From positions 186,001 to 250,000 of the IMG/VR virus record IMGVR_UViG_3300034072_001021: a stretch of 64,000 bases of DNA. One strand, 5' to 3'. The notes under the pieces were generated by a model. That model searched no databases. It saw only the letters and a program-made list of their open reading frames with translations, and was not told the origin of the DNA. Each line of letters begins with the position of its first letter. Positions within the stretch are counted from its first letter, which is position 1. A program made the translations under genes and the position numbers. Positions 1-64,000 of this stretch are shown in pieces.

Positions 1-621
1 GGCCACATGGCCATGGCCGTGGTCATCGGTGCCAAGCAATCCCTGCGCAACGCCGAGAACACCATCGCTTCGGTCAAGACCCTCGACGCCATCGCTCGTG
101 CCTCCGGTAAGCCGGTCATCATGCACCTGGGCTTCAACGCCAGCAAGTCCGTCTCCGACGCCGATGTCGACCGTGAAGCTCACGGCATGATCTCTGCTCT
201 GTCGGTACTGTGCTCGCGTCGTAACCACGGCCTGGACACCGCAGACCTGCGTTCGTTCTTCGACTTCACCAAGTCGACCGGCGCTCCTGCTCAACTGGCT
301 CGCATCCATGTGACCGACAACGTCGACTTCTTCGATCGCACCATGAACAACGGCGGCCTGTCGGCTGCTTACCTGTTGCGTGAGCAGAACGACGAGACCC
401 CCGGCACCTTCGTACCCTACTGCACCTACGGCACCATGCCGTCGATCGCGCAGTTCAACAGCAGCCTGTTCTTCGGTATCGAGAACGGTACGCTGGCGGA
501 CTTCCGTGAGCACGTGCAGCAACTGCAGAAGGAAATCGACATGCAGAAGCGCACCACCAGCGAGGCCGTTGGCTTCCTCGGCGCTGATGACAAGCTGTCC
601 GACACCGGTCTGGTGTTGTAA
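1..621 (+). CDS. phuZ: PhuZ tubulin-like protein, 3' part (5' end outside window)
   Basis: Frame is open from base 1. C-terminal part resembles PhuZ (LDTADL..FF.F.K, QLA) and ends in the acidic-hydrophobic tail DDKLSDTGLVL. It lies upstream of the DNA polymerase/chimallin block as in phiKZ-like phages and has strong C-ending codon bias. Confidence 0.8.
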   Translation, partial: GHMAMAVVIGAKQSLRNAENTIASVKTLDAIARASGKPVIMHLGFNASKSVSDADVDREAHGMISALSVLCSRRNHGLDTADLRSFFDFTKSTGAPAQLARIHVTDNVDFFDRTMNNGGLSAAYLLREQNDETPGTFVPYCTYGTMPSIAQFNSSLFFGIENGTLADFREHVQQLQKEIDMQKRTTSEAVGFLGADDKLSDTGLVL

Positions 622-624
622 GTA

Positions 625-665
625 GCATTGAGGACTGTGGGAGGAAACTCCCACAGTCTTTATGC
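625..665 (+). terminator. Hairpin after phuZ (GCAT-flanked family)
   Basis: 13-bp stem aggactgtgggag-GAAA-ctcccacagtctt with outer GCAT/ATGC, directly after the stop codon. Confidence 0.7.
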
Positions 666-695
666 CGTCTCTGATTAAACCGATAAGGACACGCA

Positions 696-1157
696 ATGAG
701 TAACAGTAAAGCTCCAAATGCAGTAGTCGTCTCTGCACAACGCTTGCAAGATCTGCGTGATCTTTGCCAACCTTCGAATTTCAATACCACTGAGCAAGCA
801 CACAATGCCTTGCACGACGGTATCAGCAAACTGCTGAATGAGCGCAACGGTGTTGAGATCGTTCCTCATCGACTGATGATCGCCGATCGTTTCAAAGTAA
901 ACAAAGATTCTGAAGAAGTCTGGATCGTCACTGATCGCATTCGTGAATCTACGATCAACTTTAGTTCGTCCATCGTCCATGGCCTTGAGATCAATTCGTT
1001 CATAACGTCGAAGCCAGATAGGCTAATCGTGGTAACTGACACCGGTAGTAAAGACGGATACCTGAATCTTGATACGGGTATTCTGTACGAAACTATCGAC
1101 GGCATTGACATGACAATCGATCATGTCAATAAAGTCTATCTCATCAGCCAGCTTTAA
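696..1157 (+). CDS. hypothetical protein
   Basis: 153-aa ORF with an aaggac RBS, in tandem with neighbours. Confidence 0.75.
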   Translation: MSNSKAPNAVVVSAQRLQDLRDLCQPSNFNTTEQAHNALHDGISKLLNERNGVEIVPHRLMIADRFKVNKDSEEVWIVTDRIRESTINFSSSIVHGLEINSFITSKPDRLIVVTDTGSKDGYLNLDTGILYETIDGIDMTIDHVNKVYLISQL

Positions 1158-1171
1158 CCAGGAGCATCATC

Positions 1172-1891
1172 ATGCAAGTTACCGTAACCGATAAAGGCAC
1201 CATCCTCGACGCCGATGGCAAGCCGATGTATCAGCTGATCACTGAACCACATCGCACCGATGCGTTCATGTACGAAGATACCTTCGGCGGTGCCATCCTG
1301 ATGCGCGTAGGCTTCATCTCTCCGATCCCGCCGCGCCATCTCGATAACGGCGATTACGTCCATGACTCGCGCCCGATCGCATGGCCGCTCATCCATCCGT
1401 ACTGGGTAGTGCGCATGTCCGAAGACGCGAACATGATGATGGCCTACGTCGAGTCCGTCGATGATCTCAAAGTCTACTGGCCCGAAGCTACCGAGATCAC
1501 TGTGTTCGAAGAGAACGTCACCAAGTACCGTTTCAACAGTAACTTCCAGAAGCCGTCCTGGCTGGCCGAAGTACATCATCCGGACTTCAAGGTACTGCCG
1601 CACCGTCTGGGCGCATTCCGCATCTTCAATCCGAACGATGCAGATCTGAACATCATCGGCTTCGGTCCGGACGTCGACTACGCCGTCCAGCTGAACAACC
1701 ACAAGCTGGAATACGGCGTCCATGACAACGCCGAGTTCCAGGAAATGTACGATGGTCTCGAGAACGGCTGGCGCGATCTGCAGATCGAATACTACCCGGC
1801 CGAAACCATCGAGCTGGCCGAGAAGAAAGCCAAAGAACTGATCGCGTTCCACACCCCGATGGCCGAGATCCCGACCGAACTCCACATCTAA
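1172..1891 (+). CDS. hypothetical phage protein (RPIAWP..HPYW..WPEA motif family)
   Basis: 239 aa, aggag RBS, phage-like codon usage; W/P-rich motif I recall from phage hypothetical proteins. Confidence 0.8.
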   Translation: MQVTVTDKGTILDADGKPMYQLITEPHRTDAFMYEDTFGGAILMRVGFISPIPPRHLDNGDYVHDSRPIAWPLIHPYWVVRMSEDANMMMAYVESVDDLKVYWPEATEITVFEENVTKYRFNSNFQKPSWLAEVHHPDFKVLPHRLGAFRIFNPNDADLNIIGFGPDVDYAVQLNNHKLEYGVHDNAEFQEMYDGLENGWRDLQIEYYPAETIELAEKKAKELIAFHTPMAEIPTELHI

Positions 1892-1901
1892 GGAAAACCA
1901 C

Positions 1902-2195
1902 ATGGCGCAGGTAATCATTGCAACCGTACGTGTCGACAACCTTGACGATCACTATGATCTCTATGCTTACCTGCGTGACTCATGTATCCCGGATGTCAGA
2001 CCGTTGTTCAACTGCCTGGCTGACCATTACGATGACAAACTCAAAGCGGCCGCTCTTATCAAACGCGCTGATGGGCTGCATGAGTTGGTGATCTGGTCTG
2101 GTTACGCGGAAGTGCGATTTAAGGCAAGTGTTCCTCGTAATCCACCAACGGTTGAAGAATTCACGACTCATCTTTTAAAGGAAAGCGCATTATGA
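1902..2195 (+). CDS. hypothetical protein
   Basis: 97 aa, aagga RBS, stop overlaps the next start (ATGA). Confidence 0.7.
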   Translation: MAQVIIATVRVDNLDDHYDLYAYLRDSCIPDVRPLFNCLADHYDDKLKAAALIKRADGLHELVIWSGYAEVRFKASVPRNPPTVEEFTTHLLKESAL

Positions 2196-2401
2196 GTGCT
2201 GACGTGTTTGAATGTGAAAAGTGCGGTAACGTTGACTCTATCCACACCACCCAAACCACATCGGCTGGTTATCTGTGTCATCGTTGCCTTACTGGAGAAT
2301 GGCATGGTCAGTTCAGTGAGGAACGATATTCGTTTGAGAAACACGGCCCGGCCTTGAATAAGGTCAATCCTGAAGATGGTTTCAACACCAGCTTCAGTTA
2401 A
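2192..2401 (+). CDS. small Zn-ribbon protein
   Basis: CEKC...CHRC Cys pairs; translationally coupled; followed by a terminator hairpin. Confidence 0.7.
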   Translation: MSADVFECEKCGNVDSIHTTQTTSAGYLCHRCLTGEWHGQFSEERYSFEKHGPALNKVNPEDGFNTSFS

Positions 2402-2403
2402 AC

Positions 2404-2437
2404 GCATAGAGAGCAGGGGCTTGATCCCCTGCTCTCT
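2404..2437 (+). terminator. GCATAG-family hairpin
   Basis: 12-bp stem agagagcagggg/cccctgctctct preceded by GCAT, with a T-tract shortly downstream. Confidence 0.7.
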
Positions 2438-2493
2438 GACCTTATTTTTTAAGGTAAATAAATCCCCGATCGACCTATCGTGTAGGGGGATCT

Positions 2494-2835
2494 ATGAATA
2501 TCAAATTTAAGGGCCCTACGGGCTTGATTTTCGACGTTTCTTCTATAAACCAGATGCTGGATGAGGAGGGAGTCTTTTCGCCCCTTGCAACGCAGTATGT
2601 GGTCGAGAGAGACCTAGTCGAAAAACTAGGACTCACAGTAATCAGCGACATCCCACAGTATCCATCGCTGCGTGAACAGTACAGTAATGTACGAAAGCTC
2701 ATGGCCCATCATGGATTAGAGTTTCATACACGCCTTCCGGAGTATATTGTCGGAATGTTGCGGATGTTCATCATCTCTGTGGTGATGGACAAGGAAGTAC
2801 TCATTATCTGCCTGCAGAAACAATTAAGGAGCTAA
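2494..2835 (+). CDS. hypothetical protein, small-ORF array member 1
   Basis: 113 aa, gggga RBS; ends in the beta-turn-beta segment FIISVVMDKEVLIICL. Confidence 0.7.
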   Translation: MNIKFKGPTGLIFDVSSINQMLDEEGVFSPLATQYVVERDLVEKLGLTVISDIPQYPSLREQYSNVRKLMAHHGLEFHTRLPEYIVGMLRMFIISVVMDKEVLIICLQKQLRS

Positions 2836-2838
2836 CCA

Positions 2839-3438
2839 GTGCGGTTCATCAGTTTGCCTATTTCGGATTTGGTCAGCTATATCACCGACAACATCGATGA
2901 GTGGCCAGCCGGGTACAACCTAGAGCCTGGACAGGAAGCCCAGACAATCATCGATGCGGCAGCAGCATTTGCTACCCACTACATCTTCTCCGGACTGCCA
3001 CATGTGGCGGAAAAGAAAGATCCATTGGAGACCATGCTTGAGGTGCTTGGTTATCCAATCCACTTGATCAGTTACGAGCAAGTTGAAGATATCTGCGACG
3101 AGATCGACGAATACTTCCTTGCCATGACCGCCATTATGGATGTAATGGTCGATGGTATTGGTGAGTATCTCAAGAACAAAGAGATTACCGTTTCTCACAA
3201 GTCAGGATGTGAAGACATCGTTATCAACATTGATGACGACATCCGCCTGATCCAACTGCGCAAGCTGAATGGCCAGTTGAAAGAAATGATGCCGCCGAAG
3301 AAGATCACTGCCAAGAACATTGATGATGCTGAACTGGCAGTCGGTCGTTTCGTTCGTAAAGCGTTTGATGCAGCGTCATCTGAAGCGGTGCGTGTAGAAC
3401 TCAAGCGCATCTTCGACGAAGAGATCAAGCGCCATTGA
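2839..3438 (+). CDS. hypothetical protein, array member 2
   Basis: 199 aa, GTG start after an aggag RBS. Confidence 0.75.
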   Translation: MRFISLPISDLVSYITDNIDEWPAGYNLEPGQEAQTIIDAAAAFATHYIFSGLPHVAEKKDPLETMLEVLGYPIHLISYEQVEDICDEIDEYFLAMTAIMDVMVDGIGEYLKNKEITVSHKSGCEDIVINIDDDIRLIQLRKLNGQLKEMMPPKKITAKNIDDAELAVGRFVRKAFDAASSEAVRVELKRIFDEEIKRH

Positions 3439-3453
3439 TAAAGGAGAGGCGAT

Positions 3454-3885
3454 ATGATTCCTGTATTGGTGTCGTCGTCTTCCCTTGAAGCAGTTGTCAC
3501 TGACATCTTCAATGACCAGTTAGGCAGTTGCTTCCCATCTGACGTATCGAGTCTGATAAGTCGTCTGTGTGTCAGTTATAATGAGACACAGGAAGATCTG
3601 TTGATTGATGCTGCCATTAAAGGCATGGAACGGGAGTTGTCCGACTACTCCCCAATCGACATGGTCGTTGAGTTCTTCATCAGGCTCGTGGACGGTTACG
3701 TCAATAAGGAGACACACCTCCCCGTACTCCAGTACGAGGCTACCCGAGAAACAATCGTGATTACTTCACGGTTGAAACCTAAACCAGCAGTGATCGATTC
3801 ATTGATCAAAGAGTACCGACATGCTGAATCCAGAGGTGATTACCTACCGGAGCGGTATCGTCGAGCATTCGAAGGATTGTTATAG
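3454..3885 (+). CDS. hypothetical protein, array member 3
   Basis: 143 aa, ggagagg RBS. Confidence 0.75.
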   Translation: MIPVLVSSSSLEAVVTDIFNDQLGSCFPSDVSSLISRLCVSYNETQEDLLIDAAIKGMERELSDYSPIDMVVEFFIRLVDGYVNKETHLPVLQYEATRETIVITSRLKPKPAVIDSLIKEYRHAESRGDYLPERYRRAFEGLL

Positions 3886-4309
3886 GTCCTGGGGTGTACC
3901 GTATGTGGTCACCCGTGTGACTGTTAATAACGGGCCAGGGATGGTCAGGTTTGTCATGGTTGGTCTTCCGATCGACCATCGTGAGTTGCTGAAGATACAG
4001 GACGAGCTGTACGCTTTAGGGCTCGATGTCCCGTTGTTGGACATCATAAACTGTGGTCTAATGATGCACGACATCCTGGATACCGCGATAGTGCGCAGAT
4101 GGATGCGCAACAAGAACCCCACCAAACAACGACTGTTCTTACCGGATCTTGAAAAGACGTCCGACGTGATAAGCAGTCTTTTCTCTGGTCTCATGGCATC
4201 ATTCAAATTAAATTGCAAAGCCATAGACTATGATAATGGAGAGTTACTGTTGGAGATCTCTCGCGATGTCAAATGGGATGAACTCAATCGTTTTGAACCT
4301 AAACGATGA
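3821..4309 (+). CDS. hypothetical protein, array member 4 (true start probably near 3890)
   Basis: ORF tiles between neighbours; start is uncertain. Confidence 0.65.
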   Translation: MLNPEVITYRSGIVEHSKDCYRSWGVPYVVTRVTVNNGPGMVRFVMVGLPIDHRELLKIQDELYALGLDVPLLDIINCGLMMHDILDTAIVRRWMRNKNPTKQRLFLPDLEKTSDVISSLFSGLMASFKLNCKAIDYDNGELLLEISRDVKWDELNRFEPKR

Positions 4310-4718
4310 GAAGGCGCTAGGCGAGCCGGGACGAAAGTTACTCGAGCTTGTCAGCGCCCAGGTTTTAGTCTATGCCGCAATCGCATTATTCGTGTTTGAA
4401 GAGAGTTACTATGCGGACGACTTACTGGCAAATTATCCAGAACAACACATTACCTTTATAGAGTGGCTGGAGCACTTCGGTGACGCCGCCTCTAAAGAAA
4501 TTCAAGACTTAAGGACTTTCTATGAAATACCCAATGATGCGTCCGATGCGAGTCCCGGCAGAAATGCTACGCCGTATCAACTCATTCGAGTCGGATATTC
4601 GGGCTCAGATGAATACCTCTTTGTCCGAGCGTCCAAGTGTGAAAGTCATCATCACCTTGGAAACAAATGGCGAGTTCTTAACGAAAGCGATGCGGGCATG
4701 TCAGGCCACAGGTCTTAG
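4278..4718 (+). CDS. hypothetical protein, array member 5
   Basis: Within ORF 4230..4718; probable start MNSIVLNLND. Confidence 0.6.
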   Translation: MNSIVLNLNDEKALGEPGRKLLELVSAQVLVYAAIALFVFEESYYADDLLANYPEQHITFIEWLEHFGDAASKEIQDLRTFYEIPNDASDASPGRNATPYQLIRVGYSGSDEYLFVRASKCESHHHLGNKWRVLNESDAGMSGHRS

Positions 4719-5061
4719 TCTCGACCAGCTGTTTGAGGTCTTGTCTGAGAACTTCATGGCGCGCCTCAATGACACGTTCCCACTAGCCCCCATGATGGAT
4801 TCCAAGATGCCATCTCAGGCTCAACTGGAAATCCAAGACAGTATCAGTTCGATTCTCGACGAACTGGAGCGTCAGGCCCAGTTCATTAACCGTAACAACA
4901 CCGAGAGTCTCAAGATTCTGGAGATTGACAATGATGATGAATGGGCACTCATCGAACTCAAACCCCGCAATGAACCTGACGCTCCCGCTGACGCTGGTGT
5001 TACAGTTAGACTCCCGGCACGTCGAAAGAACCGACAGGCTCCTGCTAATTCCAGCAATTGA
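4639..5061 (+). CDS. hypothetical protein, array member 6
   Basis: Within ORF 4522..5061; probable GTG start MKVIITLET. Confidence 0.6.
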   Translation: MKVIITLETNGEFLTKAMRACQATGLSLDQLFEVLSENFMARLNDTFPLAPMMDSKMPSQAQLEIQDSISSILDELERQAQFINRNNTESLKILEIDNDDEWALIELKPRNEPDAPADAGVTVRLPARRKNRQAPANSSN

Positions 5062-5434
5062 AGCTGCTCTGCGCGGTCTACTGACATCGTCTATCTCGGT
5101 TCAGTTTGCCGGCCTTGTCACCTTCTGGCGAGACCTGATCAAAGAGAACATGACTTGCAATGCCATCGACTTGTCGTGGGATAGAACGCTACTAACCGTG
5201 GAGGAGGCTTTCGAACCTCTTCTCGAATCTTTAAATGTCTATGTGGAATCTCTGCGCGAATACGGTAAGATCGATAACCTTATCGTGGACGTTCTCGGAT
5301 TAAATGCAATAGACGGTAGCGTCATAGTGAGGATAAGTGATGGCCGAGACAACAGCCATAATCCACGGCGCCGGGATCTACAAGAATTTCCTAAGCGACC
5401 TGTCACAGGTCATGGATCATTCGTACGATATTGA
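4925..5434 (+). CDS. hypothetical protein, array member 7 (start uncertain)
   Basis: ORF tiles the gap and ends in VDVLGLNAIDGSVIVRIS plus a tail. Confidence 0.55.
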   Translation: MTMMMNGHSSNSNPAMNLTLPLTLVLQLDSRHVERTDRLLLIPAIEAALRGLLTSSISVQFAGLVTFWRDLIKENMTCNAIDLSWDRTLLTVEEAFEPLLESLNVYVESLREYGKIDNLIVDVLGLNAIDGSVIVRISDGRDNSHNPRRRDLQEFPKRPVTGHGSFVRY

Positions 5435-5687
5435 CGAGATATTCGTCCATTATCGCGACTGGGTCCGTCGTGGTGAATTGTTTGTCGACGAGTTTGTGAT
5501 GCCGATGTTCCCTCCCAGCTACAACGGTAAGGAACTCGTCGAGAGTGAAGATTTCATAGCGTTGAGAAATGCTATGATAAACCTGTACTGCGCGCTAGAC
5601 CACGCCACCCCAGGCATGGACAGACGCAGAGTTTGCCATGCGGCCTATTCGGAAGACGACGAGGCAGTAGTCATCGTTTTGCGTTAA
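5337..5687 (+). CDS. hypothetical protein, array member 8
   Basis: 116 aa, ending VCHAAYSEDDEAVVIVLR. Confidence 0.65.
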   Translation: MMAETTAIIHGAGIYKNFLSDLSQVMDHSYDIDEIFVHYRDWVRRGELFVDEFVMPMFPPSYNGKELVESEDFIALRNAMINLYCALDHATPGMDRRRVCHAAYSEDDEAVVIVLR

Positions 5688-5695
5688 GGGAAATC

Positions 5696-5998
5696 ATGCG
5701 AATCATTAGTACTTCTGCGGCAATTGCTGAATTGTTGCCCGAGGTATTTTACGCACTGGACCCCGATGCCCCTCTGGACACTGAGGAGCTTCCAAGGTCG
5801 CTGCGGCGATACATCAATAATCTCATCATGGCCGCGTTCTTCTACCGTAGTGTCGACGACATTATCGATAGTGACTGGCTAACCAAGATCAGGCGAGATC
5901 CGTCTTTCCTAATGGTCTCCAGATTCCGATGGGTGGAATTGGATGTTATCGATACCGAGGGTACATATATCTTAATCATCGAGGAGAACCAACGATGA
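5696..5998 (+). CDS. hypothetical protein, array member 9
   Basis: ATG after an aaggg RBS; stop overlaps the next ATG. Confidence 0.7.
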   Translation: MRIISTSAAIAELLPEVFYALDPDAPLDTEELPRSLRRYINNLIMAAFFYRSVDDIIDSDWLTKIRRDPSFLMVSRFRWVELDVIDTEGTYILIIEENQR

Positions 5999-6408
5999 GC
6001 ATCACCGAGTATATCGGGTCTGTCGTCAATTTCGACACGGCAGCCCCAGGGATTCTGGGTACGAACCGACGTAACGTCCAAGTGCTCGCTGTACTGGACA
6101 TGGACACTGCGGCTATGATGTCCGATGTCCGTGCCCGGCATTCCCAAGTCAAGAACTACATTCAGGATCTCCCTGAAGCGGCCAGTTCCTACAACTACGT
6201 GAAGATCCGTTATATGAACGGTGACATCGAAGTTCTCGGTGTACCGTGGATCAAACACGATACCATTGAGGTGGTCACTAGCCGCAAGCTGGTAATCACC
6301 GTGAACAATGTCACCGATACCGTCGAGAACACAGTCAAGCAGGCACTTCTCCAAAATGGCATCGACTTTTCTATTGAACAAATCGGGACGGTTTCGCAGC
6401 CGACCTAA
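5995..6408 (+). CDS. conserved phiKZ-like hypothetical protein upstream of DNA polymerase
   Basis: gaggag RBS, 137 aa, beta-rich; position matches the conserved gene I recall before the polymerase in this family. Confidence 0.75.
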   Translation: MSITEYIGSVVNFDTAAPGILGTNRRNVQVLAVLDMDTAAMMSDVRARHSQVKNYIQDLPEAASSYNYVKIRYMNGDIEVLGVPWIKHDTIEVVTSRKLVITVNNVTDTVENTVKQALLQNGIDFSIEQIGTVSQPT

Positions 6409-6847
6409 AAGCCAGGTGGTGTTCGGAGCAAACGCCGAGAACACCCTCATCTATCCATTTGATCATCACTTCTTCATGAGGTACGGTGACTTCGTAGAAA
6501 AGGTCGGCAACATCGAAGGGATTGTGTATTCTGGAGATGAATGCACTGGCGGCATGATCGACATTCTCACTCCATACACCATCGTCGACATCATGCTCAA
6601 TGAAGAAAAAGAAGACATGAGTCTGACGACGTCTATTCAAGATACCTTGTATGACGAGTATGAGTACGATCTTGTCAATAAGGTTCTTGACGAGCTGTAT
6701 CGTTTCTACATGACCTCGGGCAAACCCCATGGTTTTTACGAGATCTTGAACATGGCTTCGATGAATGATCGATTCATTTATCTGAGCGACTTTTTCGGTG
6801 TCCGTGAAGAAGATTCGATGATCTACGTCTTGACCGAAAGTGAATAA
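6308..6847 (+). CDS. hypothetical acidic protein, array member 10 (start probably 6416 or 6476)
   Basis: Open frame, acidic, same C-terminal beta-hairpin pattern. Confidence 0.6.
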   Translation: MSPIPSRTQSSRHFSKMASTFLLNKSGRFRSRPKSQVVFGANAENTLIYPFDHHFFMRYGDFVEKVGNIEGIVYSGDECTGGMIDILTPYTIVDIMLNEEKEDMSLTTSIQDTLYDEYEYDLVNKVLDELYRFYMTSGKPHGFYEILNMASMNDRFIYLSDFFGVREEDSMIYVLTESE

Positions 6848-6914
6848 AAACTAAGGGTGACTCTATTATGAGTCACCCTACTTTATTTTTTCTTTTGTAC
6901 AGGACACAGCATCG

Positions 6915-9200
6915 ATGGAGAACCCATTCGTACTTCCCAAGGAAGCTTACACGCGTGATCTCGACCTGCTGAAAGGCTATTTCAAGCAGAATGTGTTCTT
7001 CCTCCACCGGATGACCGGTCAGTCGGAAGACCAGTGTCTTAAGTTCCTCAGAAAGACCCTGTCTCGTAACGGTCGTTTCCCGATGCAAGACCCGAATATG
7101 CTGGTTCTTCGTCAAGACAGTCCGGGCAATCGCGTAAAAGACGAAATGACGCTGCTCAGCTACGTCAAAACCGTTACCGACAGTGACCGTATTCTCTCTC
7201 CGTCCATGGTTTGCTACGAAAACCCGAATGTCCTGAAGTCTCCTTCGGCAAAGTTCGTGGAATCGGGCATCGCTGGCCGTAAGAAAGCCAAGAACGAGAT
7301 GTTCATGGCCCAGGTAGCCGAAGATAAGGTCCTGGAAAAGATCAAAGACGCCGAGCAGAACGCCAAGAAGATTGCGATTAACTCGCTGTCGGGTATGCAT
7401 GGCTTCACTGGCAACATTCTGTACGTAAAATCGGGTCACTCGAGCCTGACTTCCATGTGCCGTTCGGCTACCGGATACGGTAACGCCAACAACGAGAAGC
7501 TTTTGGCAGGTTCTCGTCATTATCACTCGCCCAAAATCACAGTCGCCAACATGGCGGCGCTGGTTACCAGCCAACCTCACGCCGAATTCGAAGCCGCCAT
7601 GCAAAAATGTGGCTTTGTCTACCCGAATGTTGAGCAAACTGCTGAATGTATCCGTCGCAGCACTGACCTTTACTGGCGCAACCCAGCTCAATTCCAGAAG
7701 ATCGTGGACTTCATTGTCCGCATGACTCCGTTGGAACGTGCCATCGTGGTCTACACGGGCGACCTTTATCACATCACCAAGTACAATGATGAGTTTGTCC
7801 GTACGTTCATGGACAAGATCATCAAGTTCGATCCGTCTAAAGACGATACCGTGATCGAAGACCCGAAGAAACTGCTCGACGGTAAGTCAATTGACGACGA
7901 TACCAAGGTTCTGGCTACTTACCTCAATGCCGATCTGGCTCGTGGTGAGAACTTCGACTCAATGGCCAAGAAAGGAATGAACGAGGCACTGCTTTATATT
8001 GCCCGTACAGCCCTAAACATCCAGAACGTCCTGCAGGAATACTTCGATTTCATCCGTGTCTTCCTGACCCCTGTGCTGTTGGCTCCTACTGTGGCTAACA
8101 TTAAAGGCATTCTGCGTCGCGTGGTGCTGGCGTCAGACACAGACTCCACCATTTTCACTACTCAGGAGTGGGTGACTTGGTATACCGGCAACGATAATCG
8201 CACCAAAGAAGGCGATGGTATCTGGTACACCACCACTTACATTGCCTGTCAGTGCATCGTACACGTCCTGGCCAAGCTGTCGGCTAACATGGGCGTTATC
8301 AAGGAAGACCTTCATCGTCTCACCATGAAGAACGAGTATGCATTCCCGGTCTTTACCCTGACCAGTCGTGCAAAACACTACTACGCATTCATGAGCTGCC
8401 GTGAAGGTAACGTCTATAAGGACTACGAGATGGAGATCAAGGGCGTGGCCCTGCGCTCCTCTACCGTGCCTGTGTCGATTATCAAGGCTGCCAAGGGATT
8501 CATGAAGGAAGTCATGAACCGGGCTGACCAGAACCAACAGTTCACCCTGGAAGAACTGTACCACAAGGTCTGGTCGTACGAGCAGGATATCTACAACTCC
8601 ATCAAGAACGGGGAACATAAGTACCTGAAGTCTGCACAGATTCAGGAATCTTACCCGAACATGAACAAGGAGAATCCTTACCTGGAGAAATCCAACTACA
8701 AACACTACCTCATGTGGGAAGAAGTGTTTGCGCCGAAGTACGGTCATGTTGAGAACCCACCCTACACCTGCATTAAGGTGCCGCTGGCTATCAAGAACAA
8801 GACCGACATGGCTGGTTGGTTCGCCAAGGTTGAGGAAACCGATCCCGAGTTCGCTGCTCGACTGAAGCACTACCACACGATGACCGGTCGGGACAAGATT
8901 GGTACACTGTACCTACCCTACTCGATTCTTGCTGGTATCGGCATGCCCGAAGAAGTCATGGTCATGATTGACGTACGTCGTCTGACCTACGAGATCCTGG
9001 AGTCGTTCTACATGATTCTGGAATCACTGGGCGTGTTCCAGGTCGATAGCAAGTACGTGCGTCTGATCAGCGACATCTATACTCCTGAAGGTGAAGTTAA
9101 TCTGCAGCCCTTGGCGACAGACTCCAACAGCACGATCGACGATGATGAAGAAGAGGACTTCCTTTACGAAGAGGAAGAAGACGACGAAATCTACTGGTAA
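6915..9200 (+). CDS. DNA polymerase family B, polymerase-domain half (phiKZ gp50-like)
   Basis: PolB motifs KxxxNSxxG (KKIAINSLSGMHG), YGNANNE and SDTDS; no exonuclease motifs; acidic C-terminal tail. Confidence 0.92.
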   Translation: MENPFVLPKEAYTRDLDLLKGYFKQNVFFLHRMTGQSEDQCLKFLRKTLSRNGRFPMQDPNMLVLRQDSPGNRVKDEMTLLSYVKTVTDSDRILSPSMVCYENPNVLKSPSAKFVESGIAGRKKAKNEMFMAQVAEDKVLEKIKDAEQNAKKIAINSLSGMHGFTGNILYVKSGHSSLTSMCRSATGYGNANNEKLLAGSRHYHSPKITVANMAALVTSQPHAEFEAAMQKCGFVYPNVEQTAECIRRSTDLYWRNPAQFQKIVDFIVRMTPLERAIVVYTGDLYHITKYNDEFVRTFMDKIIKFDPSKDDTVIEDPKKLLDGKSIDDDTKVLATYLNADLARGENFDSMAKKGMNEALLYIARTALNIQNVLQEYFDFIRVFLTPVLLAPTVANIKGILRRVVLASDTDSTIFTTQEWVTWYTGNDNRTKEGDGIWYTTTYIACQCIVHVLAKLSANMGVIKEDLHRLTMKNEYAFPVFTLTSRAKHYYAFMSCREGNVYKDYEMEIKGVALRSSTVPVSIIKAAKGFMKEVMNRADQNQQFTLEELYHKVWSYEQDIYNSIKNGEHKYLKSAQIQESYPNMNKENPYLEKSNYKHYLMWEEVFAPKYGHVENPPYTCIKVPLAIKNKTDMAGWFAKVEETDPEFAARLKHYHTMTGRDKIGTLYLPYSILAGIGMPEEVMVMIDVRRLTYEILESFYMILESLGVFQVDSKYVRLISDIYTPEGEVNLQPLATDSNSTIDDDEEEDFLYEEEEDDEIYW

Positions 9201-9208
9201 GGTGTGTT

Positions 9209-9529
9209 ATGGAAACCAAGAAAGACCAGCCGTGTAAGATCTTGCATTTTAAGCCAAGGCAATATACAGTGTCTATTGCAGATCTGGGTGCATCATTGAT
9301 CTGTGATACATCGCTGTCTTCCATGGTTTCCGCAACCTGCATCTCGCCAATGTTGTCCGTCATTGTCTCTGATAAGTCTACCATTAGTACGGCATTGTCC
9401 GGAAATTCGGTAGACCTCAGAGACATCCTTGATCAGGCAGCCAAGCTCCATGAAGACATAAACCCAGAATTGGCCAGTGCTTTCATGGAACTCCTTAACA
9501 AAATAAGGAAGGACGATAGCAATGAGTGA
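9209..9529 (+). CDS. hypothetical protein
   Basis: 106 aa with an RBS; overlaps the next start. Confidence 0.6.
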   Translation: METKKDQPCKILHFKPRQYTVSIADLGASLICDTSLSSMVSATCISPMLSVIVSDKSTISTALSGNSVDLRDILDQAAKLHEDINPELASAFMELLNKIRKDDSNE

Positions 9530-9899
9530 CGATAAGCCCGATGACCTTCCGATCTCTGAGGCAGACATCAAACTCCTCAGTATTCAGATCGACCCGAATG
9601 ATCCTGATCCAAACAAGACTGTCAGGACTATCTTGGGTAATATGGTGAGTCACACCGATGCCACTGTCCCACTTGGAATGAGTTACGAACAGAGTGCCAA
9701 TTATGGCCCTGGTGATTCTTCCGGTATCGTGAAAACGGTAATCTCTGTAACGTACCACGGTCAGCAACACCGGATCGCGATTCCCTCTGAGTGTACTCTT
9801 AAGGAACTGTACATGGAAATTTCCCGTCAAGTCGCTGCGTTCGACCCTAACGGTGAAATCTGCCTGGAACGCCAAGGTATGGCCACTGATGCTTGGTAA
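9522..9899 (+). CDS. hypothetical protein
   Basis: 125 aa, aagga RBS. Confidence 0.7.
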   Translation: MSDDKPDDLPISEADIKLLSIQIDPNDPDPNKTVRTILGNMVSHTDATVPLGMSYEQSANYGPGDSSGIVKTVISVTYHGQQHRIAIPSECTLKELYMEISRQVAAFDPNGEICLERQGMATDAW

Positions 9900-9909
9900 A
9901 AGACACAGG

Positions 9910-9943
9910 GCATAGAGAGGAGGCTACGGCCTCCTCTCTATGC
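9910..9943. terminator. Bidirectional GCATAG-family hairpin
   Basis: Perfect 15-bp GCATAGAGAGGAGGC-tacg-GCCTCCTCTCTATGC between convergent genes. Confidence 0.8.
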
Positions 9944-9945
9944 TG

Positions 9946-11055
9946 TCACTCGAGATATTGCTTGATATTGCGGGCAATGTAGTCGGCCAAGTACTCAGCT
10001 ACGTCAGCTGGGATCTGGTTGACCAGATACTTACCACTCTCTGCCTCACGCAAGCTACGACGAATCCGATTCCGGTCTGCGTCGTTCTTTACGTTCTTAC
10101 TGAGGTAATCGAAACGTAGCAACATTGCAATGCATGGAAGACGTGCAATGGTCAGTGCCCAGATCGCTTGGTTGGTGTAGGCAATGTCGGGCATCTTGAC
10201 GACCTGCAGAAGATTATCCTGACCAATCACCGGGATGTTGGCCATGATTTCCATGTAGGTGTGCGTCTGAGAGATGAACTTGTCCACCACATCCTTGAGC
10301 GCCTTCTCAACCCGAGGGTAGAAGTCTGCCAGATAGAACGGCATGTCGCTGTCCAGTCTGACGTAATCCTGACTGCCCAGAAGAGAATGCACGGTATTCA
10401 GAATAGCCACATCCAAATGACTGGTCAGCATATTGGGAATGATGACCTGAGTAAGGAAGTGAGCCACTGGCTGAACGAAACCATCAGGAGCAGTGTTAGC
10501 CACTGTCATCCGCCACAAGTGGTACTGACATGCTAGAAGCGGGATATTGATTTCCACTACAGCAGTAGCGCCTTTAGCAAGACCCTTGATCTCGTTGGTA
10601 CCGTCAAGTTCAATGATACCGCAACCACTGACTGGATGTGACAGAACCCGGATAGGACTCATGTCTTTCCAGTTGAACCAGATCTGAGCAGGTGTGATTG
10701 TGTCATCAGCGATTGCAATGATGATCTCTTTTACACCTTTGCCATAGAAATAGCTGTCGGTGGTGACTCGGCCGTGGTGCGCCCCGTTACAGAACCCCAT
10801 CTGACCAGCCAGACGATTCACGATGCTGGACACCCGTAGGTAGTAATCGGGAAGGTCACCGTCAAACTTGACATCTATCTGCCCAAGGATGCGCTGAAGG
10901 ATATGGTCGCTCTTCAGGTAGCCTGGGTTCAATGCTCGGTAGCGTCGATACTGACCTACCTGTACATTAAGGATCTCTCGCTTAATGTTGTCAAAGGCCA
11001 TCGTAGCAGTGTTTGTCTGCCGTAGCGTCAGGCCTGAATTGAAGAGTGCGTACAT
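9946..11055 (-). CDS. conserved phiKZ-like protein, probable virion component (gp52-like position)
   Basis: Long minus-strand ORF divergent from chimallin, as in phiKZ synteny; start 11055 or 11001. Confidence 0.7.
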   Translation of the reverse strand: MYALFNSGLTLRQTNTATMAFDNIKREILNVQVGQYRRYRALNPGYLKSDHILQRILGQIDVKFDGDLPDYYLRVSSIVNRLAGQMGFCNGAHHGRVTTDSYFYGKGVKEIIIAIADDTITPAQIWFNWKDMSPIRVLSHPVSGCGIIELDGTNEIKGLAKGATAVVEINIPLLACQYHLWRMTVANTAPDGFVQPVAHFLTQVIIPNMLTSHLDVAILNTVHSLLGSQDYVRLDSDMPFYLADFYPRVEKALKDVVDKFISQTHTYMEIMANIPVIGQDNLLQVVKMPDIAYTNQAIWALTIARLPCIAMLLRFDYLSKNVKNDADRNRIRRSLREAESGKYLVNQIPADVAEYLADYIARNIKQYLE

Positions 11056-11286
11056 GGAAATGGTTCCATTGTTAATAAGTCTCAAAGGATAGCTAGACTT
11101 ACAGCCAAACATCATTTCGTGTAAAAAATAACATGTTTACCCCTATTGTATAGGAGATGTGCTCCGGGCAGGGTTGTGACCCTGTCGCCAAGGGAGGGTA
11201 TTTCCTTTTCCCGGTTTTTATCGGTGTACACGCAGTAAAAATAAACCCCACCAACTGATACGATGAAGCACGGAATGTAAATTCCA

Positions 11287-11313
11287 TTCGAATTATTCAT
11301 GTAGATACATTAT
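11287..11313 (+). promoter_or_regulatory. Bipartite motif TTCGAA-N12-ATACATTAT upstream of chimallin
   Basis: The same motif with identical 12-nt spacing occurs at six intergenic sites. Confidence 0.7.
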
Positions 11314-11382
11314 CAACGTGAATAGTGGAGCAACGCTTCAACGTTCACTAGGCCTAGTAACAAAAACCCAAGGAGTGTTTCA

Positions 11383-13278
11383 ATGTCCGTCAACGATCCG
11401 CACAACGGTCAAGAATCCGTGAACACTGGCGCCGAGCAGCGTCAAGACCGTGCAGCCCCTCAGCAGCAACAGCGTCAGGCCCCGGTGGTTAACTCCATCC
11501 TCGACCTGAACCGTCTCCTGGGTGGCGGCATGTCCCGTCGCACCAGCGGTGAACAACTGATCGCCGCCATCGCCGCCTGCAAGTTCTGGTTCTCCGCTGA
11601 CCGTCAACTGGCCGCCGCCGGTGGCATCGATCTGACCAAGATCCAGGTGATCGGCCTGGAAGCTTCCGAGCACAACGTCGAGGTCTCCTCGGTCATCCTG
11701 GCCTACCCGGTCGAGTCCCAGGGCACCCTGCGTGTTCTGACTCACTTCCTGGCCCTGGAATCCAGCCTGGCTGAAGAGAACCAGGTCCGTACCGTCAACC
11801 TGAACCATCGCGACTACCCGCTGCCGGTAGTGGTCTCCGACTACATGACCGAGTCCTACATGGCTCTGGTCGATGAGATCGTGAAGAAGCACTTCGAGCA
11901 GTCCCGTCGCAACGTCGAAGTACAGCGTGCCGGCTGGCGCACCGTCTCCCGCAAGGTCAACTTCTCCGAGCCGGAAAGCACCGAAGCCCGCAACGTCGTG
12001 TTCTACGCCCAGGCGGCCATCGTGGCCATGTACAACCACGTCTACGAGCGTGACCTGTACTTCAGCCTCGAGTGGCTGAGCAAGAACTCCACCCTCGAGA
12101 TCTCGGTCGACATGTCCGGCCGTGAGGCCCACAGCGCCGATGGCCTGCCGCGCCGCCGCGACATCGCGGTGAACGTAGCCGGTAAGGTGGCCAAGGGCGA
12201 CCAGACTGCTTCGGTTGGCCTGGCCAGCCTGGGTGGTTACGTCAGCCTGATGTACTCGCCGCCCCAGGACGAAGACCGCTGGAATCGCAACGTCCGTCGC
12301 GATACCCCGTACTTCACTCCGACCCTGATCATCAACGCCATCGACACCGGCACCAACAGCATCACTGCTGAGCAGCTGCTGCTCGGTCTGGCCGGCGCTT
12401 CGGTGATCAGCTCCAACCAGGCGTGGGCTCAGACCTTCCTGCCGGGCGAAGTTGCCCGCGGTGAGATCGACTACCGTGACACCGGCCTCCTGGGCCTGCT
12501 CGGTCCGGACAAGACCGCTTTCGAGATCGAAGCACGTACCAACCTCGACACCGACAAGTGGGGTCAGTACTTCTTCTCCCTCGTGAACGAGAACCTGGCC
12601 TGGGCTATCGAACTCGAGGAGGGTGGTGACAACTCCTGGATCATGGGTCTGCTGCTCGACGCTGCTTCCGACACCAGCCCGAACCGTGACGCCGTACGTC
12701 GTCTGTACGACTTCGCCGATCGTCTGACCAACAACAACTTCTCCCGTCGCGCTGCCGAACTGGACGTCACCGTCCCGCTGCAGCTGTCCGGTGCCCGTTA
12801 CCTGACCGGTACCTGGATCGACGAGCGTGGTGAAGAGCGTGACCTGCGCGAGTGGGATCTGCTCCGTTGGATGGCCCAGAACCCGACCGACGAAGGCACC
12901 TCGGCCCTGAACTACCAGGACGTCATCGACCGCGTCGACCTAGACGTGGAAGTGCGCGTATCCGAGCAGTTCACCCAGCTGACCAGTGCTCTGGGCGCGT
13001 CGAACGTGAAGTTCAGCCGCTACGTCGACCTGGCGTACATCAATCCGAAGTTCATCCAGGCCCTGGCCGCTGCTGTGGCAGACTGCAAGATCAACATCGA
13101 TCAGCGCAGCGCTCACTACAGCTTCGGCGCTCGTCGTCTGCGTGGCAACACTCGCATCCGCGATTTCGTGGGTGGCGACCTGACCAACGGCATGCTGTCC
13201 AGCCGTCGGATCGGTGGCAACGAGCGTTCCCTGCGTGGTCACGTGGGCAACGGCTTCGGCCATGGTTCGTCCTTCTAA
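11383..13278 (+). CDS. chmA: chimallin / PhuN nuclear shell protein
   Basis: 631 aa with a Q-rich disordered N-terminus. GTWIDERGEERDLREWD and YINPKFIQAL resemble chimallin segments. It lies directly upstream of the nvRNAP beta' subunit and has extreme codon bias. Confidence 0.9.
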   Translation: MSVNDPHNGQESVNTGAEQRQDRAAPQQQQRQAPVVNSILDLNRLLGGGMSRRTSGEQLIAAIAACKFWFSADRQLAAAGGIDLTKIQVIGLEASEHNVEVSSVILAYPVESQGTLRVLTHFLALESSLAEENQVRTVNLNHRDYPLPVVVSDYMTESYMALVDEIVKKHFEQSRRNVEVQRAGWRTVSRKVNFSEPESTEARNVVFYAQAAIVAMYNHVYERDLYFSLEWLSKNSTLEISVDMSGREAHSADGLPRRRDIAVNVAGKVAKGDQTASVGLASLGGYVSLMYSPPQDEDRWNRNVRRDTPYFTPTLIINAIDTGTNSITAEQLLLGLAGASVISSNQAWAQTFLPGEVARGEIDYRDTGLLGLLGPDKTAFEIEARTNLDTDKWGQYFFSLVNENLAWAIELEEGGDNSWIMGLLLDAASDTSPNRDAVRRLYDFADRLTNNNFSRRAAELDVTVPLQLSGARYLTGTWIDERGEERDLREWDLLRWMAQNPTDEGTSALNYQDVIDRVDLDVEVRVSEQFTQLTSALGASNVKFSRYVDLAYINPKFIQALAAAVADCKINIDQRSAHYSFGARRLRGNTRIRDFVGGDLTNGMLSSRRIGGNERSLRGHVGNGFGHGSSF

Positions 13279-13303
13279 GTAAGGTCGGTCCGTTAAATAG
13301 TTT

Positions 13304-13321
13304 GGGGAGCTTCGGCTCCCC
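13304..13321 (+). terminator. Rho-independent terminator
   Basis: ggggagc-TTCG-gctcccc followed by a T-rich tract. Confidence 0.75.
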
Positions 13322-13363
13322 AGGCTATGTTCTTTTGTTTTAATCCCAACCACAGGAGCGAGC

Positions 13364-14827
13364 ATGAACAAACGCAATGGCATTTACTTGCGGGTGCTCA
13401 ACTACGACACTATGTTCCGGCATATGTCGACCCAGGCAATCCTCATGAACGACTTCAACATCGATCTGGAGAGCGACCGCCTGAAGTTGAATCGCCTCAT
13501 TTATGCCAGCCTTGATGGTGACTCACTCAGCAACACAGCAAGCTGCGACTGTGGTGAAATCGTCGGCATGGATAATTACGGTGTGCGCTGTAACACCTGT
13601 CTGTCCACTGTCGTACCGATCACCGAAAAGCCGCTGGAATCGAAGCTGTGGCTGCGCGTCCCTCCGGGCATCAAGGCGTTCATTAACCTGACCGTCTGGC
13701 GCATTCTTTCCAAGAACCTGACTCACTCCAACTTCAGTATCCTCGAGTACCTGTGCAACCCCCGCTACCAACCGCCTGGCAATCTCGCGGTAGACAAGAT
13801 GCGGAAACTGGAACGCCTGGAAATCCCTCGCGGCTACAACCATTTCATCGAGAACTACGAAGCAATCCTGGTGGCGTTGTTCAAGGCCGGCCTGCTCGGG
13901 CCTTCTGCCTCGGCACGTCAGCGGCGCAAGATCATGCGCTTCCTCCAGGAAAACTACGACCGTACGTTCTCCGAGTACATGCCATTCCCGACACGCCTGG
14001 GCTTTATCCGGGAGAGCGCGAATAACCGCATCACGGCCGACCCGAAGATGGTAGCAGCGATCAACGCCGCGCACATCCTCATCGGTATCGAGACTCGTGA
14101 GTCGGCTGAGAACCAGCCCAAGCTCACACAAGCGGTTAAAGAGGCTCGGGTAGTCACGGCGCTACAGGGCATGGATTCGTACTACAAGACTTTCGAGTCT
14201 GAAATCGTCTTCAAGAAACCGGGCATTTCCCGTAAGCTGGTATATGGCACCAAGCCGTACTTCAGTTTCCGGGCAGTGATTACCTCCCGCCAGAAGCCGC
14301 ACCGCCAAGATGGATTGGAGCTGCCCTGGTCGTTGAGTACGTTGCTGTTCAAGCTCCATCTGCAGAACAAGCTGATGGATCGGAACTACACGCCCAATGA
14401 AATGGAGGCGATGATCTACGAGAACACGCTGCGTTGGCACCCTGAGTTGGATCGTCTGTTCAAAGAGCTACTTGCCGAGGCTCCGAATGGTACCATCCCA
14501 ACGACCTTCGGGCGCAACCCGACGCTGACTCGCGGATCGATTGGCTACAACCAGATCGACACCATCAAGACAGACCCGACGGATAACACCATCTCCCTGT
14601 CTCCGCTGAACCTGATCGACAAGAACGCCGACTACGATGGCGACGCGCTGTGGGGTGAGCTTCCGCTCGACCATAAGAACGCCAAAATCATGTCCCGCCT
14701 TGACCCGGTCACCGGCGTGATGGACCTCAATAAACCTTTCACCGTCTCGCGAAACACGACGTTGCCGGCGCCGCTTATCGCGACCCTGACGAACTGGATC
14801 ATTGAGGGCGACGCTGTATCGAAATAA
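13364..14827 (+). CDS. non-virion RNA polymerase beta' N-terminal subunit (phiKZ gp55/56.1-like)
   Basis: Zn site CDC..CNTC, FRAVIT, RNPTL and the catalytic NADYDGD motif. Confidence 0.92.
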   Translation: MNKRNGIYLRVLNYDTMFRHMSTQAILMNDFNIDLESDRLKLNRLIYASLDGDSLSNTASCDCGEIVGMDNYGVRCNTCLSTVVPITEKPLESKLWLRVPPGIKAFINLTVWRILSKNLTHSNFSILEYLCNPRYQPPGNLAVDKMRKLERLEIPRGYNHFIENYEAILVALFKAGLLGPSASARQRRKIMRFLQENYDRTFSEYMPFPTRLGFIRESANNRITADPKMVAAINAAHILIGIETRESAENQPKLTQAVKEARVVTALQGMDSYYKTFESEIVFKKPGISRKLVYGTKPYFSFRAVITSRQKPHRQDGLELPWSLSTLLFKLHLQNKLMDRNYTPNEMEAMIYENTLRWHPELDRLFKELLAEAPNGTIPTTFGRNPTLTRGSIGYNQIDTIKTDPTDNTISLSPLNLIDKNADYDGDALWGELPLDHKNAKIMSRLDPVTGVMDLNKPFTVSRNTTLPAPLIATLTNWIIEGDAVSK

Positions 14828-14842
14828 GGAGCAACCAAACCG

Positions 14843-15466
14843 ATGGCAATTGCAGTCTATGCAAGCGACGATGACTACGGCTTCATGCGCTATGGTCTTC
14901 CCTCCACCAACGAGAGAAGCATGCTGCGTGACCGAATCGAGCACACCGCTCGCTCGCACGGGTTGCTGGATACGGACTTCTATCGCCGAGCGATAGATAA
15001 GTTCAACTCCATCGACTTCGAGCGCATTGAGCGCAAGATCGAGGCCGTCCGTCGTAAGGTGACCCACATCTTCGACCGCGACATCATTAAACCGATGTCG
15101 TCGATCGGGGAGTTCCAGCAAGCAGGTCCCAATCAAGCTCGCTGGCTCATGGCAAACCCACGGGCTAAGAAATTGTTCGAGCAAGATATGATCCATGGCT
15201 GGCGTGACATGTTCACCAATCGTAACCCAGGCCGTTATGGGGACGATGATCCTGACTACCAACAGGTGATGAACGGTCTTGCCCAGTTTGACGACGAGGG
15301 CAATGAGAAGTTCGTGCAGTATCTGCATCTCTACGATGAAGATGGCCGTACGGAACTCTCGTTCGCCGACCAAGTCAGGGTCAGGGACAGCATGTGGGCT
15401 AACTTCAACGCGTTCCTAGACGAGGGCCTTGACGACCCTTCGGACGAAAACAACGGTTCGTTGTAA
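14843..15466 (+). CDS. conserved phiKZ-like hypothetical protein
   Basis: 207 aa, aggag RBS, in the core block. Confidence 0.8.
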   Translation: MAIAVYASDDDYGFMRYGLPSTNERSMLRDRIEHTARSHGLLDTDFYRRAIDKFNSIDFERIERKIEAVRRKVTHIFDRDIIKPMSSIGEFQQAGPNQARWLMANPRAKKLFEQDMIHGWRDMFTNRNPGRYGDDDPDYQQVMNGLAQFDDEGNEKFVQYLHLYDEDGRTELSFADQVRVRDSMWANFNAFLDEGLDDPSDENNGSL

Positions 15467-15540
15467 TAAGGAAGCACAGCACATGCCTTGATGGTATGTG
15501 CTGTGTCTACCCTTAATTTCTTTTTTGTCCGAGGTGAACA

Positions 15541-15966
15541 ATGGCTAAAGTCGTCCCCGTCCTTGGTCCTGCAGGTTTTTCATCAGACCTCACGATCAAA
15601 GCAGATGAAGTCATGGCCAATTTCTACATTGGTCAACGATCCCAGTCTGACATGTTTCGCGGGTTCACTGTAAGTCTGAGCGATATTATCGCCCGTTACG
15701 GTAACTCTGAAATCGAGGTAGTGCGTGAACTGCGCAGTAAACTCGAACCCTATCTGGAGCGTCAGTTTGATGAGGTGACGCTGGATGTCACCAGCACATC
15801 TACCGACACCAGTATTCAAATACAGATCTCGGCTATGTTACGAGACGGTAACAAGAGTGTCGATATTGCGCACGTTGTATCGTCAGCCGATTCGAAGATT
15901 CGATCCATCATCGATCTTCAAAATGACGGAAGGCCACTGCGTTTGGCTGACCAACTCTTCAAGTAA
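15541..15966 (+). CDS. conserved protein, possibly gp25-like baseplate/sheath-initiator fold
   Basis: 141 aa, gaggt RBS. The helix then YLERQFDEVTLDVT..IQIQIS pattern is only suggestive of the fold. Confidence 0.6.
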   Translation: MAKVVPVLGPAGFSSDLTIKADEVMANFYIGQRSQSDMFRGFTVSLSDIIARYGNSEIEVVRELRSKLEPYLERQFDEVTLDVTSTSTDTSIQIQISAMLRDGNKSVDIAHVVSSADSKIRSIIDLQNDGRPLRLADQLFK

Positions 15967-15977
15967 TGGAGCTTCAA

Positions 15978-16559
15978 ATGTCCGAGCACGAGCAAAACCA
16001 AGACAACCGCCTGGCCTCGCTGGAAGAGCGCGTAGCGCAGCTGGAAACCAGCCTGCTGCAGGCCAACGACACCATCATCGGCCTGCAACGCACCATCGTC
16101 GAAATCACCGCTGACCACGTGAACCGCATCTTCAACGATCAAGTCCTGCTGGACTCCATCGCTCAACGCGTTCTGGTCGCCGGCGCCAACGCCATCTCCT
16201 TCAAGGCCAAGGCCTCCCGTCAGCAAGCCCCCGAGCTGATGGTCGTGGAAGGCTATCTGAAAGGCGCCATCCGCGTCACCCTGAACGATGAAGGCGTCCT
16301 GGTCGAGATGGAAGACAATCCGGGCAGCGGCAACTGGGTCACTGGCGAAGAACTGCCGGAAGGCATGCGTTCCCCGGAAGTCGCCCACGTGTTCGGTGAT
16401 CTGCTGATCTCCTACGGCGCCGAAGTCGGCAAGGCCTACTTCATCATGGAGAAGGGCGACATCGAAGCCGCACGTGCAGAAGCCAACAAGGCTGCACTGG
16501 CGCTGACTGGTCTGGGTGAAAGCAGCGAAGAACAACCTGCTCCCGAAACCACTCACTGA
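15978..16559 (+). CDS. hypothetical protein with N-terminal coiled coil
   Basis: LASLEERVAQLETSLLQ heptads; strong codon bias; start 15966 or 15978. Confidence 0.8.
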   Translation: MSEHEQNQDNRLASLEERVAQLETSLLQANDTIIGLQRTIVEITADHVNRIFNDQVLLDSIAQRVLVAGANAISFKAKASRQQAPELMVVEGYLKGAIRVTLNDEGVLVEMEDNPGSGNWVTGEELPEGMRSPEVAHVFGDLLISYGAEVGKAYFIMEKGDIEAARAEANKAALALTGLGESSEEQPAPETTH

Positions 16560-16603
16560 TCGGCCAGGGGAGGGAAACCTCCCCATCCATTGGAGATAAG
16601 ACC

Positions 16604-17194
16604 ATGCAACTGAACGAAAACGATTTCAGTGAACTGGAAGCCATGGGTCGTGATACCTGTGCTCGTCTGCGCGAATCCGACTTCGTCAAGCGCCTACTGC
16701 CGCACCTGATCCCGTCTGAAGACGGCGACACCAATCGTCGTGTCGACATCTACGTGGCAGCTGCTGGTCATGCCAATCGCATGATCGAGGTGGTCGCCGA
16801 CAACAACCCTGAAAAGGTGTTGTATGTCGTTCCTCCACTGATCTCTCAGACCCCGATGGTGATCCGTTCTGAAGACTCTCGCCCCGAGACTTCGGTCAAC
16901 GTGCTGGCAGACGAGTTCGAAGTATCGATCACCACTCAGCATCCTGGTTATGTCATTGACCAGTATGTCCGTCGTCTGGTAGACCTGGCGTATAGCCCGA
17001 CCGACGCCATTTCCATGCTGTACTCGCGTATGTGGGCCTCGATCTACATGCGTTACAACATTCCGCTGGAACGCCTGTTTGGCGATCAGGCCGATGCCGT
17101 CCGGAAAGAGTTCAATCTGGATCAGACAGCAACGGCTGAAGAAAAGGGCCCAAAACTCGATGACTTCACCGAAGACGATTTCGAACCCATGTGA
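16604..17194 (+). CDS. conserved phiKZ-like hypothetical protein
   Basis: 196 aa, ggag RBS, acidic tail. Confidence 0.8.
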   Translation: MQLNENDFSELEAMGRDTCARLRESDFVKRLLPHLIPSEDGDTNRRVDIYVAAAGHANRMIEVVADNNPEKVLYVVPPLISQTPMVIRSEDSRPETSVNVLADEFEVSITTQHPGYVIDQYVRRLVDLAYSPTDAISMLYSRMWASIYMRYNIPLERLFGDQADAVRKEFNLDQTATAEEKGPKLDDFTEDDFEPM

Positions 17195-17210
17195 ATTGAC
17201 GCCCTTGGCC

Positions 17211-18353
17211 ATGGGTGTCATGAAAGCCAATCGCACTGACAAGTTCTTTGCGACGGTCTCTGACATCCATCTGGCCCATCCTCGGACAAATACCTACCAC
17301 ATCATCGAGAGCCTCAGGCAGGCATTTCCCGATAATGCGGAGACAGGCAATCTAGATATCATCTTCTTTGCCGGTGATGTGTTTGACCGTCTGATGAATC
17401 TGCCTCAAGATGAGGTGGACGCCATTCAAGAATGGATCGCGGATTTCTTGAAGATCTGCGTGAAATGGAACATTCTGGTTCGTGTCCTCGAAGGTACGCC
17501 GAGTCACGACTGGCATCAGTCCAAGCAATTCGTTAACGTCAACTCGGCGTTGGAAATACAGGCCAATCTCAAGTACGTCGAAACCCTCAGCATTGAGGTG
17601 ATCAATGAGCTTGGTGGTATGAGTGTCCTGTACGTTCCCGATGAATGGAATGCCGATGCTTCAGTTACTTGGAGTCAGGTACAAGAACTCCTGAGTATTC
17701 ATGGGATGCAGAAAGTCGACATCGCGTGCATGCACGGATCGTTCGACTACCAGCTCCCGATTCAGTCACCAAAGAACCACAACAGCGAAAACTACCAGTC
17801 CATCGTCAGGCACTATATCACGATCGGACATGTCCATATTCGCAGCGAGAATGGCATCATTCTGGCTCAAGGTTCATTGGATCGACTGTCGCATGGCGAG
17901 GAAGCTGCCAAGGGTCATTACAGGGCCTGCATTTCCCAAGATGGCAATTACCATTGGTTCGTTGAAAACACCAATGCCAAGATCTACAAGACCTTGGATT
18001 GTCGGGAGATGGAGTTGACCGAAGTGTTCGAGACGATGGAGGAAATGGAGAACTTCCCTGACGGTTCTTACTTCCGCCTTCTTATCAAACGCGACTCGGT
18101 TGTGCACCATGGTCTGAAAGACCTCAGGAAGCGCTTCCCCCAGTTTACGATCACCACTCAGATGGATGAGCTTAAACGTGCAGAGGATGCCCATCTCCTG
18201 CATGCTTACGATCAGAACACGATCGTCAAGCCCATCACGATCACCCCGACCAACGTCTGGCAGGTGCTCGACGAACACATGCGTAAGAAATACCCAGACA
18301 TCCCCGCTAATCAAGCACAGTCGATTGCTAAGGTGCTTGAAAAGTATAAGTAG
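17211..18353 (+). CDS. SbcD/Mre11-like metallophosphoesterase nuclease (gp65-like)
   Basis: SDIH, AGDVFD, GTPSHD, MHG and GHVH motifs. Confidence 0.88.
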   Translation: MGVMKANRTDKFFATVSDIHLAHPRTNTYHIIESLRQAFPDNAETGNLDIIFFAGDVFDRLMNLPQDEVDAIQEWIADFLKICVKWNILVRVLEGTPSHDWHQSKQFVNVNSALEIQANLKYVETLSIEVINELGGMSVLYVPDEWNADASVTWSQVQELLSIHGMQKVDIACMHGSFDYQLPIQSPKNHNSENYQSIVRHYITIGHVHIRSENGIILAQGSLDRLSHGEEAAKGHYRACISQDGNYHWFVENTNAKIYKTLDCREMELTEVFETMEEMENFPDGSYFRLLIKRDSVVHHGLKDLRKRFPQFTITTQMDELKRAEDAHLLHAYDQNTIVKPITITPTNVWQVLDEHMRKKYPDIPANQAQSIAKVLEKYK

Positions 18354-18361
18354 GAGTCAGC

Positions 18362-19231
18362 ATGGCCATCGATCAGTACGCCATGGAGGCCCTCTCCAGC
18401 CGGGAGAAGGGGCAAATACCCATCTCCATCGGCAGTAGTCTGGCCCTCGAGGGTGCTTTCGGCATCCTCGAGGATAACCACAATCCAAAACCAATCATCA
18501 ACAATGTCGACGTCTTGTACGTTAACATCCGGACATTGATCCGGAACATGGTCGGTTCGATTGCAGGAGACCATCTCCACAACGTTCTTCCTGAAGATCT
18601 GGCTAATACTCTGCTCAATGAACTAACCATCATTGAACAGGCTGTTAAGACAGTTTCCAACGGACGGGTTTCGGTAGTACCTTACCTGTGTAGCTATCGG
18701 AGTCTTCCCAGAAAGTTCCCGTTCGCTATCCTTAAAGCAGCTCGCACTGATCTTCAGCAGCAGGCAGCTATGAGGGAAGAGAACACGGTCATTGAGTTCA
18801 AGGAAATCGCTAAAGTCCACCACTACACCAACTTGGTGGAGACGGACATCGACCTTCCCAACGACTCTCGCCGTGTACTCCTCATGACCAACTACGCGGT
18901 TGATCTGCTTCAGCGTTATAAGTTCGGATCGGTGACGTTGCTGGAATCGCATACCGGCGCTACCAAGCCTCCGGCCTTATGGCACACCAAGCTGACCAAC
19001 GGCAAAGAGTTGCCCAATATCCCGTTTGACCGGATGACCCTCCAGTTCTTCGGTGATGGTGGTAACTTATTTACAGGTTATCCAATCAAGTATCGTCGCA
19101 TTCTGCTGGCGATTGCTGAAAAGAACCGCTGGACAGCTATGACTACTAAGGACTATATCCTGAGTTCCGTGAAGAAGGCTTACGAGCCCGAATTGGAACG
19201 TCTGATCATCAGTCTTTACGCCAAAGCCTGA
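18362..19231 (+). CDS. conserved phiKZ-like protein (gp66-like position)
   Basis: 289 aa, aggag RBS, synteny. Confidence 0.75.
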   Translation: MAIDQYAMEALSSREKGQIPISIGSSLALEGAFGILEDNHNPKPIINNVDVLYVNIRTLIRNMVGSIAGDHLHNVLPEDLANTLLNELTIIEQAVKTVSNGRVSVVPYLCSYRSLPRKFPFAILKAARTDLQQQAAMREENTVIEFKEIAKVHHYTNLVETDIDLPNDSRRVLLMTNYAVDLLQRYKFGSVTLLESHTGATKPPALWHTKLTNGKELPNIPFDRMTLQFFGDGGNLFTGYPIKYRRILLAIAEKNRWTAMTTKDYILSSVKKAYEPELERLIISLYAKA

Positions 19232-19300
19232 CGGCCACGTAAAAAAATAACTCACAGACCCATGATGTGAGTGCTCACTTCTTTAAAATTCGGAGGCGAA

Positions 19301-20068
19301 ATGAGCGAAGAACAAGGCGCCCGCGTCGAGACTATTCTGGATGAACCCTCGCTGGTTCTGAAAGCCCGCAAGCAAGAAGGCATGGAAGGCGAACCGACCC
19401 TCCGCGCCGCGTATTACGAGAATAATCCGCGCTTCGTCGTCAAGACCAAGGTGCCGAACGATCGTAATAACGGCAAGATCGAAGCAGCGATGAGCAATCG
19501 CGCTTTCTTCGCTGTACTGCGTGCTGTGGAAATGCTGGCCAACTCGAAAGAGCCCGGCGTGATCTGTATGGACAACAAAGGTCACCGCTTCGTCGAGAAG
19601 AAACGTGATCCGAACCCGTCCATCATGAGCACCATCAAGATCGAGAAGAACGCCGAAGGCGTGATGTCCATCTGCGTCAGCGCCGGCAAGAACCGTCCGT
19701 TGATCGAGTTCACGTTCCTGAACGAAACCTACCACCAGTTCCGCAGTGCCGAAGGCCCGATGCCAGTTGGTGTTGCTTCTCGTCTGTTCGCTCTCGGCTG
19801 GGTCGACACCATGCGCGAGTACATGACCCTGGTCATCGAGAAGAACTACAAACGCCCGGCCTGGATGGATCGTAACCGTCAAGGCGGTCAAGGTGGCGGT
19901 AGCTGGGGCGGCGGTGGTAACCGTCAAGGTGGCGGTAACAACTGGAACGGCGGTGGCGGTCAGCAAGGCGGCAGTAGCTGGAATGGTGGCGGTGGCCAAC
20001 AGCAACAGCAGCAAGCTTCCGTGTCCGGCGGCAATGATTTCAACTTCGACGACGACGTTCCGCTCTGA
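19301..20068 (+). CDS. chmC: ChmC-like RNA-binding shell-associated protein with G/Q/N-rich tail
   Basis: Immediately upstream of the gp68-like gene (the ChmC/gp67 position). Beta-rich N-domain plus a low-complexity tail ending DFNFDDDVPL. Confidence 0.7.
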   Translation: MSEEQGARVETILDEPSLVLKARKQEGMEGEPTLRAAYYENNPRFVVKTKVPNDRNNGKIEAAMSNRAFFAVLRAVEMLANSKEPGVICMDNKGHRFVEKKRDPNPSIMSTIKIEKNAEGVMSICVSAGKNRPLIEFTFLNETYHQFRSAEGPMPVGVASRLFALGWVDTMREYMTLVIEKNYKRPAWMDRNRQGGQGGGSWGGGGNRQGGGNNWNGGGGQQGGSSWNGGGGQQQQQQASVSGGNDFNFDDDVPL

Positions 20069-20180
20069 GTCCATGATTTCAAGGTAGAGACCAATCCATA
20101 AATCCCTAAAACGTTGATGCGTTTCGACACAGGAGCATGAATTTGCTCCTGTGTCGCCTATACCCTTCGGCTGTATTTTA

Positions 20181-20207
20181 TTCGAAGTGGTTTTGGCGAT
20201 ACATTAT
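20181..20207 (+). promoter_or_regulatory. TTCGAA-N12-ATACATTAT motif
   Basis: Exact match upstream of the gp68-like gene. Confidence 0.7.
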
Positions 20208-20235
20208 ACCCTTGATCAAGTAACCATGAGGATTC

Positions 20236-21813
20236 GTGATGCAGATTCAAATGAGGATGCCGGTCGAAGGGCCGCACGGGAAGATCGATATCTCCCACGG
20301 CGAAGAGACCCTTTCCTTGCTGATCGGCAGCTACCATTCGGCAGCTATCACAGACAAAGAGAACCTGTTCAAGGAGGTAAATGAATTCATCAACCGCATG
20401 CTCAGTGACGAAGAGCAGGCAGTGCTTTGGGGTATCTACTCCGACGTGCGCGAATACCTGGGTACCGATGGCATCGTAGGCTCCTACTTCGTTCGAGAGG
20501 AAATCGAGAAGCTGGTGCGGAAGATGTACTCCATCGTGACTTATGACCGTCTGCGCAGTTACGTGGATCGGGCTAACTTCAAGATCCCTGGCGATGTCAG
20601 TGAGGTCTTCAAGGAGTACAACGATCGTGGTCGTGTGAACTACCGCAATCAGACCTACATCCGTGCTGACTACATGGATCTGCAGGCGCTGGCGTTGGGT
20701 CTGCGCTTGATGGTGCCGATCTGGGGCGTATTCATCCAGAACGTCTCTGGCGATCATGGCAATGGGTTTAAGGAATCCGAAGCCGTCAAGATGATCGAGA
20801 TCGCCGGTGTGGTCAATTGGCCTCCGTACAAACGCATGCTCGACTACGTTGAAGCGTGTGTGGGCAAGGATACGTCAGCAATCTCCATGACCACCGTCAT
20901 GGCTGGTCTGTCCAGTGAAGAAGTGCCGCGTCACCTGATGGCCATGGCGCTGGTGCGCAAGATCGCTGTAGGTACGATCTCCACTGGTAGCGAATCCGAG
21001 TCCATGGCTCGTAACCTGTTCAACTACGTCAATGGTACGCTCCAGCGTATGGACGGCCGCTTCCAGAGTGTCACGGGTATCGTGATGCCGAAGAAGAGTC
21101 GTGCAGTCGATAAGTCTGATGAGGATAACTCGTCTGTATGGGATGACTACTCGCAGACCACCGACATCACTGAAGGTTCTCGTCAGCTGATCGAAGTGTT
21201 CTCCGAGAAGGTTGAAACGATCATCATGCGTTCCAACGAGCCGGTCGACATCTCTCGTGTCCAACAGTGCATTGCCATCTGTTCGCGCCACGAGTCCCGT
21301 CCGATCCTGCCGTTCCAGAAAGCGTTGATCTTCTGGGTCATTCGCAGTATCTCTCCTGATGCCCGTGATCTGCTGACCAAGCAGACCATGCTACGCCTGA
21401 TGGGTATTGCTCAGGCGATCCTGGCCCACTGTGGATATTACGAACTTGCCATTCTGATCTCCGCAGAAGAGCACATCAACGAAGAAGGCGTCTCGTTCAT
21501 GCCGACCGAGACTCGTAACAAGATCACCAAACAACAGGCGGAAATCCTCGACCAACAGTATCCTTACTACCGTCAAGAAACGAAGCGCCAAGATCCAGGC
21601 AAGCGGAGCAACGTGGCAGTCACTGCGATCGACATGATCGTAGCTGAGATGTCGGGCATCGCCTGGAAACCTCATGCGCCGCGCGACATCGTGGAGAAGA
21701 TCCCGATGCTGACGCAATCTGGTTACATGTATATCTCCGGCGACATCAAACGTCAGCTGGCCGATATGATAATCCGTATCAACAATACACTCAGGGGGCA
21801 ACATGGAGCTTAA
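20236..21813 (+). CDS. non-virion RNAP promoter-specificity subunit (phiKZ gp68-like)
   Basis: 525-aa helical protein; synteny between the ChmC-like and PicA-like genes. Confidence 0.78.
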   Translation: MMQIQMRMPVEGPHGKIDISHGEETLSLLIGSYHSAAITDKENLFKEVNEFINRMLSDEEQAVLWGIYSDVREYLGTDGIVGSYFVREEIEKLVRKMYSIVTYDRLRSYVDRANFKIPGDVSEVFKEYNDRGRVNYRNQTYIRADYMDLQALALGLRLMVPIWGVFIQNVSGDHGNGFKESEAVKMIEIAGVVNWPPYKRMLDYVEACVGKDTSAISMTTVMAGLSSEEVPRHLMAMALVRKIAVGTISTGSESESMARNLFNYVNGTLQRMDGRFQSVTGIVMPKKSRAVDKSDEDNSSVWDDYSQTTDITEGSRQLIEVFSEKVETIIMRSNEPVDISRVQQCIAICSRHESRPILPFQKALIFWVIRSISPDARDLLTKQTMLRLMGIAQAILAHCGYYELAILISAEEHINEEGVSFMPTETRNKITKQQAEILDQQYPYYRQETKRQDPGKRSNVAVTAIDMIVAEMSGIAWKPHAPRDIVEKIPMLTQSGYMYISGDIKRQLADMIIRINNTLRGQHGA

Positions 21814-23290
21814 CAAGATTCAGTTTCGCGAACGGCCGGGTTATCGCGAGCTGCATCTGCGGCCGTTCAATTCCAACGCAACGCGTGAAGATGTCGAGAT
21901 CCTGAACGAAGTCACCCATGGTGGCGAGCGTCTGGAACCCTCGATCCTCTCTGGCGTGTCCGGGCGTATCATCAAGCCTTCCGCTACCACTTGCGGGGCT
22001 GTGAACATCGCCAACGGTTGGAGTGAACGTCGTCTGATGTTCGCAATGGAAGTCGTCCTCCGTCAAACGCGTACCGCAGTACAGCTGCTGGAGATCAGCG
22101 GCCACACCGATCACGTTGGCGCAGTTGACCGCGGTACTCGTGACGTGGCCCTCGACCGCGACATGCGCCTGTACTTCAACTCGATCACGGAGATCCGTCA
22201 CAACTACATCGAGACGCCTCGTGCCGCAGGCTGGTCGAGTTCGGTTGGTCAGTGCGTACACGTCATCAGTCCTCACGTCCGTCCCGACTTCAGTGTCGAT
22301 CGTTCGACTCAGGGCACAATGACCATGCGTCCGGAAGACATCTTCCATTCAGATCCGCGTGATGTCCTGCAGAAGAGCTTCGAGCGTCATGTTCAGCGTG
22401 AAGGTAACTTCATGGACATGCGTCACAGTGTCGGTAGCCAAGGCCTCGTCCTGTCCGACCGTCGTAACGACACCACCACGCACTTCCTGCATCGTTCTCT
22501 GCGTGCGCTGAACACCGCACACCAGACCGGTGTAGAGCGTCAAGGTATCGAGTTCGACAACTCGGCCGTACTGCGTGATGCACGTGGTCAACTGCGTGAG
22601 CGTACGTTCGTAGGCTTTGCACCGTTGGCGGATCTGGCCCGTGACAGCAACATCATGAGCCAGGGTTTCGTTACGCTGGGTGAACTGATGGACATGAACC
22701 CGGACTTCGACTGGAATGGCGTTGAGGTGGCGTTCCTGCCGCCTGAGCTGCGTCATGACTACAGCGGTAGCACCAGTGACTGGCGTGGTCGTGACCATAC
22801 CACCATTGCTGCGTCCCACATCGCTCGTGCGCTGCCAACGTACATGAACTACCACCAGATCGGTCTGTATCGTTCGCAGATCAACAACATGGGCTTTGGC
22901 GGCGAAGTGTCATTCTTGACCGACTCGTGCCGTGCTCTGAACATCCACGATGAGATCGATCGGTCTCGCCTGGATGCGTTTGAGCAGCGTCTGCGTACTG
23001 AATTGTTCGAAGAGATGCTGCCGTGGGAAGGCTGCATGTTCGACATGAGCATCAGTGCCGAGCTGGGTCGTGACGTGTTCATCTCGTTGTCTCTGGACGG
23101 CGAACCGATGGCTGAGTTCGCATTCCCGCTCTTTGCAGACTCCATGGTTGCTCCGGTAGTAGTTACCGACCATAGCCTGATCACCTCGATGGGTTCCACC
23201 ATCAGCGGTATCGTGGATATGTTCGGCGATCGACTCGCTCGTGACAATCCCCTTCAACTGCCGCGAGGCAACACCCAGTACAAGTTCTAA
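21803..23290 (+). CDS. picA: PicA/Imp1-like nuclear import factor (gp69-like)
   Basis: 495 aa directly after the gp68-like gene; N-terminal LHLRPF and NGWSERRLMF resemble the family as recalled. Confidence 0.72.
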   Translation: MELNKIQFRERPGYRELHLRPFNSNATREDVEILNEVTHGGERLEPSILSGVSGRIIKPSATTCGAVNIANGWSERRLMFAMEVVLRQTRTAVQLLEISGHTDHVGAVDRGTRDVALDRDMRLYFNSITEIRHNYIETPRAAGWSSSVGQCVHVISPHVRPDFSVDRSTQGTMTMRPEDIFHSDPRDVLQKSFERHVQREGNFMDMRHSVGSQGLVLSDRRNDTTTHFLHRSLRALNTAHQTGVERQGIEFDNSAVLRDARGQLRERTFVGFAPLADLARDSNIMSQGFVTLGELMDMNPDFDWNGVEVAFLPPELRHDYSGSTSDWRGRDHTTIAASHIARALPTYMNYHQIGLYRSQINNMGFGGEVSFLTDSCRALNIHDEIDRSRLDAFEQRLRTELFEEMLPWEGCMFDMSISAELGRDVFISLSLDGEPMAEFAFPLFADSMVAPVVVTDHSLITSMGSTISGIVDMFGDRLARDNPLQLPRGNTQYKF

Positions 23291-23299
23291 GGAGCCGGT

Positions 23300-24688
23300 A
23301 TGGATCTTCACAAGTTCAACTCCAAGCTGCTCGGCTGCATCGGTATCGCCGATGAAACCGGCAAAGGCCACCTGAGTCGTGTAATGGCGAATGGTTCGTC
23401 CATCCCGTTCACGATCGGCGGTAAGCGTGTCGTTCTTCCGACCAAAGAGAACCTGCGTTCTCCGGAAGACAACACCATCGTCTTCCACCCGCTGTCCGAG
23501 AACATCACTCGCAGCGAGTCGGAAGTCCTCAAAGCCATGCGCGACACCATCATGTACCAGCTGACCGTGTGTTCTGTCACGCTGCTGACCGAGATGGCTC
23601 GCGTAGCCGCTACCCCGTCCGAGCACAAGCGCCTGGATGCTGCGTCGCAGCGTTACATGAAGAAGCTGGGTGACTTCGATGAACGCGCCTACGAGACCGT
23701 CCGTAAGGGCCTGGTTCGCGTTGGCCCGGAACCCGAGAAGCGCCTGATCTCCATCGCCCTGCGCAAAGGCAAGCAAGCCGACGGCGTGCTGCGTCGTGCC
23801 AGCTACAAGTTCCCGGTGCTGGACAGCGTCCTGGGCGATGATCCCGATCTGCTCGGTGTCAAGTACCCTTCGAAGAAGGCCCGTCAAGCCATCCGTACGC
23901 TGTTCGAAGTGGTGCTGGGTGACGAGACCACCCGTGCTTCGTTCGACTACGGTAGCAAGAACCTGACGGCTCCGTACTTCGATGCGCTGATGAACGCGTT
24001 CTTCAACATGGCCAACCACCTGAACCAGGTGATCGAGACGCATCGTAAGCTGCTGGGCAAAGCCATCGACTCCGAAGGCAATGTCCTGGATCACGACGCT
24101 GCTGATGATCTGCTGTTCGACCTGTCCTGGTACGAGGGCATGGACAACCTGGTGGAAATGCGTAAGCTGGTACCGCCGCAAGAAGGCAACGAAGGCAACA
24201 TCATCGTCCAGGCACCGAAGGAGAAGGAAGATGCACCGGCTCGTGTAGCCGAGCGTATCGCTCCGCCTCGTGACCGCGCCCCGGCGCCCAGCCGGCAGGA
24301 ATCCCGTCCCGAACCGGAAGACCTGCCGTGGGATACCGATGATCGTGCTGCTCCGGTGATCCGTTCCGAACACCCGGTGTTGAAGCGCAAGTCCCTCGAC
24401 GACTTCGGTCGCCGTGACGAGCGTGACAGTCGTGATCGCTATTACGATGATCGTGATCGCCGTTACGACGACCGTCGCGACAGCCGTGACAGCCGCGATC
24501 GTTACTACGACGACCGTCGCGACAGCCGTGACTATCGCCGTGACGAGCGCCCGCCGGTACGCCGCATCGACTTGGGACTGGATACCGGTCGTGATCGTTA
24601 CGATGATCGCCGTGACTTCCGTCGTGATGATCGTGGTCCGGCCCGTCGTGAATTCGGCGGTGGTACGCCGCGCACGATGCGCTTCTAA
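23300..24688 (+). CDS. gp70-like nucleus-associated protein with Arg/Asp-rich tail
   Basis: Synteny after PicA; C-terminal ~100 aa of RD/RY mixed-charge low complexity. Confidence 0.75.
   Translation: MDLHKFNSKLLGCIGIADETGKGHLSRVMANGSSIPFTIGGKRVVLPTKENLRSPEDNTIVFHPLSENITRSESEVLKAMRDTIMYQLTVCSVTLLTEMARVAATPSEHKRLDAASQRYMKKLGDFDERAYETVRKGLVRVGPEPEKRLISIALRKGKQADGVLRRASYKFPVLDSVLGDDPDLLGVKYPSKKARQAIRTLFEVVLGDETTRASFDYGSKNLTAPYFDALMNAFFNMANHLNQVIETHRKLLGKAIDSEGNVLDHDAADDLLFDLSWYEGMDNLVEMRKLVPPQEGNEGNIIVQAPKEKEDAPARVAERIAPPRDRAPAPSRQESRPEPEDLPWDTDDRAAPVIRSEHPVLKRKSLDDFGRRDERDSRDRYYDDRDRRYDDRRDSRDSRDRYYDDRRDSRDYRRDERPPVRRIDLGLDTGRDRYDDRRDFRRDDRGPARREFGGGTPRTMRF
24464..24532 (+). repeat. 27-nt direct repeat, 42-nt period, in the RD-rich tail
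   Basis: tacgacgaccgtcgcgacagccgtgac at 24464-24490 and 24506-24532. Confidence 0.9.
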
Positions 24689-24690
24689 GC

Positions 24691-24722
24691 GGCATAGAGG
24701 AGAGGGGCAACCCCTCTCCTCT
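24691..24722. terminator. GCATAG-family hairpin
   Basis: 12-bp stem between convergent genes. Confidence 0.75.
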
Positions 24723-24730
24723 TTCTTTGG

Positions 24731-25069
24731 TTAAATTCGTGCCTCAACTTGCCGGAACATCCGTTTAACGGTACCGACCATTTCAGGATTAGGTACCTTC
24801 AGTTCCTTGAAATCCTTTCGCATCTGGGTAGGACACGTGAACCCATTGACAGCCATCATGATGATCAGATTTTCAACGGGGTATCCCAACTCAATCAGCA
24901 AGGAGGTAAAGTTGTATTCGAACTTGTGAACAATTCCTGGATCAAGTGCTAAGTTCACAGAACCGGCCAACAGTAGCGATTTGTGAGCATGAACAAAGGT
25001 CAGGAATTCAGGCGAGTGATAGATGGTATTGCCTGAGCTTACCATCATCGACATTAGCGATGCGCTCAT
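24731..25069 (-). CDS. conserved small phiKZ-like protein (reverse strand)
   Basis: 112 aa; a reversed gene upstream of the nvRNAP beta subunit matches family synteny. Confidence 0.7.
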   Translation of the reverse strand: MSASLMSMMVSSGNTIYHSPEFLTFVHAHKSLLLAGSVNLALDPGIVHKFEYNFTSLLIELGYPVENLIIMMAVNGFTCPTQMRKDFKELKVPNPEMVGTVKRMFRQVEARI

Positions 25070-25082
25070 CTAGAGTTCCTTG

Positions 25083-25109
25083 TTTGAATTTTATTCAGCG
25101 ATACATTAT
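25083..25109 (+). promoter_or_regulatory. TTTGAA-N12-ATACATTAT motif
   Basis: One-mismatch copy upstream of the nvRNAP beta gene. Confidence 0.65.
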
Positions 25110-25151
25110 TCATACGGTAAGCTAATAATACCGATGTGTAAGGGGCACACA

Positions 25152-27350
25152 ATGAGTGACGAAAACCCAGACTATCATCAACTGTCGTCGTATGACGGCA
25201 ACGTTCAGCTTCATCCGGAGCTGATGTCGTTGTATGGTCTCAATCCATTCATTCGTCACATCTCGGCTTCTCGAGCTGCGATGTTTACGAACAACCTTTC
25301 TCAGATGGTCGTCATCAAGAACCCGATGGCCAAACGCATCATGTCCGGCATGGAGCGTCCGTTCGGGGAGACCACCTGTTCCATCGAATTCACCGATGAT
25401 GTCGAAATTCTCGAAGTCATCCCACGATTCGCCCACACGGCAGGTGCTAACCGCATCCGCCATTCACCGCAAACAGCGGTGATCTACGAGAACCACGAGA
25501 CCCACAAGATCGGCGTCAAGATGATTGTCGATTACCACATCTCGCACCAGCACTTTGGTACCGAGTTCGTGCGTAACCGCGATGTCATCGACCAGCTGCG
25601 CCGCGGTGCACGGTTCCGTAAGGGCACCAAGCTCGCCCGTTCGCCATTGATCGATGATAATGGCAACTACTGCTACGGTCGTGAGACCAACGTGCTCATG
25701 TGCTCTGACGTGGCAGGGACTGAAGACGGCGTTAAGGTACGCCGTGGCTACATCGAACAAATGGCTCCTACCGGTTTCGAGACCCGTGTCTTCGAGTTCG
25801 GTCGTGAGTACTTCCCCATCAATCAGTCTACTGTACCAGGCCAGTACAAGATCTTCCCGGACATTGGTGAACGTGTAAACAGCAGTGGTCTGCTGGTGGC
25901 TCTGCGTCGTTATGACCCCATCAGCGCCGTGGCCAACATGACCAACGAAGCGCTGCTGCAGCCGGACTACATCTTCGACCGCAAACGTTTCGTGCAACAC
26001 CTGGATGCGGAAGTGGTCGACATCAAAGTCGAACGCAACACGTCCATCAATATCCCGCCCTTGCCAGTCGGGATGGAAGCGCAGTTGTTGAAGTACTACA
26101 ACGCTGACACCGAGTTCTATCGGAAGATCGTTGACGTCTGGATGGATCTGCGTAAGAAGTGCAACCAGCGCAAGATCCAGCTGGAGCTGGAAGACGAGTT
26201 CAGTCAACTGGTGTACGAAGCTATCGGTCGTGTAGGGCCGGACTATCTGCGCCATGACGGCGGTTTCGGCCGTAGCGTTGATGAAACCATCAAGGTGGAC
26301 AAAGTCTACCGTGGTGTCAAGATCGATGCCTGGCGCGTGGAGATCAAGTTCAAGTACCTGTCGATCCCCAACAAGGGCTACAAGATCACCGATATCGACG
26401 GCGACAAGTCCGTAGTGGTAGAGGTGGTTGATGATGAAGACATGCCGCGCGATGAGAATGGCGTGGTGGTTGACATCGTCGTAGACCCCAACTCTCGCTG
26501 GAACCGAGTAACTCCGGCATCCCCCATCGAGATGGTGATCGGTGCATCTGGCCGTGATCTGGGTAAGCGCATCCAAGCCTCGTTCGGCTACGACATGAAT
26601 GTCCAGCTGAAAGAAGAAGAGTGCGAAGATGCGGTGTATCGTCCTGAGAACCTCGAACTGGTCAAGGCAGCTTATGCTGAACTGCTCGAGTACTACAAGG
26701 TCGTAGCGCCATTCCAGTACGAAGACATGACAGATCCTGAGTTCCTGGCGAAGAACCCGGAGCACATGTACGATCATGTCAAGTCCGTGCTGCTGGATCA
26801 CATGTACGGGCTGTATCTGTACATGCCGACCAACAACCCAGTCCATATGCCGACTGTGATCTCGACGATCCGCAAGCGCTGGCCGCCGTTCATTACCCCG
26901 GTGCGTTTCCGTGGTCGTGATGGCAAGATGAAAGTATCGCGCGAACCGATGCTGATCGGTCCGTCGTACTACATCAACCTGGAGAAGACCGCAGAAGACT
27001 CCTGGATGGCCGCTGCATCGTCGCGTTGCAACGTGTTTGGCACTACTGCGCGTCTGAGCAACAACGACAAGTACGACTCTCCCGGCCGCGAGTCCGGTAT
27101 CCGAGTCGGCGAGTCTGAGATCCGCTCTGAGTCTGCTTACTGTGGCGGTGAGGCAATTGCCGATCAGAAGGATGCCAGTAACAACCCGATTGCCCACAAG
27201 TTCGTGGCGCGTCGTGTACTTACCCATCCGACACCGACCAACATGGAAGAGGCGCTGGATCGCAAGATCGTACCTGTGGGTGGTCATCGTCCGCTGGCAT
27301 ACATGCGGCACATGTTCGCATGCTCCGGTAAAGAACTGACCAACGAATAA
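25152..27350 (+). CDS. non-virion RNAP beta C-terminal subunit (gp71-73-like)
   Basis: KITDIDGDK (GxK motif), DIVVDPNSRWNR and GIRVGESE; uninterrupted. Confidence 0.92.
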   Translation: MSDENPDYHQLSSYDGNVQLHPELMSLYGLNPFIRHISASRAAMFTNNLSQMVVIKNPMAKRIMSGMERPFGETTCSIEFTDDVEILEVIPRFAHTAGANRIRHSPQTAVIYENHETHKIGVKMIVDYHISHQHFGTEFVRNRDVIDQLRRGARFRKGTKLARSPLIDDNGNYCYGRETNVLMCSDVAGTEDGVKVRRGYIEQMAPTGFETRVFEFGREYFPINQSTVPGQYKIFPDIGERVNSSGLLVALRRYDPISAVANMTNEALLQPDYIFDRKRFVQHLDAEVVDIKVERNTSINIPPLPVGMEAQLLKYYNADTEFYRKIVDVWMDLRKKCNQRKIQLELEDEFSQLVYEAIGRVGPDYLRHDGGFGRSVDETIKVDKVYRGVKIDAWRVEIKFKYLSIPNKGYKITDIDGDKSVVVEVVDDEDMPRDENGVVVDIVVDPNSRWNRVTPASPIEMVIGASGRDLGKRIQASFGYDMNVQLKEEECEDAVYRPENLELVKAAYAELLEYYKVVAPFQYEDMTDPEFLAKNPEHMYDHVKSVLLDHMYGLYLYMPTNNPVHMPTVISTIRKRWPPFITPVRFRGRDGKMKVSREPMLIGPSYYINLEKTAEDSWMAAASSRCNVFGTTARLSNNDKYDSPGRESGIRVGESEIRSESAYCGGEAIADQKDASNNPIAHKFVARRVLTHPTPTNMEEALDRKIVPVGGHRPLAYMRHMFACSGKELTNE

Positions 27351-27372
27351 TCGGGAGGGGCAACCCTCCCTC

Positions 27373-29475
27373 ATGGAGATAACGATGCGTCGAATCACTG
27401 CACGCAGTTTCATGAACCTCGACATCCATGCGATGTGGCCACTGCCTGATGAAAAGATGGAAGTGGAATTCGATGACGGTGTCATCGAGACCAACACTCG
27501 CCGCATGGTGCTGAGCTGGTTCTGTTGGGAACTGCATCGTAAGTTCCCACTCACCCCGTTGAACAAATCCCACTATGTGGGCAATGGGTTCCCGAGTGCG
27601 GACATGGTGCCGAAAACCATCTCCAACATCGTCCACGACCTCCACTACACCTACTTCGGTGACGGTCATCCTGAGATCCGTGATCACGATGCTGTGTATG
27701 ATCGTGAAGAGGTATGGCGGGTCGTTAAGGATGTAGGTAACGAGATCTACAACGTCCTGTCGATCAACCTGGAAGAGTGGCAAGTATCGATCAACGCGTT
27801 CCATCTGGACGAGCTGTTCTGGTACGAACCTATCGTCAAGATCCGCGACTCGCTGGAGCCTACCCAGATCTCCATCAGCCATGCGCTCGATGCAGCTGGG
27901 CAGATCCTGATGAAAGATCCGGCGATTCTGCACAACCCGATCGTTCGGGGCCTGCGCAGTAAGCAGATCAAGATGGGCCAGTTCCTGCAGATCCTGGTGT
28001 GCCTGGGCTTCCGAGACGACCTGGATCAGACCATCTTCCGGAAGCCGGTGATCAAGGGCTTCTATGAAGGTCTGACCACCTTGCACGATATCATGATCGA
28101 GTCGTGCTCGGCCAAGAAGGCGCTGATGTTCACCAAGAAGCCTCTGCAGATCGTAGAGTACTTTAACCGTAAGATGCAGCTGTCTACGGTGGTGGTCGAT
28201 AAGCTCCTCTGGGAAGACTGTGGGTCGGATCGCTACTCCGAGATCTACGTGGACTCCGTGATCCTGCCGCACCTGGAAGGTAAGCTGTACCTGGGCTCCA
28301 ATGGTAAGCTGACGCCGGTACGTCAAGATGACCACAAGCTGGTGGGTAAAACCATCAAGATGCGCTCTGCGTTCAACTGCAAGCATCGTGGCGAAGGGGC
28401 TGTCTGTCGTGTCTGCTTCGGTGAACTGGCTTGGTCGATTCCTCGCTTCACTTCCCTCGGTCACACCTGTGCTACCGAACTGTGCCGTGAGGGTTCTCAG
28501 CGTACGCTGTCCGTCAAGCACTTGGACGGTAGTTCGATGGTGGAGGTCATCGAGATCCCGGAAGAGTATCAGTCGTACATCGAAGTCTGCGCAGCCAACA
28601 CCGACGCCGATGGCGATGGTAACGTGGAACTGCAAGTGGACGTCGAGCTACTCGGTGAAGAGATCCCGCAGAGTGCCGATGAAAGTTCGCTGATCAAGTT
28701 CAACTCGCGTATCGCCAAGATGACCCCCATGCTCATCCTGAAGTCGACTCCCGAGAAGAATATCGAGAACGCGTCCAACCTGGTGAACCTGAACAAGGAC
28801 ACCAACATCAAGCACCTGAACATCCATCGCTTCACTGCGTTCCGTGAAGTGCAGTTGCGGATGGTCAACCTGCGTGAAGAAGCCACTGAGGTCTACGTCC
28901 CGGTAAGCCAGGGTGCCCGTCTGGGTTCCTTGACCCGCCTGCTCCTGAACCACATTCAGGAAAATGGCTACACTGTCGACGAGAACGGTGACTTCTGCAT
29001 CGACCTGAGCAACTGGGACTTCTCGTCCCCGGCGTTCAGCCTGCCGCGTCGTCATGCCAGTACGCTGGACTTCATGGCAGAGGTCGAGGCATTCATTCGC
29101 TCGCCGTCCAAGAAGTCTGAGCGCAATGGCTTTGCTGGCCGTATGCTCACCAGTTACACCGACCCTGTGACGGCACTGGTAGACTTCAGCGATCTGGTCA
29201 ACTCAAAGCTGCGTGTTAACATCGCGCCCTTGGAGGTAATCCTGCTGAGTCTCATGCGTCCTGCCGATGATCCTGACGACTATAACCTTCCGGATTACGA
29301 TCGCCCGATCAAGTTCGAAGAACATCGTCGGCTGATCCAGGAACGCTCCGCTGGCCAGATCTTCGCCTACGAACGGCAACCGGACTACATCGAGGATGTC
29401 AACGCGTATTCGCCGCACAAGCGCACGCCCGGCCTGCTCGATCCGTTTGTGTTCCCTGAGGTGATCAATACCTGA
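27373..29475 (+). CDS. non-virion RNAP beta' C-terminal subunit (gp74-like)
   Basis: RSAFNC...VCRVCFG Zn site, LCREGSQRTLSVKH, synteny. Confidence 0.9.
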   Translation: MEITMRRITARSFMNLDIHAMWPLPDEKMEVEFDDGVIETNTRRMVLSWFCWELHRKFPLTPLNKSHYVGNGFPSADMVPKTISNIVHDLHYTYFGDGHPEIRDHDAVYDREEVWRVVKDVGNEIYNVLSINLEEWQVSINAFHLDELFWYEPIVKIRDSLEPTQISISHALDAAGQILMKDPAILHNPIVRGLRSKQIKMGQFLQILVCLGFRDDLDQTIFRKPVIKGFYEGLTTLHDIMIESCSAKKALMFTKKPLQIVEYFNRKMQLSTVVVDKLLWEDCGSDRYSEIYVDSVILPHLEGKLYLGSNGKLTPVRQDDHKLVGKTIKMRSAFNCKHRGEGAVCRVCFGELAWSIPRFTSLGHTCATELCREGSQRTLSVKHLDGSSMVEVIEIPEEYQSYIEVCAANTDADGDGNVELQVDVELLGEEIPQSADESSLIKFNSRIAKMTPMLILKSTPEKNIENASNLVNLNKDTNIKHLNIHRFTAFREVQLRMVNLREEATEVYVPVSQGARLGSLTRLLLNHIQENGYTVDENGDFCIDLSNWDFSSPAFSLPRRHASTLDFMAEVEAFIRSPSKKSERNGFAGRMLTSYTDPVTALVDFSDLVNSKLRVNIAPLEVILLSLMRPADDPDDYNLPDYDRPIKFEEHRRLIQERSAGQIFAYERQPDYIEDVNAYSPHKRTPGLLDPFVFPEVINT

Positions 29476-29487
29476 GCTTAACAAATC

Positions 29488-29520
29488 GAAGGGAGGGCAA
29501 CCTCCCTTCTTCTTTTTCGT
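29488..29520 (+). terminator. Rho-independent terminator
   Basis: gaagggagg-gcaa-cctcccttc followed by a T tract. Confidence 0.7.
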
Positions 29521-29653
29521 TTGGAGGTTTATGGTGTATGTGGAAGGCGTGGGACTATATAGGATTTCTATGGACGTCCTTGGACTTGTTTTTTGATAAC
29601 AATGTAGGGATTCTTATGTAGAAAGGGTTTATGCGGGTTAACAGGGCATTCCA

Positions 29654-31810
29654 ATGAAAATCGATGTGTATAGTCATGCCATCCGTGTAACTGATGTCAT
29701 TACAGATCGCGACTTGCAAGCAATGATGTCGTTCTGTCGTCCGTTGGTTGAATACGGATTCGAGAAGAAAGGGAAGCGGTTTGTCCCTAAGGGTCTCCGT
29801 ACATACGCGTCTGCAACACGTAATCGCAAAGAGTTCGGTTTTCATCGGAATCAACTGCAAGATTTGAAACGCCATTTGTTTCAGAATCATGGTTACGTGG
29901 AGCGACTCGTTCCGATAACTTATCATCCTATCGAAGAGATCAAGGTCGAGAAAGTTGAATTTGAAATCCGCAAGATGCATTCTCCTCGTGAGAAGCAGGT
30001 GGGTATCATCGACTACGTACTGGATGATGAGAATCCTGCATGGGATGCCATCATTAAGATGGTTACGTTGCAGACAGGTGGTGGTAAAGCACTGTCAGTA
30101 AAAACACCAGTACGTATACCTGGTGGCTGGAAGCTGATGGGTCAGTTGAAGGTGGGTGATGAGATCATTGCTCGCGACGGATCAACGACCACAGTGAAAG
30201 GATATTATCCTCAAGGCCCGAGAAAGATGTACCGGGTTACATTTGAGGATGGTCGATGGGTCGACGCTGACCTTGAACATCTGTGGTATGTCCAGACATT
30301 CTCTGGATGGAGGACGGTCACTACCGAGACCATCATGTCCATGATGAGTCGTCGGGCCGCTGTGAGCATTCCGCTTATTGAGCCAGAACGAGATAAGCTC
30401 AGGGAGCGCTTTGTCTCCATTGTCAGAGCACTCGGAACTGCTAAAGACGGTACATTCACAGTTAAAACCACCGATGCCAACAAACTGGCCTATCAGGTCC
30501 GTTCTGTAGGCGGTAAAGCATCCGTCCGGGACATGGGCGACGGGTATTCCGCAGTCACTGTGGAGAAGCGTCCCAAAGAAAGAACACTGGCTATCCGCTC
30601 TATTGTTCCAGTAGGTGTCGAGGAAGCTGCATGTATCGAAATCCACCACGAAGAAAAGCTTTACGTTGTGAAGGACTTCATTGTCACCCACAACACCTTC
30701 GTGGCTCAGTACTGCATGAACCAGCTAGGTGCACGCACCATCATCCACTTCAAGGGTGGTTACGTGCAGCGTTGGAAAGACGATCTGGAGGAAACCTTCA
30801 ACTTCAAACGTGGGGAGTTCCTGATTGTCCGTGGCTCCAAAGATCTGGCAGCATTGCAGCAGATGAGTCTTGATGGTGACCTGAAAGCTAAAGTCATTAT
30901 CATCACTTCGGCTACGATGCGTGATTACATCAAGGACTACGAAGAATCCAACGGACATAGCAAGCAGTTCCCAATCAAGCCTATCGATTTCTACCCGAAA
31001 TTGGGTATTGGCTTCCGGGTCACTGACGAACTGCACCAAGAGTTCCACAACAACTACAGGATCGACCTCTATACCCACGTGCCCAAGTCGCTTGGTCTGT
31101 CTGCCACCATGGTCAGCTCAGACGCTTTCAAGAACAAGGTGTACGACATCGCCTATCCGGTAATGCAACGGCATGACGGTGGCGGGTATCACGTTTACAT
31201 CGGTGTGATGGCTGTACTGTATCACATGGATGAAGATGTGCGGATTCGTTACATGGGTGCCCAAGGGTACTCACACACGACATTCGAAGAATCGATCATG
31301 CGACATAAAGGCCTGCTGAAGAACTACCTCAAGATCATCGATCATGCGATTTACCATCGCTTCGTTTCGGTGCGCGAGGAAGGTCAGTCTGCACTGGTGT
31401 TCTTCGCCAGGGTAGATATGTGCACGCTGATGGTCGAACGCCTGAAGAAGATGTACCCTGAACTGAACATCGTCCGTTACGTAGGTTCTGAGAACGATTC
31501 GTACGAAGACTTCTTGGAAGCAGACATTGCGGTATCGACGATCGGTTCTGCCGGTACTGCTGTTGACAAGCCCAACCTGCGGTCGAGTTTCATGACCACA
31601 GCGATCGATTCGCGCCAATCTAACGAGCAAGTACTGGGTCGTACCCGTCCGCTTAAAGACTGGCCACACGTGACTCCTGAGTTCATTTACTTCGGGTGTC
31701 TAGAAATCGATAACCACATGAAGTACCACCGTAACAAGAAAACGTTCTTCCACAGCAAAGTGCTGAGTCATGGGGAAATGATTTCTCGTTACGCGTTAAC
31801 CCTGAAATAA
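29654..31810 (+). CDS. SF2 DExH helicase (gp75-like) containing an intein
   Basis: LQTGGGK|T Walker A split by an insertion; DELH, LSAT and QVLGRTR motifs. Confidence 0.92.
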   Translation: MKIDVYSHAIRVTDVITDRDLQAMMSFCRPLVEYGFEKKGKRFVPKGLRTYASATRNRKEFGFHRNQLQDLKRHLFQNHGYVERLVPITYHPIEEIKVEKVEFEIRKMHSPREKQVGIIDYVLDDENPAWDAIIKMVTLQTGGGKALSVKTPVRIPGGWKLMGQLKVGDEIIARDGSTTTVKGYYPQGPRKMYRVTFEDGRWVDADLEHLWYVQTFSGWRTVTTETIMSMMSRRAAVSIPLIEPERDKLRERFVSIVRALGTAKDGTFTVKTTDANKLAYQVRSVGGKASVRDMGDGYSAVTVEKRPKERTLAIRSIVPVGVEEAACIEIHHEEKLYVVKDFIVTHNTFVAQYCMNQLGARTIIHFKGGYVQRWKDDLEETFNFKRGEFLIVRGSKDLAALQQMSLDGDLKAKVIIITSATMRDYIKDYEESNGHSKQFPIKPIDFYPKLGIGFRVTDELHQEFHNNYRIDLYTHVPKSLGLSATMVSSDAFKNKVYDIAYPVMQRHDGGGYHVYIGVMAVLYHMDEDVRIRYMGAQGYSHTTFEESIMRHKGLLKNYLKIIDHAIYHRFVSVREEGQSALVFFARVDMCTLMVERLKKMYPELNIVRYVGSENDSYEDFLEADIAVSTIGSAGTAVDKPNLRSSFMTTAIDSRQSNEQVLGRTRPLKDWPHVTPEFIYFGCLEIDNHMKYHRNKKTFFHSKVLSHGEMISRYALTLK
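30089..30694 (+). mobile_element. 202-aa Ala-start (class 3-type) intein in the Walker A of the helicase
   Basis: Starts ALSVKTPV, has block B EHLW and block F AACIEI, ends VTHN followed by Thr. Removing it restores GGGKT. Confidence 0.93.
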
Positions 31811-31855
31811 GCTAGGGAGGGGTCATCCCCTCCCTATGCCCAACTACCAAGAGGA

Positions 31856-32821
31856 ATGACCATGATCGAGAAACACGAAGAACAGGTGCTGACAGTCATC
31901 AATCAAATGGCCCAGGTCATGGGCGATCCCAGCTACGTATCGGCCTACCCTGCGCTGCACGGTATGTTCGTGAGCATGCGCATGGGTCTGGATGCACTCA
32001 CTGGCACTATTCTTGGCAGTATGCGTCGAGAAGCGGTCCATGGCATGGATCAGGCAGCAATGCTGTACAAGATCGTGACGGGTAAGTCGGCCGGCATTCC
32101 TGAAGGTTTCATCGAGAACTTCAACCCGCTCAACGGCATTTCCTCTTATCCAAAGCGTACGGTGTCGGGGATCGTCAACTACGCCAAGAAGTGGCACGGT
32201 CTGGACAATGAGATCCTGACGTTCAATCAGAACGGTACTATCGCAGAGTACAATACCGAAGACAACTCGGTAAAAGTGCTCTTCGAGGGTTCCGATGCAT
32301 ACCTCGTGTTAGAGAGCGCTGATAGCAACCGCGCCAAGTTCCATTCCCCACTGATGTACGAGCCGCTGACCATTTCGGTAAATGTGCTGTGGATGGAGCA
32401 AACGTTCTCCAAACCCCTTATTGATTTACTGTGTGTACAAGAGCACATCGTGGACGACAGTAAGGAGGTTCTGGGCAACCTGTGGGATACGCCGGATGCA
32501 CACTTCAAAACCCGAGAGATGCCGGAGGCTGGCACTCAACTCAAGGTATTGTTGAGTGGTCGGATGTATGGTCGCGCTTGCCGTGGGTTCTGTCGCTTCA
32601 ACTTCAACGGTTATCAGTTCACGCTCGAGACCGAGGAGTGCTGGGAACCCACGCGCCACCACAAGTTCAAAATCACCACGGTTACCATGGTAGACGGCGG
32701 TAGTACAGTTTACCAGTGGTACCATAACCCGATTCTGGTTATGGATCTGCGGGACAATATCGAGCACATCATGAAAGACCTGCTCGATAAACATGAACTG
32801 GAAATGAAAGAGGAGTCCTGA
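31856..32821 (+). CDS. hypothetical protein
   Basis: 321 aa with an RBS. Confidence 0.8.
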   Translation: MTMIEKHEEQVLTVINQMAQVMGDPSYVSAYPALHGMFVSMRMGLDALTGTILGSMRREAVHGMDQAAMLYKIVTGKSAGIPEGFIENFNPLNGISSYPKRTVSGIVNYAKKWHGLDNEILTFNQNGTIAEYNTEDNSVKVLFEGSDAYLVLESADSNRAKFHSPLMYEPLTISVNVLWMEQTFSKPLIDLLCVQEHIVDDSKEVLGNLWDTPDAHFKTREMPEAGTQLKVLLSGRMYGRACRGFCRFNFNGYQFTLETEECWEPTRHHKFKITTVTMVDGGSTVYQWYHNPILVMDLRDNIEHIMKDLLDKHELEMKEES

Positions 32822-32839
32822 TCCATCACAATCCATCGA

Positions 32840-32866
32840 TTCGAATTTATTTCAACAATACATAGT
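32840..32866 (+). promoter_or_regulatory. TTCGAA-N12-ATACATAGT motif
   Basis: Variant copy upstream of a small ORF. Confidence 0.6.
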
Positions 32867-32903
32867 GCTGTTGAATAAACCAATCGAATCGATGGAGGTT
32901 CGC

Positions 32904-33146
32904 ATGAACATGCTCTATAAAAACATCAATGCGAACTTCCGCATTGTACTGGACTTCGGTATGGAATACAACCATGCCAAAAAGATCGTAGCTCGCCTTG
33001 CTGGCAAGATCATTCTTGACATCAAACATGACGGCGACGATCATGTACGCATTGAGTACATCGAACACGGCATCAAAAACCGTGTACGCTTCAACAAAGT
33101 GATGGTCGAAGCTTATGACCTTGATGCTGCTCTGGCTGCACTGTAA
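32904..33146 (+). CDS. hypothetical small protein
   Basis: ATG 32904 follows ggagg; strong codon bias. Confidence 0.75.
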   Translation: MNMLYKNINANFRIVLDFGMEYNHAKKIVARLAGKIILDIKHDGDDHVRIEYIEHGIKNRVRFNKVMVEAYDLDAALAAL

Positions 33147-33156
33147 AAGGATTACG

Positions 33157-33188
33157 GCATAGAGGGAGGCTCAGGCCTCCCTCTATGT
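33157..33188. terminator. Bidirectional GCATAG-family hairpin
   Basis: GCATAGAGGGAGGC-tcag-GCCTCCCTCTATGT between convergent genes. Confidence 0.8.
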
Positions 33189-33217
33189 CTATTTCTTTTT
33201 TGGCTTACGGCAACAGC

Positions 33218-36088
33218 TTATAATCCGTAATATGCCAGCACATTTTGACGGGACTTCTCGTTAGGGATGTCCTTCAGCACGTCTTCCCACTTGATCAGAC
33301 GCTTCACAGCCAGGTCACGCTTTTCCGGATCAGCAGTCGACATCAGCACCGAGGTCAGGTTGTTGAAGTTACGCAGGCCTTTGGTACCGATGGCCATCTG
33401 ACCAACACCGGTGTAGATCTTCTTGGCCGAGCAGATATCTTTGCTGTGCTCGTGGAAGAAGTTCAGCAGCTCAGTCCAGCCTTGGACGAAGTCTTCGCCA
33501 TCCAGACGCAGGACACGACTGATGCAGCGATCCAGCAGGGTCTGGTACGGCGCTGCTTTCACAGCGTTGTCACCAGCTTCATCACGACCTTTGGCGTAGC
33601 TCTTCAGGTCTTCGCTCACGAACTTGACAGTCATCGTCATTGACTCCTCATGAATGTCACTGATACGCTTCTTAATGGAAGCAGCGTCCAGTTGGGTTGA
33701 AATACTGAACAGACGAGCAGCACGACTTGCAAGTGCAGCTTCATCTGTGTTGATGCCTGGAAGGATCTGACCACGGGCCCAAGCTTTGATCTCGCGCTTA
33801 GTCCAGTGTTCTACCTTACGATGGTCACGGTTCCGATCGCGGACGTAGATGCCCGACGGTGTGGATGGAACCCGAATACCGTTGAGAACATAAGATCTGG
33901 CATCTTCACGGTACCAGAAGACCGGTACTTTGAATCTGACGTAGATCTCTTCCCAGAGGTCTTCTTCAGGCGCCTTCTCAGTAGCTGAGATTTGCTTTCG
34001 CAACCATGCCTTCAGTTCAGCGTCACGCCATTCGATTGGCAGCTTATTTGGACGAGTGGGATCATTGATGAACACACCGTCTTCGAGCGCCAATGGACGT
34101 ACGTTGGATTTCAGATAATCAACAACCTCATCGACAGACCAGTGCACAGCACTTGTGTTGAACTGCACGCTAATCAAACGCTTTGCACGTTCGATGCACT
34201 CTGGATCACGCACCGAGAAATCAGCATGGACTTCGTCATTGGCCAAAGCCTTGATTTCGTCCCACGACCATGACAGAGGACTGTCCAACTTACGCAACCG
34301 ATCTTCAACCAGAACACCGTTGGTGGTCTTGAGAGGGTTCACCGAGTTGCGGTAGAAGTTGTAGATGTGATCGTCAGTCCAGTGCGGATCGATCCTGAAC
34401 TTAGAACGGATAGCCAGAAGAACATCTGCTTCAGAGAAGTTAGATGCTTTCACATCACCTTTCAGATACCCGATCAACTCCTCCTCACTTGCGTAATTCG
34501 GATTTGTGATTTCAGGCAGTTCTTCAGCAGGCGTCTCACCATTTGCAATGTAAGCAATCGCTTGCTCATCATTGTAACGGTCTGGCACTCGGAACTTGAT
34601 CCGAGCAGAAAGCAGCACCAGGCTCTTGGGTTTGCTGGTGTTGGCCTTACCTTGAGCCCAGGCCTTCAATGTCTCTGTAGACCAGTCTGCCGGATGTTCC
34701 TTGTCACGGTTCCGATCATTGAGCAGTACGCCGCTGTTAAAGCCCTCTGGGAGCTTCCCTGTAGCGAAGTAAGCATGAAGGTCAACGTCTGTCCAGTTAT
34801 CGACAGCTGTCGTACAACGCGCTCGTAGAGCGGCCATGAGCGTGGCATGTGTGACATTCATCCCCATGGGGATCAGACCCCACACCCAGCCGATCAGCTC
34901 AGACGCAGTCCATTCGGAGGCAGTCAGGAACTTACGCCGTTCGACATTGTCGATGACTTCCTTACCGATAGCGTGACAGAGTGCATTTACCAGTTCTTTA
35001 TCTTCGGTAACGACCACGGAAACTTGAGAAGGTTCTTCGTGAACTTCCTCATTGACCACAATGGGTTCTTCCGACGTGCCCTCACTGACGACATCATCAA
35101 CTGGGAGATCGTCTGCCGATGCAACTTCTTCGACAACGACGGGTTCTTCGTCATGGTCTTCTTGGACGACCTCTGCTTCATCCTCGGTTGGATTACTTTC
35201 GGTAACCTCATCGATGACTTCCTCTTCTACCGGATAACGGGCAGCAAGTACAGCAGACGCTTCAGTATCACCACTTTCAATCAGACTGTTCAGTTGATCG
35301 TCCGAGTAAGAAGCGTAATCATGAGTGAAGCTCGGGACTTCTCCAGTGGACACCCAATGACGAAGCTCGTCGATACCCCAGAACCATTCACCACCAAAGT
35401 GACTGATCGCTGTCTTCAACAACTCGGGGTTATCGGACTCGATCTCACCGAGTACCCAAGCGTGCAGCTCAGGATCACTCCACTTGTCCGCCTCTTTATC
35501 GAGACGATTACGATCATTGACCAACACACCTGTGCTAGTCATTGCCGGATAAACAGATTTCTGGATGTACTGGCAGTAATCTTCGAACGTGATGCCCATC
35601 GGCAACTCGAAACGGTTACATGCCTCATCAATGGCGTACATCTGGTATTTCTCAGGGGTTCCGAAGAACCCCATGCCCAGATCAATCAACTCACTGTCAT
35701 TCCAGTGAGTGGCATCTTTGACCCAGCGATCTGGATCGTTGACGTAGTTGCCGTTGATGGTCTTCTCAGGGACCTTCTCGAAGAGCAGCCAGTTGTCGAG
35801 GTCTTCTTCACCCCAACTTACAGCATCTTTATCTTCGAGCACGGCCTTGGAACGCACTGCTACGTAGAACTCAGTGGTGCCGGTAGTGTAGTTGGTGAAC
35901 AGTTCGCCAGACGCTAGGGCGTACAGTTCAGCCAGACTCCACTCGTTGAGAGGTTTGGCCTCACGCTCAACGTCGCCCACCCAGAGACCGTTACTGGTCT
36001 TGGCTGGTTCTCTCCCGAACTGCTCGTACAAAGAGACTTCTCTCTTCGACCAAGCAGCAGGATAGCGGCCGTCGTATTTGTCGGACAT
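33218..36088 (-). CDS. 956-aa repeat protein (gp79-like position) with a tandem ~80-aa Trp-rich module
   Basis: Seven copies of G-x4-D-x2-R-x7-W-x3-E(L/I)-x-AW, an acidic linker and a helical C-terminal domain. Confidence 0.85.
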   Translation of the reverse strand: MSDKYDGRYPAAWSKREVSLYEQFGREPAKTSNGLWVGDVEREAKPLNEWSLAELYALASGELFTNYTTGTTEFYVAVRSKAVLEDKDAVSWGEEDLDNWLLFEKVPEKTINGNYVNDPDRWVKDATHWNDSELIDLGMGFFGTPEKYQMYAIDEACNRFELPMGITFEDYCQYIQKSVYPAMTSTGVLVNDRNRLDKEADKWSDPELHAWVLGEIESDNPELLKTAISHFGGEWFWGIDELRHWVSTGEVPSFTHDYASYSDDQLNSLIESGDTEASAVLAARYPVEEEVIDEVTESNPTEDEAEVVQEDHDEEPVVVEEVASADDLPVDDVVSEGTSEEPIVVNEEVHEEPSQVSVVVTEDKELVNALCHAIGKEVIDNVERRKFLTASEWTASELIGWVWGLIPMGMNVTHATLMAALRARCTTAVDNWTDVDLHAYFATGKLPEGFNSGVLLNDRNRDKEHPADWSTETLKAWAQGKANTSKPKSLVLLSARIKFRVPDRYNDEQAIAYIANGETPAEELPEITNPNYASEEELIGYLKGDVKASNFSEADVLLAIRSKFRIDPHWTDDHIYNFYRNSVNPLKTTNGVLVEDRLRKLDSPLSWSWDEIKALANDEVHADFSVRDPECIERAKRLISVQFNTSAVHWSVDEVVDYLKSNVRPLALEDGVFINDPTRPNKLPIEWRDAELKAWLRKQISATEKAPEEDLWEEIYVRFKVPVFWYREDARSYVLNGIRVPSTPSGIYVRDRNRDHRKVEHWTKREIKAWARGQILPGINTDEAALASRAARLFSISTQLDAASIKKRISDIHEESMTMTVKFVSEDLKSYAKGRDEAGDNAVKAAPYQTLLDRCISRVLRLDGEDFVQGWTELLNFFHEHSKDICSAKKIYTGVGQMAIGTKGLRNFNNLTSVLMSTADPEKRDLAVKRLIKWEDVLKDIPNEKSRQNVLAYYGL

Positions 36089-36098
36089 GGAATGATCC

Positions 36099-37400
36099 TT
36101 AGGTAAAGGCCTTATGAAGATCGAGTTCGGCCGTTTTCAGTTCCTTAGCGTGCGCCGAGGCCATCATGATATCCATGAACTTCGATGCGACAGAGGTGTT
36201 TTCAGCAGCCAGACCAAACGGAAGTGCAGCCAATGCCTCGCCTGCGCACTTAGCACAGAAACCATCGCCCGGCGTCTTACAGAATGCAGGCGAACGAGTC
36301 AGCACTGACTTACCTTCGAGTGATTTGGCACGGGCTTCATCGAGCAACACCACTCCTTTATCTGTGATTTCCCACAGACCGGCGTAGTATTCGCCTTGAC
36401 CCGGTTCGATATTGCGAACAATACCCAACTTGCTGCCACAATCGTCCTCTGCAATGCTGGTGTTCTGGAACACACGCATGAAGAACTTCACGGCTTCACC
36501 GCCGAGAGCGGTCAGAGCACCACGATAGAAGGAACCGGCACGAGTGGAGTTGAACATTGGCACTACTTTGGAGGTATCCCAGCCTTCGTTCAGGCTATTG
36601 ACCACCAGTTCAGCGCTACCGCCCTCGTTAAAGCCAGCTTCAGGACCGTGAATCAGGAACATACGCTTACGAGCAGTGCCGAAAGTCTTGTTGGAAATCA
36701 AGAAACCCTCGGAAGGGTCGTCTTTGATCCACTTACGATCCATGTCGATCAGCTCATTCTGAATTTTCGAGACGACTACCGGGTCATGGAGACGATCTTC
36801 GTTCTCTTTCAGGCGCTGAGCACGCACATCTTTAACTTTCGGGTCGGTAGTCAGTGCTTTAGGTGACAACGTCGGCACAAAAAGCTGCACGAAACCAGCC
36901 AGAGCACCCACACAACGACCAAATCGCATGTACATCTTGACCGGAATCTGGTCTTCAGTCGGTTCGACACCTGAAATCTCCGGATCATCGACCAATTTCT
37001 TGGCAATGATGCGCTCGATAGCCGAAATACTACACGGACCGACTTGATAACTGATGCGTTTACCGAACGGTTCGACCAGAGCGATCCAGTTGAACAGCAA
37101 ATCGCCGTATGTGGAGGTCACTTCAGCCTCACAATTGGGAATTGTGTCCGGTGTTACGGTAATTTGATCAGCCGGATAGTAGAGAGGGGTCATCGGCTTG
37201 GAACCATCGACCACAACCCACTCGTTTCCGTGATCGAGAGGTACGTACATCTCAGTGCTGTTGACGTTGTAGCGCACGTCGTAGGGTTGAGGCACGTAAT
37301 CCTTCGGATCTTTGACGACACTGAACGCCCGAATGACCCATTCCTTCCGGGCGTAGGCTTTTGCTTGCAGTGCCTTTACATAAAGCTCTTCGCGATTCAT
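36099..37400 (-). CDS. virion RNA polymerase beta' subunit fragment (gp80-like)
   Basis: EDDCGS and RSPAFCKT..FCAKCAG beta' Zn motif; RAGSFYRG..TALGGE. Confidence 0.88.
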   Translation of the reverse strand: MNREELYVKALQAKAYARKEWVIRAFSVVKDPKDYVPQPYDVRYNVNSTEMYVPLDHGNEWVVVDGSKPMTPLYYPADQITVTPDTIPNCEAEVTSTYGDLLFNWIALVEPFGKRISYQVGPCSISAIERIIAKKLVDDPEISGVEPTEDQIPVKMYMRFGRCVGALAGFVQLFVPTLSPKALTTDPKVKDVRAQRLKENEDRLHDPVVVSKIQNELIDMDRKWIKDDPSEGFLISNKTFGTARKRMFLIHGPEAGFNEGGSAELVVNSLNEGWDTSKVVPMFNSTRAGSFYRGALTALGGEAVKFFMRVFQNTSIAEDDCGSKLGIVRNIEPGQGEYYAGLWEITDKGVVLLDEARAKSLEGKSVLTRSPAFCKTPGDGFCAKCAGEALAALPFGLAAENTSVASKFMDIMMASAHAKELKTAELDLHKAFT

Positions 37401-37403
37401 GGG

Positions 37404-38225
37404 TTACTCCGACAGCTGCTTCACACGACTCTTGACGTGCTTGAAGATTTGCTGGGTTGAGAAAATATCGTCATGCAGGTTCTCAACGTAGAACATGACT
37501 TCGTCTTGAAGCGCTTCGTTCGATACGTTGGTGTGCAGGGCGATCGAAATGAGGTCGTCTGCCACGACTTCCGGCTTCCCGGAGAGAAGACGTTCCTTGT
37601 TCTCATTGATGAGTGTCATCGGGTCTTCGTAGAGAACGCCGTTCTGAAGCGATTCCAGACCGATGGTCGTTGCAGTACCGACCAGATTCTGATGTTTATT
37701 CAGAACCTGTACGATTTCCTGCAGACCTTGTTTGGCAACTTCAGTGTTCTCGATATTTCGCTGGACAGTTTCATTGATAACAATGATGACATCCATCGGT
37801 ACATCCAGAACGTACTCCATGAGTTCTTCAGGAATCCGATTGGTCAGTAGCGCGAGGATGTCGGTGAAAATCTCAATGCTGTCTTCACCAGCCTCGATGA
37901 TGGCTTTGATTTCTTCATCAAAGTCACTGGGCTTGAAATGAAGTGCATCGAGGATCTCTGCCAGAATGTCCATGCGCAGACGTTCGAGATCCAGACCAAT
38001 GTTCATCTGCTGAAGCAGTGCAGCAACTTGGGTGTAGATGATCCCGATGGCACGATCTGACAGGGTCAGTTGGTCGTGGACGTTAGCCTCCATCTTGAGG
38101 TTAACGATTTGATCACGCCACAGAACAGCGTCGTGTTTCTGAAGTGCAGCAGCCAATGAAGAAACCCCGGCCATCACTTCGGGACTTACGCGGTTGACGA
38201 GAATGTCCGAGAGTTCTTGAAACAT
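37404..38225 (-). CDS. conserved helical protein (gp81-like position)
   Basis: 273 aa, aaggt RBS, co-oriented with the vRNAP gene. Confidence 0.75.
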   Translation of the reverse strand: MFQELSDILVNRVSPEVMAGVSSLAAALQKHDAVLWRDQIVNLKMEANVHDQLTLSDRAIGIIYTQVAALLQQMNIGLDLERLRMDILAEILDALHFKPSDFDEEIKAIIEAGEDSIEIFTDILALLTNRIPEELMEYVLDVPMDVIIVINETVQRNIENTEVAKQGLQEIVQVLNKHQNLVGTATTIGLESLQNGVLYEDPMTLINENKERLLSGKPEVVADDLISIALHTNVSNEALQDEVMFYVENLHDDIFSTQQIFKHVKSRVKQLSE

Positions 38226-38322
38226 CGGTGTTTACCTTTCATAAAAAAAGTTTACTCAACCTAGTATGAGTAAAAGTACAAATAATTGGCCGCCCTTAAT
38301 TTAATAACACAAGGTCTGTGAA

Positions 38323-38727
38323 ATGAGTGAAGTGCCCAAGACACCATACCAAAGTTTGGAACAGCTTAAAAACAGAGCGTTCAATAGCCTGTATCGTTAT
38401 GCCCAGTCGACCCGTGACATCGCGGTTCACAACTGGTTATCTGTCGAGCGTAAAGAACGTGCTCTCGTTCTAGCGGGCTTCATCAAGAAAGACCTTGGAG
38501 AATTCCGCATCCGTCACAGCAACCTCGGCGTTGACTTCGACAAGCTGCCGGGCAAAGTCCGTCAGCACCCCCATCACCCCGAGATGCTGAAGATCGGTGG
38601 TCGATACATTACCTTAATCGATGAACTGGAAGCTACCGTCGGCGCACGTGTGCGTGAGATGGTCGAGCTGGTCACCTATGACATCGACGAAATGAACGAA
38701 ACCGTCAAGAAACAGGCCCAATCATGA
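38323..38727 (+). CDS. hypothetical protein
   Basis: 134 aa; stop overlaps the next start. Confidence 0.8.
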   Translation: MSEVPKTPYQSLEQLKNRAFNSLYRYAQSTRDIAVHNWLSVERKERALVLAGFIKKDLGEFRIRHSNLGVDFDKLPGKVRQHPHHPEMLKIGGRYITLIDELEATVGARVREMVELVTYDIDEMNETVKKQAQS

Positions 38728-40331
38728 GTGACGAACAAAACAACGAAGGCATGGAATCCATCGACGGCGATCCGATGGCAGAAAATGCAATCCCGAATGA
38801 TGATGCGGCTCCTGCAGCTCTCTTCGAGGAAGCTACTGTCGCTGCAGCAGCGAACATCGAGAACGAAAACCATGTTGAAGGCAGCGAGATTGCTAGCCCG
38901 ATCGACATGGAGCAGATCTGGGCGGATCTGGACAAGCCGAATAGCCACGTCACGATGGATTCGACTCCGACCGTCCGTCGTAAGACCGATCCCAACAAGC
39001 CGTATCTGGCTGGTCTGAAGGTTGGTATCGAAGAGATGGAAGCAATCCTCCAATCTCGTGGCCTGACCAACCTGTCCGATGAAAAGATCGCCAACCTCAG
39101 TCAGGAAGATCAGCGCCTGATCAACCTGGCCCGTGCACTGTCGCCTATTTGGCAGAACGTGTACTTCGACGATCTGGACAAGACGGGTGACTGGCATCAG
39201 ACCCTGCTGCACAACGAGACCAAGCTCTCGGCAGGTCGTGTACGCCCCGAGAACATGAAAGATCCGGTGCTGGCTATCCGGGCTACGTTCGGTCAGGGCT
39301 CGGTCGTTCAGGTTCCGCTGTGGAACACTGGCCTGTGGGTTTCTTTCCGTGCGCCAACTCTGCAAGAGCTGGCTGACTTCGATCAGCGTACGCGCATGGA
39401 GAAGATGAACCTCGGTCGTTCGAGTAATGGCATGTCCTTCTCGAACATCGAAGTGTACACTGTCGAGACCTATGCACGTTTCGCCCTGGAACATGTCGTC
39501 TCGGTCAACTATCAGTTCGAAACCGGCAACCATGTCGAAGAGCTGATGACTGTCATCAAGAACCGCGATTACCAGCAGGTAATCTGGGGTATGGTGATGG
39601 CGATGTATCCGGATGGTTATCCGTTCCGTCAGCCGTGTGTGGCCAACACCGACACCTGCAACCATGTGGATGAACTGGTCATCAACTTTGCTCGTATGGG
39701 CTTCGTTGATCGCAGCAAGTTCACCGAGAAGCAGGCGCTCATGATGGCTTCCCGTAAGACCATCCGTGATCGCAAGTGGCTGGAAGAGTATCAGCGTGAG
39801 TTCACGTTCTTCGAGAAACGTATCGTCATCAACGATACCCTCACTGCTGTACTGCGCGTCCCGACACTGCACGACCAGATCACTGCCGGTCATCTGTGGG
39901 TGGAAGGTATCGCCAAGGCAACCAACGAAGCCTTCGGTGCTCGCCTGTCCGAACTGGAACGCTATCGCCACATCATGCGTTCGGGTGAATTGACCAACCT
40001 GCGTCAGCACAGCCACTGGATCGCCAACTTCGAACACGCCGTTGACCAAGACAGCGCACCGCGCATCATCGACGATTACGAGAACAAAGATCGTATTCTC
40101 GAAATGCTCAGTGAAATGCCTGACGTCAGCACCAAGCTGTCCGAAGACATCCTTAAGTGGATCGGTGAATCGACTGTCTCGTACGTGGCCATGCCGAAGT
40201 ACAAGTGTCCGTCGTGCCAGAAGGAAGCTGAAGATCAGAGTCACCCGCACCTGATCCCGATTGACGTGAGCTACGTTTTTTTCACCCTAGCCGTGTTGAA
40301 AATCAGCCAAGTAGAAGGCGCGGCGGTGTAA
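38724..40331 (+). CDS. probable tail/baseplate assembly chaperone (T4 gp26-like traits)
   Basis: 535 aa with an acidic N-terminal IDR, C-terminal YKCPSC knuckle and a slippery site near the 3' end. Function is inferred. Confidence 0.6.
   Translation: MSDEQNNEGMESIDGDPMAENAIPNDDAAPAALFEEATVAAAANIENENHVEGSEIASPIDMEQIWADLDKPNSHVTMDSTPTVRRKTDPNKPYLAGLKVGIEEMEAILQSRGLTNLSDEKIANLSQEDQRLINLARALSPIWQNVYFDDLDKTGDWHQTLLHNETKLSAGRVRPENMKDPVLAIRATFGQGSVVQVPLWNTGLWVSFRAPTLQELADFDQRTRMEKMNLGRSSNGMSFSNIEVYTVETYARFALEHVVSVNYQFETGNHVEELMTVIKNRDYQQVIWGMVMAMYPDGYPFRQPCVANTDTCNHVDELVINFARMGFVDRSKFTEKQALMMASRKTIRDRKWLEEYQREFTFFEKRIVINDTLTAVLRVPTLHDQITAGHLWVEGIAKATNEAFGARLSELERYRHIMRSGELTNLRQHSHWIANFEHAVDQDSAPRIIDDYENKDRILEMLSEMPDVSTKLSEDILKWIGESTVSYVAMPKYKCPSCQKEAEDQSHPHLIPIDVSYVFFTLAVLKISQVEGAAV
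40277..40324 (+). promoter_or_regulatory. Candidate programmed -1 frameshift site (T TTT TTC plus downstream stem)
   Basis: Heptamer is in correct phase; the -1 frame is stop-free into ORF 40340; stem gccgtg/cgcggc starts 7 nt downstream. Confidence 0.6.
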
Positions 40332-40339
40332 GCATTCAG

Positions 40340-40762
40340 ATGAACCTCCATGTGGGCGATCGGAGGTTCGGTTACACGCAGCTACAGAACTACGAGGAAC
40401 CCTCTGTTCTGGACAAGGTGCTGTCTTCGTCCGAAAAGACGCTGGACAGCATTGCTGCACAAATTGTGACTACTGAATGCTACGACGATTATTTTGGAAT
40501 CTACGGGAACAGTTCCCAAGGCGACAGCCCTCTATCTTTGATAGGGATGCATGAACCTGAAGACCTGGCTCTCGTAGACCCGTACGACGTGTACCTTGAG
40601 CGGTACTTGGCTGCCAACGTACTTAAGTTTACGGGGATGACGTTTCAAGAGTTCATGACTCTTACCAAAGATCGTGGTGAAGCTATCCTTCGGCGTTGCG
40701 ATGCCATGGCATCGAAAGAAGACTCAGAAGTAGCCCATCTGGTTGCTGGAATGAAGCCATAA
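40340..40762 (+). CDS. probable chaperone partner (T-part-like), possibly expressed as a frameshift fusion
   Basis: No evident RBS; lies in the -1 frame of the upstream gene; GMTFQEFMTL motif resembles tail chaperone C-terminal parts. Confidence 0.65.
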   Translation: MNLHVGDRRFGYTQLQNYEEPSVLDKVLSSSEKTLDSIAAQIVTTECYDDYFGIYGNSSQGDSPLSLIGMHEPEDLALVDPYDVYLERYLAANVLKFTGMTFQEFMTLTKDRGEAILRRCDAMASKEDSEVAHLVAGMKP

Positions 40763-40792
40763 AGGCAGGGGGTAAATCCCCCTGCTTTCTAT

Positions 40793-40819
40793 TTCGAATT
40801 AAAGGAAGTTATACATTAT
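40793..40819 (+). promoter_or_regulatory. TTCGAA-N12-ATACATTAT motif
   Basis: Exact match following a terminator, upstream of the macro-domain gene. Confidence 0.7.
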
Positions 40820-40890
40820 AAAGATATAACCAACACCAAACTCTATCTGGCTCGGGCCATCCTCGTTGGACAATCTCTACGGAGACTATA

Positions 40891-41337
40891 ATGTCATTGG
40901 ACATCATCGAAGCCGATCTCTTCGATATCCAGGCAGATACCAAAGTCATCACGATTAACCTCGTTGGTGCCATGGGTGCAGGTGTCGCAAAGACTGCCAG
41001 AGATACAATCCCTGGACTGTATAAGCATTACAAGAAGATGTATCCGACTATCACACCGGATCAATTCATCCAGTATACCTACGGTGGAGTGAAATACCTC
41101 CTCGTCCCCACGAAGATTGATTGGAAAGCTCCATCGCCTCGTGACCTCGTATTGTCCAACCTTCACCGGTTGGCGTATCTGACCCGACGCTATAACGGGT
41201 TTGGTACAGTAGCCTTGCCACCAATGGGGTGTGGTAATGGTGGGCTGGATTGGGAGAATGATATCGTGAATTTCTATCACGCGTTGTTCGACCACCATCC
41301 TAGTAAATTTATAGCAGTAATAAAACCAAACCAGTAA
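40891..41337 (+). CDS. macro-domain ADP-ribose hydrolase, DarG/TARG1-like
   Basis: ADLF, N.VGAMGAGVA, PTKIDW and ALPPMGCGNGGLDW signature segments. Confidence 0.88.
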   Translation: MSLDIIEADLFDIQADTKVITINLVGAMGAGVAKTARDTIPGLYKHYKKMYPTITPDQFIQYTYGGVKYLLVPTKIDWKAPSPRDLVLSNLHRLAYLTRRYNGFGTVALPPMGCGNGGLDWENDIVNFYHALFDHHPSKFIAVIKPNQ

Positions 41338-41346
41338 GGGGAAACA

Positions 41347-41787
41347 ATGGAAACTGTACGTCTTACCAACATCGGCAAACACCATCTTCCGAATATCCCA
41401 CATGACGCGCCGTTGATCAGTATCAACGACCGTTACTCTCCGGCTCCGGAGATCCCGAACCGTGACAAACGGCCTGTGCTGTTTGTCACGTTCTTTCCGG
41501 GTGACCACCTGACCAGTACCGAGCGCCATGAGGGCATGACGCCAGACCTGGCCAAGAAGATCGTCAAGTTCGTGGAAGAGCACCGCGACAAGAAGCACAT
41601 CTTCGTTCAGTGCGGTGAAGGTCGTATCCGTTCCTGGACGATCTGCAGTGTACTGGAACGCATGCTCGACTTCACTGTTCATGATACCGAGCGTGCGACC
41701 ATCAAGCAAGGCATGGTGGACAAATACACCCACCACATCCTGATGTCCACGATCGTGGATATGGAGCAGGCTGGTGAACTGCTGTAA
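41347..41787 (+). CDS. CX5R cysteine phosphatase (PTP/DSP-like)
   Basis: P-loop IFVQCGEGRIRS. Confidence 0.8.
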   Translation: METVRLTNIGKHHLPNIPHDAPLISINDRYSPAPEIPNRDKRPVLFVTFFPGDHLTSTERHEGMTPDLAKKIVKFVEEHRDKKHIFVQCGEGRIRSWTICSVLERMLDFTVHDTERATIKQGMVDKYTHHILMSTIVDMEQAGELL

Positions 41788-41872
41788 AAAATAACGGCAG
41801 TAAGCTATATTTTGTAGAAGTGTCTGTCGCTCGAGTTGCCCCCGATAAGAGCGACAGACATGACTACACATC

Positions 41873-42237
41873 GTCCTTGCTGAATGAAGCCCGCGATGAA
41901 AAACAAGAGGCAGAAACAACGAGTGGGGTTAGTCGCCACTCTTGTCCAAAATGGTGAACTTACGGGGTAGCCTGAAAACTGTACCGGCTTAGTCAGCTGG
42001 TGAACCGTACGATCCTCTTCTGGATCTGGAGCGTAGCCCTCTCCATTCGGAGACGGTTAACTCCAGGGACTAATCCAGTTTTGGGTAAGTTGTTTGCGTA
42101 TCTTTCTGCATAGCCTGACGAGGGCATAGCAGGACAGGACGCACGCAGCCGTTGAGTCCTATAGATCCACCGGTGAGGCCGCCCGAAAGGGCCGCCGGGC
42201 TGCCGGGTACGGATTTGCTGGCCAGCCTATAGGACTC
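41873..42237 (+). ncRNA. structured RNA with group I intron-like core (P3-P4-P5-P7-P8)
   Basis: Pairings found by eye: CCAAAATGG/CCAgTTTTGG, TACGG/CCGTA, GGGACT/AGTCC and an extended P8, in group I order. Confidence 0.5.
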
Positions 42238-42271
42238 ATAGTACTAATTCAACCACCATGAGGACGACCTC

Positions 42272-42442
42272 GTGATCCCAAGTGTGAATCTCTCCTCTCT
42301 GCGTCAGCTCAATCGTGATCGCGATTCGACGGACAACCGTCAGAAGACGCTTGATCGCGTTGCAGAGTACCGTGCTGCAGATGAGAAAGTCAAGCAGGTC
42401 TGTCAAGAGAAAGACCTCGAGATTCCTGAGATGCATTGTTAG
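42272..42442 (+). CDS. possible 56-aa small protein
   Basis: GTG after gagg; open to a TAG just before the next RBS (MIPSVNLSSLRQLNRD...). Confidence 0.4.
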   Translation: MIPSVNLSSLRQLNRDRDSTDNRQKTLDRVAEYRAADEKVKQVCQEKDLEIPEMHC

Positions 42443-42451
42443 GAGTTTCTC

Positions 42452-42904
42452 ATGGAAATGTTCCTCGGTGTAAAGATCGTCGCAGCCAAACCCATGACCC
42501 GTCTGGAATACAACCAGTACCGTGGATGGGAACTGCCTAAGGACGAGCGTGGTGATGATGAAGGTTATCTCGTCGAGTACTTCGAGAGCGAACCCAACCA
42601 TCCAGACCACAAAGGTTACATCAGCTGGTCTCCCAAAGAGCAGTTCGATAAAGCACATTACTCCATGGGCTTTGTGGGCGACCTACCTCCGTTCATTCAA
42701 CGAATTCATGGTGAAGCTGCACAGCTCGTGCAAAACTGCACCAAGATCACTGACTTCATTACCAAGTGCAATGAAGGACAGATCGAGAACATCAACCCAC
42801 AGTACCTCGACCTCATGATTCGCCAACGTGCGGTCATGGAGACCCATCTGGGAATCCTGCGTGATCGTCTCGAAATGCTCGCTAAAGGGAAATCCACCCT
42901 ATAG
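42452..42904 (+). CDS. two-domain phage protein (G.K.V.A.PM...YISWSPK domain plus crAss001_48-like helical domain)
   Basis: aggag RBS; both halves match phage families as recalled. Confidence 0.75.
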   Translation: MEMFLGVKIVAAKPMTRLEYNQYRGWELPKDERGDDEGYLVEYFESEPNHPDHKGYISWSPKEQFDKAHYSMGFVGDLPPFIQRIHGEAAQLVQNCTKITDFITKCNEGQIENINPQYLDLMIRQRAVMETHLGILRDRLEMLAKGKSTL

Positions 42905-42919
42905 TGTGCATATTACCGA

Positions 42920-43385
42920 AATACGAGTAATGGCAGAACAGACGGCAGCTATCACGGCGGCTTAAGGTGTTCTGTAAAGGGGTGGTTCCCGTTCCGTTAC
43001 TGGTTTATCTTGAGATATACTCTGCCAATGGCTGACTGACCGAGTGCACACTCCCTCAGGCTTCTGTAGCAAGAGAAGAACACAGCCAAGGGGCGGCGTT
43101 CTCAAGATTACAGGTGTTGGCTTCACCCAGCATCAAGTCCCAACGATTTATGGTAGCTTAAGTTCGAAGCGCCGATCGCCATTGTGCAGATAAGGCAGCG
43201 CGGATCGGATTGGGAGATTCCCGGTCGGCTACCACCCGTTAGGACATCCGTGTCCTTGATTCCATGTCAGTCGGCAACAGCTCTTCGTGGCAGTTCGCAT
43301 TCAACGACTCGGCAGCCTACGTGGCGGCCAACTGGATAGAGGCACGGGTGTCCGTCTAAATCGGCAGACCTCGTGAGCTGTTGAT
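42920..43385 (+). ncRNA. large structured, pseudoknotted ncRNA candidate
   Basis: No ORF; multiple 7-10 bp helices, including crossing pairings. Confidence 0.5.
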
Positions 43386-43422
43386 CCAACCGACAACGAT
43401 CAGAAACCTCCCTTCGTCGGGC

Positions 43423-43524
43423 GGCCAGATAGGTCATTAGTTGGTTGAAGACTCAGGGTGCCATCAGAACTGCACCCATGTACGCAAGTACATACCGAGG
43501 GGTTAAAGTCCCAAGCTCTGGCTC
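43423..43524 (+). ncRNA. tRNA-like element A (10-nt anticodon-position loop, long variable arm)
   Basis: Acceptor ggccaga/tctggct, D stem ggtc/gact, stem gggtgc/gcaccc, V arm atgtac/gtacat, degenerate T arm. Confidence 0.55.
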
Positions 43525-43533
43525 GTTTTCAAT

Positions 43534-43608
43534 TCACGCTTAGCAAAGTGGTAATGCAGCAGACTGTTAATCTGCCTACCCCTGGTTCGAATCCAGGAGC
43601 GTGAGCCA
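43534..43608 (+). tRNA. trnN: tRNA-Asn(GTT)
   Basis: Full cloverleaf: tcacgct/agcgtga, gcaga-ctGTTaa-tctgc, GGTTCGAATCC, encoded CCA. Confidence 0.95.
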
Positions 43609-43810
43609 TATCCGTAAACTACTGTTTCGACAGGAGGGGTGAAAATCCCAACACGGTGTCCCAGAAGTACCGGCGTAAGCTGGGTTCTCCGGGCCTTAAC
43701 CTAGCTGGTTGACTGGTCGGTGCTTTGCATCTAAGTCCGCTTCAGGACATCAACTATAAATAGGGCTGGAGACAGCCCCATTTATTCTCTTTCGTCAGAA
43801 AGGGAAGAAT

Positions 43811-43936
43811 TCAAGTGATTGGAAACCGTGCACCGTGTGATTCGGGCTTAGCCTTAAGACACCATTAACGTCTGAGGGGTGATCCTTTACAACCGCATCT
43901 GCAGTTGTGGTGGTTTGACTCCACCCGCTTGTCTCA
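43811..43936 (+). ncRNA. tRNA-like element B (expanded interior)
   Basis: 6-bp acceptor caagtg/cgcttg stacked on T arm ggtgg-TTTGACT-ccacc; 3' C-TCA. Confidence 0.45.
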
Positions 43937-44032
43937 AACCGGGGAGCCCCCAGAGGGTGCTAATCTAGCCCGCTACATCCGTACTCTCCCGTCGGGTACA
44001 CCAGGGTGTCTGGCCTGCTCCCCACCTATTTC

Positions 44033-44106
44033 GCCTCTATAGCTGGAAGGTCAAGCAGCTCACTTGTAATGAGCCGATCTCAGTTCGATTCTGAGTGGAG
44101 GCACCA
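44033..44106 (+). tRNA. trnT: tRNA-Thr(TGT)
   Basis: gcctcta/tggaggc, gctca-ctTGTaa-tgagc, GTTCGATTC, encoded CCA. Confidence 0.93.
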
Positions 44107-44359
44107 TATTGGGACTGATCGGCGTCGTCACTGGTTATTCTGAAACCTAAATGCGCAAGCACATGGTTATGGATATAAACGATCAACGAAAGTGAAGTCG
44201 TTGCAATGACGAACGATCAGCCCCTCTCAAGCGCGCTTGTAAGAATGTACTCGGTTGCCGATCCAAAGTAACCCTCGTAAGGTGAATTCAGCGTATAGAC
44301 CTCAGGATGAGGGAAAATGCCCGGACACGAGAGGAACACATTCTTACAAGTGGATTATT

Positions 44360-44481
44360 TACCGTGTAGTCTCTCAGGCGGGACACTCTCCACAGGAGCC
44401 TTCGGCACCACCACCCCACCCTATAGTGACTGGTGACCTGTTGGTGTGGAGAGGCATGTTCGATTCTAGTGCACGGTACCC
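44360..44481 (+). ncRNA. tRNA-like element C (~65-nt extended anticodon arm)
   Basis: taccgtg/cacggta, U8A9, D stem gtct/ggac, ctctccaca/tgtggagag, GTTCGATTC loop with a weak T stem. Confidence 0.5.
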
Positions 44482-44611
44482 TATTTCGATGATCGGCCTC
44501 GACTGCTGGCAGTGTGCCCTCAGGGTTGTGGAGATAACCTGAACGGATGACGGCAGTAAGGGCGGTGTCCACTACCCTAGAAACTTGGGTCATCGAACGA
44601 ACAAAAGGACA

Positions 44612-45073
44612 GTGAATGTGAAATGGGTCACCTGGATCGTTTCGTTATTGTTCGTGTTTGTCATGCACTACGCCGACGCTTACCCTCTCACCGAGATCAA
44701 ACTTCTCAGTGATGACGTGACCAGCGTTTATGATGGCGATACGCTCACTGTCCAAGTGCCCTACATTCCAGACGTGTTTGGTAAAGACCTCTCCATCCGG
44801 ATTGTGGGTATTGACACACCTGAGATGCGTAGTACGTGCGCAACTAAGGAACAACGTGATCGTGAGAAAGCTTTGGCCATCAGGGCCAGAGACGTAGTGG
44901 TTGCCATGGTTACATCGGGTCATCGAGTGACCCTGACCAACCTCGATCGAGATAAATACTTCCGTATGCTAGCAAGTGTTTATGTCGACGGACGAAGTGT
45001 TTCCGATGAGCTGATAGCTCAAGGACTAGCCGTCCCTTATTCAGGCGACACCAAGATAGGCTGGTGTGGCTAA
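44612..45073 (+). CDS. thermonuclease (SNase) family nuclease with N-terminal signal/TM segment
   Basis: VYDGDT, IRIVGIDTPE and DKYFRMLA..ELIAQGLA motifs; hydrophobic N-terminus. Confidence 0.9.
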   Translation: MNVKWVTWIVSLLFVFVMHYADAYPLTEIKLLSDDVTSVYDGDTLTVQVPYIPDVFGKDLSIRIVGIDTPEMRSTCATKEQRDREKALAIRARDVVVAMVTSGHRVTLTNLDRDKYFRMLASVYVDGRSVSDELIAQGLAVPYSGDTKIGWCG

Positions 45074-45135
45074 TGATTCCACTGGTTTTATTTTTGCAGA
45101 TACATTACTCATCTGACAAATAACCAATGGAGGTT

Positions 45136-45684
45136 ATGATGGGTAAACTAACGGGCTGGACTGTCGACGACGAGGAAGAAGTATTCGTTCCCTGTCCAGA
45201 CTATCCAGACCTTTTCGACATAGGTTCTAAAGGGACTCTTAGAAGCCGCCGTACTGGTAAAATCTTATCCCAAACCCCTGACCATAAAGGCTACCTTAGA
45301 CATGCCACTAAAATAGGCGGTCGTTCAGGTAAGTCGATTTGCGTAAGGGTTCATGTTCAGGTTGCTAAAGCATTTGTTGGAAGAGAATCTGACGATCTGC
45401 AAGTAAACCATCTGACAGGCGATAAGGCAAAGAACGATTATACATCTCTCGAATGGTGCACTGGTAGTCAGAACTTAGAGCATGCACATGCTACTGGCTT
45501 AATGCGTAATGCCAAGGGAGTTGACCATCCATTAGCAGCACTTTCTCCCGAAGATGTTGCGGTTATACTTTCTCTTAAAGGGAAGGTTAGTCAGAGAGAA
45601 CTCGGAAGAAGATTTGGGGTAAATAAATCAACCATAGCCAGAGTCCATAATGGAATCGGTTATGGTGAAGAAGACCCTAGCTAG
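45136..45684 (+). mobile_element. free-standing NUMOD4-HNH homing endonuclease with C-terminal HTH
   Basis: VHVQVAKAF, VNHLTGDKAKND..LEWCT..N..HA; visibly AT-richer than flanking genes. Confidence 0.9.
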
Positions 45685-45728
45685 TACTCCGCCAAACAAC
45701 ACCACTCCAAACCAAAAGAGTAATTGAG

Positions 45729-45905
45729 ATGACCACCACTGTACGAGTTGAAGCTCACTGCGCTAACAACAAGCAAGTTGTCGTGACCATCCAGAACCGT
45801 GTTTCCGGTGAGGTGCATGAAACGTTCATCTTGCAGGACGGTGAAAAAGCTGATCGCGTTGTCTACGACGATCGTCAGCTGCTGACCCATGAAGAATTGA
45901 AGTAA
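45729..45905 (+). CDS. 58-aa small phage protein
   Basis: MTTTVRVEAHCANNKQVV...; gag RBS; too short for the ORF track. Confidence 0.65.
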   Translation: MTTTVRVEAHCANNKQVVVTIQNRVSGEVHETFILQDGEKADRVVYDDRQLLTHEELK

Positions 45906-45912
45906 AAGTTTT

Positions 45913-46115
45913 GGGATCTTAGCATAGTCCTGTGGGCTTTTGACACGGGGTGGTTAATGCGCCTTGCGGTACTCTTATCGGTGTATAGGGCAGTAGCGCA
46001 TGTGGGTGGTTCTGCATGTTAGCGAAATCCCACAAGACCAGTGGGTTAATCAGGAATCCGAACGGTAAGAAAAGACGCAAAGGAGAAGGGGGTTCGAATC
46101 CTCAATTTCCCGCCA
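45913..46115 (+). ncRNA. 203-nt expanded tRNA-like RNA D with encoded CCA
   Basis: tRNA 5' end GGGATCT-TA-GCAT, hairpin inserted in the D loop, ~95-nt variable region, GGTTCGAATCC T arm, ATTTCCC-G-CCA. Confidence 0.65.
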
Positions 46116-46330
46116 AACACGCCTCCTCAGAAGGGAGCTAGCCGCCTCCGAGGTCCATCCGGAGGAGGGTTCGATGTGTAACACCCAGATGGACTGTTGT
46201 ACGATCTGGACATGTACCAGCCGCAGCAAGTGACTACGGTTGAAGCAGTAACCGAAACAAGCCTCTGACTCCCTGCTGGTCAAACCGGCAGGGAGTTATG
46301 CTCCTATTCCATAAACGCAAGGGGTAAACC

Positions 46331-46711
46331 ATGAATATCCAACACATTCGTCAAATCCACAAGAAAGATGTACATGCACTGTATATCTGGAACGGGGATA
46401 CCGTATCCATGCTGGAGAATAACATCTCCGTCCAAGTCTATGTCAACGAGACCCCCATCGAAATCGACAGTGATTCTGTCATGATCAACGATGATGGCTC
46501 TGGTTACATTTTCAACGTCCGCTCCAATGATGTTGAGTGGCTGAAAACCTACGTAAAGGAAATGTTCCCTCATTTGATCGATGTAGGTCACCCCGTCGTA
46601 GATGGTGAAATATTCGATACGTGGTTTGCTTTCGTGGATGAACGTGGCGCCAAGGTCATCAACAACGATGACGCTGGCTGCACCATCGTGCAGTGGCCTG
46701 CCAATGGCTAA
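46331..46711 (+). CDS. hypothetical protein
   Basis: 126 aa with an RBS. Confidence 0.75.
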   Translation: MNIQHIRQIHKKDVHALYIWNGDTVSMLENNISVQVYVNETPIEIDSDSVMINDDGSGYIFNVRSNDVEWLKTYVKEMFPHLIDVGHPVVDGEIFDTWFAFVDERGAKVINNDDAGCTIVQWPANG

Positions 46712-46895
46712 GGATCGTTTCTCCGAAAGTACGGAAAGCATCTACCGCAACAGCCGGTACGTAGTCTCTCGCGAATTCGGTATAGCACCGAATGGCAATC
46801 GTTTCAACGGCATGTGGGTAGTACGTGATATCAAGACTGGCGAGTACGTTGAGCATTCCGCTCATCGACACGACATGCTTGAGAAGTACGTATGA
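46704..46895 (+). CDS. hypothetical small protein
   Basis: 63 aa from ATG 46704, coupled to the previous gene. Confidence 0.6.
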   Translation: MAKDRFSESTESIYRNSRYVVSREFGIAPNGNRFNGMWVVRDIKTGEYVEHSAHRHDMLEKYV

Positions 46896-46965
46896 GGGGA
46901 GGAGGGCGATCCCTCCTCTTCTTTTTTGCCTGATTCTTATGACATTAACCAACTTGGTCACTGCT

Positions 46966-47532
46966 ATGATTTCGATGGAAGCAGCAAAGAAAGAATGGCA
47001 TCCTGAGTTCACTCCTTCCTTTACTCCGGAGGAGATGCTCAAGATGGGTGTCTTCGAAGGCAAGTACATCAATATCATCAAGGGTATCCCTAGCTCGTGG
47101 AAGAAACTTCCTAAAGTCGTAGGCCCGAAGGATGAAGCTGATGTGGAGCTGAACTACTATAAGATCAAGTCACGTCAGCCTCTGTCTGTCTGGAAGAAGA
47201 ACGGATGGATCATGACGGATGAAGGCGGATGGTTCCATTGGTACTGTCTCTACTATCTGGGTCGTCGTCTCGGCAAAGAAGATGACACTCAGGTAGGGCG
47301 CTGGAAGAGCTTTGTGGCACGTCACATGGGTCAAGTCAAAGCCAGTTGCCGCCTCAACGATGAGAAGTGCCATACTAAGCAACGTCAAGGTCTTCTTCAG
47401 TGGGCTTGGGATTCGACCACGGCGTTCACTGATGAACAACGTGAGAAGAACCTCAAGCGTATGCTGAAGCTGACAGGAACATCTCTACCAGAAGTATCTC
47501 AGGAAAGCTTACCGCCTTCCTTCAGATGGTGA
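46966..47532 (+). CDS. conserved jumbo-phage protein (F.P..TP.EML..GVFEGKY...GWF.WYC.YY.GRR family)
   Basis: Motif pattern recalled from large-virus hypothetical proteins. Confidence 0.8.
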   Translation: MISMEAAKKEWHPEFTPSFTPEEMLKMGVFEGKYINIIKGIPSSWKKLPKVVGPKDEADVELNYYKIKSRQPLSVWKKNGWIMTDEGGWFHWYCLYYLGRRLGKEDDTQVGRWKSFVARHMGQVKASCRLNDEKCHTKQRQGLLQWAWDSTTAFTDEQREKNLKRMLKLTGTSLPEVSQESLPPSFRW

Positions 47533-47570
47533 CATAATGAGAGGAGGGCATCTGCCCTCCTCTCTATGCC
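47533..47570. terminator. Bidirectional GCATAG-family hairpin
   Basis: 12-bp stem, with GGCATAGAG on the minus strand, between convergent genes. Confidence 0.75.
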
Positions 47571-47571
47571 G

Positions 47572-47925
47572 TTACGATTTGACTTCAGGTTCTTCTTTCT
47601 TGTGCTCACGACGATCTTGGATCACAGTAGGTTTACCACTGAATGCCACACCCGTCAGTATTGCACCAAAACTCAAATGGAATAGACCACCTCCAGACAA
47701 CGTGTACGGCTGATACTGCCGATACATGTATTCGTAGAGAAGGTTCTTGAGCGCAGGTTCTAATCCATTGGTCATCGTGATGAAGTCAGCCACAGGCTCA
47801 CGATGCCAACCTATCCAGCTTGGATATATAACGAAATCAAAAACACAGATGACGGTATAGATAAGAGCACACGCCGGTTTCCAGTTATCCATCATCCATT
47901 TAAACATAACTGCTATCCGATTCAT
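47572..47925 (-). CDS. GTA_holin_3TM-like holin candidate
   Basis: WKP...Y..IC.FDF..YP...YQP.TL.GGGLFHLSFGAIL family signature. Confidence 0.7.
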   Translation of the reverse strand: MNRIAVMFKWMMDNWKPACALIYTVICVFDFVIYPSWIGWHREPVADFITMTNGLEPALKNLLYEYMYRQYQPYTLSGGGLFHLSFGAILTGVAFSGKPTVIQDRREHKKEEPEVKS

Positions 47926-48038
47926 GGTTGTGGTCTCGACTGTAGAGTCATAGGATCTGGTTAACTCAATCGTCTAATCAAACTTATTTTAACAGCACAT
48001 GATGAACTTGAATAACAAGCCATAAGGTGGAGGAACTA

Positions 48039-48656
48039 ATGCTGAGTCAACGGAAGGTTGAGCAAGTACTTGCCAACCAGAGCAGTATCGCTCGGAAGCT
48101 TTACGAAATCATGACGGTCGATCAGAAATGGAGCGTCCATCAGGTCTTGATCGAGTTCAAAAACGTTCACGGCAATATGCCAGAACGTAAGGTGATGTCG
48201 GGCTGCCTGAACGACCTTACCGACTCAGGCCTGCTGAAACGCAGTGGAGCCGACCTGTACAGCAAAACACCTACCCGTAAGCCGTCTGTTTCTAAAGACA
48301 TGGTAGCCAAGGTAGCCGACCCCATTGCTGTCAGTTCCCGCGCGCCGGTGGTGGCAGCTACTCCCAAACCGACTGTCTCCAAACCTGCAGCACCTGTCAT
48401 CCCACATTCCACTGTTCCTAAAGAGGTTCCCATGGTCTCGAAGCCAGCATCCACTGCAAAACAAGTCAACAAAGATCCGCTGGAAGTATTGGCAGGTCTG
48501 GTCAACGAAGCTCTGGAAGCCAGCAATAAACTGGTAACCATGGCGGCTGCTCTGGAGAGTGTGTCCTTGGAGCTGAAAGCCGAGCGTGAAAAGACCAAGG
48601 CATACTCCGAGAAGATCCAGCGTCTCGATGCCTTGCTGGCCGAGTTCAAGTCGTAA
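48039..48656 (+). CDS. hypothetical protein (winged-helix-like N-terminus, P/A/K linker, coiled-coil C-terminus)
   Basis: ggagg RBS; composition-based domain reading. Confidence 0.75.
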   Translation: MLSQRKVEQVLANQSSIARKLYEIMTVDQKWSVHQVLIEFKNVHGNMPERKVMSGCLNDLTDSGLLKRSGADLYSKTPTRKPSVSKDMVAKVADPIAVSSRAPVVAATPKPTVSKPAAPVIPHSTVPKEVPMVSKPASTAKQVNKDPLEVLAGLVNEALEASNKLVTMAAALESVSLELKAEREKTKAYSEKIQRLDALLAEFKS

Positions 48657-48711
48657 TACCGAGGAGGGCGGGATATCCCGCCCTCCCTTATTACGTACCC
48701 TTATTTTTTTA

Positions 48712-48738
48712 TTCGAATTTATTTCAACAATACATGAT
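48712..48738 (+). promoter_or_regulatory. TTCGAA-N12-ATACATGAT motif
   Basis: Variant copy; spacer identical to the 32840 copy. Confidence 0.65.
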
Positions 48739-48775
48739 GCTGGTGAACAATCCCCGATGATCTAAGGAGATCACA

Positions 48776-49516
48776 ATGTACAACCAAAACGAATTTGAGA
48801 TCAACGAACACGGTAACGTGATCGTGACCCTTGAAGAAGGCGCAGAAGTGAACTACGGTCGTCTGCGACTCATCACTTCTGAGTCAGGCCGGATGCTGGT
48901 TACGGATCTTCGTAACTATGGTGACGTAGTGGAGATCTTCGGATCTGAAAGCCTGTCTATGGAACTGTTCGATGGGCGCGCCAACTTCAAACTGACTATC
49001 CAGGTCGGTGATGAAGGGTTGGCGGGTACCTTCCGTTTCTGGCCAGTGGTCAATGAAGACGTCGATCCTCTCTGCCGACTGTTTGCTGTGCAAACAGGTA
49101 AGCGAGTGACGGTCGAATCGATGGCAAGGATTCTTGCTGCGTACGAAGGCTGGGATCGTGGACAGGAAAGTGTGGAGAAGTCACATGGACTCGACAACTA
49201 TTACGAAGGAATCGACCCCGACGTAATTGAAGCTACCACCTGGCCACGCATCGAGATGACATTCGACCTGGCTAAAGCGATCCTTGCCGAAAGCATCCGT
49301 GATGAACTTCGCGATCATGCATTCGGTGATAAGGAACTCTACTGGCGCAATAAGTACGGTCATCTCATAGCCACTGGCTATTACGGTCGAGATTCTACTG
49401 ACTGTGCCATGGCCGGGTTTGATGTTCATTTCGATGGTGTCGAAGCTCGCGAGTTAGTGGGTCTTGGTACGTTGGGAGACGTTGAACGCAATGATTCGTT
49501 GGATGACAACGAGTAA
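48776..49516 (+). CDS. hypothetical protein
   Basis: 246 aa, aaggag RBS. Confidence 0.8.
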   Translation: MYNQNEFEINEHGNVIVTLEEGAEVNYGRLRLITSESGRMLVTDLRNYGDVVEIFGSESLSMELFDGRANFKLTIQVGDEGLAGTFRFWPVVNEDVDPLCRLFAVQTGKRVTVESMARILAAYEGWDRGQESVEKSHGLDNYYEGIDPDVIEATTWPRIEMTFDLAKAILAESIRDELRDHAFGDKELYWRNKYGHLIATGYYGRDSTDCAMAGFDVHFDGVEARELVGLGTLGDVERNDSLDDNE

Positions 49517-49571
49517 GTAATAACTCGGGGTCGATATCGACCCCGATTACCCTTAGACCTGAGGAGGTCAC

Positions 49572-49979
49572 ATGTCTCAACAAGCAATTATCTATGCACA
49601 GGCTCTTAACTTCACATGCACAATCGAAGATAAGAAAGTGTTCATTACTGCACTGGCGTTCTCGCTGTGCATTTTGTTGATCAGTATGCTCGCGACATCC
49701 TATTGGAAAGGCACCCCTAAAGGTGCTTTCAGTCGCATCAACCTGATCACCATGTTCTTCTGTATCCTTGGCACCGGTTTCTACCTGCAAGACCAAGATC
49801 GGGTATGTGAGTTCGCTCTCATTAACGAGAAAGGCACATGGATGCAAAAGGATGTTCGTACGATGTTCAGGCCATTTGAAGGAGTTCAATTGATCCTGAT
49901 TTACGACGAGCATGACAAACGGTGGGTGGCAACACCACCTGTCGATAAACTCCTGATGTCTCCGACGAACGGTCGTTGA
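49572..49979 (+). CDS. membrane protein (2 TM segments)
   Basis: gaggagg RBS; two hydrophobic stretches. Confidence 0.7.
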   Translation: MSQQAIIYAQALNFTCTIEDKKVFITALAFSLCILLISMLATSYWKGTPKGAFSRINLITMFFCILGTGFYLQDQDRVCEFALINEKGTWMQKDVRTMFRPFEGVQLILIYDEHDKRWVATPPVDKLLMSPTNGR

Positions 49980-50057
49980 CAAGCAATGGAGTTGCTGTAA
50001 AATGGAGCATGGATGAGAATTATCTCATCCATGTAAAATCAATCTAACGGAGAAATT

Positions 50058-50264
50058 ATGAAGAATGGTAAAAAGAAGAACGGCAAAGCCGTAATCAAGG
50101 AAGAAAAACAAGTAGCTAAAAAGCTAGTGCGTAAGGTCAAGAAATTGATCGTCAAACACAAATGGAAGATAACCAAGTTTGCAGTGATGGGGGTTTACAG
50201 AAATTGGGACGTCATAGAACCGCAACTTGCAATATGGATGGAGGTCATCAAGACTCTGTTCTAA
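50058..50264 (+). CDS. small basic protein
   Basis: 68 aa, Lys-rich, ggag RBS. Confidence 0.6.
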   Translation: MKNGKKKNGKAVIKEEKQVAKKLVRKVKKLIVKHKWKITKFAVMGVYRNWDVIEPQLAIWMEVIKTLF

Positions 50265-50335
50265 TGGAAACAACATAGTGACCACTGCAGAGGTTAGCGC
50301 CTCTGCAGTGGTCTACTGTGCTTTTTTCTTTTTTG

Positions 50336-52060
50336 TTACGCCACGTTTTTCAGTTCATCATTGAACAGTTCGAGCAGTTCGAAAGGATCAGGTGCCTTCA
50401 TGACTTCGGTCATGATCTCAATTGAGTTCACAGGCCCACCAGTCAAGTTAACACCCACCAACCGTTGTTTGCTAGGTGTCACACCTGCGATACGACACAC
50501 CTCGTACATGGTGGTCATCTTCGACAGGTTCATGATGATCTCGCCGTTTGGATACGTCGAACCGATGTCGGCGTCGGACGTATAACGACGTACGAAACTG
50601 TGCACGGTGGGGAGGTCCCTTACCATGCAAATGCCATTTCGTTCCACACTGTGCGTTGGTAGTGTGACGATCCACTCATCCTTACCCAGCAGCAGGTTAT
50701 CCAATTCATCGCTCATGCGATCGCTGAGAGTGCCTGCAACCATGCCATCCTTAAGCATGTCGAAGTAGAACGCATTGACGTTACGCTTCGGGTTGGAGTT
50801 GAAGATACTGTACTCGGACGACTCAGACAGAATACTGATCTGAGTGTTGAGGTCGGTGACCTTCTCATCCAGCATTTCCACACTAATACAGTCGTATACG
50901 TTATAGACTACGTAGTTGACTTTGTAGTCCTTCTGCATCTGCATGTGCCATTCGACACTACCAGGGTGCGCAGACGAATCACCAGTAGGGAAGTAGAGTT
51001 TGCCCCATTCCTCACCTAAGTTCTTCTTCAGGATTGCATCCAGAGCGTAGCTAGGCTCCTTACCCTTAGCACGACGGATATTACGGTAAACCGCAGCCGA
51101 GTCAATCCAGATGTGCGAGGACGGAGTATCGACCACATGCCAACGGTCGTACCATGCCAAGTTCTCTGACTTACCGTCAGCTTTCACTTTCTGGTCAGGA
51201 CCACGACGGTAATGGAAGTTACGGAACTCCCGTGGCACTGAAGGATCAGAGAAGACATCGGCCAGGTTGTAACCACCACGTTCCAGCTCACGGATCATGA
51301 CGGTCATGTCGAAGTCCATGTTCCAGAAGCTAACGAAGTCAGGCTTCCAGTCATGGCATCGATCGATACACCGCTTGATCATATCGCCACCAGACTTCAT
51401 GATGACGATCTCGAACTCCACGCCACGTGGTTTGACGATGTGACCTAGATACTGGTTCAGAGCGTTCTTGATGGTGTTGATCGGATCGGGAATACCTTCG
51501 ATCCAGGTATCAAGAATAGTCACAACCGCCTTGTTCTTGAACGTGACGGTCGAAATGATCACATCTTTACCGTCACCGTTCCACATGTCGGTTTCGGTGT
51601 CGAGTACGGCCACTTGGTTGTGCTTGAACAGACCTGGCCATTTCTCTTGATACTGGCGCTTGATCAGTGTTGCAGGAGAGATGTCGGCACCGTAGATGTA
51701 TTGATTACGGCACAGGGTCTTCAACTGCTGATTGGGGTTACCATATCCCAGGCGCTTGACGATGCTCTTGTTCAGATCGCGCTGAGTGCTTTCGCACTTC
51801 AGTAGACGATCTTCATACTCGACTTCTTTTTTGTCGGTATGGTTGCGGTATTTTTCTTTTGTGATCCAGAACGGCCGAGGGCGGTTCTTGTAGAAGCGTA
51901 GGCGTGGAACTGTAGTACCGTCTTTAAGGTGAACAATTTCCTTGACGGTTAGAAGGTCATCGGAGTCGTTGAGTGCATGTGTCGAGTAGATCGCGTGCTT
52001 ACATTCAATTCCCAAAATGTCCTCTTGGGAGATCTTTGGTGCAACCGATGTTTCAGACAT
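50336..52060 (-). CDS. DNA polymerase 3'-5' exonuclease half (phiKZ gp82-like)
   Basis: ExoI LDTETD, ExoII FWNMDFD, ExoIII YNVYDC; C-terminal SDADIGSTYP PolB motif A. Confidence 0.9.
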   Translation of the reverse strand: MSETSVAPKISQEDILGIECKHAIYSTHALNDSDDLLTVKEIVHLKDGTTVPRLRFYKNRPRPFWITKEKYRNHTDKKEVEYEDRLLKCESTQRDLNKSIVKRLGYGNPNQQLKTLCRNQYIYGADISPATLIKRQYQEKWPGLFKHNQVAVLDTETDMWNGDGKDVIISTVTFKNKAVVTILDTWIEGIPDPINTIKNALNQYLGHIVKPRGVEFEIVIMKSGGDMIKRCIDRCHDWKPDFVSFWNMDFDMTVMIRELERGGYNLADVFSDPSVPREFRNFHYRRGPDQKVKADGKSENLAWYDRWHVVDTPSSHIWIDSAAVYRNIRRAKGKEPSYALDAILKKNLGEEWGKLYFPTGDSSAHPGSVEWHMQMQKDYKVNYVVYNVYDCISVEMLDEKVTDLNTQISILSESSEYSIFNSNPKRNVNAFYFDMLKDGMVAGTLSDRMSDELDNLLLGKDEWIVTLPTHSVERNGICMVRDLPTVHSFVRRYTSDADIGSTYPNGEIIMNLSKMTTMYEVCRIAGVTPSKQRLVGVNLTGGPVNSIEIMTEVMKAPDPFELLELFNDELKNVA

Positions 52061-52187
52061 GTTCGTTCCTTTACAGAATTCTTTTCAGAGCTAAACCTCT
52101 AGGCAAATTATAATGCCGACCAGTAACAATTTACACCAATCTCTATGATTGGTCCTTACGCCACACCCTCCATAAAGAGATTCTGTC

Positions 52188-53519
52188 ATGAACAAAGCCC
52201 TTCAGGCATCGATGGAAGCCATCGATTTTCAGCGTAACTCTACGCTGATTAAAGAACTCGCCATGCAGTTCGATTCGGCAATGAAAAATCCGACCACCGA
52301 AGTCATCAAATCGATCGCTCCGGCTCTCGAGAAGATTGCGAACAAGCACACTGGCATGAAGTTCCGCTTCAACTTCGTTCGTGGCGACGGACACAATGCT
52401 TTCGTTATCCCGCCACAAGCTGACCAGGCCAACCCCATGCGCCCTGATGCAGTCGCTGAGCGTGTTCGTCGACTGGGTCGTCCTGCTTCTGAACAAGAAC
52501 TGTTCAAGGGCACTGTCGACATCAAGACGGGTAAGGTGAGCGGTATCTATTCCGAGATCCCGGTAGACATCTTCCTGGCTGTTGAATTCTTCAATGGTTC
52601 TCTGGGCCAGAATTTCAATGGCGAACACCTGGCTGCGATTACCGCCCATGAAATGGGTCATGGTTTCGGTTATTTGCGTTATCTCGGTCAGATGGTGATC
52701 AGTAACGTGGTGGTCGCCGAGATTGCCCGTCGTCAACACGAAGGTACCGACAACAAGATCGTGCAAGAAGTCGTCAAGGTAGCCGAACAGAAGACTGGCT
52801 GGCGCCTGCGTGATCTGGGCACTATCAATCGTGATACCGATCCTCTGGTCATCCAGCAGATCGTCATGGCAGGTATGGTCGAGAGCATTCGTTCCGAGAT
52901 GGGAACCAAGTTCTACGATCGTCGTGCGTTCGAGTTCACAGCTGATCAGTTCGTGGCTCGTCATGGCGGTGCTGCTCTCATCGTAGAAGCTCTCGATGCG
53001 CTGTACAAGTACTATCCGGGCGGCATTCGCGAATATCGCGGTCGTACGTCGAACATCATGGCGTCAATCACTGGCTACTGCATGTTGCTCGTCAGCACTC
53101 TGGGTACTGGCGTCGGTGTAGCTGCCATGGGTCTCATCAACCCAGTAGCGGGTGCCACACTGTTGATTTACAGTGTCCTGGGCGTCGTAGTCACACTCTT
53201 CGGTAACGTCGATGACGGTATCTATGACCCGATTCCCAAGCGATTCGCTGCCATGCGTCGTGAACTGATCGCTTCCTCCAAGGATCAGAACCTCACCACT
53301 GCTCAGCGCGCCGAAATCATTCGTCAGATCGAGTCTATCGACAACATCCTGGACAAGATGACGGACAAGTCCTACTTCGGTCCGCAACTCATCGGCGAAT
53401 GGCTGGTGGGTGTGTTCACAGGCCGTCCTGCTGAACAGAAGTTTCAACGTATGCTCGAAGAGCTGGTCAACAACCGCCTCTACGAAATGTCCAACAAACT
53501 CCAAGCTAAAACGGTGTAA
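52188..53519 (+). CDS. virion head protein with HExxH metallopeptidase motif
   Basis: AHEMGH plus downstream EFTAD; N-terminal ASME cleavage-type site. Confidence 0.8.
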   Translation: MNKALQASMEAIDFQRNSTLIKELAMQFDSAMKNPTTEVIKSIAPALEKIANKHTGMKFRFNFVRGDGHNAFVIPPQADQANPMRPDAVAERVRRLGRPASEQELFKGTVDIKTGKVSGIYSEIPVDIFLAVEFFNGSLGQNFNGEHLAAITAHEMGHGFGYLRYLGQMVISNVVVAEIARRQHEGTDNKIVQEVVKVAEQKTGWRLRDLGTINRDTDPLVIQQIVMAGMVESIRSEMGTKFYDRRAFEFTADQFVARHGGAALIVEALDALYKYYPGGIREYRGRTSNIMASITGYCMLLVSTLGTGVGVAAMGLINPVAGATLLIYSVLGVVVTLFGNVDDGIYDPIPKRFAAMRRELIASSKDQNLTTAQRAEIIRQIESIDNILDKMTDKSYFGPQLIGEWLVGVFTGRPAEQKFQRMLEELVNNRLYEMSNKLQAKTV

Positions 53520-53521
53520 GC

Positions 53522-53956
53522 ATGAACATCCAGAAACTGCTGCAAATCCTCGATACCTGCGAGAAGCCCGAACTGCGTAAGGCTTTCCTGGAATCGACCC
53601 TGGCCATCGAGCTGGGCTACTCGGTGACCTTGCCTTCTTCCAAAGTGGAATCGGTGGTGGCTTATTTCGAGCAGTTCCATGCCGAAGCTGTCAAGCGTGT
53701 CATCGGCGAAATGAACGAGATGTATCCGATCGCCGTGAACGTGGTGTACAACATGGCTGTGGACGTGTTCCGCAACCGCTACGCCATCTGCCACGAGCCG
53801 ATGCTCCTGAGCTGTGAAGACATCGCCGCTCAACTGTCCCGCCCGGCCTTCGCTGCATCGGTAGATGCTGCACATGCTGAAGCTGTCCTGTGCAAGAACT
53901 CCTCGCTCCTGCGCAGTGACATCGGCCAGTTCATCCGCCGGTTCATCACTCAGTAA
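53522..53956 (+). CDS. probable virion protein
   Basis: 144 aa in the structural operon. Confidence 0.75.
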   Translation: MNIQKLLQILDTCEKPELRKAFLESTLAIELGYSVTLPSSKVESVVAYFEQFHAEAVKRVIGEMNEMYPIAVNVVYNMAVDVFRNRYAICHEPMLLSCEDIAAQLSRPAFAASVDAAHAEAVLCKNSSLLRSDIGQFIRRFITQ

Positions 53957-54004
53957 TAGCCGTGTAGGGGAGCTAAGGCTCCCCTGCCTATTTGGAGATT
54001 GTCA

Positions 54005-55414
54005 ATGGACATGGTTTCTGAAAGCGGTGCTATCACCGATGTGAATGAAATTGCTGCAGCACTAGGATTGACCCCGGAAGTGATCAAGGCCGAAGACGAA
54101 GCCGTTATGGCTACTTCGCTCGAAGATCTCCTCGAGGCAATCAACCAGACAGAGGAAATGGTTGCTGGTGAAGATGTCGATATCGACGTTCTTACTCCAG
54201 CCATGGAATCCATCCTCAATATCGCAAACGAAATCCAAGGCGCTGGCGCTATCTCCCGTGCTGACGCTATCACTCTTCGTCAGATGACCACTTCTCTCGA
54301 AGGGTTCCAGGATCTGTTTGCAACGATGCCGATGAACTCCTTCACCGAAATGCCATCGAAGGTAAACTTCGATGCATCGATGGAAGGCATCTTCGGTGAC
54401 ATCGGCCGCAAGATCGTAGAGTTCGTTAAAGCTATCGTTAAATGGCTGCGTGAACGTGCTAAGGCGTTCATCGGGTTTTTCCGGAGTAACCGCGTCAAGG
54501 TTAAACAGACCGAAGAAGCGGCAAAGAAAGTAGACGACGCGCTTGAGGCATCGGTTAAAGCAATGAAAGCCACTTCCAGCGAGATCGATGAGATTCTGGC
54601 AAGTGGTTTGTTCACTGCGTCTGCTAATGCTCAGGCTGCCGACAACATCAGCAAGACAGCTGAATCGCTCCGTGCACAACGTGCTCAGTTCGATGAACTC
54701 CGTCGTAAGCTCGGTGAGAAGAACGTTGGCGGCTGGGCAAACGGTGTTAAGGCCCGTACTCAGGCAAGTTCGTTCCAGCTCGATGTACCGATGTTGGCTA
54801 CATCCCTGGCATACGGTTCTCGTTCGGGTGGCGTTGCTCATGCGGTATTGTCCCTCCAACTCATCGCTATGAAACTTGGTCGCAATGCGATCGACTCGAC
54901 TAAGAACGACGTAGCGCCAGGGCTGATCGAGGACATCGTAGCTCTGGACAAGAAGCTGTTCGAAGAAAGCAAACTCACTAAACCAGACAACACAGTGGAC
55001 AGTGTGGCAAAAGCCATCAGGGACATTGTCTCTCGGCTACGTGAAGAAGCTGCTGATGTTGACGTGTTGACTGTAAGTGATCCGGAAAATGAAATCCGAA
55101 AAATCATCTCGTCTTTCAACACAGCTCAACTGTCCGGCAAAACAGACACCATGGGCAAAGCAGTTATCACTTCTTCTGAAGCAGCCAACAAGCGCATCAC
55201 TGCTCTTGAGGCAGAGATCATCAAGGCAAACAATGCTGGCGAGAAGCTGGTTGAAAACGATGAGCGGATTGTTCAAGTCCGTCGTCTGAAAACCATCGTC
55301 AAGTCATTCGAGGACGTTGAGTATATCTTCACTTCGATCATGGCGGCGTTTGCTAAGGTAACCACCATCGGTGGTAATCTGGCTAAGAACCCCGGTTCTG
55401 CAAAAGCAGCATAA
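54005..55414 (+). CDS. internal head (ejection) protein with S/A-x-E propeptide
   Basis: Acidic N-terminus with TSLE, AME, SLE and SME sites typical of phiKZ head-protease substrates. Confidence 0.75.
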   Translation: MDMVSESGAITDVNEIAAALGLTPEVIKAEDEAVMATSLEDLLEAINQTEEMVAGEDVDIDVLTPAMESILNIANEIQGAGAISRADAITLRQMTTSLEGFQDLFATMPMNSFTEMPSKVNFDASMEGIFGDIGRKIVEFVKAIVKWLRERAKAFIGFFRSNRVKVKQTEEAAKKVDDALEASVKAMKATSSEIDEILASGLFTASANAQAADNISKTAESLRAQRAQFDELRRKLGEKNVGGWANGVKARTQASSFQLDVPMLATSLAYGSRSGGVAHAVLSLQLIAMKLGRNAIDSTKNDVAPGLIEDIVALDKKLFEESKLTKPDNTVDSVAKAIRDIVSRLREEAADVDVLTVSDPENEIRKIISSFNTAQLSGKTDTMGKAVITSSEAANKRITALEAEIIKANNAGEKLVENDERIVQVRRLKTIVKSFEDVEYIFTSIMAAFAKVTTIGGNLAKNPGSAKAA

Positions 55415-55416
55415 AG

Positions 55417-55450
55417 GCATAGAGAGCAGCCCTAGGGCTGCTCTCTATGC
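55417..55450. terminator. Bidirectional GCATAG-family hairpin
   Basis: Perfect 16-bp GCATAGAGAGCAGCCC/GGGCTGCTCTCTATGC inverted repeat. Confidence 0.8.
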
Positions 55451-55452
55451 TG

Positions 55453-58371
55453 TTACACCGAGTGTGCGTAGAAGTCGATCTCGATACTGTCTTCGACACC
55501 GTAGGTGGCGTTAGGTAGCGCTACCAGCTTCTTCGCAATGCACAGGCGAGACGACTCGTCAGCCATGGAGATCAGATCGTAGTTACGACTGCCGCCAAGG
55601 TTCTTCAGAGTCACACCCAGTACATCGGTACCCATCACTTCCTTCAACTTGGTTTCAAGACCGTTGCGGGTCACTTGAAGCTCCTTGAATTCAGCAGTGA
55701 TGGTCTTACGAGTGCTACGACGAATCTCTTCTTTCAGTGCCTCGTTTTGAAGCACAGACGGAGTGACGTAGTACTTGATCTCCAGGTGTTGACCAGCCTG
55801 GATATTGGTCTCGACGCTCTCATCAACAATCGCCTTGACCAGACCCACAGTCGCTTTCGGATGGAACCACAGAATGGTGTTCTCCAGGAGCTTATCGCGG
55901 ATTGGTTTCAGAGTGATGTTTACCCATTCAACGATCTGGTCAGGAACTGTGTCCTTGTATTCCAGGTCAGTTTGGGTGTTGACGAAGTAGTAGACGCCGT
56001 CCAACAGGCAAAGTTCCACTTGACGCAGGACTGCCCGTGGAGATGCAACGATCGGAGCACCATTCTGAAGAATGATGTCGCCACGGCGATGCAGGTAAAC
56101 CACCTGGTCGTTCTCGATCACCGTTTCTCCTACACGGTGTTCGTAAACGATGTACGGCTTGTCGTCCTGATCGCGTTCGATCACGATGGCGCCCGTTTCC
56201 GGATCGCGTGCAGGGATATTGCTGGTGTAGATCATCGGTACATCTTCATCGTACCGCAAGTACTGCTCTTCACCCACAGTCGAACGAGCACGTGCCCACA
56301 GACCATCGAGAGAAGAACCCAGCTTCAGAGTTACCTGTTCGTGGTAGAGACCAGTGACCTCAGTACCAATCAGGAACTTGCCCATGTCGTTGTCAATGGT
56401 GGTTTCTTGACCATCTTCCACGACTGTGTTATCCACACCGTAGAAGATATCGAAGACTGTGCTCATCTTGGCAGGATACGGATGAGGTGCAACACCTTCA
56501 CCTTCGAACCCGTCCAGATAAACGTAGTCATTCGAATCAACATCCCAAGTCGAACCAAACTGGAACTCGAAGATCCATTCCTTGCTTTCGATGTCACGAC
56601 CCACCAGATTACCGTTGAGATAAACTCGTGACACTTCACCCGGAGGAACGTAAGCCAGCTGAGCTACGAGAGCATCATCTTCCAGATCTTTAAGGGTATC
56701 AGTGCTGTCGGTCATGACCTGCAGTGCCCAACCATTCTCAGTCCGAATGAACCGATGAGTGTTGGTGCTCACGCCCACCCCCAGTGTCCCGTTGTCCGTC
56801 ACGAAGAACCGACGCGTGATCTCTGGAGAGCCGAAGTAGTACGGCCGTACTTTGAACACGTTGTTGGTGATGTCGTAAACGTAATGGAACGGAGTGTAGA
56901 AGTAGTTGTGATTGCGGACATTGTCGATCAGCAAGTCACTTGGCAACGACATGATCGTATTTCGCGATTCACGATCAACAATCGACAGATAACCACCTTC
57001 GTCCTTGTACAGAGTCGAAGGCAGGATGGTGATGCGTTGACCGTTGTCCATCACGTCTGCCATGGACAGAATTTCAGAGATGGATTTATTCAGCGGTACG
57101 ACGTTGGCACCAATGCCGGTCGAGATCTCTTTGATGTCGGGGATCGGAAGTTCCCGACTGGCAGCGTAGAGACGATTGGTGACGTTGTCGATGTCAGTCA
57201 CGCAGCTGAACCCAGCATCTGTCAGTCGATCCAGTTGAGTCTGGATCTGCACATTGGTGATCGGGATCTCGATGTTACCGAGAGCGTTGTTGATCACCCG
57301 CTGCTTCAGCTTCTCGAAGCTGATGGCGTTACTACCACCGGTGGCAGGAAGACCTGCAAGGAAGTAGCTACTAACCATACGCGACGTGGGGCCTGTGTAT
57401 TTGCCGTTGTCGTCGTTATCGTAGTCGAGATACTCAACCGTGAACATGTCGGCGCTGTAGCCCTGCACAGCGAGTTCTAGAGCCCCTTTGGAGCTGTAGA
57501 TATCGATCCGCAGGGCACGGTTCACCAGGCCATTACTGAAATACACCTGAGGCACACTGACGTTCAGTTCACCAGCATTATTCAGCTGCAAAACAGCAGT
57601 CGGTGTGTACGGGTCATAGACCTGATCACTGTGCGTGGTCTTGATCTCTTTCCACTTACCGTTGGCTTCCATGTGATAGACACGGCAGTAGTAGAACGAG
57701 TCGTTGAACGCGTACGACTTGCTGAAGACCTTGGCTGCAGACAGTTGAGCTGTGTAGCTCTTCATGTCCAACTGAACGACCGGAACTTCCATCTGGATGA
57801 ATTCACGACGTTCACTGTTGTAGTTGACGATGTTCCAATTGACGTTGTTCGTCTCCAACTGTTTCATCGGACTCGGCTTCGAGTTGTCGAACACGATCTG
57901 CATACCGCCGTGAGGCATCACACGGACTTCGATCGGATACAGCGACATGAAAGGGACACCACCTGCCCAGACCTTGGTGTGACGAGGGATGACAATCTTC
58001 TTCATCCCAGCTTCACCAGTCTCGACTGCCTTGGCCATCAACTCTTCCTTGTCATAGACCATGAGGATCTCACTGGTCGACGGAGAGGAGAAGACGTTCA
58101 GGTAATCGACATCGCTCATGTGACGATACAGTTCTTCACGGGACATGGCCAGTTCAGGGTACTGTACACGATTGAGGAACTCGTCCTTACGGGCTACGTT
58201 AGCGAACAACGTAGCTGAGAATTCCATCAGGTAAGCGAAGGCGTTGTTGGAGTCCACGATCTGAACTTCATTGTTGGTGATGGTCTCGACGTATTCGATA
58301 CCTGCACCAAAGATGGACATCGGATTGAGCTTCGCCTGCTCGATCATCTCGTCCAATTGACGTCTTGACAT
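55453..58371 (-). CDS. large virion structural protein, probable baseplate (gp87-like)
   Basis: 972 aa; reversed pair with the next gene, as in phiKZ gp87/88 synteny. Confidence 0.75.
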   Translation of the reverse strand: MSRRQLDEMIEQAKLNPMSIFGAGIEYVETITNNEVQIVDSNNAFAYLMEFSATLFANVARKDEFLNRVQYPELAMSREELYRHMSDVDYLNVFSSPSTSEILMVYDKEELMAKAVETGEAGMKKIVIPRHTKVWAGGVPFMSLYPIEVRVMPHGGMQIVFDNSKPSPMKQLETNNVNWNIVNYNSERREFIQMEVPVVQLDMKSYTAQLSAAKVFSKSYAFNDSFYYCRVYHMEANGKWKEIKTTHSDQVYDPYTPTAVLQLNNAGELNVSVPQVYFSNGLVNRALRIDIYSSKGALELAVQGYSADMFTVEYLDYDNDDNGKYTGPTSRMVSSYFLAGLPATGGSNAISFEKLKQRVINNALGNIEIPITNVQIQTQLDRLTDAGFSCVTDIDNVTNRLYAASRELPIPDIKEISTGIGANVVPLNKSISEILSMADVMDNGQRITILPSTLYKDEGGYLSIVDRESRNTIMSLPSDLLIDNVRNHNYFYTPFHYVYDITNNVFKVRPYYFGSPEITRRFFVTDNGTLGVGVSTNTHRFIRTENGWALQVMTDSTDTLKDLEDDALVAQLAYVPPGEVSRVYLNGNLVGRDIESKEWIFEFQFGSTWDVDSNDYVYLDGFEGEGVAPHPYPAKMSTVFDIFYGVDNTVVEDGQETTIDNDMGKFLIGTEVTGLYHEQVTLKLGSSLDGLWARARSTVGEEQYLRYDEDVPMIYTSNIPARDPETGAIVIERDQDDKPYIVYEHRVGETVIENDQVVYLHRRGDIILQNGAPIVASPRAVLRQVELCLLDGVYYFVNTQTDLEYKDTVPDQIVEWVNITLKPIRDKLLENTILWFHPKATVGLVKAIVDESVETNIQAGQHLEIKYYVTPSVLQNEALKEEIRRSTRKTITAEFKELQVTRNGLETKLKEVMGTDVLGVTLKNLGGSRNYDLISMADESSRLCIAKKLVALPNATYGVEDSIEIDFYAHSV

Positions 58372-58383
58372 GAGTCACTCCAA

Positions 58384-59607
58384 TTAAACAGTTGTGGCCG
58401 TAGTGGTGGTCTGAGCTGTGGTTTCTTCGGCCATCATCGTGTTAGGAAGTTTGGGGCCGTCTGCAGGATACGCTTTGGTGAACACCCCTTTACGGATGCT
58501 CTCGTATTCTGACTTAGGAATCCACCATTCCAGCTCGTTGTCATTCATCATGTTGATCCAAGGAAAACCCTTATAGTTAAAAAGCTTCCTTTCGTCTGAT
58601 GGAATCTTGACCATCGCTTTCTGGCGCTGTCCATCGCCCATGTCCGGATTGAACATGACGACGACTTTATTGAACTCCCACAGGGTTATGGGGTCGTTGT
58701 ATTCTGCAACTGTACATTCAAATGTTGTTTGTACAGATTTGTTGTTTTCGTTGTAGGGGTTGTCACGCTGGTAGTTGAACGACGTACCCATGGAAAGACC
58801 CACTGGCATTGCCGCGCCACACGCAGCCCACTTCTGAACGAACTTGCCAGACCAGTCCATCGAGAAACGATAGATGCGGGTCATGTAATCAATTTCATTC
58901 TGGACGATGTTGTAACCGGCAGGCAGAATCTTGGTGCCCAGGTACACACCCCCTATGTAAAGAAGCCACGTAAATAGCGTCAATGATATAGGGTCACCTA
59001 GTGTGTTTTCAAAGGTACAGTCCAGTGAAAAACGACCATTGATCTCAGCAATTGAGTCGTTCATCATCCACACTTCCTTGGCCATACCTTCGTTGGTAGA
59101 GTATGCATGGAGTGTCAGATCGGGCCACCCGGACATGTTGGTCAGGGTGTTGCTGAGAAGCGGCATAAAAGCTTGTTTGTTGTCGAAGATCTGATTGTCT
59201 TTAGGAGACTCATCACGATCATCCCAGCCATCCGGCCAGAGCATCCGACGGACGATTCGTCCGTAAGAATCGGGCTTGGAATTGGCCAAAACTGTCAATT
59301 GACGCATCGCCATGATGTTATCGTATGACAGGTTCAAATTTGGACGTGTAAAGAACGTCAAACCCTGCATGTCAGTGTTAGCGGGAACGGCACTGCCTTG
59401 CTGAGTTCTGTTGTACCCTCCAAGCAAATCTTGGAACCTTGAACCAAAGGCGCCGCTGCCTTGTTCTCTGGTGAGCCGGCTCATTAACGCATTATCACCA
59501 TCGAAGCCACCATTCTTAGCGATGGTGTCTAGGATTTTGAGCATGCCGTTACCGAGCGTATCATCGCCCTGGTTACCGGTTTTAACCTTGAAATACTCAC
59601 TCATCAC
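58384..59607 (-). CDS. virion structural protein, tail-tube/baseplate-like (gp88-like)
   Basis: GLTFFTRPNLNL and SGWPD motifs as recalled; synteny. Confidence 0.75.
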   Translation of the reverse strand: MMSEYFKVKTGNQGDDTLGNGMLKILDTIAKNGGFDGDNALMSRLTREQGSGAFGSRFQDLLGGYNRTQQGSAVPANTDMQGLTFFTRPNLNLSYDNIMAMRQLTVLANSKPDSYGRIVRRMLWPDGWDDRDESPKDNQIFDNKQAFMPLLSNTLTNMSGWPDLTLHAYSTNEGMAKEVWMMNDSIAEINGRFSLDCTFENTLGDPISLTLFTWLLYIGGVYLGTKILPAGYNIVQNEIDYMTRIYRFSMDWSGKFVQKWAACGAAMPVGLSMGTSFNYQRDNPYNENNKSVQTTFECTVAEYNDPITLWEFNKVVVMFNPDMGDGQRQKAMVKIPSDERKLFNYKGFPWINMMNDNELEWWIPKSEYESIRKGVFTKAYPADGPKLPNTMMAEETTAQTTTTATTV

Positions 59608-59633
59608 ACTGTACCTTAAATAAGGAACTTTCC

Positions 59634-60932
59634 ATGAAATCGACAGTCTCTAACGAGGGCCTGGTCCTCGGCGGGGTTTTGGCCAAAGGTGCCATTAGTG
59701 TGGCTGGAGGCCTGCTCGTTAAATACGGCCCTCAAATAGCCAAGACCATTGCTGAAAAGGTTACCGACATCGCCGGTACCAAAGCAATTGAACGGGCTAA
59801 AGAACAACTGGCCAATAGCAACGGAGTGGGTTCCGATCTCGTTCGCTTCACACAATCTGCACGAGTTGAGCCGATTCTTCTGATGGACAAGAACGCAGTC
59901 AACGTACCGTTCATTCAGGACGTGGTACACACTGCCTTCAATATGTTCACCGGCTACTGGCTGTTGGCGGTTTCGCTCGATGCCAAGATCAACGGCATTT
60001 CCGTCGGTCGTCGTCTGGACAAGTTTGCCACTGATCGTTCGCTGGGCGATGCCACGCTTACCATGCTCACCGAGAGTACTGGTTTCGGTAAAACATCGAT
60101 GGAAAGTTTCGGTCTTCCGTTCATTGAAGAGATTCTTCAAGAAGAAACTGCATCGATGGAAGCAGTCGAAGACAAGGCAATGGCCGAAGCTGCCGAAGCT
60201 GCCGCTGAGCTTGCAGGTGAGAAGAAAGAAGAAGAAAACAAAATCACTGGTGGTACTGGTGTAACCAACGCTGCCAAGTATGTCGAGAAGATCACCAACC
60301 TGGCTGTTGGTAGCGTCATCGACGTATCGATCAAGGAAGATGGTAAGGAAGCCGTCGTTCCGGTAACCATTCGTCTGCGTGTCGCTGGCATGCCGTCCGA
60401 CGTCATGGTTCAGACCCTGGCTGTAGGTGGTAAGGACGTTACCTTCCGTAGCCGCTGGCGCGCCTGGCGTGCTGGTGAGATCGGTTTCTGGTCTGACTTC
60501 GTTCTGGCCATGGATCGTGTTGACGCTCACCGCGCTGCCATGATGAAGGATGAGACCGGCTACTACAAGGCCGTGTATGGTCGTGCGACCAACAACCAAC
60601 TGACCCAGGAAATCCTGAAGAACGGCCCATCCCTGTCGACTGCCAGCTCCATCATCGTGATGACTGAGCAGACTGCCAAGGATCTGGAACGTCGCATCAG
60701 CGGTGAACTGAAGAACTTCAAGACCCGCCAGGGTATCTTCGGTCACACCTACTCGATGCTCATGATCATCGTCGATCCTGACTGGGAGTCGGTCACCATC
60801 TACACCCGTGGTATCGAAATGCCGACCAAGCTGACTGCTCGGGACATCAAGACTGCCGGCAAGTCCGACAGTAAAGAACTGATGGAAATCCTCAAGAGCT
60901 ACCAGCTGGGCCGCGCTCCGGGCCGGTTCTGA
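59634..60932 (+). CDS. virion head protein (gp89-like)
   Basis: 432 aa with SNE, SME and ASME sites; synteny. Confidence 0.75.
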   Translation: MKSTVSNEGLVLGGVLAKGAISVAGGLLVKYGPQIAKTIAEKVTDIAGTKAIERAKEQLANSNGVGSDLVRFTQSARVEPILLMDKNAVNVPFIQDVVHTAFNMFTGYWLLAVSLDAKINGISVGRRLDKFATDRSLGDATLTMLTESTGFGKTSMESFGLPFIEEILQEETASMEAVEDKAMAEAAEAAAELAGEKKEEENKITGGTGVTNAAKYVEKITNLAVGSVIDVSIKEDGKEAVVPVTIRLRVAGMPSDVMVQTLAVGGKDVTFRSRWRAWRAGEIGFWSDFVLAMDRVDAHRAAMMKDETGYYKAVYGRATNNQLTQEILKNGPSLSTASSIIVMTEQTAKDLERRISGELKNFKTRQGIFGHTYSMLMIIVDPDWESVTIYTRGIEMPTKLTARDIKTAGKSDSKELMEILKSYQLGRAPGRF

Positions 60933-60960
60933 TCCCTCTCTCATTAGGAAATAAGAGAAA

Positions 60961-61848
60961 ATGAAACTCCTCGACTATGTTCGAAAACTGGGCAAATCTC
61001 TGTCCAAGGATGAGCTGCGTGAATCCATCCGTGTATTCATGCAGGGTCTCCAGAAAGCCATCGAAAGCTTCATGAACGCCGAGACCACGGTTCAGTCGTT
61101 CAAGTCGAAAGCCGGCCGCGACTTCGAAGCCAACTTCGACAAGGCGATTCGTCGTCCCCCGAAACTGTCGGTGTTCGGCTACATCCGTCAAGTGATGGCC
61201 AACATGGCCGTGACTGCTGAGATGCTGTCGGCGCTGGCTGACAAGCAATTCGGTCAAGACGTCGTCGTCGAAGGCATTACCTACAAACGTGCAGAACTCC
61301 TGCGCACTATCGGGTACATGGACTTCGTGGTGTCGTACTCGATGCAGTTGCTGCATTATCTCCTGGTCGCTGAGGCGTCTGTGGTATCGAAGAGTCATGC
61401 CGATGGTCAAGAGCGTCCCAAGCCCGAACTGGCTTGGCTGATGAACAACCAGAAAGCCTACCTGACCCTGCTGACTACCTTTGCTCGCCCCAGTCGTGAA
61501 CTGGCTACGCTTCTGGATGCCATTCCGGACATCGCCATCGGTGACGATGACGAGCGTGTGATCGTTCCTCAGGTCGGTATCAACAAGATCGACCCGCTGA
61601 AAAACAACTTCATTCCGCTGGTCACCAAAGGTGCGATGTCGATCGGCCTGGCCTGGGTTCACTTCCAGGTACATCGTTACGAGCGTCTGAAAGAAGATGC
61701 TCGCTCGATCCAACTGCGCCTGGAACAACTGCGTCTGCAAGCCGAAGGCAAGCAAGATGCTCAACTCGAGCGCACCATCGAGAAGTACGAGCAGTACCTG
61801 AACCGTACTGCTGAGAAAATCGCCAAGATGGAGGAGAAGTGGACATGA
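60961..61848 (+). CDS. virion head protein (gp90-like)
   Basis: 295 aa with a C-terminal coiled coil; synteny. Confidence 0.75.
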   Translation: MKLLDYVRKLGKSLSKDELRESIRVFMQGLQKAIESFMNAETTVQSFKSKAGRDFEANFDKAIRRPPKLSVFGYIRQVMANMAVTAEMLSALADKQFGQDVVVEGITYKRAELLRTIGYMDFVVSYSMQLLHYLLVAEASVVSKSHADGQERPKPELAWLMNNQKAYLTLLTTFARPSRELATLLDAIPDIAIGDDDERVIVPQVGINKIDPLKNNFIPLVTKGAMSIGLAWVHFQVHRYERLKEDARSIQLRLEQLRLQAEGKQDAQLERTIEKYEQYLNRTAEKIAKMEEKWT

Positions 61849-62372
61849 CAGTCCTACGTACCCATCGCGGTTTCGTTCTGGACAGTCGGTCTTCTCATCC
61901 GGAAGGCTACATCGACCTCCCGCTGGTAGATACCCTCTATCAGCGCATGGAGGCCACTCATGACTGGCACGATGATTTCGAATATCTCGAGCAAGTTGTG
62001 AAGGCTGCCAAGCAGCTGCTGTTCACGAAAGACGACCGGTTCATCCTGACATCTCAACTGAAAGAACCGCTTCCTCATTGGGTTCTGAAGTTCACGTTGT
62101 CGACTCTGGACTTCCTGAACGGGAAACCTCGCCAGCTCAGCCTGGAGAATTTCCGTGATCTTATGGTGTTCCATCCGCAAGATGCCGTCACGCACGATCA
62201 CTCCAAAGCGATCCGTGACAACAACTACGGCTGGATGTTCCAGGCTACCCCCGGTGACATCGTCTCTGCGTGGTTGTCCCAGGAAGATGGTTTGACTGAT
62301 CTGGTGATGTCACTTTACCTGATCGGCGGTAAGTTGCCGAGTGATTGGCATTCCAAGTCTGAGGCTCTCTGA
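61845..62372 (+). CDS. conserved phiKZ-like protein (gp91-like position)
   Basis: ATGA overlap with the previous gene. Confidence 0.75.
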   Translation: MTVLRTHRGFVLDSRSSHPEGYIDLPLVDTLYQRMEATHDWHDDFEYLEQVVKAAKQLLFTKDDRFILTSQLKEPLPHWVLKFTLSTLDFLNGKPRQLSLENFRDLMVFHPQDAVTHDHSKAIRDNNYGWMFQATPGDIVSAWLSQEDGLTDLVMSLYLIGGKLPSDWHSKSEAL

Positions 62373-62473
62373 GCCTCAGATTCATCCCTACACCTATGGT
62401 GTGCAGAGGTACACGCGTTGTCCTAGGTTCAACCGTACCTCTTTCTTTGTTTGCAAACATGGAGAACAACCCA

Positions 62474-63715
62474 ATGCGTAACAGCATTCTGCAAAGCGCC
62501 CTTTCCGTATCCCTGGAGTCCGATGACCTCCCGATGGAAGGCGCCGAACTGAACCCGGTCACCGAGACCACTACCGTTCAAGTGGACGAAGTCCTGGAAG
62601 AAGTGCGTGAAGCCGGCGATGCCGTCGAAGAGCACGAAGAAGCCGTCGAAGAACTGGACGGTGCTGCCGAGTCCCTCGAGTCCCTGATCGCCTCCCTGGA
62701 AAGCGCCATCGCCGATGGCGGCATGTCCCCGCAGACCGCCGACGTTCACAGCCGCGCCATGGCCAACGCCGTTCGTCGCCTGCCGATCGATGCCAGCCAG
62801 TTCACCGTCTCCAACGAGTCCTTCGGCGGCACCGGCGACAAGCTGGTTGCTTCGCAAGAAGCTCTGGAAGGCGCCAAGGCCATGCTGTCCAAGATCTGGG
62901 CTGCCATCAAGAACACCGTGATCAACGCCTGGAAAGCCGTGGTCAACTTCGTCCAGACCCTGGGCAAGTCCGCCGCCGCTCTGAACAAGGCCGGCAAGCT
63001 GCTGATCGCCAGCGCCAACTCCGTGAAGGGTGACGCCAAGGGCAAGAAGATCGACGCCACCGGCGTAGCCAAGCTGCTGCACGTGAACGGTGACTTCGAC
63101 GGTAACGTTGCCGGCAAGCTGGCCACCATCGTTTCCAACGGCGCTCAAGTCGTGAACTCTGCCAAGGTCGCTCAGTCCGAGCTGACCAAGCTGGCTGGCG
63201 CCATCGCCACCGGCCGCACCACCACCGAAGAGCAAGCAGCTGGCCACGAAGCCATCCTGAAAGCTCTGCCGAAAGGCGCTCTGCCGGGCGGTCGCGAGAT
63301 CGTCGAAAGCGAAGGTGGCATGCCGAAGCTGACCGCCAAGGTCGATCTGAAGCTGGCCAAAGTCGAGCTGGACGTGCCGGACGCTGCCGCCATCAAGGGC
63401 ATCGGCCAGGGCATCATCAAGATCGCCCAGTTCATCGAAGACTACGACAAGAAGTACTTCAAGGGCCTGCAGAAGTCCATCGACGAGTTCGTCACCAAGC
63501 AGGACAAGCTGATCGTCCGCATGGAGCTGGAAGACAAGGCCGAGACCGCCAAGGTTCGTGCTGAGCTGAACGGCTTCAAGAAGATCTCTTCGATCGCTCG
63601 CGCTGTCGGCCCGGACTACCTGGGCTACGCTGCCAACGCCGCCAAGGCCTCCTTCAACTTCGGTAAGAAGGCTCTGGCTGCCCTGGGTGGCAAGGCTGAA
63701 GCTGCCGCTGCCTAA
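62474..63715 (+). CDS. abundant internal head / inner-body protein (gp92-97 paralog type)
   Basis: Acidic propeptide with SLES, SNESF and SQE sites; extreme codon bias. Confidence 0.8.
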   Translation: MRNSILQSALSVSLESDDLPMEGAELNPVTETTTVQVDEVLEEVREAGDAVEEHEEAVEELDGAAESLESLIASLESAIADGGMSPQTADVHSRAMANAVRRLPIDASQFTVSNESFGGTGDKLVASQEALEGAKAMLSKIWAAIKNTVINAWKAVVNFVQTLGKSAAALNKAGKLLIASANSVKGDAKGKKIDATGVAKLLHVNGDFDGNVAGKLATIVSNGAQVVNSAKVAQSELTKLAGAIATGRTTTEEQAAGHEAILKALPKGALPGGREIVESEGGMPKLTAKVDLKLAKVELDVPDAAAIKGIGQGIIKIAQFIEDYDKKYFKGLQKSIDEFVTKQDKLIVRMELEDKAETAKVRAELNGFKKISSIARAVGPDYLGYAANAAKASFNFGKKALAALGGKAEAAAA

Positions 63716-63736
63716 GCAGTAGCAACCTCGCGCTAG

Positions 63737-63770
63737 ACCTACCGGCTTCACGGCCGGTAGGTCTTTTATT
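63737..63770 (+). terminator. Rho-independent terminator
   Basis: acctaccggc-ttcacg-gccggtaggt followed by cttttatt. Confidence 0.75.
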
Positions 63771-63828
63771 CCGTTTAGACGAATTCTATGGTGAATTGCC
63801 CTACTTAATTTTCTCAGAGAACTTTCCT

Positions 63829-64000
63829 ATGTCCGAGCAAGACCTGCTTACTCCGGTAGGCGACATTAGCGAGGGCTTCTACGATATCCTGGAGTCTCGT
63901 CGAGAGATTGTGGAAGGGAATGCTGAACTCGAATCTTTGTTCAATGCGACAGATGCACTCGAGTCACTTTCCAACCACCTCGACACCTACGACGTCGTTT
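63829..64000 (+). CDS. internal head protein paralog, 5' part (runs off window)
   Basis: MSEQDLL...ELESL...ALESL; open to the window end. Confidence 0.65.
   Translation, partial: MSEQDLLTPVGDISEGFYDILESRREIVEGNAELESLFNATDALESLSNHLDTYDVV

Follow-up and report, generated by a model that had tools for sequence, protein, structure and literature searches.

Near the end of a 535-aa gene of a jumbo phage, a run of seven T's likely causes some ribosomes to slip back one base and thereby add a 159-aa extension to the protein, and the same unannotated arrangement is kept across the family of nucleus-forming (phiKZ-like) phages. The gene lies in the window, a stretch of 64,000 nucleotides covering positions 186,001 to 250,000 of IMG/VR record IMGVR_UViG_3300034072_001021. 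An initial annotation, made from the sequence alone, had proposed a programmed −1 frameshift fusing two tail-chaperone-like genes, and the observation on which it rested is correct. Codons of the upstream ORF (38724..40331, + strand) start at positions divisible by 3, and GTT TTT TTC occupies 40275-40283, so that the heptamer T TTT TTC (40277..40283, +; T7 run 40276-40282) lies in exact X_XXY_YYZ phase, 15 codons (53 nt) before the stop. A TGA at 40262-40264 is in the −1 frame, which is then open from the heptamer through an ATG at 40340 to the stop at 40760-40762. The predicted fusion is 520 + 159 = 679 aa, with the junction ...SYVFF-HPSRVENQPSRR. The heptamer is the only in-phase X_XXY_YYZ (Y = A/T) heptamer in the gene and the only A/T homopolymer of 7 or more inside a coding region in the window, and it uses TTT where the rest of the gene uses TTC 16:1.

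The 535-aa protein belongs to the phiKZ gp77 / 201phi2-1 gp136 / PhiPA3 gp074 / EL gp47 family (phrog_4585). It displays a disordered acidic N-terminus (residues 1-58) and a confidently modelled core with four conserved cysteines (C305, C312, C495, C498), and it ends in a predicted helix that begins at the FF motif. The gene is preceded in the same operon by a 134-aa gene (38323..38727, +) in the position of phiKZ gp78 / 201phi2-1 gp137, whose stop overlaps the ATG of the 535-aa gene (ATGA), and this synteny is seen in all annotated relatives. The heptamer itself codes V-F-F of the conserved ...PIDxxxxFFTL motif. Downstream of it, the stretch 40283..40331 (+) is dual-coding, as the 0 frame codes the C-terminal helix (TLAVLKISQVEGAAV*) while the −1 frame codes a linker predicted to be disordered (HPSRVENQPSRRRGG...). 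The whole −1 extension (40283..40762, +) comprises 159 codons plus the stop, with a linker of about residues 1-20 followed by an all-helical domain, predicted to be folded, carrying the motifs HVxxxxFG, EcYDxxxGI, PxSLxxxHxxE and EFxxL. It is homologous to 201phi2-1 gp135 / PhiPA3 gp073 (phrog_12109). A gene caller sees only the 140-aa ORF starting at ATG 40340 (40340..40762, +). Directly after its stop is a terminator-like hairpin (GCAGGGGG-taaat-CCCCCTGC) with a T-rich tail (40765..40795, +), and in a phiKZ-type phage the mRNA contigs end just after the equivalent stop.

Comparative analysis provides much stronger evidence than the window alone. Conservation of the slippery site and of the frame offset in homologs had been set beforehand as a test of the idea, and homologs were found to keep both. 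In 39 loci from about 24 lineages below roughly 50% identity, the FF motif is coded as T_TTT_TTN in phase in 32 loci, as G_TTT_TTY in six, where re-pairing in the P site is imperfect, and in a degenerate form in one, pVa-21, which has only CTT TTT A. The T-run is thus conserved in 38 of 39 loci, even where TTC is the preferred Phe codon, and in pEa_54 the amino acid has changed from F to L while the run stayed (GTT TTT TTG). Among 24 lineage representatives, the first F is TTT in 23 (product of per-gene TTT frequencies 10^-13.4), and the preceding codon ends in T in 19 against a 29% background (P = 6e-7). The −1 frame runs on for 149-176 aa into a homologous helical domain in every locus. From the site to the first ATG/GTG/TTG beyond the 0-frame stop, 1,233 codons contain 0 stops in the −1 frame, compared with 114 in the +1 frame and about 96 expected from the −1 stop density inside the same genes. 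In addition, 18 of 30 loci have no ATG, GTG or TTG in the −1 frame ahead of the domain's first conserved motif, only four have an ATG, and in about eight loci that motif lies upstream of the 0-frame stop. Gene callers start the downstream ORF anywhere from profile position 6 to 62.

The frame split itself is also maintained, as no in-frame fusion was found among 52 close homologs or among the top 150 of 1,032 profile hits. The overlap is nearly invariant at the nucleotide level in the window's clade, and synonymous codon identity peaks over it (0.86 versus 0.60 elsewhere). RNA-seq contigs of a phiKZ-type phage from four studies carry both frames on one contig with the genomic T7 and no indel, although assembled contigs hide minor variants. 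Both forms look like real proteins, since the 0-frame tail is a confidently predicted helix and the linker and domain of the extension are predicted to be disordered and folded, respectively. The extension uses fewer preferred codons than the upstream gene in all 33 loci compared, yet this measure is partly circular.

A candidate stem-loop (GCCGUGUU / GGCGCGGC; 40290..40324, +) starts 7 nt after the heptamer. The initial annotation had described a 6-bp stem, gccgtg (40290-95) / cgcggc (40319-24), which exists and extends to 8 bp. However, it is not thermodynamically unusual (z = +0.1 to +0.4 against shuffles), and 82% of same-length windows in the gene fold as well. While the stem is invariant in the window's clade, RNAalifold shows no covariation there because the region does not vary, and folding of 33 loci across the family revealed no common stem (mean z = −0.64), which does not support it as a conserved stimulator. 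The statement that the downstream ORF has no evident Shine-Dalgarno was only partly right, as a weak GGTG lies about 11-14 nt upstream of ATG 40340. The argument is weak in any case, since only 30 of 50 genes in the window have an SD-like match of 4 nt or more.

The most likely explanation is that the gene encodes a core protein of nucleus-forming jumbo phages made in two forms from one mRNA. In this view, most ribosomes read straight through and make the 535-aa protein with its short C-terminal helix, while a fraction slip back one nucleotide on U UUU UUC, with both Phe-tRNAs re-pairing on UUU, and continue in the −1 frame to make a 679-aa protein in which the terminal helix is replaced by a flexible linker and the 140-aa helical domain. 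What the analysis establishes is the site, its phase, the open −1 frame and their conservation across the family, together with the absence of start codons in most relatives. The trans-frame protein itself is predicted from this comparative evidence, and it is further inferred that the slip is ribosomal rather than transcriptional, that its efficiency is low and the long form the minor product, as the weaker codon bias suggests, and that the pair acts as a fixed-ratio assembly factor. As the upstream protein distantly resembles T4 gp26, the baseplate-hub assembly chaperone, the extension may tether a partner in the way the T part of lambda gpGT does.

The interpretation in the initial annotation is therefore partly supported: the core claim of a −1 shift joining the two ORFs and giving two products is strongly supported by comparative evidence, whereas calling them two tail-chaperone-like genes had no basis in the sequence. 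Lambda gpG/gpGT and the conserved tail-assembly-chaperone frameshift of long-tailed phages (Levin 1993; Xu, Hendrix & Duda 2004, as summarised in PMC5009743) share with the present locus a −1 shift a few codons before the upstream stop, a longer product with a C-terminal domain coded by the downstream −1 ORF, an arrangement rather than a sequence conserved over very divergent phages, the expectation of two products in a set ratio and a possible role in tail or baseplate assembly. For the present locus, the shift and its two products are inferred from comparative evidence rather than from experiment. Yet neither part is homologous to lambda G/T or P2 E/E', and no fold relation was found. Furthermore, the upstream protein is 535 aa rather than about 140 aa, the heptamer is U UUU UUY rather than G GGA AAG, and the pair is not next to a tape-measure gene but lies between RNA-polymerase and helicase genes and has as neighbours a gp78-like gene, divergent RNA-polymerase beta/beta' genes, a helicase and a macro/phosphatase-like gene. 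Phage P2, also contractile-tailed, reportedly uses a −1 shift on T TTT TTG for gpE/gpE+E' (Christie et al. 2002), the heptamer found exactly in pEa_54, but protein sizes and gene neighbourhoods differ. A faint ESM Atlas lead from the 140-aa domain to the GpE family (score 0.80) is at chance level and was not confirmed by Pfam scans of 60 members, none of which hit PF06528. In E. coli dnaX (tau/gamma), a −1 shift on an X_XXY_YYZ heptamer likewise gives two isoforms sharing the N-terminal body, but dnaX uses A AAA AAG with an upstream SD-like element and a strong downstream hairpin, and its shifted product is the shorter one, while here no conserved downstream stimulatory structure was found and the predicted shifted product is longer.

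Searches for function gave little. Pfam, NCBIfam and PHROGs returned only families of unknown function, with no Pfam hit for either part when 29 and 60 members were scanned at E <= 1. PDB sequence-profile searches for both parts found nothing, and Foldseek against PDB found no match for either model. The resemblance to T4 gp26, the hub assembly chaperone (PMC3004832, Table 2; PF12322), is distant and inconclusive, leaving an assembly-chaperone role plausible but unproven. Both proteins have a CxxC followed about 14-20 residues later by FF-x-L at the C-terminus, and a second upstream Cys pair. Foldseek against BFVD matches the predicted core to models named 'Baseplate hub assembly protein, T4-like' (E 5e-5 to 1e-2, TM about 0.5 by target), related ESM Atlas clusters carry PF12322 in 14-24% of members, and the annotators of DT01 and AH06 made the same call. 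However, PF12322 hit none of 29 members even at E <= 1, and NCBIfam gave no hit. The hhalign probability was only 4.5% (E 0.009), although exactly the C-terminal CxxC...FFxL motif was aligned, and it was 15% for a single sequence against the family profile. T4 gp26 is also shorter (208 aa), its FF is coded TTC TTT without a slippery run, and it is followed by gene 25 rather than by this domain. T4 gp51 was considered as a counterpart of the extension and rejected (hhalign probability 0.9%).

Among alternative explanations, transcriptional slippage survives best but appears unlikely. Here, the phage or host RNA polymerase would stutter on the T7 template run and add one U to a fraction of transcripts, and these mRNAs would encode the 679-aa fusion in a single frame, with the same outcome of two isoforms at a set ratio but with the recoding at the RNA level. 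The conserved element is indeed a homopolymer (T6-T8 in 37 of 39 loci) that could equally serve polymerase slippage, it is kept in pEa_54 although the A-site codon becomes Leu UUG, no conserved ribosomal stimulator structure was found, and these phages use their own unusual multisubunit RNA polymerases, whose slippage behaviour is unknown. On the other hand, runs of 5-7 are short for efficient slippage by known bacterial RNA polymerases, where 8-9 or more is typical (e.g., PMC5009743). Where the run is only T6, it usually still forms an exact in-phase T_TTT_TTC (YongMS31, BONAISHI, LAh10), and the four RNA-seq data sets show only the genomic length, which is weak evidence since contigs drop minor variants.

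It is less likely still that no recoding occurs and that the downstream domain is an independent small protein, translated from its own canonical or non-canonical start or by termination-reinitiation, with the T-run simply being how a conserved FF motif happens to be coded. In the window, ATG 40340 lies 9 nt after the stop and exactly at the N-terminal boundary of the predicted folded domain, so that independent initiation cannot be excluded there and the 140-aa protein may also, or instead, be made on its own. The window alone is in fact the weakest member of the family for the argument against independent initiation. A few relatives (BONAISHI, IMGVR_f, RAY) also have an ATG near the junction, and FF is conserved in T4 gp26 without a frameshift. 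Yet, phiKZ-type phages have no ATG/GTG/TTG for 219 nt past the stop, which would delete about 85 conserved residues, and the start-codon counts, the conserved motif coded upstream of the 0-frame stop, the stop-free −1 frame, the codon choice against bias and the elevated synonymous-site conservation all stand against this reading. Finally, although homopolymers are error-prone in sequencing and can vary in length in populations, a broken single gene or a phase-variable tract is very unlikely, since the same −1 split occurs in 39 independently sequenced genomes and metagenome contigs, three DNA runs hold the window's exact words, no genome or examined homolog is in the fused state, and the 0-frame tail after FF is a conserved, confidently modelled helix.

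It could be speculated, although this is doubtful, that the locus is the functional counterpart, in phiKZ-like and perhaps other T4-related contractile phages, of the G/GT tail-chaperone frameshift that reviews list as conserved in long-tailed phages 'except T4'. A gp26-like hub/tail assembly factor would then carry a frameshift-added domain recruiting a partner (tube, tape-measure or hub protein) at a fixed low ratio, which would link T4 gp26 evolutionarily to the frameshifted chaperones and make the long isoform an essential, so far unannotated, core protein of all Chimalliviridae.

No paper or annotation was found that reports a frameshift in these phages, no paper was found that describes phiKZ gp76/gp77, and the 'gp77' mentions found belong to other phages' numbering. 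As far as these searches could tell, it would be the first recoding event described for this intensively studied family, and it lies in a conserved gene of unknown function to which it gives a direct experimental handle. The tentative tie to T4 gp26 also bears on an old gap, namely how T4-type and jumbo myoviruses do without the G/GT-type chaperone frameshift. If the shift is real, every sequenced nucleus-forming jumbo phage (234 records matched here) is mis-annotated at this locus, with the downstream gene given arbitrary and often truncating start codons and a core protein of roughly 680 aa missing from all proteome lists, essentiality screens and structural inventories.

The initial annotation had described a slippery heptamer with an open -1 frame at this locus, and reading the sequence and listing its ORFs confirmed this observation in every coordinate. 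ORF 38724-40331 (535 aa) carries the codons GTT TTT TTC at 40275-40283, placing T TTT TTC (40277-40283) as an in-phase X_XXY_YYZ heptamer 15 codons before the stop. The -1 frame has a TGA at 40262 and is then open to the stop at 40760-40762, passing through ATG 40340, and a slip would give a product of 520 + 159 = 679 aa with the junction ...SYVFF-HPSR.... The heptamer is the only in-phase one of this type in the gene and the only A/T run of 7 or more inside a coding region in the 64-kb window, as the other three A7/T7 runs (19241, 38243, and 48704) are found in short AT-rich intergenic spacers. The run at 38243 lies between the divergent genes 37404-38225(-) and 38323(+), and these runs could be parts of phage promoters or terminators. 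The stem noted in the initial annotation exists and extends to 8 bp from +7, yet it is no more stable than shuffled sequence or than most windows of the same gene. Likewise, the claimed lack of a Shine-Dalgarno sequence before the downstream ORF is a weak argument, as there is a marginal GGTG and only 30 of 50 genes here have a clear Shine-Dalgarno. In addition, a 524-aa ORF runs antisense across almost the whole 535-aa gene (38676-40250, -), which is probably a by-product of the strong codon bias of the sense gene rather than a real gene.

The nearest cultured relative of the 259-kb IMG/VR contig IMGVR_UViG_3300034072_001021 is Pseudomonas phage pPa_SNUABM_DT01, with 63% identity for this protein. 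Using tblastn, the 535-aa protein was found in 234 jumbo-phage records infecting Pseudomonas, Erwinia, Salmonella, Serratia, Klebsiella, Ralstonia, Vibrio, Aeromonas, and others. Record notes identify it as the phiKZ gp77 / 201phi2-1 gp136 / PhiPA3 gp074 / EL gp47 family, while the downstream ORF corresponds to 201phi2-1 gp135 / PhiPA3 gp073. The pair always follows a gp78-like gene and lies near RNA-polymerase and helicase genes, not tail genes. The next gene in the window (40891-41337, +; 148 aa) hits phrog_335 "phosphatase" (E 4e-23) and, weakly and below threshold, the Macro domain (PF01661, E 0.006), and it may be an ADP-ribose-binding or -processing protein, although it is not conserved at this position in other lineages.

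To test the frameshift comparatively, 39 loci were collected, spanning about 24 lineages that are mostly 15-30% identical to the window. In all loci, the conserved C-terminal motif ...P(I/L)D....FF(T/I)L is coded with a T-run, which takes the in-phase form T_TTT_TTN in 32 loci, G_TTT_TTY in six (PhiPA3, FLC9, Noxifer, Phabio, and two metagenomic relatives), and a degenerate CTT TTT A in Vibrio phage pVa-21. In pVa-21 (2610-2640 of its locus, L023), the run has decayed to GTA CTT TTT ACG, yet the -1 frame is still open into the downstream domain and no start codon precedes the conserved motif. In pEa_54, the second residue has become Leu while the run is kept (GTT TTT TTG), which points to selection on the nucleotides rather than on FF. 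In codon choice, the first Phe is TTT in 23 of 24 lineage representatives, although TTT is the minor codon in most of these genes (window 1:16, Xoo-sp14 0:14). Without correction for phylogeny, the product of the per-gene frequencies is 10^-13.4, and the preceding codon ends in T in 19 of 24 against a background of 29% (P = 6e-7).

From the slip site, the -1 frame runs on for 149-176 aa in every locus. The stretch between the site and the first ATG/GTG/TTG past the 0-frame stop, which need not be open if the downstream ORF started on its own, amounts to 1,233 codons and contains 0 stops in the -1 frame and 114 in the +1 frame, while about 96 are expected from the -1 stop density inside the same genes. 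The extensions align as one domain with the motifs HVxxxxFG, EaYDxxxGI, PxSLxxxHxxE, and EFxxLP. Eighteen of 30 loci have no NTG codon in the -1 frame ahead of the first conserved motif, only four have an ATG, and in about eight loci the motif is coded before the 0-frame stop, inside the upstream gene. In phiKZ-type phages, the first in-frame start is 219 nt past the stop and would remove about 85 conserved residues. Accordingly, GenBank annotations of the downstream gene use inconsistent starts that cut off conserved residues, being TTG in DT01 (5171-5260 of its locus, L001) and 201phi2-1, GTG in LucasX, and internal ATGs in Xoo-sp14, Eowyn, PhiPA3, and the phiKZ type (the junctions of the collected loci L003, L004, L026, and L022 among these annotations), while in RAY the gene (gp266) overlaps the upstream gene by 136 nt. 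None of these is annotated with ribosomal slippage. Similarly, in a profile search of 1.8 billion representatives, the called ORFs begin anywhere from profile position 6 to 62. None of 52 close homologs (478-574 aa) and none of the top 150 of 1,032 profile hits (95-182 aa) is an in-frame fusion. The split itself is conserved, as expected if both products are needed. Finally, the 54 nt from the run to the stop are almost invariant in the window's clade while the flanks diverge, and synonymous-codon identity there is 0.86 against 0.60 for the rest of the gene, the highest of any segment.

RNA evidence comes from a phiKZ-type locus obtained from IMG/VR (L037), for which contigs assembled from four independent RNA-seq studies each cover the 3' part of the gp77-type gene, the T7 run, and the whole -1 ORF in one piece, with no indel at the run. 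While contigs cannot exclude a minor slipped RNA species, the dominant RNA carries the genomic frame split and ends after the extension, as the nanopore cDNA contig terminates with a poly(A) tail 13 nt after the stop of the -1 ORF. In the window, a hairpin with a T-tail (40765-40795) sits in the same place.

AlphaFold2 with 40 homologs gave a confident model of the 535-aa protein (pLDDT 82.5, pTM 0.81), in which the N-terminal 58 residues are disordered and the last helix (515-534) begins at the FF motif, so that a shift would swap this helix for something else. The extension, modelled with 60 sequences (pLDDT 83), has a predicted disordered stretch in its first 15-20 residues, which is coded by the overlap and would thus act as a linker, followed by a compact all-helical domain from about residue 21, exactly where ATG 40340 lies. 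Neither model matches anything in the PDB, and sequence-profile, Pfam, and NCBIfam searches likewise returned nothing. Against predicted viral structures, the core of the large protein matches its jumbo-phage homologs first and then 250-285-aa models named "Baseplate hub assembly protein, bacteriophage T4-like" (E 5e-5 to 1e-2, TM about 0.5 by target), and ESM Atlas neighbours carry PF12322 in 14-24% of members. An alignment of the gp26 family built from T4 gp26 homologs ends in CxxC...HVHVIxGLKEFFKL, the same CxxC-spacer-FF-x-L C-terminus as in the jumbo-phage family, and hhalign aligns exactly this region, yet with a low probability (4.5%). A relationship to T4 gp26, which is listed as a hub assembly chaperone (PMC3004832), is plausible but unproven. 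T4 codes its FF as TTC TTT and has no extension ORF. In T4 (7803 of locus L041, genes 26/25), gene 25 starts on the last base of the stop codon of gene 26, only three codons after the FF motif of gp26, and the gene after gp26 is therefore also in the -1 frame, although no slippery run is present and gp25 is unrelated to the extension domain described here.

The best-supported reading is a -1 ribosomal frameshift on U UUU UUY giving a major 535-aa form and a minor 679-aa form. While the site, the frame offset, and their conservation are observed directly in the sequences, the ribosomal mechanism, the fused product, and its lower abundance are inferred. The weaker codon bias of the extension fits a lower translation level, as the fraction of preferred codons is 0.34 against 0.62 in the window and is lower in all 33 loci, yet this measure is partly circular. 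In the window, codon usage drops sharply across the junction (40340-40759 compared with 38724-40274), with CTG accounting for 28 of 39 Leu codons upstream against 5 of 15 downstream, CGT/CGC for 29 of 30 Arg codons against 2 of 6, and GGT/GGC for 22 of 22 Gly codons against 4 of 9, and the same direction is seen in all 33 loci. Transcriptional slippage on the same run is the serious rival and cannot be excluded with contig-level RNA data. Independent initiation of the downstream ORF explains the window itself, but not the family. Sequencing error or phase variation is excluded by 39 concordant genomes and the absence of any fused state among these, the 52 close homologs, and the top 150 profile hits.

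The initial annotation had interpreted the locus as a candidate frameshift fusing two tail-chaperone-like genes following the logic of lambda G/GT, and this interpretation is only partly supported. The logic matches lambda G/GT and P2 E/E+E', yet the proteins, gene neighbourhood, and size do not fulfil the criteria for membership of that family. Among the papers and GenBank records that could be reached, none describes or annotates this recoding, and no joined CDS occurs in 25 annotated regions. While -1 recoding of this kind is already known from lambda and P2, the locus is regarded here as a family-wide, so far unannotated -1 recoding site, inferred from comparative evidence, in a conserved gene of nucleus-forming jumbo phages.

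What the first reader, a model, noticed from the sequence alone, without database searches (positions are those of the whole stretch)
41873..42237. Free-standing RNA with group I intron core topology and a built-in alternative helix
Seen: P3 CCAAAA-TGG(41946-54)/CCA-g-TTTTGG(42075-84); J3/4 GAAC; P4 TACGG(41961-65)/CCGTA(42005-09); P5 gcc/ggt; R-like CCAGGGACTA(42063-72); long P8 (42089-42110/42129-49); S-like GAGTCC(42154-59) giving a P7 that keeps the G-C guanosine-site pair. The order matches the P3/P7 pseudoknot. Deviations: P6 is irregular, J8/7 lacks the GAUA consensus, and no interrupted gene is evident. GAGTCCTATAG also pairs perfectly with CTATAGGACTC (42227-37), which would dismantle P7. 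Inference: a degenerate or repurposed ribozyme, possibly switchable, acting in processing rather than splicing.
Basis: partly seen in the sequence, partly recalled or inferred. Interest (0 to 1): 0.75.

Follow-up and report, generated by a model that had tools for sequence, protein, structure and literature searches.

The report
Hammerhead-headed structured RNA of a jumbo phage
The stretch is a real, free-standing non-coding RNA gene of a 259-kb jumbo phage, but it is not a group I intron: comparison with six relatives shows a variant hammerhead self-cleaving motif at its 5' end, followed by a roughly 300-nt, strongly covarying structured RNA of a family not in Rfam.

Summary
The quoted strings are all at the stated coordinates, and the + strand folds far better than shuffles (z = -6.2). 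The group I reading fails. There is no RF00028 hit even at E <= 10, both flanking genes are intact, and the proposed P7 is not kept in homologs (5, 5, 4, 2, 1, 2 of 5 pairs).

Six homologs from related phage contigs define a modular RNA. Window 41869-41949 is a type I hammerhead-like ribozyme:
- core CUGANGA ... GAAA ... GUC;
- three covarying stems;
- a 5-6 bp pseudoknot between the stem I flank and loop II.

Rfam's RAGATH-1 hammerhead model aligns one homolog in the same register (E = 0.0077, below the gathering score). The predicted cut is between 41946 and 41947. Contigs from two tiny wastewater RNA libraries start at 41960 and hold nothing upstream.

Downstream (about 41947-42250) lies a two-domain RNA with a loop-bulge kissing pair and invariant unpaired blocks. 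It sits in the phage's tRNA/non-coding island, and its function is unknown.

The window's own hammerhead has a 1-nt core insertion (A6a), a kind reported to lower activity, so cleavage here is inferred, not shown.

The parts
41814..41867 (+). H0: long upstream hairpin (13-bp core 41820-32/41849-61, loop with CCCCCG), just after the stop codon of the upstream gene and just before the hammerhead
   Evidence: Present in the MFE. An equivalent hairpin with a different stem sequence lies upstream of the RNA in L013, L015, L017 and L026. Its role is inferred: after cleavage it would become the 3'-terminal structure of the upstream transcript.
41869..41949 (+). Type I (open stem I) hammerhead-like ribozyme. 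Pseudoknot 41869-74/41893-98; stem I 41877-79/41947-49; core CUGA(A)UGA 41880-87; 10.1/11.1 A.A mismatch 41888/41912; stem II 41889-91/41909-11; GAAA 41913-16; stem III 41916-26/41936-45; triplet GUC 41944-46.
   Evidence: Element table for 7 sequences: 81 of 87 stem cells paired, 0 of 2000 shuffles as good. Formal count on the CM alignment A14: 92.6% paired against 21-40% when partners are slid, 8 of 18 pairs changed on both sides. RF03152 aligns L033 in the same register, E = 0.0077. The window copy itself gives no Rfam hit.
41946..41947 (+). Predicted self-cleavage site, after C17 of the GUC triplet
   Evidence: Position follows from the hammerhead alignment. RNA-library contigs of X16 and X29 both begin at 41960 and hold nothing upstream. 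This is inferred, not shown.
41947..42250 (+). Predicted mature structured RNA (about 300 nt), two domains; the 3' end is not determined
   Evidence: MFE of this stretch alone reproduces H4, H5, H6, H7 and H8, z = -4.2. CMs R1 and R2 recover the homologs.
41962..42008 (+).
   Evidence: P4 is paired in 7 of 7 sequences, with G-C changed to A-U in L017. H4 has several pairs changed on both sides.
42020..42078 (+). H5: two-tier hairpin (outer 42020-25/42073-78, inner 42026-31/42061-66) with a 3' bulge GGACUA 42067-72.
   Evidence: All 10 modelled pairs show changes on both sides. GAC of the bulge is invariant.
41990..42072 (+). Loop-bulge kissing pseudoknot: UAGUC 41990-94 with GACUA 42068-72
   Evidence: GUC:GAC is invariant in 7 of 7 sequences. 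The 4th pair is U-A in 5, A-U in L015 (compensatory) and A.C in L013. Moderately supported.
42079..42095 (+). Block F (UUUUGGGUAAGUUGUUU), a conserved mostly unpaired block.
   Evidence: Alignments A6 and A10. P3 is only 71% paired, with one compensatory change.
42089..42149 (+).
   Evidence: 100% of cells paired; 5 of 8 inner pairs changed on both sides. The U.G pairs fix the + strand as the RNA strand.
42153..42238 (+).
   Evidence: 10 of 12 pairs changed on both sides, 95% paired. L033 has GGACACCCUGCAG/CUGUAGGGUGUCC. A natural 13-nt deletion (42178-42190) removes only the tip of an inner H8 hairpin.
42215..42226 (+). Block H (UUGCUGGCCAGC): unpaired segment between the H8 and H7 3' strands; GGCC is invariant
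   Evidence: Alignments A7 and A9. It is a palindrome in 6 of 7 sequences, extended in L017 and broken in L033. Its role is untested.
42272..42442 (+). Context: conserved small ORF (56 aa) downstream; not part of the RNA
   Evidence: Homologs align. They also occur in phages without the RNA, and the RNA occurs without the ORF.

Best explanation
The locus is an autonomous non-coding RNA gene in the tRNA/non-coding island of a lineage of jumbo phages. It is transcribed on the + strand, probably together with the upstream phosphatase-like gene.

Its 5' module (41869-41949) is a type I hammerhead-like ribozyme, stabilised by a 5-6 bp pseudoknot between the flank of stem I and the large loop of stem II. 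This module cuts the transcript after C41946. The cut would leave the upstream RNA ending in the H0 hairpin and the ribozyme body. It would release a roughly 300-nt RNA (about 41947-42250) with a defined 5'-OH end.

The released RNA folds into two domains:
- P3/P4/H4/H5, locked by a loop-bulge kissing pair;
- H6 and H7/H8.
It displays invariant unpaired blocks (AACCGUACGA, GGUAAGUUGU, ACGCAGCC, GCUGGCCAGC). It most likely acts in trans as a stable structured RNA, binding a protein or RNA partner or itself, rather than as a leader of the next gene.

Shown: the conserved structure, the hammerhead core and stems, the autonomy of the gene, and its presence in RNA libraries without its flanks.
Inferred: cleavage, the 5' end, co-transcription with the upstream gene, and any function of the mature RNA.
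For: - Structure: z = -6.2. 98.1% and 87.2% of cells are paired in the 3' and 5' domains, with 16 of 28 and 16 of 25 pairs changed on both sides and 0 of 500 shuffles as good. Slid-partner controls give 29-48%.
- Independent recovery: L033 was found by CM R1 (E = 1e-10). L015, L033 and L013 were found by CM R2, which was built without them.
- Hammerhead: CUGANGA, GAAA, A15.1-U16.1, C15.2-G16.2 and an NUH triplet (GUC six times, GUU once) are invariant and in order. Stems I, II and III covary.
- RF03152 aligns L033:966-1033 in the same register, E = 0.0077.
- Precedent in PMC3088659: pseudoknots between stems I and II occur in about 40% of natural hammerheads; stem II can be very short; it can start with a mismatch.
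- Expression: in RNA runs X16 and X29 (16-22 million letters) only 41960-42183/42219 and a stretch of the tRNA region are assembled out of 5 kb. Both contigs start 13 nt 3' of the predicted cut.
- Autonomy: in L026 the RNA lies after a tRNA-Asn, not after the phosphatase-like gene. The small ORF and the RNA occur without each other.
- Strand: invariant U.G pairs.
Against: - The window's own hammerhead has an extra A after A6 (CUGAAUGA). Perreault et al. 2011 report an insertion at this position as a natural variant of low activity. It also has only a 3-bp stem I and gets no Rfam hit.
- In all copies position 10.1/11.1 is an A.A or C.A mismatch instead of the usual G-C.
- The only Rfam hit (25.9 bits) is far below the gathering score of 56.3. 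L026 gave no hit.
- The RNA evidence rests on assembled contigs without direction. The libraries may hold DNA. The common start at 41960 could be an assembly break at a strain difference (L014 differs at 41950-53).
- Run X15 has a contig running through the predicted cut site (41825-42337).
- Only 7 sequences exist, about 6 of them distinct. The alignments used for the counts were fitted to the structure.
- No promoter or terminator was identified.
- The function of the mature RNA is unknown.
Confidence: 0.65

Rival explanations
1. One reading: a degenerate or repurposed group I intron core (P3-P8 with a P3/P7 pseudoknot) whose P7 is switched off by the alternative helix.
For: The strings exist. 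Helices equivalent to P4 and P8 are real, and the order P3-P4-hairpin-hairpin-P3'-P8 resembles a group I layout. In the window, R and S resemble the classical consensus and can form 5-6 bp.
Against: - No RF00028 hit at E <= 10 in the window, and none at E <= 5 in five homologous loci.
- P7 keeps only 2, 1 and 2 of 5 pairs in L033, L015 and L013, whereas the competing helix H7 covaries at 10 of 12 pairs.
- R is the 3' strand plus bulge of a covarying hairpin.
- The flanking genes are complete in all relatives.
- No joint spanning the region appears in the RNA runs.
Confidence: 0.03
2. The whole structured region is a cis-acting 5' leader (riboswitch-like or stability element) of the downstream small ORF and DUF2829 gene. 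The hammerhead would trim or destabilise that mRNA.
For: In the window, L014 and L017 the RNA is directly followed by the conserved small ORF. The MFE of the whole gap pairs 41942-56 with 42254-67, next to the ORF's ribosome-binding site. Hammerheads in phages often sit between genes (PMC3088659).
Against: - In L026 the RNA follows a tRNA and is followed by another conserved non-coding element, with no ORF.
- L033 has about 380 nt of non-coding DNA after it.
- The small ORF occurs without the RNA in DT01, L024 and L027.
- The RNA-library contigs cover the RNA but not the ORF.
- The long-range pairing with the RBS region is not conserved.
Confidence: 0.12
3. The hammerhead resemblance is a relic or coincidence. 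The 5' module folds as a simple hairpin (H1) plus hairpin H2 and does not cleave. The RNA is a single primary transcript of about 400 nt or more.
For: - The MFE of 41867-41954 gives H1 and stem III only, z = -1.4.
- The window copy has the A6a insertion and a 3-bp stem I.
- The 10.1/11.1 mismatch is present in all copies.
- Rfam hits are sub-threshold or absent.
- The X15 contig runs through the site.
Against: - All core nucleotides are invariant over sequences whose flanking protein is only 43-63% identical.
- Stems I and II, which a plain H1 hairpin does not need, covary (GCC/GGC to GUC/GAC; stem I has five different sequences).
- The NUH triplet is kept in 7 of 7 sequences.
- Two RNA contigs start just 3' of the site.
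Confidence: 0.15
4. The conservation reflects a DNA-level element (replication origin, packaging or protein-binding site) rather than an RNA.
For: Long inverted repeats and a conserved palindrome containing TGGCCA. No promoter was recognised.
Against: - Helices keep pairing through G.U wobble on the + strand only. These include two invariant U.G pairs, which would be C.A on the other strand.
- The - strand folds less well.
- Compensatory changes preserve pairing, not sequence.
- The hammerhead core is strand-specific.
- The region is present in RNA libraries without its flanks.
Confidence: 0.03

Closest known systems
Hammerhead ribozyme, type I, with a stem I / loop II pseudoknot (Rfam RF00163; variant model RF03152 RAGATH-1-hammerhead)
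   Same: - Invariant CUGANGA, GAAA, A15.1-U16.1 and the NUH triplet in the canonical order around a three-stem junction.
- Stem I is open; stems II and III are capped.
- A Watson-Crick pseudoknot ties the stem I side to loop II, as in about 40% of natural hammerheads (PMC3088659).
- It sits in an intergenic region of a phage.
   Different: - 10.1/11.1 is A.A or C.A in every copy.
- Stem II has only 3-4 bp under a 15-18 nt loop.
- The pseudoknot partner is the 5' flank of stem I, not a loop or bulge of stem I.
- The window lineage has an A6a insertion and a 3-bp stem I.
- Scores stay below Rfam's gathering threshold.
- It is fused to a conserved 300-nt structured RNA.
ROOL and GOLLD (and OLE): large ornate structured RNAs of phages and bacteria
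   Same: - Phage-borne and located in or beside tRNA islands.
- Extensive covarying secondary structure with a kissing interaction.
- Function unknown.
- An unpaired segment with an invariant palindromic GGCC, the kind of motif that forms symmetric intermolecular kissing contacts in OLE and GOLLD (10.1101/2024.12.08.627333).
   Different: - No Rfam match to any of them.
- About half their size or less.
- Has a ribozyme head, which, as far as I know, has not been described for them.
- The palindrome flanking GGCC is broken in L033.
- Oligomerisation is untested.
Group I intron (RF00028)
   Same: Several long-range and hairpin helices occur in an order that can be drawn as P3-P4-P5-P6-P3'-P8. 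In this one sequence there are R/S-like strings.
   Different: - No CM hit.
- No conserved P7 or G-binding site.
- No exons, P1 or P10.
- The supposed P7 3' strand belongs to a strongly covarying helix, H7.
Engineered ribozyme insulators (for example RiboJ: a hammerhead placed 5' of a functional RNA); comparison from my own knowledge
   Same: A hammerhead at the 5' end that would cut away upstream sequence and give the downstream RNA a context-independent 5'-OH end.
   Different: This one is natural, in a phage, and the downstream part is a non-coding RNA rather than an mRNA.

Membership tests
Group I intron | Match to the Intron_gpI covariance model (RF00028) | tested here: not met
   No hit at the gathering score on the window, at E <= 10 on 41700-42400, or at E <= 5 on five homologous loci.
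Group I intron | Conserved P7 helix forming the guanosine-binding site, in a P3/P7 pseudoknot | tested here: not met
   At homologous positions P7 keeps 5, 5, 4, 2, 1 and 2 of 5 pairs. Its 3' strand is part of H7, which covaries at 10 of 12 pairs.
Group I intron | Interrupts a gene or RNA gene, with P1/P10 exon pairing and splice sites | tested here: not met
   Both flanking ORFs are complete and have full-length homologs. The RNA changes neighbours in L026.
Group I intron | A spliced (joined) form in RNA | tested here: inconclusive
   No joint across the region in four RNA runs. These are assembled contigs, though, and contigs drop rare forms.
Hammerhead ribozyme | Core strand C3-U4-G5-A6-N7-G8-A9 | tested here: met
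   CUGAUGA, CUGACGA or CUGAAGA in L013, L015, L017, L026 and L033. The window and L014 have CUGAAUGA, a 1-nt insertion after A6. Such an insertion is a known natural variant of low activity (PMC3088659).
Hammerhead ribozyme | Core strand G12-A13-A14 followed by the A15.1-U16.1 pair | tested here: met
   GAAA is invariant. A-U and then C-G close stem III in 7 of 7 sequences.
Hammerhead ribozyme | NUH cleavage triplet directly 3' of stem III | tested here: met
   GUC in six sequences and GUU in L015.
Hammerhead ribozyme | Three helices (I, II, III) around the core, supported by covariation | tested here: met
   81 of 87 cells paired, 0 of 2000 shuffles as good. 92.6% paired against 21-40% when slid; 8 of 18 pairs changed on both sides.
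Hammerhead ribozyme | Canonical 10.1-11.1 base pair (usually G-C) at the base of stem II | tested here: not met
   A.A or C.A in all copies. A U.U mismatch at this position is known in active natural hammerheads, so this is a deviation and not an exclusion.
Hammerhead ribozyme | Score above the gathering threshold of an Rfam hammerhead model | tested here: not met
   Best hit is RF03152 on L033: 25.9 bits against 56.3, E = 0.0077. None on L026 or the window. RF00163, RF02276 and RF00008 find nothing at this locus.
Hammerhead ribozyme | Site-specific self-cleavage giving 2',3'-cyclic phosphate and 5'-OH ends | not testable with these tools
   Only indirect evidence: RNA-library contigs start 13 nt 3' of the predicted site.
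ROOL / GOLLD-type ornate phage RNAs | Match to their covariance models | tested here: not met
   No hit in any Rfam scan.
ROOL / GOLLD-type ornate phage RNAs | Encoded in phages beside tRNA islands | tested here: met
   tRNA-Asn and tRNA-Thr lie 1.3-1.8 kb downstream. In L026 the RNA lies about 430 nt downstream of a tRNA-Asn. In L012 the same slot holds a tRNA-Gly.
ROOL / GOLLD-type ornate phage RNAs | RNA-only homo-oligomer | not testable with these tools
   Complex prediction refuses RNA-only jobs. An invariant GGCC in an unpaired block is the only hint.

The most novel reading that the evidence does not exclude
The released RNA of about 300 nt is the first member of a new class of phage 'tRNA-island' RNAs. 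It would be matured by its own hammerhead and would then act as an RNA machine in its own right. One possibility is a homo-oligomer assembled through the invariant GGCC segment, as in OLE and GOLLD. Another is a decoy or scaffold that engages a host or phage factor of tRNA/RNA-end metabolism. The neighbouring genes encode a macro-domain protein and a cysteine-phosphatase-like protein.
Probability: 0.2. Interest if true: 0.85.

Novelty: new variant of a known kind. Interest (0 to 1): 0.62.

Why it matters
Three reasons:
- It adds an unusual natural hammerhead architecture: a mismatch at 10.1/11.1, a minimal stem II under a large loop, and a pseudoknot to the 5' flank of stem I. It was found in jumbo phages.
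- It shows that hammerhead placed as the 5' maturation device of a conserved, strongly structured non-coding RNA that matches no Rfam family.
- Large structured phage RNAs next to tRNA genes (ROOL, GOLLD) are a current open problem. A smaller, ribozyme-headed relative-in-kind, with clear invariant unpaired blocks and only about 300 nt, is experimentally tractable for cleavage assays, cryo-EM and pull-downs.

It is also a useful caution. A plausible hand-drawn group I core was wrong in its key element (P7), while the 'competing' helix was the real one.

Tried and rejected
- Group I intron: rejected.
- Known large RNAs and small ribozymes in Rfam (GOLLD, ROOL, OLE, HEARO, tmRNA, RNase P, 6S, twister, pistol, hatchet, riboswitches): no hit in the window region or in homologs. 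The weak Guanidine-II-like hairpin at 42256-42288 (E = 0.94) is not conserved in homologs.
- blastn of the region against GenBank phages: nothing.
- Exact-motif scans of IMG/VR: nothing.
- Single-protein scans of viral contigs: nothing.
- The closest isolate, Pseudomonas phage pPa_SNUABM_DT01, has an unrelated 258-nt gap at the syntenic place and no similar sequence anywhere.
- Four complete related genomes of 250-277 kb have no copy.
- Pairing of block F (GGUAAGU) with block H, proposed by RNAalifold: not supported by L033, where both blocks change without compensation.
- Block H as a strict palindrome: kept, and extended, in L017 but broken in L033.
- A recurring promoter motif TTTGTAGRAG: not enriched in the window (7 matches against 5.5 expected).
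- Extra weak R3 hits in the phage genome (L040, L041): they lack the GAAA core, so they are not hammerheads.
- Canonical hammerhead families elsewhere in the genome: none.
- Degenerate pattern for this hammerhead variant in IMG/VR and GTDB genomes: no match.
- Literature: no description of this RNA found.

Full report
**Context.** The window is bases 186001-250000 of a complete 259,140-bp virus record with direct terminal repeats, that is, a jumbo phage. Its closest isolate is Pseudomonas phage pPa_SNUABM_DT01, with 63% amino-acid identity over a 535-aa structural protein. The finding lies in an ORF-free gap, 41788-42271. Upstream is a 146-aa gene (41347-41787), a homolog of the gene annotated as a putative protein tyrosine phosphatase in DT01, with a conserved C-x5-R-S motif. 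Downstream are a 56-aa ORF (42272-42442) and a DUF2829/crAss001_48-like gene (42452-42904). After that comes 1.7 kb without convincing ORFs, holding tRNA-Asn and tRNA-Thr.

**Observation.** The + strand of the gap folds with z = -6.2 against dinucleotide shuffles; the - strand gives z = -3.4.

**Group I test.** Rfam gives no Intron_gpI hit at the gathering score on the window, none at E <= 10 on 41700-42400, and none at E <= 5 on five homologous loci. The flanking genes are complete.

**Homologs.** DNA searches found nothing. Homologs of the upstream protein led to contigs L013, L014, L015 and L017. A protein-family scan of viral and metagenome contigs gave 17 more loci.

The RNA is present in six of these loci:
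- L014: near-identical to the window.
- L013: cut off at its 3' end.
- L015 and L017: complete.
- L026: part of a 247-kb phage contig.
- L033: found only by covariance model R1, E = 1e-10, and not used to build it.

Model R2 was built from the window, L014 and L026 only. It independently recovers L015, L033 and L013. Four complete related genomes and the DT01 locus have no copy. A specific pattern finds none in IMG/VR or in 185,579 reference prokaryote genomes. The family is rare.

**Structure of the 3' part.** Splitting the sequences at invariant blocks shows the same modules everywhere, with different stem sequences.

| Region (alignment) | Cells paired | Pairs changed on both sides | Shuffles as good | Slid-partner control |
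|---|---|---|---|---|
| 3' domain (A9) | 98.1% | 16 of 28 | 0 of 500 | 32-44% |
| 5' domain (A10) | 87.2% | 16 of 25 | 0 of 500 | 29-48% |

- P3 is weak, at 71% paired.
- The 'alternative helix' (H7, 42153-64/42227-38) is the best-supported helix, with 10 of 12 pairs changed on both sides. L033, for example, has GGACACCCUGCAG/CUGUAGGGUGUCC.
- The 'R' element is the 3' strand of the covarying hairpin H5 plus a bulge with an invariant GAC.
- The in-register partner of that bulge is the invariant GUC in the H4 loop. The 4th pair is U-A in five sequences and A-U in L015.
- Invariant U.G pairs fix the + strand as the RNA strand.

**The hammerhead.** The 5' part carries an invariant CUGANGA in the loop of a hairpin (H1) and an invariant GAAA in block A. 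Laid out as a hammerhead, everything falls into place in all seven sequences:
- Stem I takes five different sequences: UUG/CAA, UGUUA/UAACG, GCGUUA/UAACGU, UGAUCA/UGAUCG, AUCUUA/UAAGAU.
- Stem II is GCC/GGC and becomes GUC/GAC in L017 and L026.
- Stem III always closes with A-U and C-G and is 4-11 bp long.
- The triplet is GUC (GUU in L015).
- H1 becomes a pseudoknot between the 5' flank of stem I and loop II.

In my table 81 of 87 stem cells pair, and 0 of 2000 shuffles do as well. On the CM alignment 92.6% pair, against 21-40% when partners are slid. Independently, Rfam's RAGATH-1 hammerhead model aligns L033:966-1033 in exactly this register. The score is E = 0.0077 and 25.9 bits, below the gathering score of 56.3.

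The deviations are:
- an A.A or C.A mismatch at 10.1/11.1 in all copies;
- a very short stem II;
- in the window and L014, an extra A after A6 and only a 3-bp stem I;
- no Rfam hit for the window or for L026.

Perreault et al. 2011 (PMC3088659) report natural precedent. Pseudoknots occur in about 40% of hammerheads. Stem II can be as short as 1-2 bp. A U.U mismatch at 10.1/11.1 is tolerated. An A6a insertion occurs naturally but gives low activity. The family is therefore hammerhead-like with good confidence. Activity of the window's own copy is uncertain.

**Expression.** In RNA libraries X16 and X29 (16-22 million letters) the sampled words held lie almost entirely within the 488-nt candidate. 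Laid on 5 kb, these runs give contigs 41960-42183 and 41960-42219, plus a stretch of the tRNA region, and nothing on the coding flanks. Both contigs start 13 nt 3' of the predicted cut at 41946|41947. This fits a processed, abundant RNA, with caveats. These are contigs without direction. DNA cannot be excluded. The common start could be an assembly break. X15 has a contig running through the site.

A natural 13-nt deletion (42178-42190) removes only the tip of an inner hairpin.

**Autonomy.** In L026 the RNA lies after the DUF2829 gene and a tRNA-Asn, and is followed by another conserved non-coding element. The small ORF occurs without the RNA in DT01, L024 and L027, and the RNA occurs without the ORF in L026 and L033. 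In L012 the slot after the phosphatase-like gene holds a tRNA-Gly. The RNA is a movable gene of the tRNA/non-coding island, not a dedicated leader.

**Mechanism proposed.** The hammerhead cuts the RNA out of a longer transcript, giving a defined 5'-OH end. The released RNA of about 300 nt alone folds into H4-H8 with z = -4.2. It presents invariant unpaired blocks and acts in trans.

What it does is unknown. An invariant GGCC in an unpaired segment recalls the symmetric kissing contacts of OLE and GOLLD. However, the flanking palindrome is broken in L033, and oligomerisation could not be tested.

**Verdict.** This is a real and interesting RNA. The group I reading is wrong. 'Ribozyme acting in processing' is right in spirit but concerns a different ribozyme class and a different place in the RNA.

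Noticed in passing
window 42905-44585: 1.7 kb after the DUF2829 gene has no convincing ORF, two tRNAs, and several non-coding blocks conserved in relatives. 42945-43150 matches L026:4656-4915, where it directly follows the RNA. 43143-43240 matches L011, L024 and DT01. 43870-44005 matches L011 (84% over 140 nt). 44229-44337 matches L019, L020 and L024. There are no Rfam hits apart from the tRNAs (one weak sub-threshold match lies antisense to tRNA-Thr). These are probably further non-coding RNA genes.
   Followed up: partly
window 43359-43698: Contigs of RNA runs X16 and X29 join 43359 to 43698, skipping 338 nt that include tRNA-Asn. X15 has a different 221-nt skip (43535-43757). This could be strain variation of the tRNA cassette or RNA processing; I could not tell which.
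   Followed up: no
window 42256-42288: A hairpin with an ACGA loop overlaps the ribosome-binding site and GUG start of the small ORF. It gives a weak Guanidine-II-like hit (E = 0.94, one hairpin only) and is not conserved in L017 or L011.
   Followed up: partly
window 40891-41787: The two genes just upstream encode a weak (sub-threshold) macro-domain match (phrog_335 'phosphatase') and a cysteine-phosphatase-like protein with an invariant C-x5-R-S motif. Both chemistries occur in RNA-end and tRNA-splicing by-product metabolism, which may or may not relate to the RNA island.
   Followed up: no
L011:4466-4976: In this relative a 511-nt gap lies between the phosphatase-like gene and the small-ORF homolog. 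It is not recognised by any of the three models, so a different non-coding element may occupy the slot.
   Followed up: no
L002:5153-5410 (DT01): The syntenic 258-nt gap of the isolate pPa_SNUABM_DT01 is GC-rich with obvious inverted repeats, but it is unrelated in sequence to this RNA.
   Followed up: no
window 44585-45684: A staphylococcal-nuclease-like gene and a free-standing HNH/NUMOD4 homing-endonuclease-like gene sit at the far edge of the tRNA island.
   Followed up: no
window 41788-41820: The motif AAAATAAC...TATnTTTGTAGRAG just after the upstream stop codon is shared by the window, L013 and L015, and partly by L017 and L033. It is not enriched elsewhere in the window. It could be a promoter-like or processing signal.
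   Followed up: partly

What the first reader, a model, noticed from the sequence alone, without database searches (positions are those of the whole stretch)
45913..46115. 203-nt giant tRNA-shaped RNA with encoded CCA, D-loop hairpin insert and ~95-nt variable region
Seen: exact tRNA landmarks at both ends. These are GGGATCT-U8-A9, D stem GCAT/ATGC whose AGT..TGGTTA loop is split by a 6-bp hairpin, an anticodon-position arm containing CT-CTT-A (Lys-like), T arm GGGG-TTCGAAT-CCTC, and ATTTCCC-G-CCA with 5 of 7 acceptor pairs. The variable region carries a tgtggg/cccaca helix. Known: anticodon nucleases (PrrC, RloC, PARIS AriB) target tRNA-Lys and phages counter with variant tRNAs. Inference: an enlarged tRNA mimic acting as decoy or inhibitor, or a tmRNA-like novelty.
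Basis: partly seen in the sequence, partly recalled or inferred. Interest (0 to 1): 0.75.

Follow-up and report, generated by a model that had tools for sequence, protein, structure and literature searches.

The report
tRNA-bodied non-coding RNA in jumbo phage
A giant phage carries a conserved 203-base RNA gene built like a transfer RNA whose anticodon loop is replaced by a folded 107-base domain, so it cannot read codons; its job is unknown.

Summary
The tRNA landmarks at 45913-46115 are real. The element sits in the tRNA, nuclease and homing-endonuclease island of a complete 259-kb phiKZ-like phage.

It is not a pseudogene. I found nine sequence variants in independent metagenomes. The element is 98.6-99.5% identical between phages whose flanks are 73-84% identical, and the high-identity block ends at 45907 and 46116.

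Stem changes keep pairing: six pairs change on both sides and four on one side. Small RNA libraries assemble the element without most of its neighbours.

- The variable loop is 4 nt. The ~107-nt insert replaces the anticodon loop and is closed by a covarying 7-bp stem.
- The "Lys-like" CUCUUAU lies in a predicted 8-bp helix.
- The tgtggg/cccaca helix is contradicted by homologs.
- The D-loop hairpin is missing in one subtype.

ARAGORN and Rfam call nothing here, and tmRNA and intron readings fail.

Best reading: a tRNA-derived, non-decoding "tRNA-chassis" RNA. It probably matures like a tRNA and acts through its conserved internal domain. Phage T4 RNAC is the closest precedent. The decoy idea is untested.

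The parts
45907..45912 (+). Conserved 6-nt leader AGTTTT. This is where the high-identity block shared with other phages begins.
   Evidence: BLASTN blocks 45907-46116 at 99.5% (L047) and 98.6% (L150), against flanks at 73-84%. Type II has AGTTAT.
45913..46115 (+). The whole element: a 203-nt tRNA-bodied RNA gene (type I).
   Evidence: Homologs. RNA-library contigs.
45913..45919 (+). Acceptor stem, 5' strand GGGAUCU. It pairs with 46105-46111 (AUUUCCC) in 5 of 7 pairs. The U5.U68 and C6.U67 mismatches are invariant.
   Evidence: All nine variants are identical here, so there is no covariation information.
45922..45960 (+). D arm: stem GCAU/AUGC (45922-25 / 45957-60) and loop with A14, G18G19 and A21.
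   Evidence: The stem is invariant. Type II loop is AGRCAUGUUUA, without GG.
45928..45950 (+). Optional hairpin inside the D loop (6 bp, loop GGCUUUUGA).
   Evidence: Present in type I. A 20-nt stretch is absent in type II: G015, L153, L155.
45962..45968 (+). H3, the anticodon-stem equivalent, 5' strand CCUUGCG. It pairs with 46076-46083 (CGC-A-AAGG, with A167 bulged).
   Evidence: Compensatory changes: U52-A169 to A-U (X29 and type II) and U53-A168 to G-C (type II). The bulged A is deleted in type II.
45973..45980 (+). It pairs with 46063-46070 (CGGUAAGA).
   Evidence: Pair probabilities 0.68-0.98, and 0.86-0.98 for all but one pair. U66.G153 becomes U-A in L152 and L153. Otherwise invariant.
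45992..45995 (+). AGUA, opposite GAA at 46024-46026 and flanked by G84-C111 and C85-G110. Possible loop-E / sarcin-ricin-type motif at the base of H5.
   Evidence: Read from the sequence only, so this is inference. A80 is G in L152.
45998..46019 (+). H5 hairpin: 8-9 bp stem with invariant loop GUGGUU (46006-46011).
   Evidence: Between types I and II, four pairs change on both sides and two on one side, and the loop stays identical.
46029..46045 (+). H6 hairpin CCCAC / GUGGG with a variable 7-8-nt loop (model 1). In model 2, CCC pairs with GGG at 45988-90 and UGGGUU (46042-47) pairs with AAUCCG (46055-60).
   Evidence: The two models differ by 0.5 kcal/mol or less. The stems are invariant, and substitutions and an indel are confined to 46034-46037.
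46084..46087 (+). True variable loop, AGAA (4 nt).
   Evidence: Invariant.
46088..46104 (+). T arm GGGGG-UUCGAAU-CCUCA. G53-C61, U54, U55, C56 and A58 are all present.
   Evidence: G178.U190 becomes A-U in L152 and L153. T-loop position 57 is G in type I and A in type II.
46112..46115 (+). Discriminator G73 and encoded CCA.
   Evidence: Both bona fide tRNA genes of this phage also encode CCA. L152 has CCG. An RNA-library contig ends at 46113.
45127..45684 (+). Context: HNH homing endonuclease (NUMOD4 + HNH_3 + HTH).
   Evidence: Pfam and PHROGs. A 63% homolog lies in G015, 4.3 kb from its copy, and none in 4 complete relatives that lack the element. One element-less contig (L140) does carry a homolog.
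45729..45905 (+). Context: 58-aa ORF immediately upstream, with no family match.
   Evidence: It precedes the element in the window, L047, L150 and L152. Homologs also occur in the element-less loci L140, L144 and L146.
46117..46310 (+). Context: 'unit B', a separate conserved structured RNA that abuts the element only in this phage.
   Evidence: It lies 87-800 nt away in L152, G015, L047 and L150.

Best explanation
The element is a tRNA-derived, non-decoding structured RNA gene, a "tRNA chassis". It keeps an almost complete tRNA core: acceptor stem, D arm, 4-nt variable loop, canonical T arm, G73 and CCA. The seven-base anticodon loop has been replaced by a conserved ~107-nt domain. That domain is a two-part extended arm (H3 and H4) ending in a three-way junction with two hairpins, near-invariant junction strands and a possible loop-E motif.

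Inferred mechanism:
1. It is transcribed with the phage's tRNA island.
2. It is cut out and stabilised by the host tRNA maturation route (RNase P at G1, trimming to the CCA end).
3. It then acts in trans through the internal domain, most likely as a binding platform for a protein. The tRNA half supplies processing, stability and possibly access to tRNA-binding machinery.

It is an accessory cassette that is gained, lost and exchanged between related phiKZ-like phages.

Shown: the anatomy, the conservation, the structure-preserving substitutions, the patchy cassette-like distribution, and presence in RNA libraries.

Inferred: the processing route, action in trans, and the partner.
For: - tRNA core landmarks are read directly from the sequence. 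The model's best non-self hits are real tRNA-Asp genes.
- H3 has two pairs and H5 four pairs changed on both sides with pairing kept. H4 and the T stem each have a G.U to A-U change in two backgrounds.
- Between the window and G015, paired columns differ at 21 of 95 positions and unpaired columns at only 4 of 87. Junctions and loops are therefore under sequence constraint.
- The block 45907-46116 is 98.6-99.5% identical in L047 and L150, while flanks are 73-84% identical.
- A very close relative (L140) has an exact empty site, with the ORF58 stop followed after 2 nt by unit B. In X15 the segment ending exactly at 46115 is replaced.
- The element is present in only 1 of 28 related phage records and in 4 of 11 distinct neighbour loci.
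- An 18-million-letter RNA run assembles 45876-46113 and almost nothing else of the 3.6 kb laid. A compost metatranscriptome assembles the full unspliced element at depth about 20.
- Both true tRNA genes of the phage also encode CCA.
- Precedent: T4 RNAC sits in a tRNA cluster beside the homing endonuclease segB and has a T arm plus an acceptor-like stem.
Against: - No RNA 5' or 3' ends were mapped. The Logan data are contigs, libraries labelled RNA can contain DNA, and the X17 contig starts 37 nt upstream of G1.
- Most covariation comes from one deep split (type I versus type II) plus a few single changes, so it is not statistically independent.
- Acceptor, D, H4 and H6 stems are invariant and therefore untested.
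- Type II lacks G18G19, so a canonical tRNA elbow is not universally kept.
- Two adjacent acceptor mismatches are unusual for an RNase P or EF-Tu substrate.
- No partner protein was found. Genes shared only by element-bearing genomes gave just an HNH endonuclease, a Laminin_G tail-like protein and hypothetical proteins.
- The extreme identity between phages could reflect recent transfer rather than selection.
Confidence: 0.55

Rival explanations
1. One reading: a tRNA-mimic decoy or inhibitor of host tRNA-targeting defences. Candidate targets are anticodon nucleases such as PrrC, RloC and PARIS AriB, or enzymes that attack the CCA end such as CapRel- or MenT-type toxins. This is a special case of the best explanation in which the partner is a defence protein.
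For: - The tRNA core and CCA end are retained.
- The gene is accessory, patchy and exchanged between phages, which is typical of counter-defence genes.
- Junction and loop sequences are conserved, as expected for a specific protein contact.
- Relatives carry a second tRNA with an expanded anticodon loop, unit D.
Against: - No anticodon loop is displayed, because CUCUUAU is predicted to be base-paired.
- The discriminator is G73, whereas tRNA-Lys has A73 (own knowledge).
- The host and its defence systems are unknown.
- A stoichiometric decoy would have to compete with the whole tRNA pool.
- Nothing here tests binding. The complex-prediction job was not folded.
Confidence: 0.2
2. An interrupted tRNA gene. 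The 107 nt and the D-loop hairpin would be introns, removed to give a working tRNA.
For: - The insert sits where tRNA introns sit and is closed by an extended anticodon stem.
- Removing the D-loop insert restores a canonical AGUUGGUUA loop.
Against: - No match to the group I intron model or any ribozyme model at E up to 10. At 107 nt the insert is about half the smallest known group I intron (own knowledge).
- No way of joining the flanks gives a 7-nt loop with U33 and a purine at 37.
- RNA-library contigs hold the unspliced form and show no joints in the element.
- The phage encodes no RtcB.
- The insert's junctions are more conserved than its stems, which is unlike a passive intron.
Confidence: 0.04
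3. A miniature tmRNA-like RNA: a tRNA-like domain plus a short tag-coding frame.
For: - The 5' and 3' ends form an acceptor stem and T arm around a large internal domain.
- A frame GCA GUA GCG ... UAG can be read at positions 78-110.
Against: - The pair is G3-C70, not G3.U70.
- A full D stem is present.
- The frame is shifted by a 1-nt indel in type II, and its stop is lost in X17 (U108C).
- The frame lies inside the covarying hairpin H5.
- ARAGORN and the Rfam tmRNA model find nothing.
Confidence: 0.01
4. A non-functional passenger: a rearranged tRNA relic carried along by the neighbouring HNH homing endonuclease through co-conversion. High identity would then reflect recent transfer only.
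For: - An HNH homing endonuclease lies 230 nt upstream. It has a 63% homolog in G015 and is absent from four element-less genomes.
- The distribution is patchy.
- In T4, segB drives inheritance of its tRNA region (own knowledge).
Against: - Structure-preserving double substitutions occur in two stems, across types that differ by 14%.
- Unpaired positions diverge five times less than paired ones.
- L047, L150, L153 and L155 carry the element with no HNH gene in the fetched flanks.
- L140 has the HNH gene but not the element.
Confidence: 0.08
5. A cis-acting processing punctuation mark. The tRNA-like fold would exist only to recruit RNase P and 3' trimming, so that neighbouring RNAs (units B and C, small mRNAs) get defined ends.
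For: - In the window the CCA is followed after 1 nt by unit B.
- The element always lies between a small ORF and further non-coding RNA.
Against: - A plain tRNA or a minihelix would do the job, and this does not explain a conserved 107-nt domain.
- Unit B is made in many phages without the element.
Confidence: 0.1

Closest known systems
Phage T4 species 1 RNA (RNAC / rnaC) and species 2 RNA (RNAD)
   Same: - Small stable RNAs encoded inside a phage tRNA cluster, next to a homing endonuclease (segB in T4, HNH here).
- RNAC has a canonical T arm (CCGGG-UUCGAAU-CCCGG) and an acceptor-like terminal stem around non-tRNA hairpins.
- Function still unknown (PMC3014915, PMC9697503).
   Different: - No sequence or model homology (R1 gives 8.4 bits, E 0.74).
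- RNAC is 139 nt, and its gene has no D arm that I could recognise and no encoded CCA.
- The present RNA keeps the whole cloverleaf core and places all extra RNA at the anticodon loop.
Engineered 'tRNA scaffold' RNAs (own knowledge: Ponchon and Dardel, Nat Methods 2007)
   Same: Identical architecture: a tRNA body whose anticodon loop is replaced by a structured RNA closed by the anticodon stem. In E. coli this makes the chimera get processed and accumulate like a tRNA.
   Different: Those are man-made. This one is natural, conserved and carries its own conserved cargo. Processing is inferred here, not shown.
tmRNA (RF00023)
   Same: A large RNA whose 5' and 3' ends form an acceptor stem and T arm with CCA.
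   Different: Here there is G3-C70, a real D stem, no conserved tag frame, no pseudoknot series and no model match.
Bacterial Y-RNA-like YrlA
   Same: A non-coding RNA with a tRNA-mimicking module (own knowledge).
   Different: - Opposite topology: in YrlA the RNA ends form the Ro-binding stem and the tRNA-like part is internal.
- YrlA is encoded next to rsr, and this phage has no TROVE/Rsr gene.
Intron-bearing bacterial tRNA genes (group I introns in the anticodon loop)
   Same: Extra RNA at the anticodon loop of a tRNA gene.
   Different: No group I core, the insert is half the minimum size, no restorable anticodon loop, and the unspliced form is what RNA libraries hold.
Phage variant tRNAs that escape anticodon nucleases (own knowledge: the T5 tRNA-Lys variant against PARIS; anticodon-loop variants)
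   Same: Phage-encoded, tRNA-derived, accessory.
   Different: Those are normal-sized decoding tRNAs with point changes. This RNA has no anticodon loop.

Membership tests
tRNA (RF00005) | Cloverleaf core: 7-bp acceptor stem, D arm, T arm with UUCRANY loop, conserved U8, A14, G18G19, A21, G53-C61 | tested here: met
   Read from the sequence. The acceptor has 5 of 7 pairs. G18G19 are missing in type II.
tRNA (RF00005) | Seven-base anticodon loop with U33 and a purine at 37 on a 5-bp stem; overall length 70-95 nt | tested here: not met
   The loop is replaced by 107 nt and the element is 183-204 nt long. CUCUUAU is predicted to be paired.
tRNA (RF00005) | Recognised by tRNA detectors | tested here: not met
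   ARAGORN finds nothing. The Rfam tRNA model gives no hit at E up to 10, even on 221 nt.
tRNA (RF00005) | Aminoacylation and decoding | not testable with these tools
   G73 without an anticodon or long variable arm argues against charging by known identity rules (own knowledge). Needs acid-gel analysis.
tmRNA (RF00023) | G3.U70 alanine identity pair in the tRNA-like domain | tested here: not met
   G3-C70 in all nine variants.
tmRNA (RF00023) | Conserved tag reading frame with resume codon and stop | tested here: not met
   The frame is shifted in type II, the stop is lost in X17, and the region is a covarying hairpin.
tmRNA (RF00023) | Model or detector match | tested here: not met
tRNA gene with group I intron (RF00028) | Group I core (P3-P8, G-binding site), about 200 nt or more | tested here: not met
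   No hit at E up to 10. The insert is 107 nt.
tRNA gene with group I intron (RF00028) | Exon ligation restores a normal anticodon loop; spliced product exists | tested here: not met
   No junction gives U33 and R37. No joints in the RNA-library contigs (contigs show presence, not absence).
T4 RNAC-type phage tRNA-cluster stable RNAs (no formal family) | Encoded in a phage tRNA cluster; T arm plus terminal acceptor-like stem around non-tRNA hairpins | tested here: met
T4 RNAC-type phage tRNA-cluster stable RNAs (no formal family) | Sequence or structure homology to T4 rnaC | tested here: not met
   R1 against the T4 region gives 8.4 bits, E 0.74.
T4 RNAC-type phage tRNA-cluster stable RNAs (no formal family) | Accumulates as a discrete stable RNA | tested here: inconclusive
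   RNA-run contigs hold it, and one ends at 46113, but no read-level ends were available.
YrlA / Y RNA | Ro-binding stem formed by the RNA ends; rsr (TROVE) gene present | tested here: not met
   The ends form an acceptor stem with CCA. No TROVE domain in the phage genome.
Anticodon-nuclease decoy or resistant tRNA-Lys | Displays a tRNA-Lys-like anticodon stem-loop | tested here: not met
   No 5-bp stem flanks CUCUUAU.
Anticodon-nuclease decoy or resistant tRNA-Lys | Protects against PrrC, RloC or PARIS | not testable with these tools
   Needs infection assays.

The most novel reading that the evidence does not exclude
This phiKZ-like phage clade uses tRNA bodies as chassis for effector RNAs. 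The 203-nt RNA would be a new class of trans-acting phage RNA. It would mature like a tRNA and use tRNA mimicry plus a dedicated 107-nt domain to capture a host tRNA-binding machine, either a defence nuclease or toxin or a translation factor. The second expanded-anticodon-loop tRNA (unit D) in sister phages would be an independent instance of the same strategy. If so, it would also offer a testable model for T4 RNAC, whose role has been unknown for 50 years.
Probability: 0.25. Interest if true: 0.85.

Novelty: new variant of a known kind. Interest (0 to 1): 0.62.

Why it matters
Phage tRNA clusters have been known since the 1970s to hold stable tRNA-like RNAs that do not decode (T4 RNAC and RNAD). 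None has a known function.

This element is an unusually clean example of that kind:
- The whole tRNA core is kept and a single conserved domain replaces the anticodon loop.
- Natural subtypes exist, with and without the D-loop hairpin.
- A close relative has an exact empty-site allele.
- The RNA is present in environmental RNA libraries.

Together these make the question "what do tRNA-shaped phage RNAs do?" experimentally approachable. The element is also a natural counterpart of the engineered tRNA scaffold. Finally, the same 3-kb island holds at least two more unannotated structured RNA families.

Tried and rejected
- **Rfam.** Gathering thresholds and E up to 10 on 1.1 kb and on 221 nt gave only noise: no tRNA, tmRNA, intron, ribozyme or 5S match.
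- **5S rRNA resemblance.** Shared strings GUAGCGC, CCCACCUGACC and CCGAAC, plus a three-way junction with a loop-E-like motif, caught my eye. The 5S model gives no hit, so I dropped it as unsupported.
- **Exact-pattern scans.** IMG/VR with four patterns, JGI metagenomes and GTDB genomes returned only the phage itself, two near-identical contigs, G015 and chance hits.
- **The 126-aa downstream ORF as an anchor.** It found nothing.
- **Antisense targets.** Complementarity of 11-14 nt between the element and the G000 and G015 genomes is at chance level and not conserved.
- **Co-occurring partner protein.** ORFs shared by G000 and G015 but absent from four element-less complete genomes gave an HNH endonuclease, a Laminin_G tail-like protein and hypothetical proteins. 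None is RNA-related.
- **RNA-repair or RNP genes.** There is no TROVE, RtcB or CCA-adding enzyme gene in the phage.
- **Ancestral tRNA.** The body is only generically tRNA-like, with tRNA-Asp as the best model hit. My first ARAGORN-based comparison was flawed by truncated parsing and I discarded it.
- **Hammerhead core and k-turn at the H3/H4 internal loop.** I checked both by eye and neither fits.
- **Complex prediction on the RNA plus the 58-aa ORF.** The tool did not fold it, so there is no evidence either way.
- **The DT01 74-nt tRNA-like element at the syntenic place.** It is degenerate and not homologous.

Full report
**Where it lies.** The window is bases 186001-250000 of a complete 259,140-bp virus record with direct terminal repeats. 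The only GenBank phage with synteny is Pseudomonas phage pPa_SNUABM_DT01 (265 kb). That phage has split RNA-polymerase beta/beta' genes and phiKZ-type internal head proteins, so this is a phiKZ-like jumbo phage. The finding lies in an RNA-rich island, in this order:
- tRNA-Asn (43534-43608)
- a 424-nt ORF-free spacer
- tRNA-Thr (44033-44106)
- a staphylococcal-nuclease-like gene (44585-45073)
- an HNH homing endonuclease (45127-45684; NUMOD4, HNH_3, HTH)
- a 58-aa ORF (45729-45905)
- the element (45913-46115)
- a second conserved non-coding RNA, one base further on

**Checking the observation.** The terminal landmarks are exactly as described:
- GGGAUCU, U8 and A9
- D stem GCAU/AUGC, with a loop that reads AGU-[hairpin]-GUGGUUA
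- T arm GGGGG-UUCGAAU-CCUCA
- AUUUCCC, G73 and CCA, with five of seven acceptor pairs

Further tRNA tertiary positions are also in place: A14, G18G19, A21, G26 opposite A44, G45, U54-A58, C56 and G53-C61. The T-loop motif occurs only twice in the window, here and in tRNA-Asn. Both genuine tRNA genes of the phage also encode CCA. ARAGORN and Rfam call nothing at this place, even at E up to 10 on 221 nt. The whole-molecule fold is no more stable than shuffles (z = +0.45).

- The variable loop is the ordinary 4 nt, AGAA. The large insert (positions 57-163) sits where the anticodon loop should be, closed by stem 50-56/164-171.
- The "Lys-like" CUCUUAU is predicted to be the 5' strand of an 8-bp helix, 61-68 with 151-158. 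Seven of the eight pairs have probability 0.86-0.98; the closing G68-C151 pair is 0.68 in the window copy. Positions 61-66 are unpaired with probability 0.09 or less, and only C60 is predicted free.
- The tgtggg/cccaca helix is contradicted by homologs.

**Homologs.**
- *Related phage records.* A scan with the RNA-polymerase subunit found 27 related IMG/VR records. BLAST and a covariance model (R1) find the element in only one of 28 records, G015, as a 183-nt copy that lacks 20 nt of the D loop.
- *Metagenome contigs.* An exact 23-mer scan of metagenome contigs found the source contig and two contigs (L046, L047) with a single substitution.
- *Contigs found through the nuclease gene.* Walking out from homologs of the neighbouring nuclease gene gave four more copies, L150, L152, L153 and L155, and seven distinct loci without it.
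- *Variants from RNA runs.* Laid contigs of public RNA runs add two variants, X17 and X29.

That makes nine sequence variants of two types:
- Type I is 202-204 nt, has the D-loop hairpin and a UUCGAAU T loop.
- Type II is 183-184 nt, has D loop AGRCAUGUUUA without G18G19, and a UUCAAAU T loop.

**Evidence of selection.**
- The block 45907-46116 is 99.5% identical in L047 and 98.6% in L150. The adjacent ORF, nuclease gene and unit B are 73-84% identical there, and tRNA-Thr is 96.5%.
- In stem H3, U52-A169 becomes A-U (X29 and type II) and U53-A168 becomes G-C. The bulged A167 is deleted in type II.
- In hairpin H5 (86-93/100-107), four pairs differ on both sides and two on one side between the types. 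The loop GUGGUU is untouched.
- In H4 and in the T stem, a G.U becomes A-U in L152 and L153.
- Between the window and G015, 21 of 95 paired columns differ but only 4 of 87 unpaired ones. The junctions and loops are the most constrained part.

Caveats apply. Most of the covariation stems from the single type I / type II split. The acceptor, D, H4 and H6 stems are invariant. Two junction models (CCCAC/GUGGG hairpin, or GGG/CCC plus UGGGUU/AAUCCG) are within 0.5 kcal/mol of each other and cannot be separated.

**Cassette behaviour.**
- L140 is a close relative (unit B 98.5%, downstream ORFs 97-100%). It has the ORF58 homolog's stop codon followed after 2 nt by unit B, which is an exact empty site.
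- In run X15 the segment up to exactly 46115 is replaced by 601 other bases.
- In other phages the element is separated from unit B by 87 nt holding a tRNA(CAU) gene (L152), or by 540-800 nt holding "unit C" with or without the nuclease gene (G015, L047, L150).
- An HNH endonuclease homolog co-occurs in G015 and L152. It is absent from the fetched flanks of L047, L150, L153 and L155, and it is present in the element-less L140.
- A small ORF always precedes the element: 58 aa in type I and an unrelated 62 aa in type II. The 58-aa ORF also occurs without the element.

**Expression.**
- The word index shows small RNA libraries holding the element. X17, an 18-million-letter wastewater metatranscriptome, holds 87% of its words.
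- When laid, X17 gives one 238-nt contig, 45876-46113. The only other piece on the 3.6 kb is a 77-nt, 93%-identical fragment.
- X29 (compost) gives a contig that covers the full, uninterrupted element at depth about 20, with flanks of the L047 type.
- No joint (spliced form) appears.
- These are assembled contigs, so ends and strand are not established and DNA carry-over cannot be excluded.

**What it is not.**
- *tmRNA.* The pair is G3-C70 and a real D stem is present. The only candidate frame is frameshifted between types, loses its stop in X17 and lies in the covarying hairpin.
- *Intron-bearing tRNA.* There is no group I or ribozyme model hit, the insert is only 107 nt, no anticodon loop can be restored, the unspliced form is what RNA libraries hold, and there is no RtcB gene.
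- *Y-RNA-like.* The topology is wrong and there is no TROVE gene.
- *Antisense regulator of phage genes.* Complementarity is at chance level.

**Best reading.** This is a tRNA-derived, non-decoding RNA in which the tRNA core serves as a chassis and a conserved 107-nt three-way-junction domain serves as cargo. I infer that it matures by the tRNA route and acts in trans through the cargo domain, probably by binding a protein. An AGUA/GAA arrangement at the base of H5 looks like a loop-E motif, which is a common protein-binding site, but that is pattern recognition only. A counter-defence role remains possible but is untested. A specific tRNA-Lys anticodon decoy is unlikely because no anticodon loop is presented.

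**Comparison with known systems.** The nearest precedent is T4 RNAC (species 1 RNA). It lies in a tRNA cluster next to the homing endonuclease segB, has a T arm and a terminal stem, and its function is unknown (PMC3014915; PMC9697503). It is not homologous. Architecturally the element equals the engineered tRNA scaffold (own knowledge). I rate it a new variant of a known kind.

**The neighbourhood deserves attention in its own right.**
- Unit B (46117-46310) is a structured RNA found in at least eight related phages. It has 18 doubly compensated pairs and a probable pseudoknot.
- Sister phages carry a 109-115-nt tRNA with a covarying hairpin inside its anticodon loop.

Noticed in passing
window 46117-46310 (+): 'Unit B' is a separate conserved structured RNA with homologs in DT01, G002, G005, G006, G007, G014, G015, L047, L140, L150 and L152. 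RNAalifold predicts 50 pairs, 18 of them with changes on both sides. An H-type pseudoknot is likely: CCUCCG/CGGAGG encloses GGUCCAUC, which pairs with GAUGGACU, and G002 covaries to GGCCCAUC/GAUGGGCU. It ends in a strong covarying hairpin followed by GUUAUGCC. There is no Rfam match. An oligo-dT seawater RNA run holds 46168-46322 at depth 15.
   Followed up: partly
L060:2194-2308(-), L061:1087-1195(+), L058:2115-2226(-): 'Unit D': sister phages G005, G006 and G007 carry, right after tRNA-Asn, a 109-115-nt tRNA (Rfam tRNA 48-52 bits, missed by ARAGORN). Its anticodon loop holds a 37-43-nt hairpin that covaries between phages. This is a second kind of expanded-anticodon-loop tRNA in the clade.
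   Followed up: partly
window 43609-44032 (+): A 424-nt ORF-free spacer between tRNA-Asn and tRNA-Thr contains a T-arm-like GGUGGUUUGACUCCACC near 43905-43925. An RNA-run contig (X17) matches 43698-43774 at 93%. It may hold another non-coding RNA.
   Followed up: no
L002:2709-2782 (DT01): A 74-nt degenerate tRNA-like sequence (T arm GUGGG-UUCAAUU-CCCAC, loop with CUU) sits at the syntenic place in pPa_SNUABM_DT01. It is unannotated and is not called by ARAGORN or the Rfam tRNA model. About 190 nt of unexplained non-coding sequence follow before unit B.
   Followed up: partly
L047:9746-9965; L044:960-1500(-); L150:3147-3365; L153:4343-4560: 'Unit C' is a conserved non-coding stretch (84-92% between phages) that directly follows the element in L047, G015, L150, L153, L155 and X29. 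It is missing in the window. It runs into the ribosome-binding site of a downstream ORF.
   Followed up: no
window 45127-45684 (+): An HNH homing endonuclease (NUMOD4 + HNH_3 + HTH) is inserted between the nuclease gene and the 58-aa ORF. The layout parallels T4 segB inside the T4 tRNA cluster.
   Followed up: yes
L152:4995-5070: In the Logan contig L152, a tRNA gene with anticodon CAU and an encoded CCA lies between the element and unit B. The element there ends CCG instead of CCA.
   Followed up: no
L140:4300-4400: This is an exact empty-site allele in a close relative: the ORF58-homolog stop TAA, then AG, then unit B, with no element. It would be useful as a natural knock-out comparison.
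   Followed up: yes
G000:C1:31385-33397 (outside the window): A 670-aa Laminin_G_3 (concanavalin-like) protein, probably a tail fibre or receptor binder, is shared by G000 and G015 (48% identity). It is absent from four other complete relatives, which may point to a shared host range.
   Followed up: no
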